A program made the translations under genes and the position numbers. 32,406 nt of DNA from Promethearchaeota archaeon (GTDB lineage Archaea > Asgardarchaeota > Lokiarchaeia > Sigyniarchaeales > SOKP01). Below, piece by piece: positions 1 through 32,406 of this stretch. Numbering within the stretch: position 1 is the stretch's first letter; the number at the start of each line of letters is the position of its first letter. The notes under the pieces were generated by a model. That model searched no databases, was not told where the DNA came from, and worked only from the letters and a program-made list of their open reading frames with translations. The stretch spans positions 1-32,406 of the forward strand of contig JAEOTA010000037.1 of the NCBI GenBank assembly GCA_016840085.1, given 5' to 3'.

Positions 1-238
1 CCCTCAAATGCTCCATAAAACTTCATATAAATTACTGATTTGACTTAAGAAAATAAGAAAATAATGTCGGATTAAAATTTAAAGGTGATTGAAGATTTAA
101 AAAAAGAAGGTAAATTAAAAATTATCTTATTTCATTAGATTAACAAAAAGGTAAAATTTTTAAATAATGGGGGGATGGTAAAACCGACAATAAAGTCAAT
201 ATTATTTAAACAATAAAATAAAAGAGGGATAAATAAAA

Positions 239-1561
239 ATGGAATTATCATCAAAAGCAAAGTTTGCCATCGCAATTTTAGTTACAGCAATAGTAGTAGG
301 TGGAGTGGTAGGTGGGATAACATATGCTGTTTTGGTTACACCAGAAGAAAAACTTGATGCTCTTGAAATTTATCATTGGTGGACCTCAGGAGGAGAAAAG
401 GCCGCTGTTGATGCACTTGTTGATGTTTTTATAGCAGAATATCCTGATGTAGCCGTTATACAAAGTCCGGTGTCAGGTGGAGCGGGATTTACAATGTTAG
501 GAGTTATTAAATCACTAGTACTTGCGGGAGAAGCTCCAGATGCTTTCCAAATGCACGCTGGTTATGAAGGATATCCTTATTACGATGCTAATTTACTAGA
601 AAAAATAGATCATTTATGGACTGATGAATTAAAAGCTGTTATTCCAGATGTAGTAGAGAGTATGAATATGTTTGGTGGGCACTACTATTCTATGCCAGTT
701 AACATTCATAGGAATAATATAGTATGGTATAGTACGAAATTACTTGATGACAACAATATTAAAGTTGATGATTTAACTACTTGGACTAAATTCTTTGATG
801 CATGTGATACATTAAAAACTGCTGGGGTTAAATATCCTATAAGTATGGGTACAACATGGACTGCTGCACATGCTTTTGAACAAATTGCTGCAAGTATGGG
901 GATTGATTTTTATGAAGACTGGATAAATGGAAAAATTACTTCAGCAACAGATGAGGATTTACTAGATGCACTTGGCATTTTTGAAACGTATTTAGGATAC
1001 GTTAATCCAGATCATGCCGATTTAACTTGGGATGCAGCAACATCAATGATTATTAATAATGAAAGCGCATTTAATATCATGGGAGATTGGGCCAATGGAG
1101 AATTCGGTCCTGCTGTTGCTAATTATACATTTGGTGTCGAATATGATACATTTGCAGTTCCAGGAACAGCTGATATGTACAGTCTTACAATAGATTGTTT
1201 CCAGCACCCAAAAAATGTAGCACACCCTAAAAACTCAGATAGATGGTTAGAAGTTGTAGCTTCTAAAGCAGGTCAAGATGCTTTCAATCCTATTAAAGGA
1301 TCGATATCGGCGCGTACTGATGCAGACCTTACTAAATATGGAGCTTATCAAAAATCCGCTGTCGACGATTTTAAAAAAGTTACATATATGTATCCCAGTA
1401 TAGTTCATGGAAGTGGTGCACCTGAAGCGTTTAAAGTAAAATTATCTGATATAATATCAGCGTTTGTAGAAGATAAAGATGCAGAAGAAGCAGCAAAAGA
1501 TATAACTGATTATACAAAGGAAATAATTGATGAATATACAGTAATATGGGACTTAGCTTAA
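239..1561 (+). CDS. Sugar (glucose/mannose-type) ABC transporter substrate-binding protein with N-terminal membrane anchor
   Basis: N-terminal hydrophobic helix; EIYHWWTSGGE, PVNIHRNN, MGDWANGEF and AFNPIKGSI motifs typical of glucose-binding SBPs; first gene of an ABC operon. Confidence 0.92.
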   Translation: MELSSKAKFAIAILVTAIVVGGVVGGITYAVLVTPEEKLDALEIYHWWTSGGEKAAVDALVDVFIAEYPDVAVIQSPVSGGAGFTMLGVIKSLVLAGEAPDAFQMHAGYEGYPYYDANLLEKIDHLWTDELKAVIPDVVESMNMFGGHYYSMPVNIHRNNIVWYSTKLLDDNNIKVDDLTTWTKFFDACDTLKTAGVKYPISMGTTWTAAHAFEQIAASMGIDFYEDWINGKITSATDEDLLDALGIFETYLGYVNPDHADLTWDAATSMIINNESAFNIMGDWANGEFGPAVANYTFGVEYDTFAVPGTADMYSLTIDCFQHPKNVAHPKNSDRWLEVVASKAGQDAFNPIKGSISARTDADLTKYGAYQKSAVDDFKKVTYMYPSIVHGSGAPEAFKVKLSDIISAFVEDKDAEEAAKDITDYTKEIIDEYTVIWDLA

Positions 1562-1595
1562 ATATAAAATGAAATATTAATAAATTAATTTTACT

Positions 1596-1639
1596 GGGGG
1601 AAGATTGTAAGTATAATCCTTTCCCCTTTTTTTATTTTT
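1596..1639 (+). terminator. Intercistronic stem-loop plus U-tract after the SBP gene
   Basis: GGGGGAAGATTGTA..TATAATCCTTTCCCC imperfect hairpin followed by TTTTTTTATTTTT. Confidence 0.55.
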
Positions 1640-1703
1640 GTTATAAAAAAAGGTTAGATAATTTTAAATAATATTTAAATTAAGTATTATTTCAGGTGAT
1701 TGA

Positions 1704-2621
1704 ATGGAAGATATAAAATTTAGACGGAAAAAAAGCATTTTAAAGATCTTTTCAAAAGAGAATTTAATTATTCAGCTCCTTTTCTTATTTTGCATTATAC
1801 TTGTGGTATATTTTGTATATTTCGCTATTGGATGGAATGTAATTGTCTCGTTATCTGACTGGGAGGGCCTTACTCAAAGTTATAACATAATTGGTTTTGA
1901 ACAGTATGTAAAACTCTTCTCTGACAGTGTATTTTTAACATCTTTAACGAACAATCTTATATTAATGGCAGTTTTTGTACCTTTGAGTTTATTAATAGGT
2001 TTATTCTTAGCTATACTGCTAGATCAAAAAGTAAGGAAGGAAGGTGTTTTTAGAACGATTTATCTATTACCTTTTGCTCTATCATTTATAGTCACTGGAT
2101 TTTTATGGAGATGGATGTATAATTCAGAAAGAGGGGTCATAAATTCTTTATTAGAAATAATTGGACTCGGATTCTTAAAATCAGGATGGACATCAGATTC
2201 TAATCTCGCACTATTTTCTGTGATTATTGCCCTTACTTGGCAATTTTCTGGATATACCATGATAATATTTTTAGCAGGAATACGTTCAATTCCGGAATCT
2301 CATGTTATGGCTGCGCAGGTTGATGGAGCATCTGGATTTAAATTGTACACTCGTGTTATTATTCCCCAAATAAAAACTTCCACATTCACTGGTTTTGTGG
2401 TTCTCATGGTATTTGCGCTAAAAGCATTTGATTTCATATATATATTAACTGGTGGAGGTCCTGGCTATGCTACTGAGATCTTACCACTCACCATGTACAA
2501 AGAAACTTTTGCTGTAAATCATTTTGCGTACGGCTCTGCTATTGCAACTGTGTTATTTTTATTAATTATGGTAATAATAATCCCATATATCTATATAACA
2601 TATAGGAGGGGAGCAAAATGA
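1704..2621 (+). CDS. Carbohydrate ABC transporter permease (MalF/UgpA-like)
   Basis: Multiple TM helices; EAA-like loop SIPESHVMAAQVDGAS; FDFIYILTGGGPG; AGGTGA SD at 1694-1699. Confidence 0.93.
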   Translation: MEDIKFRRKKSILKIFSKENLIIQLLFLFCIILVVYFVYFAIGWNVIVSLSDWEGLTQSYNIIGFEQYVKLFSDSVFLTSLTNNLILMAVFVPLSLLIGLFLAILLDQKVRKEGVFRTIYLLPFALSFIVTGFLWRWMYNSERGVINSLLEIIGLGFLKSGWTSDSNLALFSVIIALTWQFSGYTMIIFLAGIRSIPESHVMAAQVDGASGFKLYTRVIIPQIKTSTFTGFVVLMVFALKAFDFIYILTGGGPGYATEILPLTMYKETFAVNHFAYGSAIATVLFLLIMVIIIPYIYITYRRGAK

Positions 2622-3442
2622 GAGTATTAAAAGTTAAACGAGTGGTTCTTTATGCCTTGTTGATTTTTATTGCTATAATAATGATGCTTCCTTTATGGGC
2701 TGGCATTATGACTGCTTTTAAAACAGTGGATGATTTAGTTTACACAACTCCGATAGAACCACCTCTATCTCCGACTTTAGAACCTTTAGCAGATACTTTT
2801 ACAATCATGCAAAAACCCTTAGTAAATAGTCTTATTTTTACATCTGTCGCTACAGTGTTATCTTGTTTGTTAGGTTCTATCTGTGGTTTTGTATTAACTA
2901 AAATAAAATTCAAGGGTTCCAACACAGTTTTCATTCTTCTTATCATAGGGATTTTTATCCCATATCAAACCGTTTTAATACCACTTGTTTTAACGATGGT
3001 TTCTTTGGGATTATATAATACTTTATGGGGTTTAATCCTAACACATACAGCATACGGCATCCCTATGTGCACACTTCTTTTCAGGAGTTTCTATGATGGT
3101 GTACCTGATAGCATAATAAGAGCAGCTAAAACTGATGGTGCTGGAACTTGGACTATATATAAAAAGATAATATTGCCGTTATCTGCATTGCCTTTTATTG
3201 TTGCAGCAGTATTTCAATTTACAAGTATTTGGAATGATTTTCTCTTCGGTTTAATAATAGCAAGAGGTACTGAATCTATGCCAGCCTCGGTTGCTCTGGC
3301 AAATTTGAAAGGAGGATTTGTAGCTCTGTGGAATCTTCAAATGGCAGGAACATTATGGTACACATTACCAGTTTTAATCGTATATTTAATACTAGGTAAA
3401 TATCTTATTAAGGGATTTATGACAGGAGCAGTAAAAGGGTAG
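2618..3442 (+). CDS. Carbohydrate ABC transporter permease (MalG/UgpE-like)
   Basis: TM helices; VPDSIIRAAKTDGAG loop; WNDFL motif; ATGA overlap with the upstream gene. Confidence 0.93.
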   Translation: MRVLKVKRVVLYALLIFIAIIMMLPLWAGIMTAFKTVDDLVYTTPIEPPLSPTLEPLADTFTIMQKPLVNSLIFTSVATVLSCLLGSICGFVLTKIKFKGSNTVFILLIIGIFIPYQTVLIPLVLTMVSLGLYNTLWGLILTHTAYGIPMCTLLFRSFYDGVPDSIIRAAKTDGAGTWTIYKKIILPLSALPFIVAAVFQFTSIWNDFLFGLIIARGTESMPASVALANLKGGFVALWNLQMAGTLWYTLPVLIVYLILGKYLIKGFMTGAVKG

Positions 3443-3454
3443 AGGTGATGTGAA

Positions 3455-4588
3455 ATCGCGAGTGTAGAAATAAAAAATTTGACGAAAATATATGATAATA
3501 CCATAGGAATCAAGGATATCAATTTAAAAATTAATGATGGCGAATTATTCATATTACTAGGTCCTTCTGGATGTGGAAAAACTACTACTCTATTATGTAT
3601 TGCAGGATTAATTAAACCAGATGAGGGTGAAATATGGTTTGGGAATGAAATGGTTACAAGCATAGAAGATCATATATTTGAAAGACCACAGGATAGAAAT
3701 GTAGCTATGGTGTTTCAAGATTATGCTATTTATCCTCACATGACTGTATTTAAGAATATAGCCTTTCCTTTAGAGATTAGGCGGAAACCCAAACATGAAA
3801 TTGAGGAAAGAGTTAAAAAAGTGGCTGAAAATCTTGAAATATCTCAATTTTTAGATAGAAAACCAAAACAACTTAGTGGAGGTCAAAGGCAGAGAGTCGC
3901 ATTAGCACGAGCTATCGTTAGAGAACCCAACGCTTTTCTGATGGATGAACCTCTCTCAAACCTTGATGCTAAATTGAGAGTTTATGCTAGAGCCGAATTG
4001 AAGAGATTACATCAAAGATTAGGAACTACTATCGTTTATGTAACACATGATCAATTAGAAGCAATGTCAATTGGTGATAGGATTGCTATTTTAAATAATG
4101 GTATTTTAGAGCAGTTGGATATCCCAGAAAATATTTACAATTTTCCTAGAAATATTTTTGTTGCTGGATTTATAGGGAGTCCTCCAATGAATATGTTAGA
4201 TGGTACACTTATAGAGAAGAACGGAAAGAAGTACATTGATCTAGGAATTAAAATGTATGAATTACCGAATAGATTTAATAATTTAAAAAAATCAAAAACA
4301 ACTAATGCTGTATTAGGTATTAGACCTGAAAATATTTCAATTTCAAAAGAAAGTATTGATAATTCAATAAAAGCAAAAGTTGATATTATCGAAGCTATGG
4401 GTAGGGAATTATATATACATCTTAAATTGAATGAGAAAACAATTATTGTAATAACTAAATCGGTAGAAGATTTAGAGCTCGGTAAAGAAGTGAATTTGAT
4501 ATTTGATGATAAAAGAATTCATGTATTTGATAAACAGACAGAAGAAAACTTAATTACAAGACCTCGAGAAGAGGAAAGCAACGATTAA
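3455..4588 (+). CDS. Sugar ABC transporter ATP-binding protein (MalK-like); probable start is ATC at 3455 (the ORF track uses TTG 3479)
   Basis: Walker A GPSGCGKTT, LSGGQRQR signature, DEPLSNLD, TOBE-like C-terminus; the in-frame upstream codons read (I)ASVEIKNLTKIY, a canonical MalK N-terminus. Confidence 0.93.
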   Translation: MASVEIKNLTKIYDNTIGIKDINLKINDGELFILLGPSGCGKTTTLLCIAGLIKPDEGEIWFGNEMVTSIEDHIFERPQDRNVAMVFQDYAIYPHMTVFKNIAFPLEIRRKPKHEIEERVKKVAENLEISQFLDRKPKQLSGGQRQRVALARAIVREPNAFLMDEPLSNLDAKLRVYARAELKRLHQRLGTTIVYVTHDQLEAMSIGDRIAILNNGILEQLDIPENIYNFPRNIFVAGFIGSPPMNMLDGTLIEKNGKKYIDLGIKMYELPNRFNNLKKSKTTNAVLGIRPENISISKESIDNSIKAKVDIIEAMGRELYIHLKLNEKTIIVITKSVEDLELGKEVNLIFDDKRIHVFDKQTEENLITRPREEESND

Positions 4589-4658
4589 CCGAAAATTTTA
4601 ATTATAAATCTTTTTTCTCCTTTAAATTCTTTTTTTAAAAATAATATATAGTAAATTT

Positions 4659-5642
4659 TTATTCTCCAGGATATTTAAAATGCCATTGAGAGCGTAAAAT
4701 ATCCATAGTTTTCATAATTTCTAAAGTTTCATCTAATGGCATGATTTTACTTTCGAGTTTTCCAGCATTTAGACGATTCATTACTTCCTTTGCTTCGTAA
4801 TTATAACCTGTTGATTTAAAAGGTATTTTAATCGTTTTTTTTCGTTTTCCTTCTAATTCCAAAATCATTTTTGATGGATGATAAAATTTAGGAATTTCAA
4901 GATATCCTTTAGTTCCAAAGATGAAAGCATCATGCGGCATTATCAGTCTATTTGAAGAAGAAAGCATAGCAGTTTGTCCATTTTCATACTCAAATAAATA
5001 ACAAGATTTTTCATCCACTCTTGTTTCGCCAAAGTATGCGCTACTATTTATTTTCGAAGGAGATTGTTTATAAATCATTCTCGCAAATGAAATAGGATAA
5101 ATTCCTAGATCAAGTAATGCTCCCCCCCCTAAATCAGGATTAAATGAACGTCCTTTAGGTTCTAATTCCTGTTTAATTCCAAAGTCAGCCTTAAAATGTT
5201 GAATTTCTCCTAATATTCCCTCGTCTAAAAATTCATTTAATTTTACAATACAAGGTAAAAATCTTGTCCACATTGCTTCCATTAAAAATAAATTATTGTT
5301 ACGGGCAGTTTTAATTAATTCTTCAGCTTGTATGGCATTCAAAGTAAAAGGTTTTTCGCAGAGAACTGGTTTTTCGTGATTTAAACAGAGTAATGCATTT
5401 TCATAATGGAAATTATGAGTGGTCGCAATATATATAACATCCACAGTAGGATTCTTCACCAATTCTTCATAATTTTTATATATATTTTTCACACCAAACG
5501 TTTTACCAAAACTTTCAGCTTTTCCCTCTGTTCTAGACGCAACAGCCTCCAATATTGCATCAGGAAGTACCTTTAATCCTTCAGCAAACTTATGTGCTAT
5601 CCTTCCACAACCTAAAATTCCCCATTTTATTATTTTACTCAT
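4659..5642 (-). CDS. Gfo/Idh/MocA family NAD(P)-dependent oxidoreductase (dihydrodiol/D-xylose dehydrogenase-like)
   Basis: WGILGCGRIA Rossmann motif, CEKPF, MEAMWTRF, GGGALLDLGIY. Confidence 0.92.
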   Translation of the reverse strand: MSKIIKWGILGCGRIAHKFAEGLKVLPDAILEAVASRTEGKAESFGKTFGVKNIYKNYEELVKNPTVDVIYIATTHNFHYENALLCLNHEKPVLCEKPFTLNAIQAEELIKTARNNNLFLMEAMWTRFLPCIVKLNEFLDEGILGEIQHFKADFGIKQELEPKGRSFNPDLGGGALLDLGIYPISFARMIYKQSPSKINSSAYFGETRVDEKSCYLFEYENGQTAMLSSSNRLIMPHDAFIFGTKGYLEIPKFYHPSKMILELEGKRKKTIKIPFKSTGYNYEAKEVMNRLNAGKLESKIMPLDETLEIMKTMDILRSQWHFKYPGE

Positions 5643-5697
5643 ATTATTCAGTTATAATTGTGATTTTAAAATTTTTTTTATAATAATGTATAATTGA

Positions 5698-5847
5698 ATA
5701 TTTGAAAACTTCTTAGAAAAATATAAAGAAGTATTTAAGGATTTCAATGGTGAAATATCTCTATTTAGTTCATTCTCAGATATTAATGAAGGAATTCTTA
5801 ATTCAAAAATAATAGATATCAAAAATGTTCCATTTTTAGCACTCTAA
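5698..5847 (+). pseudogene. Possible remnant of the C-terminal part of an Asgard longin-like domain gene
   Basis: Startless frame IFENFLEKYKEVFKDFNGEISLFSSFSDINEGIL..., preceded by in-frame TGA at 5695. Confidence 0.3.
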
Positions 5848-5894
5848 CCTTAAAAAAGAATAAAAAAAAATAAAAGAGAATCGTGTAAATTAGC

Positions 5895-6149
5895 TTAAAT
5901 TCCACCTGCTTGGGTTGCCATAACAGTTATTACGTCTTTCTTTGGATGGATTCCTATTTTTGAAAACTTCAATTGATCAGGTAACACTTTTCCCTTGAAA
6001 ATAAACTGAATTGCTAATATTGGGTTTAATTTATATTCACGTTGGACTGTTTTCTTAATTTCTGATATTGAATTATTAGGATCAAGTTCAATCAATTTGA
6101 TAGCTTGATCAGGCGGAACCCCTGTAAGTCTAAATCTATATTGGGTCAT
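5895..6149 (-). CDS. Ubiquitin-like (beta-grasp) protein with C-terminal GG-I
   Basis: 84 aa; SISEIKKTV helix; QFIFKGKVL resembles ubiquitin LIFAGKQL; ends TQAGGI. Confidence 0.82.
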   Translation of the reverse strand: MTQYRFRLTGVPPDQAIKLIELDPNNSISEIKKTVQREYKLNPILAIQFIFKGKVLPDQLKFSKIGIHPKKDVITVMATQAGGI

Positions 6150-6299
6150 TTTAATTCAAACCTTTTTAATTAGTAATTTTATTATAATTTATTAAAAAGA
6201 TATTTGTTTATTTCTTACTTAAGGTCTTTGGTGTTTTTAAATAGACTTTAGTTTGATTGAACTCTTATTGATGACCAATATCGACAAATAATCTATTTT

Positions 6300-6506
6300 T
6301 TAATCTTTAGTGAAACGGAAAGGTTCTGGTGGGGGTCCGGGTGGTCCGGGGGGACTTGGAGGGCGTATAGGTCCGGGTTGAGGTGATGGCGGAGATGGGT
6401 GACGTCCTAACCTACTTTCCAAACGAGAAATACGGGCTTCTATTCTGTCTAATCTATCTTCGAGTGCTTTTATCCTTTTTAATAAATTGGGATCTTCTAT
6501 TGACAT
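6300..6506 (-). CDS. Small coiled-coil plus proline-rich protein
   Basis: 68 aa; heptads RIKALE-D-RLDRIE-A-RISRLE followed by PSPPSPQPGPIRPPSPPGPPGPPPEP. Confidence 0.75.
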   Translation of the reverse strand: MSIEDPNLLKRIKALEDRLDRIEARISRLESRLGRHPSPPSPQPGPIRPPSPPGPPGPPPEPFRFTKD

Positions 6507-6702
6507 TTTCTCTATAATTTTAATATATTTTTGAATACTATTTCAAGTTTTAAAATTAATTCTTATAGTTTTAAAATTTTAGATAATAATGAGTTATTAT
6601 CAAAATATACTAAATTCAATATTATTAGTATTAACCAATATTTTTAGTTTTAGTATAGAAAAAAAGTATAATTTTTTATATTAAGACTATTATAATATTA
6701 AT

Positions 6703-7809
6703 ATGGAAAGCTGGAATATATCGAAAAAATTAAAGAACGAGTTGCTTACAAAATCTAGTAATATTGAAGATAATAGTAGGAGGATATTATTTATTCTTAG
6801 AAATTTAGGTCCTCAGAGATTTACTAATATAATAAAATATTCTAAACTAAGTAGATCTACAGTTTCTAAATATCTTAATTTTCATCAAAAAAGTGGAAAT
6901 GTTGAACAACGCTTAATTACAGATAAACAAACAAATAAACAATATCGAGGCTATATCATAACGGATAAAGGAATAGAAAAACTCGAAGAAGAACCTTTAA
7001 AATTGAAAGATGAGCTATTTATTGTTAATGAATTAAAAGAAAATGTTCGTAAGCTCGAGGATTTAATAGATTTTTACAAAGAAATAAGTGTGGAAGACCC
7101 ATTTATAATCCATATTGTAAGGATTATTTCTAAAATTGGAGATAATTTTTTTGAGCTACAACAAGATAGAGATTTGTATTTATCACTTTTTTATATATTT
7201 TATAATTCTATATTAGGTCAGGGAGCTTTTGCCCGAAATTACTGGCACTTTGATGAATCTAGCTCTCAAAAATTTGTAGGGTATAAATTGAACTTAGAAC
7301 AATTTTGCGAGTTATATAATGTTTCAAAAGAAGCAATTAATTATTTAGCTAAATTTAAGCTGATAAATAATAAGTTTGGTTTTTATTTAATTAAACGCGA
7401 AAATAATGATTTTTTTTTTCATGAGGACGATTTGTTGGGGACTACAACACTCAGACTCATTAAAGATAAATTAATCGGTGAAATAATTAATCTTCAAGAA
7501 GGCATCTATGATATGATTTATGATGTGGATATTATGGCTGAAGAAATAACTAATCAATTAAAAGAAATGGGTTTAATTTGGGATGCTATTCATGAACAAT
7601 TTCAATTACTAGTATTAAATCTAATTATTAAAAATGCGATAGAAATGGGTTTTTTAGATATAGAGAGAGAGAAATTGATGGAAGGAGTTACACAATCTCA
7701 AAAATTACTTACATCAGAAGAAGGTAAAATGCTTCGAGAAGTTATATTAAATGGCTCTAAATTAGAAGTAAATATAAATATTCTTACTTCATCATCTATC
7801 AATGAATGA
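6703..7809 (+). CDS. Winged-helix (ArsR/MarR-like) domain protein, putative transcriptional regulator
   Basis: N-terminal ILFILRNLGPQRFTNIIKYSKLSRSTVSKYL...YIITDKG wHTH signature; large C-terminal domain of unknown function. Confidence 0.72.
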   Translation: MESWNISKKLKNELLTKSSNIEDNSRRILFILRNLGPQRFTNIIKYSKLSRSTVSKYLNFHQKSGNVEQRLITDKQTNKQYRGYIITDKGIEKLEEEPLKLKDELFIVNELKENVRKLEDLIDFYKEISVEDPFIIHIVRIISKIGDNFFELQQDRDLYLSLFYIFYNSILGQGAFARNYWHFDESSSQKFVGYKLNLEQFCELYNVSKEAINYLAKFKLINNKFGFYLIKRENNDFFFHEDDLLGTTTLRLIKDKLIGEIINLQEGIYDMIYDVDIMAEEITNQLKEMGLIWDAIHEQFQLLVLNLIIKNAIEMGFLDIEREKLMEGVTQSQKLLTSEEGKMLREVILNGSKLEVNINILTSSSINE

Positions 7810-7937
7810 AATAATGAGAATTTTTACTTGCAATTTATTCATGAAAACGAATAAAATCTTTCTTAAAGTATCTTGATGTTAAAAAACAAACAAGAATGAC
7901 AAAATTTTTGTAAAAAGTAAACATTAAACAGTTCCAA

Positions 7938-7960
7938 TGACATTTCTGTCAATATAAAAA
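7938..7960 (+). promoter_or_regulatory. Palindrome TGACA-N4-TGTCA abutting a TATA-like box upstream of the Fe-S gene
   Basis: TGACATTTCTGTCA at 7938-7951, TATAAAAA at 7953-7960. Confidence 0.3.
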
Positions 7961-8012
7961 TAAGATTATTAGGAGCATTAAGTTTTAATTAATTCTTGCT
8001 ATCATATATAAT

Positions 8013-9116
8013 ATGACTAAAGTTGATTATTACGAAATAGTAAGACAAAAACTGCAAATTGGACGAATAAATGCTCCTAAACACAAAAAAATATTCAAAT
8101 TAATGAAGATCTTCTGGAATGAAGAAGAGATAAAAATTCTGTCCCAATTTAATAATGTTGGTATAAAAACATCACTAAAAGAATTACATAAAAAAACAGG
8201 TTTATCAGAAGAAGAAATAGAAGAACTATTAAGAAGATCGGCAAGAAATGGTACTATTTTAAAATCTGGTTCAGATTATAGATTATTACCTCTTGTACCG
8301 GGTATATTTGAAATGTATTTCATAAGACGTAAGGATTCCCAAGAAAATCTTCACAGAGTTGCGGAGATTTACCGATACATTTTTAAGAACAGGGCACCAA
8401 ATTTAGAGAATATTGATAATATCAGAAGAGGATTCCGTCCTTTGCTTCCATATGACTCTGAGGAGAAGCTAATTAAAGTTGATAAATCTTTTGACGTTGA
8501 GACTCAAGTTCTTCCTTTTGAGGTTGTTAAAGATATGATAGATAAAAATGAATCATTTGCAGTTGTACCTTGTCAATGTCGGTTAATTGGCGAATATACG
8601 GGTGAACCCTGTAAACAAGCGCCTGCTGAAATGGGTTGTTTTTTGACTGGAGAAGCAGCGGAAAGGCAGATCGCTTATGGGGCAAAAAGACTAACAAAGG
8701 AAGAAGCTATTGACTTTATTAGAGAAACTGAAAAAGCAGGGCTTGTTCATAATACTATTGCGGATACCAGTAAGGACACCTCAGAGTGGATTTGCAATTG
8801 TTGCAGTTGCCATTGTGGAGTACTTCTTCCAGCAAAATTATATCATTATAAAGGCGTTTTTCAGACCAATTTTGCACCTGAATTTGATATGAAACTCTGT
8901 ACAAAATGTGAAATATGTATGGAAAAATGCCCAAATGAAGCAATTTATCATATCTGGCCAAATAAGCCGGATTCTTCAGACGAAAGAATGAAAGTCAGAG
9001 AAGAAATGTGTATAGGATGTGGAACTTGTGCTGTGAATTGTCCTAATAACGCAATCAAAATGGTAAAAGTAAGAGATGAATATCCTAAAGGAATAAGTTT
9101 AAATATTTTTGGTTAA
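8013..9116 (+). CDS. 4Fe-4S dicluster-binding protein with an additional Cys-rich cluster domain
   Basis: CTKCEICMEKCP and CIGCGTCAVNCP ferredoxin motifs; PCQCR...C...C and ICNCCSCHC. Confidence 0.88.
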   Translation: MTKVDYYEIVRQKLQIGRINAPKHKKIFKLMKIFWNEEEIKILSQFNNVGIKTSLKELHKKTGLSEEEIEELLRRSARNGTILKSGSDYRLLPLVPGIFEMYFIRRKDSQENLHRVAEIYRYIFKNRAPNLENIDNIRRGFRPLLPYDSEEKLIKVDKSFDVETQVLPFEVVKDMIDKNESFAVVPCQCRLIGEYTGEPCKQAPAEMGCFLTGEAAERQIAYGAKRLTKEEAIDFIRETEKAGLVHNTIADTSKDTSEWICNCCSCHCGVLLPAKLYHYKGVFQTNFAPEFDMKLCTKCEICMEKCPNEAIYHIWPNKPDSSDERMKVREEMCIGCGTCAVNCPNNAIKMVKVRDEYPKGISLNIFG

Positions 9117-9358
9117 GTTTGAACTTTTTCTAAGTTTAAATTCTTATTTTTAAAAACTTTCCCCAAGTAATTCTACAAAAACATCTATAAAATGAATCTA
9201 GGATGATAAGTAAAAAAAATTCGATGATTTAATCTAATTTCTGGAAGAATAAAAACCAATAATTATTTTAATAATTTAAAATCGTTGGGGTTTTAATATT
9301 AAAAACTAAAATCATATATAATTCCATTAACAAAAGACTTAATTTTTTTATCTGAAAT

Positions 9359-10882
9359 ATGCATTTAAATCAGATAATTATATTGTTAATTATTTCATTA
9401 ATTACTTACTACATAGCTATTAGTTCTTTTAACCAAAAAAAAGAATTTAAAATTAACCAGTATCTCAAACTAAAACTTGAGGGTGGAAGGACTAATATCT
9501 ATGTAAATAATCGATGTTTTATACAATGTATGTACCTTTTATTAAATATTCCTGTTGATAGAATTGAAGAGTATGATGAGATTAAATCTATTGATGAGGT
9601 TTCAGTAAAACTGGATCGGTCTATGGAAAGAAATCATAGAAAAATTCCTCCTGAGACAGAATTTTGGGGGCATTGTTCAAATATACAAGCATGGGCCGAT
9701 AATGAGTATGATACAAGAATTCTCCACCGTAATTTAGCGTTTCCTTTATTAAAAGCTCTCGTTGATGCTGGGGATCCTATTGCTAAACGAAAATTTAAAG
9801 AAGAAATAGCAATAAGATATGCAACTGGCCATCCTACAGTTATTAGGTTCTTAACACAAAATGGTTATTTATATTATTTAACAGAAGATGAGTTTGAAAG
9901 CATGTTAATTGATATAGATTTCCCAAGTATTGATGAATATGCCCGAAAAATCTTACCATACTTAAAAAATGTTAAAGATCCTGAATCTATCAAACAGATA
10001 AAAAAATATACAACAGGTTTTGTAAATAGATTCCATTTTAAATATAAATATTTAATATTATTGAAAGCAGTTGAGAAAATACCTGAATTATTGAGACAAA
10101 AGTTTGTTGAAATTATATATCAGAGATACAAAACAAATAGTAGCTTTCCTGTACTTAAATTCTTGGATAAGGCTCAAATTAATTTCAACAATTTAGACCT
10201 TAAGTTAATTACCTATAATAACAACCTAATTGGGATTATTTCGGATGCAAAAATTAATTTAAAAAATAAAATGATTGAGAATATTGAAGATATCAATGGA
10301 ATAGAAGAATTTTTTGAGCCTATTGAAGAAATCGATTTAAGTAATAATAGGATAAAAAAGATGAAGGGACTTGAAAAGCTCTGTAATTTAAAAAAATTAT
10401 ATTTAAAAAACAATTATATTGAAAGAATTGAAGGTCTGGAAGAACTTAATAATTTAGAATTATTAGACCTTTCAGGAAACATTAATATCGACGAAATTCC
10501 TGATAATTTAAATGAGTTAACTTATCTTAAAACAGTTAAACTAACAGGCTGTAGGATTAAGAAGTTTTCAGAATCAGTTTCACGATTTTTTTGGATGGGA
10601 CAAAATTTTAGATATTATACTCAATATACTGATAAAGATATTAAATATTATGAAAAAACTCATACTTCAAAAGCAAGTAATAATGGAAGATTATACAAGA
10701 ATTTTGTAAAGTGGTTGTTTAAACTCCGTGGAATAATGAGACAATTCAACTTTGATTATGATGTTATTGAAAAATTTGAAAGAAAAAACAATACACCCGC
10801 AGTATGGTCAGGAAAACCTACAATTGCTTTTTTGAAATATCTTGATGATAGATATCAAAAAAGAATTACTGATTTCTTTTAA
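9359..10882 (+). CDS. Leucine-rich repeat protein (Lokiarchaeal type); start uncertain
   Basis: LRR units IDLSNNRI, LYLKNNYI, LDLSGNINI; N-terminal EFKINQYLKLKLE...EFWGHCSNIQAW...LHRNLAFPLL domain. Confidence 0.85.
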   Translation: MHLNQIIILLIISLITYYIAISSFNQKKEFKINQYLKLKLEGGRTNIYVNNRCFIQCMYLLLNIPVDRIEEYDEIKSIDEVSVKLDRSMERNHRKIPPETEFWGHCSNIQAWADNEYDTRILHRNLAFPLLKALVDAGDPIAKRKFKEEIAIRYATGHPTVIRFLTQNGYLYYLTEDEFESMLIDIDFPSIDEYARKILPYLKNVKDPESIKQIKKYTTGFVNRFHFKYKYLILLKAVEKIPELLRQKFVEIIYQRYKTNSSFPVLKFLDKAQINFNNLDLKLITYNNNLIGIISDAKINLKNKMIENIEDINGIEEFFEPIEEIDLSNNRIKKMKGLEKLCNLKKLYLKNNYIERIEGLEELNNLELLDLSGNINIDEIPDNLNELTYLKTVKLTGCRIKKFSESVSRFFWMGQNFRYYTQYTDKDIKYYEKTHTSKASNNGRLYKNFVKWLFKLRGIMRQFNFDYDVIEKFERKNNTPAVWSGKPTIAFLKYLDDRYQKRITDFF

Positions 10883-10901
10883 AATTGTAAATTTTTAAGA
10901 T

Positions 10902-11846
10902 TTATGAGTATTTTAACATTTTTTCTATTGGTTTTAAGGCTCTTTTAGCAATCTCTGAAGGTACTTTAACCTCAAACGTTTTATCATCCAAATGTTCAAG
11001 AAGATGTTTGATATGTTCTAACTTATTTTTTTTCATATCAAGACACGTGATATCATCTTTTAATAAATGATAGGTTTTATTTGGAAAATCTTGAGCCATC
11101 CTTTCTAGCATACCATGCTCTGTTCCAATAATAAATTCAGTCTCTTTTGATGGGCTCTGCTTTACCCTATTGTACATTTGGGCAGTTGATCCAATGAAAT
11201 CTACCGTATCTCTTACTTCTCTCCTGCATTCTGGATGAACTAATATTATCGCACTAGGATGTTCCTTTCTTGCATTTTTAACATCATTAATAGAGATTTG
11301 AGAATGTACAATGCACTGTCCTTCTCTAGGCATTTTCACAGTTTGGATTTTTGACTTTTGTTCAGCATAATCAGCTAAATTGGCATCTGGTCCAAAAAGC
11401 ACTCGATCAACTTGATATTCCTTACTAATATTTCGCACTATATTTACTGCATTTGAGGAAGTGCATGAAATATCTGATTCTGCTTTTACTGCTGCAGTGC
11501 TATTAACATAAGTAACTACGGGAAGGTTAGGATACTTCTTTCGGAATAATTTTACCATTTTAGGATTTAAATAAGCTGCTAAAGAACAGCAAGCCTCTCT
11601 ACTTGGTATTAAAACATGTTTATCTTGATTTAATATTGAGGCTGTTTCAGCCATAAAAATTACGCCTGCAAATATAATATATTCAGAATGTGCTTTTTCT
11701 TTAGCAATTTTAGATAACTCTAGAGAACCTCCTAAATAATCAGCAATTTCTTGGATTTCCATTGATTGGTAATAGTGAGCAAGAATAATAACGTCTTGCT
11801 CTCTCTTTAGCTTTAAGATATCTTGTTGTAATTGTTTTATAGTCAT
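10902..11846 (-). CDS. nadA: Quinolinate synthase
   Basis: ILAHYYQ, GVIFMAETA, YVNSTAAVKA, CTSSNA, GPDANL, CIVH, HPEC, IGTE, TCLDMK; Fe-S cysteines present. Confidence 0.96.
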   Translation of the reverse strand: MTIKQLQQDILKLKREQDVIILAHYYQSMEIQEIADYLGGSLELSKIAKEKAHSEYIIFAGVIFMAETASILNQDKHVLIPSREACCSLAAYLNPKMVKLFRKKYPNLPVVTYVNSTAAVKAESDISCTSSNAVNIVRNISKEYQVDRVLFGPDANLADYAEQKSKIQTVKMPREGQCIVHSQISINDVKNARKEHPSAIILVHPECRREVRDTVDFIGSTAQMYNRVKQSPSKETEFIIGTEHGMLERMAQDFPNKTYHLLKDDITCLDMKKNKLEHIKHLLEHLDDKTFEVKVPSEIAKRALKPIEKMLKYS

Positions 11847-11966
11847 GTGCTCATTAAAATAATTTCACAACTTCTGATTTATATAAAAGGTTTAAGTTAA
11901 AATAAGTTCTCTTGTAATAAAAAATAAAACTAAAGAGAAAAAAAAGAAAATAAAAATTTTAACTAG

Positions 11967-12836
11967 TTAAATATTAAAAATTTCTCTAAATTTGTTTTGA
12001 TCAACAATATTAGCTGCCAAAATACTAGCCATAGAGCTAATACCTGTTTCATGGCCTTGCTTGTTAAAACCAGCGCAGAAATCACCACAGACATAAACAT
12101 TTTTAAACCTATGGATAATCATTAGCTCAAATGTTAAAAGAAAGACTTTTACATTAGTAATTACTCCAAAAACCCCAATTTTAGCTTCTTTATGAGAACT
12201 CCCTGCATTTTTGATAATTGTTTCTAGCACTGATTCGAGATCTGTCTCATCAAAGGAACTGAGACTATTGGAATTTATTATCACGTTAAAGTCATGATGT
12301 TGTTGTATTAATTCATTTAATGGTGATACAAATTTTGCTCCATAAGTGCCTTTTATACAGTGAGATCCAAAAAGATCCATTTCTCCTTTTTGTGTTTCAT
12401 CGGTTTGGTCATGCCAGTCTCTTAAATGAATGCATTGATATTCAACTCCACTACTTTCATTTGAATTTGATTCAGATGCCTTATTCATTAAATCTCGTAT
12501 AAATTGGTTTATTTTATCTCCTTCCCACAATCTTCTGCTTTCATCATAATCTATATGAACTCTATGCTTATAATCTTCTAGTATATGATGATAAGATATC
12601 GGTGCGCTAATCATTTCACTAATAGCATTCTGTTTCAACCAAGGTATAAATTTTTCTATATTTGCTTCATTTGCATCTCTGTTCTGATTTAAGAAGTATT
12701 CCATCCATTTATTTGAAACTTGTTCGTAGCCTAATTTTAAATCATCTTCACCAAGGGGGTGAATATCTAACGGTTCAATAAAATCATTTTGAACCGAACA
12801 AGTTATAATAATATTCAATTTTTTATTTACTTCCAA
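11967..12836 (-). CDS. Isochorismatase/nicotinamidase-fold protein with non-canonical active site
   Basis: SVQNDF, RDWH, FGSHCIKGTYGA, GVITNVKV; TTG start with GGAGG SD inside the upstream gene. Confidence 0.8.
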   Translation of the reverse strand: MEVNKKLNIIITCSVQNDFIEPLDIHPLGEDDLKLGYEQVSNKWMEYFLNQNRDANEANIEKFIPWLKQNAISEMISAPISYHHILEDYKHRVHIDYDESRRLWEGDKINQFIRDLMNKASESNSNESSGVEYQCIHLRDWHDQTDETQKGEMDLFGSHCIKGTYGAKFVSPLNELIQQHHDFNVIINSNSLSSFDETDLESVLETIIKNAGSSHKEAKIGVFGVITNVKVFLLTFELMIIHRFKNVYVCGDFCAGFNKQGHETGISSMASILAANIVDQNKFREIFNI

Positions 12837-15270
12837 AATTACGTCTCCTCCTCTTTCTCATTTTTTCATCTAATTCATCAATATCAATCTCTCTTTTTTT
12901 TCCACTACGCGGTTGTAATATCATCATTATGAAAATTATCAGAATAATACTGATTGAAGCGATATTTACTAATATTGAAATCAACCCAGGCATTTCAAAA
13001 TCTGGAAATATTGAAGGTAATCCGACTTCAATAAAGCCCCAGAAACTTAATAGAAATTCTACAATGATAATTTTAGCAAAATACTCATCAATAATTTTAC
13101 CGAGTGTGGATGCTAAGCCCTTACCAATTTTGATTTTGGGTTTTGATATTAAGGGATATATGAAATTATTTTTGAAAGTTTCAATGATTTTAAAATCCTC
13201 TTCATCACTTGTAGTTGATTCCGATGGGTCCAATAAGTTGGTATATTCTACTGTGATTTTTCTTATAAAGATAGTAGCAAAATCTTCAACGCAATAACCC
13301 TCATCAATCTGAAAAGTACAATCTGCATAATATATATCTTCAGGATCGTCAATTTTCTTAAATTTATCTAAAGAGCGTTTCGGATTTGTTAAAATCTTTA
13401 GAAAATTTTTCGAATAAGTAAAATCAGAAAATAGCAGATTATCTTTATCCCCACGATCATCTTCAATATCTATGTTAATATTATTTATTAAGGGAATAAA
13501 ACTTGTTGGGACTTTATCTAATACCATCAAAAATCGAATTTGGGTTTGGCTTCGATCCTTTAGGATGATGAAATCAGATTCTCCTTTTTGTGAAGTCATT
13601 TCTACAAAATTGGAATTTTCAATTCTTTCATCCATTTCTGAAGTAGTCATATATAATTTAAAACCCCATGGAATATCTGGTAATTTAAATATTGAATTTC
13701 TGATACTATGCCAATATGCTTCATAGTTTTGTTTTACTCCTAGCATAAATTCTTTTTGGGATTTTAATTTTGGTTCAAATTTCATGAATGATGGTATAAA
13801 AAGAGTACCGAGTTCTCGCATATTATAATCTATTTGTTCCGTTTTACCCGCTAACTCGATTTTCCTAGTTTTTATTAAACGTTTCTTTATTATATCATAC
13901 AAATTATTAAGTGATTCCAAATTTTCTGGACTATATTTTGCTATCTGTCTTAAATTGTCTCCATATATTTTTCTATATAACTCTGGATCATGTTCTTTTA
14001 CAAATTTTAATTGTTGAAGGAAATGCCACACACCACCAAAATTACGTAGAATAATAATTTTATTATATTTTGAAACAAAGATATAACGATTATCAGGAGT
14101 TATTTTAATATTTCGTACAAAATTTAAACCTTTTACCGGGACTTCATTCTCAGCATTTTTTACATCTTTTTCATATATATCCATGTAATAACTCATATCA
14201 ATACTTCTTATCCAACTCATTTCATTTAAATCCCAGATTTTAATTGTGTTATCTTTAGAAGCAGATATTAATTTATTATTATCACTTTGAACATCAATAG
14301 TTAAAACTGCTTCATCATGCTCTATTAAATCCTTCTTTTTAATATATTTATTAGCATAAGTTCGTTCCCAAATTGTTATTTTTGTATCATTAGAGGATGA
14401 CGCAATCATTTTACCATTTCTTATTATACTTATGTCTGTAATTGCCCCATCATGTTCACCAATTAGAGTTGAATCTGCCCCAGCTGAAATATTCCATAAA
14501 CTTACTTTACCATCTTTAGAACCAGTGACTAATATTTCTTCTTTCAAATCCCTATTTATCATAATTTTCGTGATCCATACATCATTTGTTCCAATAACAC
14601 TAGTATCTTCTGTTTGTTTAATTATTCCAGATTCATCGACAGAAATTTTCATTTTATTAATTGTGTTATCATAAGTTTTTTCCTTCCAAGTTGCATGTAT
14701 ATTATTTAATACATAATATAAGTGAAGTAGGTTGTCCTGATTTAGATCATTCTGAATTTTAATATCAAATATAGCTTTTGGATATTGCTCTGGATTTCTA
14801 TTACTTCCACCTAAAATATATGATTTATAATTTTTAAAATCCCATCTCCTTAAATCTAGGGTAAGCTTGAAACACCATATGTAAATAACTCCGATTATAC
14901 TCCCAGCAACTATAACCCACCATTTAGTATTTCCTATTTCAACAACGGTAGAATCAATGCATAAAAGCCAATTTGTAATTTTAGTAAATTTATTTTCTTT
15001 TTTTTCTGCGCTTAATATTATTTCAGGCTTAGTCTCCCCCTCTAGAAGTTCATCTATACTCCAAACTAGTAAGTATGGATCTTCGCGATCTTCACATTCA
15101 GAGCAAGATATTAAGAATTTACCATCAGGACTAATTTCAATATCTCTCACTTCAAGTTTATGATGCGATAACATAGTTTCGATTACTTTTTTAGAAATTT
15201 TGACTTCACTAGATCTGTACTCCGCTTTAGCTTTCTTAGAATTCTTACTTTCAAAGGATGATATTTCCAT
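12823..15270 (-). CDS. WD40-repeat protein with two C-terminal transmembrane helices
   Basis: WD blades (HDGAITDISI..IASSSNDTKITIWE; HDEAVLTIDV..LISASKDNTIKIWD; VTGSKDGKVSLWN); two hydrophobic segments near the C-terminus; ATG at 15270 after AAGTGA. Confidence 0.87.
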   Translation of the reverse strand: MEISSFESKNSKKAKAEYRSSEVKISKKVIETMLSHHKLEVRDIEISPDGKFLISCSECEDREDPYLLVWSIDELLEGETKPEIILSAEKKENKFTKITNWLLCIDSTVVEIGNTKWWVIVAGSIIGVIYIWCFKLTLDLRRWDFKNYKSYILGGSNRNPEQYPKAIFDIKIQNDLNQDNLLHLYYVLNNIHATWKEKTYDNTINKMKISVDESGIIKQTEDTSVIGTNDVWITKIMINRDLKEEILVTGSKDGKVSLWNISAGADSTLIGEHDGAITDISIIRNGKMIASSSNDTKITIWERTYANKYIKKKDLIEHDEAVLTIDVQSDNNKLISASKDNTIKIWDLNEMSWIRSIDMSYYMDIYEKDVKNAENEVPVKGLNFVRNIKITPDNRYIFVSKYNKIIILRNFGGVWHFLQQLKFVKEHDPELYRKIYGDNLRQIAKYSPENLESLNNLYDIIKKRLIKTRKIELAGKTEQIDYNMRELGTLFIPSFMKFEPKLKSQKEFMLGVKQNYEAYWHSIRNSIFKLPDIPWGFKLYMTTSEMDERIENSNFVEMTSQKGESDFIILKDRSQTQIRFLMVLDKVPTSFIPLINNINIDIEDDRGDKDNLLFSDFTYSKNFLKILTNPKRSLDKFKKIDDPEDIYYADCTFQIDEGYCVEDFATIFIRKITVEYTNLLDPSESTTSDEEDFKIIETFKNNFIYPLISKPKIKIGKGLASTLGKIIDEYFAKIIIVEFLLSFWGFIEVGLPSIFPDFEMPGLISILVNIASISIILIIFIMMILQPRSGKKREIDIDELDEKMRKRRRRNFGSK

Positions 15271-15527
15271 CTTAATCACTTTTTATTAGATAAATTTTGA
15301 ATAATTTTTATTAGATTTATAATTATATGAAAGCAAATATATAAAAATTCTTAAGCTTCCTTCATAATACTAATCAAATTTAGAATCAAAATTTCATTCA
15401 TAAGTTCAATCATGTGATAATTATTGAAGAATTAAAAGAATATAATGATGTATTATTGGTTACAGCAGAAGCGGTATTTCTTGAGCAAATAGAAAAAAAA
15501 ATCCTAAATTCTAACTTTTTTTTAAAA

Positions 15528-16268
15528 TTATTCTGAGCAAAAACAACTTTCATTCTTAACAATATCTATAATATTAAACCTTAAATCAATTAAATTAACC
15601 ATTAGAACTCTATTTTCTAAATTTGGAAGACCTAATACCGTTTTTATTACTTCCAATGCTTCTAATGTGCCTAATATTCCAGGAGTAACCCCAATGACTG
15701 GTAAAGGACCTTCATCTGGGAGTGATTCTATAGGTTCAGAAAAAACACATTGATAACAAGCTGTTTTTTTTGGATTAATTGTTATAATCTGGCCATAAAA
15801 ATCTTTTATTCCGGCAATTACACATCTTAAATTATTTTCAATTGCAACTCTATTGACTAGAAATTTAGTTTTAAAGTTATCACTACAATCAACAATAAAA
15901 TCATAACTATCATCTCTGAGATATTTATATATTGAATTTTCATCAATAAATTCCTTATAAGTGTTAATTTCAACGTCAGAATTTAACTTAGTTAATACAT
16001 CTTTTGCTGATTCCGCCTTTGCTTTTCCAATTTGAGTTTCATTATAGAGTATTTGTCTTTGCAAATTCGAAATATCTAAAATATCATTATCTATTATAGT
16101 TAGGTTTTTAATCCCTGCTGAAACCAGATATAAAGCAAATGGAGAACCTAAACCTCCAGCTCCTATTTGTAAAACTTTTATTTTGGATAGTTTTTCTTGT
16201 CCTTTCTCTCCAATTAAAGGAGAGATAATTTGTCTTGAATATCGTTCTTTTTGCTTTTGAGTTAAGAT
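15528..16268 (-). CDS. HesA/MoeB/ThiF family (E1-like) adenylyltransferase; extends 68 codons upstream of the track ORF, probable ATC start at 16268
   Basis: In-frame upstream translation (I)LTQKQKERYSRQIISPLIGEKGQEKL..LQIGAGGLGSP..IIDNDILDISNLQRQ; DCSDN; Zn motifs CYQC and CFC. Confidence 0.9.
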   Translation of the reverse strand: MLTQKQKERYSRQIISPLIGEKGQEKLSKIKVLQIGAGGLGSPFALYLVSAGIKNLTIIDNDILDISNLQRQILYNETQIGKAKAESAKDVLTKLNSDVEINTYKEFIDENSIYKYLRDDSYDFIVDCSDNFKTKFLVNRVAIENNLRCVIAGIKDFYGQIITINPKKTACYQCVFSEPIESLPDEGPLPVIGVTPGILGTLEALEVIKTVLGLPNLENRVLMVNLIDLRFNIIDIVKNESCFCSE

Positions 16269-16274
16269 TAGACT

Positions 16275-16649
16275 TCACCTCTTTAATATTTTTTTTATAT
16301 TCTTTATAGTTTCTTCAATCTCAATAAAAATTAAACCTAAATTGATATTTAAATCTACTAATATGACTAAAATAAATTGTTCATCTGCTCCAACAATAAG
16401 AAGCTGATAATCATTGAATTCAACCGTAAGATTGTTAACTTGGTTTTCTTTCACAGCTGTAACGGCAGTTTCAATCGCTCCAAACATTGTGGCTGCCATT
16501 GCCCCGAATTTTCTATCATCTATGTCCCTTGGTAGCCTTGATGCTATTAACAAACCGTTACGGTTTACAATAGCACTGCCTATGAAATCTCCTAAGATTT
16601 CCAACTTTTCTAATTCTTTATCGAGACTCTCAATTTTTAAATTATTCAT
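16275..16649 (-). CDS. Roadblock/LC7 (MglB-like) domain protein
   Basis: GSAIVNRNGLLIAS, FGAMAATMFGA, NLGLIFIEI; 124 aa. Confidence 0.9.
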   Translation of the reverse strand: MNNLKIESLDKELEKLEILGDFIGSAIVNRNGLLIASRLPRDIDDRKFGAMAATMFGAIETAVTAVKENQVNNLTVEFNDYQLLIVGADEQFILVILVDLNINLGLIFIEIEETIKNIKKILKR

Positions 16650-16759
16650 AGAAATTAATTAGCTTAATCATACATTCCTATTAGATAATAGTATATATAG
16701 GGTATCTAATAAAAAATTTACAATTTTTAACTAATCTAATTATAATAGAGTAAGAAAAC

Positions 16760-16966
16760 TTAAAACTTACGATAAAAAGATTTTTGTCCATTAAAAGGTC
16801 TATGCCTGTTTCTCCAGCTTGGTTGGCGGAGTTTAGCAGATTTTCCAAAGCCACAATAAGCACAAAATCTTTTTCGTCGATGATAAGAGTGCCTTCCACA
16901 TCGCCTACAAGTTTTATGGCTTGCAGCTTTGTTTTTTTTCCCTTTACTAGGAGTACCTTTTCCCAT
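16760..16966 (-). CDS. rpl37e: 50S ribosomal protein L37e
   Basis: [22 protein letters not shown]....CAYCGFG zinc ribbon. Confidence 0.97.
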
Positions 16967-16987
16967 TTTTCACTTCCTCCCTTTTTT

Positions 16988-17296
16988 CTATACTTCTTCG
17001 CTTTCTTCTCTATGCATTAACTTTTCTTCGGGTGTACCTGCAAAAATTAATTTTTCTCTGTCTTGACCTACGTAAATGACAGATGCGCCCCGAATCATGA
17101 CTGTTCCTAAATCCTTACTACGTTTACCTCCCCTTCCGAAATATACCTCTTTGGCATCTTTAACAATTAAATTCATATAATTATCAAATTTAATTAGCTT
17201 TCCTGTAAGAAAGGTATTCCATATCTTTAGTTTTATACGAATCTCTGGTTTTAGAATCGCTTTGCTTAAAGTTCGTGAAATTGTATGTTGAGACAT
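16988..17296 (-). CDS. Sm-like (Lsm/SmAP) RNA-binding protein
   Basis: Sm1 motif GKLIKFDNYMNL, Sm2 motif LGTVMIRG; directly upstream of L37e, the conserved archaeal arrangement. Confidence 0.9.
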   Translation of the reverse strand: MSQHTISRTLSKAILKPEIRIKLKIWNTFLTGKLIKFDNYMNLIVKDAKEVYFGRGGKRSKDLGTVMIRGASVIYVGQDREKLIFAGTPEEKLMHREESEEV

Positions 17297-17426
17297 CAGA
17301 AAAACAATCTAAAATTATTCCTAATTAAGAAGAAAATTATTCCAAATTATAAATATTTTTTTATTTAGGGGGCGATTTACTCTACTAATAGTTAACTTTA
17401 AATAATTGGAATAGAGCGGGAAAATA

Positions 17427-18464
17427 ATGACAAAAATAGGTTATTTTGATGCGGATGTTGTTAGTCCCGAAGAGATTTTTATGGCTGCGGGATTCACCCC
17501 TATTAGACTTTTAGGAGATCCCACCATTGAACATGATAAAGTTAATGAACATGTACCCCCTACCCATTGTGTTTGGGCAAAAAATGTCCTTGAACAAGCA
17601 ATAAGAGGGCTAAATCCTGAGATAAAGGGAGTTGTAACAAGCCATGGTTGTGATTGTACCAACCGAGAATTTGATATTTGGGTTGAAGCTGTTGATCTTG
17701 ATTTCTTGTTTTATTTAAATGTGCCTTTAAAGAGAGACAAGGCTGCTTTAAATTTTTTCTTAAATGATCTTAAAGAATTAATTTCCCAAATTGAAGATAA
17801 ATTTAAAATTAAAATTCAATCTGAAAAAATTAAAGAAGCCATTAAAATAACCAATCAAATTCGCAAATCATTAAAAGAAATCTCCGAATATAGAAATAGC
17901 ATGATTTTAAAAGGATCAGAATTCCATGAATTGGTCAAATTGTCACAAACTAATGATAAAAACTATGTTTTGGAAATTTTAAAAAATAAAATGGTAGAAT
18001 TAAAAAAAAAAGCTCCTTTTACTGAGAACAAAATGAAACGGATATTGCTTACAGGTTCTGTTATTGATGATACGGAATTTTTAAAATTTTTAGAAGATAA
18101 AGGATTTCAAGTTGTAGCAGATGATTTATGTATTGGTTCACGATATTTCTGGAATACTATTGAAGAAGATAAGGATCCTTTAATAGCGATTGCTGAATAT
18201 CATTTAAGTAAACCTCTCTATTCAACCAAAATGCCCTCGTATGATCGTTTCGAATTCTTGAAAGAATTAGCCGAGAAATATGAAGTGGATGGCATTATTA
18301 ACATAGCAATGAAATTCTGTGAACCTATGCTATATGATCATCCATATCTGAATAAAAAGTTTAGAGAATTAGGAATTCCATATATTTTTATAGAAATGTT
18401 ATATAATAGAGAACAATATAAACAACTTTCAACGAGATTTGAAGCTTTTGCTGAGATAATTTAG
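17427..18464 (+). CDS. 2-hydroxyacyl-CoA dehydratase / benzoyl-CoA reductase family subunit (HgdB/BcrC-like)
   Basis: PEEIFMAAG, GCD, DDLCIGSRYF, KFCEP, TRFEAFAE. Confidence 0.9.
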   Translation: MTKIGYFDADVVSPEEIFMAAGFTPIRLLGDPTIEHDKVNEHVPPTHCVWAKNVLEQAIRGLNPEIKGVVTSHGCDCTNREFDIWVEAVDLDFLFYLNVPLKRDKAALNFFLNDLKELISQIEDKFKIKIQSEKIKEAIKITNQIRKSLKEISEYRNSMILKGSEFHELVKLSQTNDKNYVLEILKNKMVELKKKAPFTENKMKRILLTGSVIDDTEFLKFLEDKGFQVVADDLCIGSRYFWNTIEEDKDPLIAIAEYHLSKPLYSTKMPSYDRFEFLKELAEKYEVDGIINIAMKFCEPMLYDHPYLNKKFRELGIPYIFIEMLYNREQYKQLSTRFEAFAEII

Positions 18465-18475
18465 AGGTGAAAGAA

Positions 18476-19741
18476 ATGTCAGAAAAGAAAAGCAAAATGT
18501 TAAAAGCTACACAGGGGTTAAAAAATGCGATGGGAAGACATTATTTAGCAATTGAGCAAGCTTATCGAGATGGAAAGCCAACAGCATGGGCTACATCCGG
18601 ATGTCCTGTTGAACTTCTCTATGCTATGGGCGTTCAACCAATGCTTCCCGAAAATTCAGCAACAATTTCAGCAGCACAGAAGTACTCTAAAAATTTCATT
18701 GAGTTAGCAGAGCAGGAAGGTTTTTCCTATGATATGTGTAGCTATTTTAAAACAAACGTGGGAGCTGTAATGGAGGGTGTAGATGTTTATAAAGGCGGCA
18801 TTAGAAAACCTACATTTATGTTATCTAGTGATGTTATATGTGATACTCATAGCCATTGGTTCCAAGTTCAGGCGGAAAGGTTTGGAGGAGTTCCTCACTA
18901 TATTATAGACGTGCCTCATGTTGTAAGTAATACCAGTAAGCGACAGCTAGATTACTTTAAAAAATATGTTGAAGAACAGATGTGGGAGCTTCTTGAGTTT
19001 ATTAAAGAGCATACAGGTAATGAAATTGACATGGAAAAAGCAAAAGAAGCAGCTGCTAATTCTTATGAACTAAGTGAAGTATGGAGAGATATTTATGAAT
19101 TAAGGAAAAATGTGCCTTCACCAATTTCAACAAAAGATACATTCGGAGGGCTTTTTCCCTTATTCACTATGCCTGGTTTGAGATCGCCAATTAATTTATA
19201 CAAGAGAATGTATAGAGAAGCTAAAGCAAGAGTGGATACAGGACAAGGAGCTCTTGAAAATGAAGAATTTAGACTTATGTTTGAAGGAATACCTTTTTGG
19301 TATCAACTTAAGTATTTTGCAATGCTAGAAAGATTTAACGCTATAATCGTTTATGAACCTTATACTTTTGCATTTTCTAAGTTTTTCTCTAACCCGTTTG
19401 AAGAATTTTCAAAAAAAAGACTATTGAAAGATCCCATCGAATGTATGAGTGCCTTAATGTTAAGTTTCTGGTATATTTTTGATCTTGAAACAAGAGTAAA
19501 ATGGTTTAAGCAGACCGTAAAAGATTGGAAGATCGATGGCGTTATTTTGCATAATAATGTTTCTTGCAGACCCAATACTACTACCTTCTATGATCTAAAG
19601 CGCAGATTGGGCGAGGAAGGGGATATTCCTTGCCTTATAATTGACTCTGACCAAAATGACCCCCGTAAATTTAATGAAGTTCAAATAACTAATCAGATTG
19701 AAAGTTTTATCGAATTACTTCGTAAGAGGAAAAAGAAATAA
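18476..19741 (+). CDS. 2-hydroxyacyl-CoA dehydratase / benzoyl-CoA reductase family subunit (HgdA/BcrB-like)
   Basis: PENSA, DMCSY, ICDT, SCRP, DQNDPR; ATG 5 nt after GAGGTGA (18464-18470). Confidence 0.9.
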   Translation: MSEKKSKMLKATQGLKNAMGRHYLAIEQAYRDGKPTAWATSGCPVELLYAMGVQPMLPENSATISAAQKYSKNFIELAEQEGFSYDMCSYFKTNVGAVMEGVDVYKGGIRKPTFMLSSDVICDTHSHWFQVQAERFGGVPHYIIDVPHVVSNTSKRQLDYFKKYVEEQMWELLEFIKEHTGNEIDMEKAKEAAANSYELSEVWRDIYELRKNVPSPISTKDTFGGLFPLFTMPGLRSPINLYKRMYREAKARVDTGQGALENEEFRLMFEGIPFWYQLKYFAMLERFNAIIVYEPYTFAFSKFFSNPFEEFSKKRLLKDPIECMSALMLSFWYIFDLETRVKWFKQTVKDWKIDGVILHNNVSCRPNTTTFYDLKRRLGEEGDIPCLIIDSDQNDPRKFNEVQITNQIESFIELLRKRKKK

Positions 19742-19803
19742 TATAAATTTTGCTTAATTTTAACTTTTAAATAAAATTTTAGTTATCTCTAAGGTAAGTT
19801 TTA

Positions 19804-20576
19804 ATGAAAAATACAAAAATTGTTGAGATAAATACTGGAAAATTACAGGGCTATATTGATAAGGATATAGAAGTGTATAAAGGAATTCCATACGCTGAAC
19901 CTCCTATTGGAGAATTTAGATTTAATGCACCAGAGCCTAAAAATCATGGAGTGGTGTGTTTGAAGCAACTAAATTCAGTCCCGATGTTCCACAACCTCCA
20001 AGTCCTTTTACCCCACAACCTGCTCCGCCACAAACTGAAGAAAACTGTCTAACACTTAATATTTGGACTCCTAAAGCTGATAATAAAAAACGTCCGGTCA
20101 TGTTTTGGATCCACGGAGGTTCATATAAGACGGGAGGTGCAAATAGATATGATGGAATCCCATTAGCAAAACGCGGTGATGTTGTTGTAGTTATAATCAA
20201 TTATAGACTGGGCCCATTAGGTTTTTTATATCTCCCAGAAGTGTCTGGAGTTTCTGCAAATGTTGGTTTAATGGATCAAATCACAGCTTTAAAATGGGTT
20301 AAGGATAATATCGTAAATTTTGGAGGAGATCCTGAAAATGTTACCGTTTTTGGAGAATCAGCAGGAGCAGGCTCTATCTGTTGTCTAATTGGAATGCCCG
20401 CAGCTAAAAGATTGTCTAATCGAATAATACCGCAATCTGGAAGTTCAAGTCCGCTGGGTTACCAGAAGAGAAGGGCAATAGCAACAACACAGAGATTATT
20501 CTCGCTCCTAAATATTGAAAAAGATGATATCGACAGTTTAAGAAAAATTTCGTATATAAATGCGTTTTTTATTTGA
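19804..20576 (+). pseudogene. Carboxylesterase type B (PnbA-like), N-terminal part; frameshifted and truncated
   Basis: YKGIPYAEPP, ENCLTLNIW, WIHGG, NYRLG, FGESAG; A5 run at 19939-19943 needs A6 to join the frames (PKKSWSGVFEA); homology ends ~20552. Confidence 0.88.
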
Positions 20577-20759
20577 TTAATAAGGTTAGGAATCATATTG
20601 AATTTGCTTTGTCTTATGGTCATTATTATCATATATAAAGCTAACTGTAAGAATCCTGCCTTCTGGGAGCGGTTTATCAATACCTATAGGCAGCAAAACA
20701 GATATCCATAATCTAAAACCCCCTTAAATTTAAATATATAAGTTACTTTTAAATTAATA

Positions 20760-21290
20760 ATGAAATCAGATAAATGGAAAGCTATCATTATTAAGGACGC
20801 GCAATTACGCAAGATACGAAAAAATTTGCGAGTGTTACTGAAATCAGCTATAGATATAGAAATTTCTCGATTAAGGGGGTTAGAGAATCTTTATAGAAAG
20901 AAGCGTATTTCTTCTAACCTAACGCCTTCTCAGTGGAAAAGAGAGATTACTTTAAGCAGAATGTCTAATAGACTCGACCAGGCAAGATATCGTTCTATTT
21001 TGCAGTGCACTTTTGGTTCTATGTGTATATCACCAGAGGCAAAGAGAATGCATTCTGGTATTGCAAGCCTTAATAAAGATATGGTATGGAGTCCCCTTGA
21101 GAAGGCATGGATTTGTATAGATTGTTATAATTATTATTATGGGACTGAAGCCAAAAGACAATGGTTCAAACAACATCTCGAAAAGGAAGCTGCTTTATGG
21201 GATGAAATAACGAAGGATTTACCTAAGAATCTGTCTGAACGCGAAGTCTCCGAAGTTGTTGATTCCCTAAAGAAAAATGGGATCATTTAG
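20760..21290 (+). CDS. Hypothetical basic protein with Cys motifs, located inside the broken esterase gene
   Basis: 176-aa intact ORF; C-x5-C...CxxC; AT-rich promoter-like region upstream. Confidence 0.6.
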   Translation: MKSDKWKAIIIKDAQLRKIRKNLRVLLKSAIDIEISRLRGLENLYRKKRISSNLTPSQWKREITLSRMSNRLDQARYRSILQCTFGSMCISPEAKRMHSGIASLNKDMVWSPLEKAWICIDCYNYYYGTEAKRQWFKQHLEKEAALWDEITKDLPKNLSEREVSEVVDSLKKNGII

Positions 21291-21447
21291 TTGATCTATT
21301 CAAAAATAACGAAATCAAAATTTTCTGGCATGATATTACATCTTTTAATGCATCTGCTAATTCGATTAAGAAAGTAAGAAGTGACAACGACTAAGAGAGC
21401 ATTCGCTTTTTATGTATTTTTTTAAATTAGTCTTTTTTTTTGGTATG

Positions 21448-21972
21448 CTATTAAATTTGCTTATGAAACCAGTGGGCGTATCTGAAGATAAAATCCGAGA
21501 AGTAATGAATATTTATAGTGAAACGAGAGAAAATCCTACCGAAATATTTAATGCTATTTTAACAGATATTTATTTTAGAGTACCATCCATAAGATTAGCA
21601 GAAATGCAGTCTAAAGTACAATCTGATACATATATGTATATGTTCACTTATCCCTCACCTATACGGGAAGGATCATTAGGTTCTGTACATGCAATTGAAA
21701 TACCGTTTGTGTTTGGAACATTAGATATGTCCCGAAATTTTAAACTTTTTCCTGTTTCTAACAAAGAAACTGAAGAACTTAGTGTAAAAATGATGGATAG
21801 TTGGATTTCATTTGCCAGAAGTGGAAATCCAAATCATAAAGAAATCCCAGCGTGGGCTCAATATGGAAATAATAGAGCAACTATGATGTTCGGAAAAGGT
21901 GTGAAAGTTATAAATGATCCCTATGGGAAAGAACGATCTGTGTGGGACGATGTAATAGTTTTTAAGGAATAA
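21448..21972 (+). pseudogene. Carboxylesterase type B, C-terminal part
   Basis: TDIYFRVPS, YMYMFTYPSP, GSVHAIEIPFVFG (catalytic His), WISFARSGNPN; 5' boundary approximate. Confidence 0.85.
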
Positions 21973-22011
21973 TCACACTAACTTAATATTGAAAAATTTA
22001 ACTAATTAAAA

Positions 22012-23679
22012 TTATTTGAAAATAACTCCTTCAAAAGGAGTTAATTTTATATTTCCATCATAAGCATTTGGATCTAATGCTTTTCTGTTAGATAATGTAG
22101 AAAATATCAAGTCTGGTTTTTGAATAGGATTTTCTAATAATATATCCTTATTTATAAAATTTAAGTATACAAAAATTTCTTGCTTTTCATGAATTCTTTT
22201 ATATGCTAAACACTTCTTATTTAATTTTCCAAGATCAATTATATGAAATAATCCTTCTTGTAGTGAGATATTTTCTCTTCTAACCTCTATTAATCGTTTA
22301 TAGCAATTTAATAAAGAATTTGGGTTTTTTTCTCCCCTAGAAACATTAACCTTTTTATAATTATCGGATATTTTTAACCATGTCTTAACTTCTGGATTAG
22401 GTGTAAATCCAGCATTTGAATCAGCATTCCATTGCATTGGTGTTCTACAACTGTCTCTTGTCAATGAGAACCCCAATAACCGTACTATTTGAGGAAAAGG
22501 GAATTTTGAAAATTTCCGTCCTATTGGATCTTCACTAGTTTTTAGTTTAAATTTTACATTACCCATTCCTATTTCTTCACCATAATATATAAAAGGAACG
22601 CCTCTCAACGTGAGTTGCATTGTAGCAAGAATCTTTGCTTTCTTTACGTTATCTTTCAAGAGAGATATATGTCTTACTCTATCATGATTACTATAAACAA
22701 ATGTGGGAGTAAAAGGAAATGGTAAAGCTTTCTCGATTCTTGAAATCACTTTTCGATATTTTTTAGATTTAAAGGGTGTTGAAGTAAACTCAAATAGAAA
22801 TACCATGTGTAAACCATTGTTATTTGGTCCATAATATTTTCTTACATTTTCAATAGATACAAAAATTTCTCCAACTAGGAACCTATCTGGTTCATATTCT
22901 TCCATCAAGTTTCTTAACTCTATGGTGAAATCAAGAGTTTCAGGGAGATTTAAATCATATTTATGATATTGAAAATAACATGCTGGCTTTTTATCAGATA
23001 AAGTTAAGGCCCAAGAAAAGGGATTATTCCTAAGCAATTTATCTTCAAAAATTGAATGTAAAATATCTAATCGAAATCCATCAACACCCTTATCCAGCCA
23101 AAATCGCATAGTGTTCAACATCTCTTCTTTAACTTCTGGATTTCTATAGTTTAAATCTGGTTGAAAAGGTAAAAAATGAAAGTAAAACCACTGATCAGTA
23201 TTTTCATAATATATCCATGCCGGACCTCCAGGAATTGCTTTCCAATTATTAGGAGGTTTTTTCCCCCCTGGTTTTTTACCATCTCGCCAAACATACCAAT
23301 CTCGTTTAGAATTATCTTTACTAGAAGCAGATTCTATAAACCAAGGGTGCTTAATAGACGTGTGATTAAGAACAAGATCTAAAACTATTTTCATCTTCTT
23401 ATCATGTATTTCCTTTAATATTTTATCAAAATCTTCCATTGTACCATATAAAGGATCTATCTCACGAAAGTTAGCAACATCATAACCATGATCTTGCTGT
23501 GGAGATGTAAAAAATGGACTAAACCATATAGATTCTACACCTAACTCTTTTAAATAATCTAATTTTTCAATAATCCCTCTAAGATCCCCAATACCATTTC
23601 CCGTACTATCCTTAAAAGACCGAGGATATATTTGATAAACTATTGTTTTTTGCCACCATTTGTATTTGTCAATAGACAT
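22012..23679 (-). CDS. GH13 alpha-glucosidase / oligo-1,6-glucosidase
   Basis: WWQKTIVYQIYPRSF, DLVLNHTS, QPDLN, GFRLD, VGE, SNHD, YYGEEIGM, CRTPMQW. Confidence 0.95.
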   Translation of the reverse strand: MSIDKYKWWQKTIVYQIYPRSFKDSTGNGIGDLRGIIEKLDYLKELGVESIWFSPFFTSPQQDHGYDVANFREIDPLYGTMEDFDKILKEIHDKKMKIVLDLVLNHTSIKHPWFIESASSKDNSKRDWYVWRDGKKPGGKKPPNNWKAIPGGPAWIYYENTDQWFYFHFLPFQPDLNYRNPEVKEEMLNTMRFWLDKGVDGFRLDILHSIFEDKLLRNNPFSWALTLSDKKPACYFQYHKYDLNLPETLDFTIELRNLMEEYEPDRFLVGEIFVSIENVRKYYGPNNNGLHMVFLFEFTSTPFKSKKYRKVISRIEKALPFPFTPTFVYSNHDRVRHISLLKDNVKKAKILATMQLTLRGVPFIYYGEEIGMGNVKFKLKTSEDPIGRKFSKFPFPQIVRLLGFSLTRDSCRTPMQWNADSNAGFTPNPEVKTWLKISDNYKKVNVSRGEKNPNSLLNCYKRLIEVRRENISLQEGLFHIIDLGKLNKKCLAYKRIHEKQEIFVYLNFINKDILLENPIQKPDLIFSTLSNRKALDPNAYDGNIKLTPFEGVIFK

Positions 23680-23882
23680 GGGTAGTTCAGTTCTTTATTG
23701 AGTTTAATTTTTATGCTTTGTTATACATTATTGCCAATATTCAAATGTGTAGAAAAATCTCATCTGATTAAAGAATTATCACTTAGAGTGTTATGCAAGA
23801 AATTATCTAAAAATTTAAATAATGAAAAACGTTTAAAGGATGCCTAAATAGGTGATAGTTTTATAATTCGTAAAATAAACAT

Positions 23883-24227
23883 TTAATTTGCTATTTTTAT
23901 GTGAGCATTAGGAGTCATAATTAAATAGTTATCACCAAGCCGTCCTAATGAGCCTCCATTTTCCCTTAAAAAAGACTTTAGATTTTCAATTATTCCCTTA
24001 AGCTCAGAAACATCAATAGTTTTAAGAATTTCTTTAGCATTAATTATTAATATCCTCTGCTTCATCAATTGGTTTTTTATATCATCGATTTGATTAGGAT
24101 TCGAAAGTTCATATTGCCTTATTACAAAATTTTGTAGTAGTGATGAATATTCCCTTGAAAAGCCCATGGTTTCCTGTGGTGAACCCAAAAGCTCATTATC
24201 CTCTTTTTTTCCCCAAAATTTACCCAT
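23883..24227 (-). CDS. sepF: Archaeal cell division protein SepF
   Basis: N-terminal MGKFWGKK membrane-targeting-like segment; IDDIKNQL..ILIIN..GGSLGRLGDNYLIMTP core. Confidence 0.78.
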   Translation of the reverse strand: MGKFWGKKEDNELLGSPQETMGFSREYSSLLQNFVIRQYELSNPNQIDDIKNQLMKQRILIINAKEILKTIDVSELKGIIENLKSFLRENGGSLGRLGDNYLIMTPNAHIKIAN

Positions 24228-24505
24228 ATATATTTTACAACCTCTTAATCGCGATTAAAATCTAAGATATTATTATTCATTATAATAATGACTCAAAATA
24301 GTTTTAAATAGAAGAATTATTGTGATACATATTCTCATTATATGGTGATATTACTAAGAAAATACATCAAACCACCTCTTAATAATGCAAAACTTAAAAT
24401 AAATCACAAATCATTAAGATGAATATAAAACTTACATAAAGATTTGATATAAATTTCATGATGTTTGGAAAACTTTATATTAATTAATTCACCAATCTTT
24501 TAAAT

Positions 24506-25042
24506 ATGGAACTATTGAAAAATGAATTTATAAAATTTATTAAAGAAAGAAAGAGCATTAGAAGCTTTATTTATAAGAAGATTGATAAGGAAACCATACT
24601 TTCGGTTATAGAGTGTGGACGCTGGGCACCTTCTGGAAATAACAGCCAACCATGGCGCGTTTGTATAGTGATTCATCCTACTGTTAAAAGGATGCTTTCA
24701 GAACTCACTAAATATGGAGGAATTATTGAAGATGCCTACGTAAATCTAGTAATATTTTTAGATCTTGAAAGAGGTTATGATAGAGTAAAGGATATTCAAG
24801 CTATTGGCGCGTTTATGCAAAATCTACTTTTGGGAGTCCATGCTATAGAAAATATCGGTGCAGTCTGGATAGGTGAAATTTTGAGTAAGAAGGATGAGGT
24901 TAATGAAATTTTTAAATTCCCAATTGATAAATTCGAACTTATGGGCGTAATAGCAATAGGATTAGCTGATGAAGCTCGAGAAAAGGCACATGAAAAAGAA
25001 AGAGAACGTCGCCCATTAGATGAGTTTATTGATTGGTATTAA
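24506..25042 (+). CDS. Nitroreductase family protein
   Basis: RKSIRSF, WAPSGNNSQPWR, QNLLL...GAVWIG, IAIG. Confidence 0.92.
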   Translation: MELLKNEFIKFIKERKSIRSFIYKKIDKETILSVIECGRWAPSGNNSQPWRVCIVIHPTVKRMLSELTKYGGIIEDAYVNLVIFLDLERGYDRVKDIQAIGAFMQNLLLGVHAIENIGAVWIGEILSKKDEVNEIFKFPIDKFELMGVIAIGLADEAREKAHEKERERRPLDEFIDWY

Positions 25043-25111
25043 CTTAAATTAGAAAATCTGTTTTTTATAAAAAAATGAAGAGTAGCTCACCACAAACTAC
25101 ACCATAGAAGT

Positions 25112-25390
25112 TTATTTACAACCGATTTTATACTTTTGAAAATACAACTTTTTAGCAGTATCAATGTTCTGTTGATTTGGCTCAACCCCAATTAAGAATA
25201 AGAACCATTCCAAAACATCATTGAATGATAAATCTTTATGTATCGCACTTGAGACTTTTGGAAAATATTTTTTCAAGAAGCTGAAATCAAAATAGGAGTT
25301 AATAGATTTAATATGATATGTTATTCGATCTTCTTGATTCTTAAATCCACATTCCTCAAAATCCTGCCTTTCTTTAAAAGGAAGTGTCAA
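25112..25390 (-). CDS. Hypothetical protein, probably a 5'-truncated fragment
   Basis: 92-aa ORF from TTG; the frame stays open ~27 codons further upstream without a start codon. Confidence 0.35.
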   Translation of the reverse strand: MTLPFKERQDFEECGFKNQEDRITYHIKSINSYFDFSFLKKYFPKVSSAIHKDLSFNDVLEWFLFLIGVEPNQQNIDTAKKLYFQKYKIGCK

Positions 25391-25542
25391 AAAAGTGAGA
25401 CCCTCTAAATCTTTAACAAAAAGAGTATAATGTTCATCAGAAATAATAATTTCAGAAAGTATTCGAATTAAATTTTAGAGTCTAACCTTGTGATTACAGA
25501 TCAATTCTAACTGGTAAGCCAAATATAGACTCGTAAGGAGTA

Positions 25543-25992
25543 ATGATCCCTAAGAAGAAATCCAAAAAAAAAAAAGGAATACAATTTTTAGATAAATTAG
25601 ATAAGAAAATAGAGCAGGATGAACAACAAAACTTAGATATCTTAAGGGGACAACTTAAAGAACTATTCAAAAAATCTGAAAAATTTTATCTTTCAGAAAA
25701 ATATGATGAGCTATTCACCAAATTAAACATTTCAGAATTAACAAGATATGGAGAGAAACAGACATTTATTAATTTATTTAGAAAGATCCCTGAAATAATT
25801 ATATTCCCCTGTCTTTTAAATGAGAAAGAGGATTACATTCTTATTCTAAAAGAGAAAATTAACTTACCTCAATTTTTAAAAAAGGTATTAGATCAAAAAG
25901 ATATAATTGTAAAACAACTCGAATTAATCAAGCAATATATAATTGTTTTAAAAAGACTGTTGATAAAATACTTAAGATTTGACCAATTATAA
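25543..25992 (+). CDS. Hypothetical protein; 3' end interrupted by the IS
   Basis: 149-aa ORF whose last ~12 codons (RLLIKYLRFDQL) are read from the IS left end. Confidence 0.5.
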   Translation: MIPKKKSKKKKGIQFLDKLDKKIEQDEQQNLDILRGQLKELFKKSEKFYLSEKYDELFTKLNISELTRYGEKQTFINLFRKIPEIIIFPCLLNEKEDYILILKEKINLPQFLKKVLDQKDIIVKQLELIKQYIIVLKRLLIKYLRFDQL

Positions 25993-27760
25993 ATTCTCCC
26001 CTTGTGGCTTTGATCACCCATCTATTTTACTTTAGCCCTTCTATTTTGAACTCCCGTTATGGATAAGGACGTTTTTAAGGTCTTCGGCTATGATTTGGAG
26101 GATTTTATTTTTAATACAGATCAAATGAGGACTGAATCACCAGTTCCTCTATATCTAGGTGATATGCTCATATATACCTCCATATCACATCTGTTTTTAA
26201 TCAAAAACTAGGTATAATATCTATATGATATATCAAGAATATCTTCCCTTTGAATCTTTACTCCAACAAGTGGATAAAAAAGAAATCAACCTGCCTTTTC
26301 CGCTTGAATATACCCTCGAGAAAATTGAGAAGATCAAGAAGAAAATCCCTAAATCTTACGATACTATTGCCCGTATCTTGGCATTATCTCGTCCGGTGGT
26401 TGAATTGGTCCTATTTGAGATAGACTATCATGAACCCCAACGGGCTGTGAACTCAAGGGGTAGACCTAGCATTTCCACGACAACGCTCATTTTGATTCAT
26501 TTATTGTCCCAAACCATGATTTCCGATAGTTATCGGCAGACCGAGAGAATTTTAAATGCTCACCCCACTTGGTTAAAAGCACTCAATCTGAAAAAGGCTC
26601 CCAGTCATACAACTATGAGTAAATTCAGAAAAAACAGGGGGTTGAGTTTTTTGACACCTATTTCCATCACCTCACTGAGTTGTTGTTTGCGTTTGGTCTT
26701 ATTAAGGAAAATGACGACGTTATCATTGATTCAGCTCCGATCAAGGCGTCTCAGAATTTTGCCCGTTCAAATTCGGGTATCAAGATAAATGAGGTGAAGC
26801 TACAAGAATTTTTTAATACCGTGGATTTTACGCCTGCCGTGAATTTAATTGCTTCTGCATGTGATCGGGGACGTAAACGAAAGTATTCTAACGAGGTCAT
26901 CTTAAAATTCATCGCCTTCGAGAAGTTGTGTGGATTCTTATCCCGTAATCAAGCATTAACCTACCTAAAAAAGCATCCTAGTGCGGCTAAAATTGTAGGA
27001 TTTAGGAACGGGGACATTCCTTCTACCCCCTCAATAAATAATTATCTCCAGCGCATCCCTCCCATACCATGGTTAGTGCGTGTGATGGTGGACTCTATCA
27101 CGGAGTTTTTTGAATCGCAAGCGGATTACGACGATCACGATCCCTTGTCTTTTTTTTTCAGGTTGTTTTAAAATAGGGACCCCTCATCCCGATCCTGATG
27201 CCAAAATAGGGTATTGTGCTGCAAAACAGCGAGTGTTTGTTGGGTATCGGGCAACCATTATCATTGGTAACGAGAAAATGCCCATACTCGATTATCACCT
27301 CACCCCGGCAAATCGGCATGATTCTGGTGCTTTCGTACCTCTTCTGTTATCCATGGAAGAGCATGAGACGCTCCCCCGTGTATGTGCTTTTTACGGGGAT
27401 AACGCCTATTTTAAGACTGAGAATAGGGCATGGCTTGAATTTTATGAAAAAAGCTGCAAACTCCATTCGAACGATGAATCTGGTAAAGTACCCAAAAATC
27501 GGCGCAGTGCGAAGAAAAAATCGCGTGTACGATCCAAGGTAGAATCGACTTTTGGTATATTGGAGGAAAACTATAATTTCGGGCATACTCAACTGCGTGG
27601 ATTCAATAACGTAAAGATTGACACGTGTTTACTAGTTAGTTCTTGGAATCATTTTTTTCTACTATCATATTTCATGGATCGATTTGAAGATTGTATTAGT
27701 TTAAGGAGGTTGTTTTATGAAAATTAATAAAGGAGGGTTCTAATATTTTATCAACAGTCT
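25954..27760 (+). mobile_element. Insertion sequence, IS5/IS1182-like DDE element (~1.8 kb)
   Basis: Perfect 17-bp TIRs AGACTGTTGATAAAATA (25954-25970) and TATTTTATCAACAGTCT (27744-27760); flanking direct repeat TTTAAAA (or TTTTAAAAA if the ends are 25955/27759); visibly higher GC than flanks. Confidence 0.92.
26225..27727 (+). CDS. DDE transposase encoded over three ORFs with two frameshifts (~500 aa if joined)
   Basis: IIDSAPIKA (D1), DPDAKIG, PANRHDS, GDNAY (D2), RSKVESTFG (E); shifts at AAAAAAC 26629-26635 and T9 27150-27158. Confidence 0.85.
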
Positions 27761-27792
27761 TTTAAAAAAAAATAAAATCATTTTTTATAAAA

Positions 27793-28419
27793 ATGACATT
27801 AGATGATATAGAAGCAATTATTATCGATCTTGATATTGATGAGATAGGTAATGCTGTAAAGGCTGAGTTAGAAAGAGGAGAAACACCTCAAAATATATTA
27901 AAAGCATTAACTGAAGGATTAGATGAAGTTGGAAGGTTATATGAGGAAAAAGAATATTATTTAACAGAACTCGTATTAGCCGGAGAAACTATGAAGGAAG
28001 CTTTTTCAGTTTTAGGTCCATATCTAAAAGCTGAAGGAGGAGAACAGCAAGAAACTATTATAGTGGCTACTGTTAAAGGAGATAATCATGACCTAGGGAA
28101 AAATATATTAATTTCCATGTTAATATCAGCAGGTTTTAATATTATAGATTTAGGTATAGATACGCCTGCCGAAAAAATTGTAGAAGCAGTAAAAGAAACG
28201 GGAGCAAGATTAGTAGCTTTGAGCTCGCTTCTTACAATGACTGTGGAAGAAATCTCTGTTGTTGATAAAGCGTTGAAAGAAGCTGGTCTTCGTGACAAAA
28301 TAAAGTTAGTAGTAGGCGGAGCTCCTTTAAATATGGAACTTGCGAAAAAAATGGGCGCTGATAATTATGCAGATGACGCTGTAGAGGGTGCTAGATTAAT
28401 AAAAAGTTTTTTACAATAG
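27793..28419 (+). CDS. Corrinoid (B12-binding) protein of a methyltransferase system (MtaC/MtbC-like)
   Basis: GDNHDLGKN (DxHxxG), LSSLLT, VVGGAP, YADDA; N-terminal cap domain. Confidence 0.95.
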   Translation: MTLDDIEAIIIDLDIDEIGNAVKAELERGETPQNILKALTEGLDEVGRLYEEKEYYLTELVLAGETMKEAFSVLGPYLKAEGGEQQETIIVATVKGDNHDLGKNILISMLISAGFNIIDLGIDTPAEKIVEAVKETGARLVALSSLLTMTVEEISVVDKALKEAGLRDKIKLVVGGAPLNMELAKKMGADNYADDAVEGARLIKSFLQ

Positions 28420-28476
28420 TTATTAATGCTTAATTTATTAAGTTTTAGATAATATTGATAGTAATGAGCAAAAATT

Positions 28477-29712
28477 ATGGCTTTATCAAAACGCGAAAGA
28501 GTTATTAGAACATTTGAACTTCAAGAACCTGATATGTGTCCTGTGTATTTTTTAGGATTCGAACGATCGGCTACATCCTACCAAAATTTATTAGCAAAAG
28601 AGCATTTTAAAGAATTTTATATAAAAGGAAAAACCACTAAAGATAATTGGTTAAAATCTATTACACAATACAGATTTTTCAATTCTGACATTGCAAGTAT
28701 AGATCCCTTCCTTAAAGTAAAGCCTCTTTTTAGACGTTTCGATATGGAAGAGTTAAAAAGAACAAATAAATTGGTTGAGAGCATCAAAGAACCTTTTATA
28801 AATATAACCAGGATTCAAGACTTAAAACCAGGAACATTTTACTTCAATCCAATATCAGGGAGATTATGGGAAGTAAAACAACATGAAAAAACAGGGTTGC
28901 CTTATCCTTGGTATGTAAAAGCTTGCTATGAAACTGAAGAGATTATACGTGAAGTATGGGATTTATACGGAAAACCCCTCGATTTCATAAGCGATGAAAT
29001 AAATTGGAAACCAAGAGTATGGGAGAAGTATTGTGATGTATTATCACCCTATCTTTATCCAATGGCAAATATTTGGGGCTCTGCAATGCATGAATCTCTT
29101 CTTGAGGGTATAGGATTTGGTAGAGCTGCTTACTTTATGAGAAAAAAACCAGAATTTGTGCATGAATATATGAATGAACAGACTAAGTATAACGTTGAAG
29201 TTGTAAAAAGGCTTGCAGATGCGGGTGTAGATTGTGTGATGTATTGGGATGATTTAGGTCAAAAAGGTCGAAGTCTTTTATCTATTAAAAATTTCAAAGA
29301 ATTTGTACTTCCCTATTATCGAAAAATATTTCAAACGTGTAAAAAACGGGGGATATTTGTTTCTCAACATTCAGATGGTTATATCGATGAATTTGCACCT
29401 TTATTAGCTGATGCTGGTCTTGATTGCTTACAATCACTAGAACCAGCATCTGGAGTGAATTTGGCAGAACTAAAAGAGTCACTAAAGGATAAAATGTCTT
29501 TTATGGGCGGAATGGATTCTTCTAGAATTTTAAATTTTGGAACACCAAAAGATGTTGAGGAGGATGTTAAAAAGATAATTAGTATTGCTGCTCCAGGAGG
29601 GGGATATTTTGCTGGGCCAAGTCATCAAATACTAGATGCTCCAATAGAAAATGTATTAGCATTACGATCTTCAATTGAGAAATATAAAAAATATCCTTTA
29701 GACATTAATTAA
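28477..29712 (+). CDS. Uroporphyrinogen decarboxylase family protein (MtaA/CmuA-like methyltransferase)
   Basis: WDDLG, QHSDG, GGMD, APGGGYFAGPSH, PIEN; adjacent to a corrinoid protein gene. Confidence 0.85.
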   Translation: MALSKRERVIRTFELQEPDMCPVYFLGFERSATSYQNLLAKEHFKEFYIKGKTTKDNWLKSITQYRFFNSDIASIDPFLKVKPLFRRFDMEELKRTNKLVESIKEPFINITRIQDLKPGTFYFNPISGRLWEVKQHEKTGLPYPWYVKACYETEEIIREVWDLYGKPLDFISDEINWKPRVWEKYCDVLSPYLYPMANIWGSAMHESLLEGIGFGRAAYFMRKKPEFVHEYMNEQTKYNVEVVKRLADAGVDCVMYWDDLGQKGRSLLSIKNFKEFVLPYYRKIFQTCKKRGIFVSQHSDGYIDEFAPLLADAGLDCLQSLEPASGVNLAELKESLKDKMSFMGGMDSSRILNFGTPKDVEEDVKKIISIAAPGGGYFAGPSHQILDAPIENVLALRSSIEKYKKYPLDIN

Positions 29713-29738
29713 TATAGATCTATATAGGATGGTTTTAA

Positions 29739-30080
29739 ATGGTCCAAATTGTAAAATATAATAATAAACAACCCAAAATTAGATCACTATTTTGTGCTCC
29801 AAATGCAACGTTAATTGAAGAAGTTAATCTTGAAGAAAAAGCGTCAGTATGATTTGGTTCCATTTTAAGGGCGGATGCTGCCCCGATTTATGTAGGGAAA
29901 AGAACTCAGATTTTAGAATTAGCCTATATTAAATGTTCAGAAATTGGTGAAAATAGTCTTATTTCTCATAAAGCTTTAATTCATAAAGCAAAATTGGGTA
30001 ATAATATATTGATAGGAATGAATGCAGGAGTTTTCAATAATGCAGTAGTTGGTGATAATACCATAACATCGGCAGGATCT
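29739..30080 (+). pseudogene. Gamma-carbonic-anhydrase/hexapeptide-repeat protein, nonsense-mutated and truncated
   Basis: MVQIVKYNNKQPKI..APNATLI..ASV*FGSILRAD..IYVG..ISHKALIH..ILIGMNA; TGA at 29850 lies at the conserved Trp position. Confidence 0.8.
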
Positions 30081-30450
30081 TCAAGAATTTTACCTGAGTC
30101 AAAATACTTTCAGGAGTTAAGAGAAAATTCTGATGTTAAACACTTTCACGTAGCACCTGCAGTTTGGTTAGCCCAAAAGTGTGTAGATGCAGGAGTCGAT
30201 GGTATTGTTTGTACAGCTATTGAAGGTGGTAGTCATCAGTCCTATGAGAGAGAATCTACATTAGTATTACTTCAATAAATTAATAACTACTTTCCCGATT
30301 TACCAAAAATAGCCTGTGGGGGTTTTGCCACAGGAAAATCACTAGCATCAGTACTTGCGCTTGGTCAGGTGCAGTAGCTACAGGATCACGATTTATAGCA
30401 TCAAAACAAAGTGAATTTCATGTAAAATATAAAGCCTTAATACCTCCAGG
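30064..30450 (+). pseudogene. Nitronate monooxygenase / FabK-like internal fragment
   Basis: TSAGS..DAGVDGIV..EGGSH..STLVLLQ*I..IACGGFATGKSL..LALG/AGAVATGSRFIAS..EFH; stop at 30276 and frameshift ~30365. Confidence 0.8.
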
Positions 30451-30470
30451 AAAATTTTCCAGGAAAATTT
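30445..30470. repeat. 13-bp tandem duplication at a gene-fragment junction
   Basis: TCCAGGAAAATTT x2, containing the palindrome GGAAAATTTTCC (30449-30460). Confidence 0.85.
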
Positions 30471-30773
30471 GATTCACCTCATATGACTGGTGTAAATAAT
30501 TTCAAAGAGTATGCAAAACAGCAGAAAATGGCTTTTTGGTTAAGTCCTAATATCCAATCGACATTTATATTTGGTAATAGAGAAGATCTAGAAGAAGAAG
30601 TTAAGATGTTTGTAAGAGAAGTAGGAAATAACTATGGCGGCTTAGCTTTTTATACGTATCCTGGTGATCAGGTTTTAAAAGTCCCTAGAGAGAATCTTAT
30701 AGCTTATTTAGAAATTATGAAAAAGTGGGGTAATTATAATGAAGATGGAATTATTGATTGGTTAGCAATATAA
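30468..30773 (+). pseudogene. C-terminal fragment of a URO-D/methyltransferase family protein
   Basis: FDSPHMTGV..NIQSTFIFGNREDLEEEVK..GG..VPRENL matches the end of URO-D-family barrels; the N-terminal part is missing. Confidence 0.7.
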
Positions 30774-30862
30774 AATATTAATTAAATATTAAAGATTAAA
30801 TGCTTCTAAATAACTCACTATTTCTTTGAAATATTAAATCTAATTTGAATAATAATAATTTT

Positions 30863-31651
30863 TTAATGTATCTTATTTTCTGTACCTTTTTCCTTTCTTT
30901 TTTTTCTTTTTATTATAAGATATATTTCAAGACTAATAAGACTAGTTGATATTACTACAATTATAATTGTAGTTATTAGAACGTAATCTATCCCTACATT
31001 GTATTTTATTAATTCTAATTTCCATGCTAAAGAATTTTTATAAAAAAGCTGAAAAGATTTCAAGAAACCACGGTGATCAAATTCATAAATTAATGTATCA
31101 CTGAAGTTAACAGGAGTAAAATCAAAAATGATTTGTGTATATGTGGAATAAGTAATATTTTGATAAGTTAAGGGTATGCTTTGATTATAATTGTACAAAT
31201 ATTCATTAATATTTGTAGGAATAAATGTTGGTTCTCCAAAAACCCAATTCGGTCTTGTACCATTCCAAATGAATCCAGAAGATATAGAAGCTGGATTTTT
31301 ATACACAAATTTATACCATTGACCAGCATTTTTCCTAAAACTAACTCCTATATACCCATCAATTTGAATTCTCCAATATGTTTGATTCTCCAATATCTCT
31401 ATAATGATCCATTTTTCCTGACTCCCCTGACTTTTTTGAGATAAACCGCTATAACTATGAGGATCTTCATTTTCTAACTTTTCTAATAGATCTGAATCTA
31501 TATAACTATATTCATATATTAAATCAGAATTTAATTTAATACCTAATTTATAACTTCCATTTGCAATAGTATAAGGGATTAAAAAACAATATGAAAAGAA
31601 AAATATTAACACAAATTTTTTCAAGTTTTTACTTTTCAATAATAATACCAT
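30863..31651 (-). CDS. Exported protein with C-terminal membrane anchor (cell-surface protein)
   Basis: Signal-peptide-like N-terminus; several N-x-S/T sequons; C-terminal TM followed by KRKKRK. Confidence 0.72.
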   Translation of the reverse strand: MVLLLKSKNLKKFVLIFFFSYCFLIPYTIANGSYKLGIKLNSDLIYEYSYIDSDLLEKLENEDPHSYSGLSQKSQGSQEKWIIIEILENQTYWRIQIDGYIGVSFRKNAGQWYKFVYKNPASISSGFIWNGTRPNWVFGEPTFIPTNINEYLYNYNQSIPLTYQNITYSTYTQIIFDFTPVNFSDTLIYEFDHRGFLKSFQLFYKNSLAWKLELIKYNVGIDYVLITTIIIVVISTSLISLEIYLIIKRKKRKEKGTENKIH

Positions 31652-32029
31652 AAAACCTTATTTATTAATTATGATTAAATAAAAATATATTTAATATTAG
31701 TTTTTCTATAAATTCAAGTCCTAAAAATTAATCTTTTATTTAAAGATACTTTCTTCATTCATAATAATTTACAAAAATTAACTATAAATAAAACCAATAG
31801 TATAAATAGTGAATTATAAATGGTAATAGTAGGTGATTGGGGCTTTCAAAACAGATTAAATAGAATAATAATAGATACTTCATTGAGCAGTATAACAGGT
31901 AAAAAATAAAATTCTCTAAATTCCCCTATACTCATATAAAATTACTTTCTTATTAAAATAAAATTTAAAGGATTATTAATTATCAATTATAAATTAGGAA
32001 ATTAAATTAATAAAGAATAGTAGAATTAT

Positions 32030-32406
32030 ATGGATTTTGAAAAATTAACAGAGCTTATAATTGAATTAGAGGTAGATGATATTGCTGATGCCGTAAAAGA
32101 AGCATTAAATGAAGATAAAGACCCTTTTGATATATTGAATGCTTTAACAGAAGGTATGGATGAGGTAGGTCGTCTTTATGAAGAAAAAGAGTACTATTTA
32201 ACAGAACTTGTTCTTGCTGGAGAAACAATGAAAGAAGCTTTCAATGTTCTAAAACCAGCTTTAGCTGCTTCCGATAGAGCAGAAGATAAAGTAAAAATAA
32301 TTCTCGCTACTGTAAAAGGTGATAATCATGATATTGGAAAAAATATACTTGGTTCTTTATTACTAAGCTCTGGATTTGAACTTTATGATTTAGGTATGGA
32401 TGTCGA
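32030..32406 (+). CDS. Second corrinoid protein (partial, runs off the window)
   Basis: MDFEKLTELIIELEVDD..DEVGRLYEEKEYYLTELVLAGETMKEAF..ATVKGDNHDIGKN. Confidence 0.93.
   Translation, partial: MDFEKLTELIIELEVDDIADAVKEALNEDKDPFDILNALTEGMDEVGRLYEEKEYYLTELVLAGETMKEAFNVLKPALAASDRAEDKVKIILATVKGDNHDIGKNILGSLLLSSGFELYDLGMDV

Follow-up and report, generated by a model that had tools for sequence, protein, structure and literature searches.

Shine-Dalgarno-guided initiation at AUU, AUC and AUA as a likely habit of Lokiarchaeia, traced from a ThiF-family gene with a very probable AUC start

Background

Protein synthesis can begin at codons that otherwise specify isoleucine. The pcnB gene of Escherichia coli has an AUU start, and NCBI translation table 11 allows ATT, ATC and ATA as alternative initiators. 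Eukaryotic eIF1 is made from a start in poor context. In bacteria, infC, which encodes IF3, possesses an AUU start that is autoregulated by IF3 (PMC4705826). For archaea, reviews name AUG, GUG and UUG as starts and regard the rejection of AUU as the job of aIF1 (PMC4705826); moreover, aIF1 of Sulfolobus discriminates against AUU in vitro (PMC4705826), which counts against initiation at AUU, AUC or AUA (in the following AUH, or ATH at the DNA level). Among Asgard archaea, a 'rare ATT start codon' has been described for the tubulin gene atubA of Kari (PMC13394414), and Shine-Dalgarno (SD) sequences are stated to be rare in Lokiarchaea (PMC12993045). Archaeal genes can also be coupled by termination-reinitiation (PMC6728339, PMC10666635). 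In Haloferax, such reinitiation is substantial at short gaps, amounts to 40-60% at 13-14 nt and is gone at about 22 nt (PMC10666635).

Starts at AUH have been described in bacteria and in this single Asgard tubulin gene; their systematic use in Lokiarchaeia appears to be new, since we found no paper on it in the literature searched, most subscription papers being outside that literature. Here we study a stretch of 32,406 nucleotides of a lokiarchaeial genome from sediment (contig JAEOTA010000037.1, referred to as the window), for which an original prediction, made from the sequence alone, had proposed that an E1-like gene is initiated at ATC behind an SD sequence overlapping the stop codon of the preceding roadblock gene.

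Results and discussion

The ThiF-family gene and its neighbours

The gene lies on the minus strand (15528..16268; 246 codons counted from ATC) and encodes an E1-like adenylyltransferase of the ThiF/MoeB family. Its product scores 227.9 bits against Pfam ThiF (PF00899; cut-off 28.1) and matches the ThiF/MoeB/UbaA adenylyltransferases (PF00899; PDB 1ZFN, 1JW9) over the whole domain, including the RYSRQ, GxGGLG, NLQRQ, SDN and CxxC motifs, with the adenylation motifs invariant among orthologs. RYSRQ occupies residues 9-13 (16230..16244), of which R12 and Q13 are invariant in 147/147 orthologs, and the nucleotide-binding loop GAGGLG residues 36-41 (16146..16163), where the glycines are invariant. 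Best scores against the NCBIfam equivalogs for UbaA, MoeB and ThiF are 192-237 bits, all below the cut-offs. Whereas ThiF, MoeB and UbaA carry a Cys in the loop after CYQC, none is conserved there in about 140 orthologs of the present protein, which also has a C-terminal CxC instead of CxxC (15528-15760, minus strand; about 140 orthologs). Judging from these residues, the protein may be an adenylation-only activator.

The roadblock/LC7 gene (16275..16649, minus strand) lies directly upstream, preceded on the same strand by genes for ribosomal protein L37e (16760-16966) and an Sm-like protein (16988-17296). Roadblock adjoins the ThiF gene in 138/147 ortholog loci, although the other neighbours differ. 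Downstream, at 12823-15279 of the minus strand, lies a gene for an 818-aa WD40-repeat protein with a hydrophobic segment at its C-terminus; related WD40 genes are found near the locus in L230.

An ATC codon as the probable start

The roadblock gene, which is read from the minus strand, ends with AAG AGG TGA, the stop occupying 16277-16275. As had been described, these bases form part of an SD sequence, GAGGTGA (16281-16275), whose last three bases are the stop itself; six spacer bases follow (16274-16269) and then ATC (16268-16266), in frame with the 246-codon ThiF ORF that terminates at 15528. The SD pairs with the 3' end of the genome's own 16S rRNA (tail on contig C83) in a duplex of -11.7 kcal/mol, and canonical ATG, TTG and GTG starts in this genome likewise peak 4-9 nt behind the SD. 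The original prediction overlooked an out-of-frame GTG that overlaps the roadblock stop (16278-16276), but its statement that no canonical start precedes position 16064 is correct: the first in-frame ATG, GTG or TTG is the TTG at 16062..16064, 68 codons past ATC, which is the false start behind the 178-aa database entries. A product from this TTG would be deprived of the first 60-80 profile positions, RYSRQ and GAGGLG included, in agreement with the view that these codons are essential. The Pfam match of the ATC product, by comparison, starts at residue 10, and its alignments to E. coli ThiF and MoeB begin at residues 8 and 3, respectively. The Leu codon at +1 was also considered as a start and rejected, as only TTA, CTA or CTT occur there and Leu follows ATG in orthologs starting with ATG.

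A single ATH behind an SD is within chance, ATH making up about 10% of in-frame codons. What does exceed chance is its conservation among orthologs and the genome-wide excess of such sites, both described below. On this basis the ThiF gene is very probably intact and initiated at the ATC at 16268.

The proposed start codon among orthologs

The codon at this position is ATT in 84, ATC in 13, ATA in 7, ATG in 33, GTG in 2, TTG in 1 and another codon in 7 of 147 distinct orthologs. Within the genus, all 21 of 21 orthologs have ATH 6 nt past the roadblock TGA. Interchange among start codons at this site had been named as a mark of a genuine start, and it is found in the class of orthologs with GTGA followed by six bases (n = 75), which have ATT (53), ATC (12), ATA (6), ATG (3) or GTG (1) and no non-start codon. 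ATT, ATC and ATA all also encode Ile; at interior Ile columns of the same genes, changes to non-start codons outnumber those to start codons by 186 to 33. Orthologs are kin, so that p-values across them are overstated. We counted changes on a quick tree built without the start codon, on which the ATH label requires 12 changes, at least 5 of them forced by strongly supported branches.

Measured against the 16S tail of this genome, an SD-like element is kept in 77/87 ATH orthologs (mean -8.4 kcal/mol) vs only 9/33 ATG orthologs (mean -4.9 kcal/mol). The spacer (16269..16274 here) has a fixed length in the clade and a variable sequence: both of its codons vary freely among the GTGA-N6 orthologs, 22 of these 75 have one or two further stops (TGA, TAA or TAG) inside it, and in three a stop stands immediately before ATH (e.g. 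TGA TAA TAA ATC in L104). Downstream of the start, codons 1-67 display 1847 third-position vs 258 second-position differences, a sign of purifying selection. Some orthologs may begin elsewhere. One clade of 17 has ATG, GTG or ATA two codons upstream of ATH, so that Ile may be the true third residue there rather than the start, and two of its members have ATG at the position itself; where the spacer measures 5 nt, as in a few orthologs, the GTG of the SD is in frame and could serve as an alternative start.

Probable ATH starts elsewhere in the genome

To assess the remaining genes, we considered the 5' ends of long ORFs and the codon at fixed spacing behind GGTGN. At spacing 6, ATH accounts for 41 of 107 non-canonical codons, vs 174/1329 at other spacings (p 5e-10), and in gene interiors, which served as control, for 37 of 528 behind GGTGN. 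An out-of-frame control is biased by codon make-up and was not relied on. Spacings 5-6 together hold 85 ATH, about 42 above expectation, alongside excesses of 46 ATG, 22 TTG and 8 GTG; the ~42 excess ATH starts correspond to ~1% of roughly 3,900 long ORFs. This count is a lower bound, because the enrichment is seen only 5-6 nt behind GGTGN and spacings like that of the aIF1 gene (see below) are missed. There is no ATH excess behind AGTG[AT] or for the GTGA pattern over spacings 4-10; in the same scan ACG shows no excess and CTG a small one (7 seen vs about 0.5 expected). The residues that follow SD-ATH sites resemble those after ATG (S/A/P/K at a frequency of 0.46 vs 0.42; background 0.25). 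Furthermore, eight of 44 listed candidates give a profile match that starts no later than the eighth residue, far ahead of the next canonical codon; these are uL16, eL21, an SDR, inositol-phosphate synthase, an aminotransferase, MptA, a small GTPase and a protein of the ornithine cyclodeaminase family. Together with the interchange of start codons among orthologs, the enrichment of ATH 5-6 nt behind GGTGN bears out the proposal that SD-driven AUC initiation is a regular mode in this lineage: most likely, AUU, AUC or AUA is the start of about 40-55 genes that carry a GGTG-type SD, as a lineage-wide habit.

A second case in the window, an ABC ATPase gene on the plus strand (3442..4588), has the arrangement that had been reported for it, with GAGGTGA at 3442-3448, 6 nt and ATC at 3455. 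The in-frame TGA at 3446-3448 is not the stop of a gene, as the upstream gene has already ended at TAG 3440-3442, and ATG stands in place of the ATC in three more distant orthologs. The uL16 gene has ATC in this genome and no canonical codon for 109 codons; at its start one congener has ATA, another genus TTG and most family members ATG. As to the possible tuning of downstream operon genes that had been proposed, the presence of ATH starts on uL16 and eL21 suggests that such starts need not be weak. Routine use of AUH for core genes in a lineage so close to eukaryotes would bear on the evolution of strict AUG selection. AUH starts may even reach beyond Lokiarchaeia, for L279, a genome from another class of the phylum, has an apparent ATT in uL16 where its sister L278 has TTG. 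A second uL16 copy in the present genome (L331; G000:C75:23781-24053), truncated to about 91 matched aa, 75% identical and starting with ATG, is contamination or a gene remnant.

Alternative explanations

Could the UGA instead be read through, by a near-cognate tRNA or as selenocysteine, to yield a roadblock-ThiF fusion of ~373 aa? This had already been proposed as the less likely reading, and we consider it very improbable. The two frames do coincide in 76 of 138 adjacent loci, but they differ in the other 62, and a shared frame needs no special cause because TGA sits in the SD and the spacer has six bases. In 29/138 loci the roadblock stop is TAA or TAG, the spacer codons are unconserved, and the double and triple stops of 22/75 orthologs already refute readthrough as the main route. 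Between 14800 and 17500 no SECIS family was matched, and Rfam yielded just a chance match; a tRNA-Sec was not found above the cut-off in the genome, which is uninformative since tRNA recovery is incomplete. A search for natural fusions, as had been suggested, gave a divided answer. Thirteen database entries of 371-411 aa contain both domains, yet W or WW marks the junction in all 13, and the three checked (3/3), from contigs of 1.4-3.5 kb, require TGA=W for their translation; these entries are gene-caller artefacts on short contigs. In a metagenome contig (L227), on the other hand, AGA replaces TGA (960-1030) and creates a true fused ORF, which rests on one base in one 1.9-kb contig and could be a sequencing error. 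A +1 frameshift into the ThiF frame, following a start at the GTG within the roadblock stop overlap, is scarcely more attractive, and we give it an equally small chance. Coupling most commonly involves an overlap of four bases (PMC10666635), every one of the 70 ATH orthologs of the class has GTGA (for which the class was selected), and with a 5-nt spacer GTG lies in the ThiF frame. GTGA is, however, the 3' half of the SD, a conserved shift site is absent (spacer positions are 39-66% conserved), and the GTG frame shuts after two codons in 6 orthologs. Nor does a frameshift explain why ATH, ATG or GTG always lies 6 nt on, how the half of orthologs with AGTGA are translated, or why ATH starts occur without a gene just upstream. 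An assembly error or pseudogene, with an ATG hidden or recently lost, is the least credible of all: the genome, a MAG, is 7.6% contaminated and the best-matching runs may be its source, but the junction is without indel in four runs, which come from two studies. In X1, X2 and X4, contigs span it with neither differences nor gaps (X1 and X2 are possibly the assembly's source, and X4 is from the same study); in X5, a related strain from the other study, a contig spans it with 0 gaps. About 100 independent assemblies have the same state, the catalytic motifs are invariant and substitutions mainly synonymous, and no other close ThiF-type gene exists in the genome, which holds two GG-ending ThiS/MoaD-like proteins. 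Neither a hidden ATG nor relaxed selection in a lone copy, which the original prediction had named as fatal to it, was encountered, orthologs being mostly ATH; as far as the sequences go, their conservation already refutes this explanation.

An ATH start that works solely through termination-reinitiation from roadblock would be an addition to SD-guided initiation and compatible with it. Roadblock lies within -30 to +25 nt in 138/147 loci, Haloferax reinitiates substantially at short gaps (PMC10666635), and the locus resembles known archaeal coupling (PMC6728339, PMC10666635) in that the upstream gene closes with the SD and the gap to its stop is very short, namely 6 nt. It differs in that this clade has no -4 or -1 overlap and that the start is near-cognate. 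Genome-wide, however, an upstream stop within 15 nt is found for 13 of 85 SD-ATH vs 18 of 55 SD-ATG sites (p 0.02), and 57 of the 85 SD-ATH sites, a set that includes chance sites, are more than 60 nt from the upstream stop. Since SD-ATH sites lie close to an upstream stop less often than SD-ATG sites do, AUH initiation does not appear to require coupling, and the idea of translational coupling as a general rule finds no support. Coupling is plausible for the roadblock-ThiF pair, whereas obligate coupling seems rather unlikely to us.

Initiation mechanism and aIF1

The preferred reading is ordinary SD-guided initiation at AUH, given a strong SD and 5-6 nt spacing. The 3' end of the 16S rRNA would pair with GAGGUGA and place the 30S subunit such that the AUC, 6 nt downstream, comes to lie in the P site; ordinary Met-tRNAi (anticodon CAU) would then pair with A-U, the third-position mismatch being tolerated, and synthesis would begin with Met-Leu-Thr. 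What the comparison establishes is the sequence, its conservation, the codon interchange, the dependence on the SD and the genome-wide excess, and from these we infer initiation itself and the use of Met-tRNAi, as well as any coupling to roadblock termination or role of aIF1. A pattern search revealed an initiator-like tRNA on contig C22 with a CAT anticodon, three G-C pairs and an intron that directly follows the anticodon. No special initiator tRNA was seen in the genome, within an incomplete tRNA set (ARAGORN recovered 8-13, Rfam 21). Many tRNA genes contain introns at varied positions (e.g. C83:212-313, C85:34167-34299 and that on C22).

The aIF1 gene (L031, G000:C81; compared with L032-L060 and L252-L274) is intact, with its zinc knuckle present. 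In every readable locus of its genus g1 the same codon is ATT, never ATC or ATA, and no canonical codon occurs before the zinc knuckle; an SD-like element lies about 9 nt upstream of ATT, wider than usual. Other families have TTG, GTG, ATG or ATA at this start. Altered start-fidelity residues in aIF1 had been suspected, and inspection did reveal a difference: loop 1 reads [RK]WG[RK] in the three families of this order vs [RK]YG[RK] in the remaining families of its class. The loop-1 Tyr stabilises the 30S:mRNA complex in Pyrococcus (PMC6237735), and Trp in its place may contribute to relaxed start selection. This is only a lead, because ATA or ATT starts also occur outside the order.

The situation recalls infC in the SD-anchored initiation at an Ile codon and in the possession of an invariant ATT, with no canonical start in the genus, by the gene of a fidelity factor. 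It is unlike infC in that an archaeon with aIF1 and aIF2 instead of IF3 is concerned, that dozens of genes are involved and that each of the three ATH codons interchanges with ATG. By analogy, Lokiarchaeia might have a relaxed, self-regulated start filter, in which the level of AUU-made aIF1 sets the translation of 40 or more AUH-started genes and the loop-1 Trp may add to the effect. We put this forward tentatively, as a doubtful though conceivable extension, and the feedback control and the reduced fidelity via aIF1 are both inferences. If true, the closest relatives of eukaryotes would possess a fidelity feedback regulon of ribosomal proteins, an E1-like enzyme and GTPases.

Consequences for annotation

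Common gene finders would miss such probable AUH starts, and the proteins are consequently cut short or wrongly fused to their neighbours. The systematic mis-annotation that had been anticipated is real in so far as the ThiF protein appears in databases as truncations of 167-214 aa and 232 aa and as spurious roadblock-E1 fusions of 371-411 aa. It is not universal, since some NCBI orthologs already begin at ATT or ATA, as table 11 permits (MFX0165106.1, UCC21346.1). Use of these initiators is inconsistent, though (MFX1304181.1 starts 14 codons late), and other pipelines give the 167-214-aa truncations or the TGA=W fusions. The thirteen spurious fusions (P0001, P0003, P0010 and ten more proteins) are a trap for studies of Asgard domain architecture. 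Asgard proteins are often cloned from gene calls, so wrong starts matter in practice. The Kari atubA gene (PMC13394414) is comparable in having ATT behind a likely ribosome-binding site and a truncated database protein; unlike the present case, it is a single gene from another Asgard group, mentioned in a methods section and treated as rare. The stated rarity of SD sequences in Lokiarchaea may partly reflect miscalled starts.

Other features of the window

Two further regions of the plus strand contain apparently disrupted reading frames. A carboxylesterase-family gene (19804-20576) appears broken: its 206-aa ORF spans no more than positions 56-245 of the 515-position profile, and a short ORF overlaps it on the upstream side. 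A DDE transposase ORF (27110-27727) is preceded by overlapping ORFs in other frames, and the region as a whole (26225-27727) is probably a degraded or frameshifted insertion sequence.
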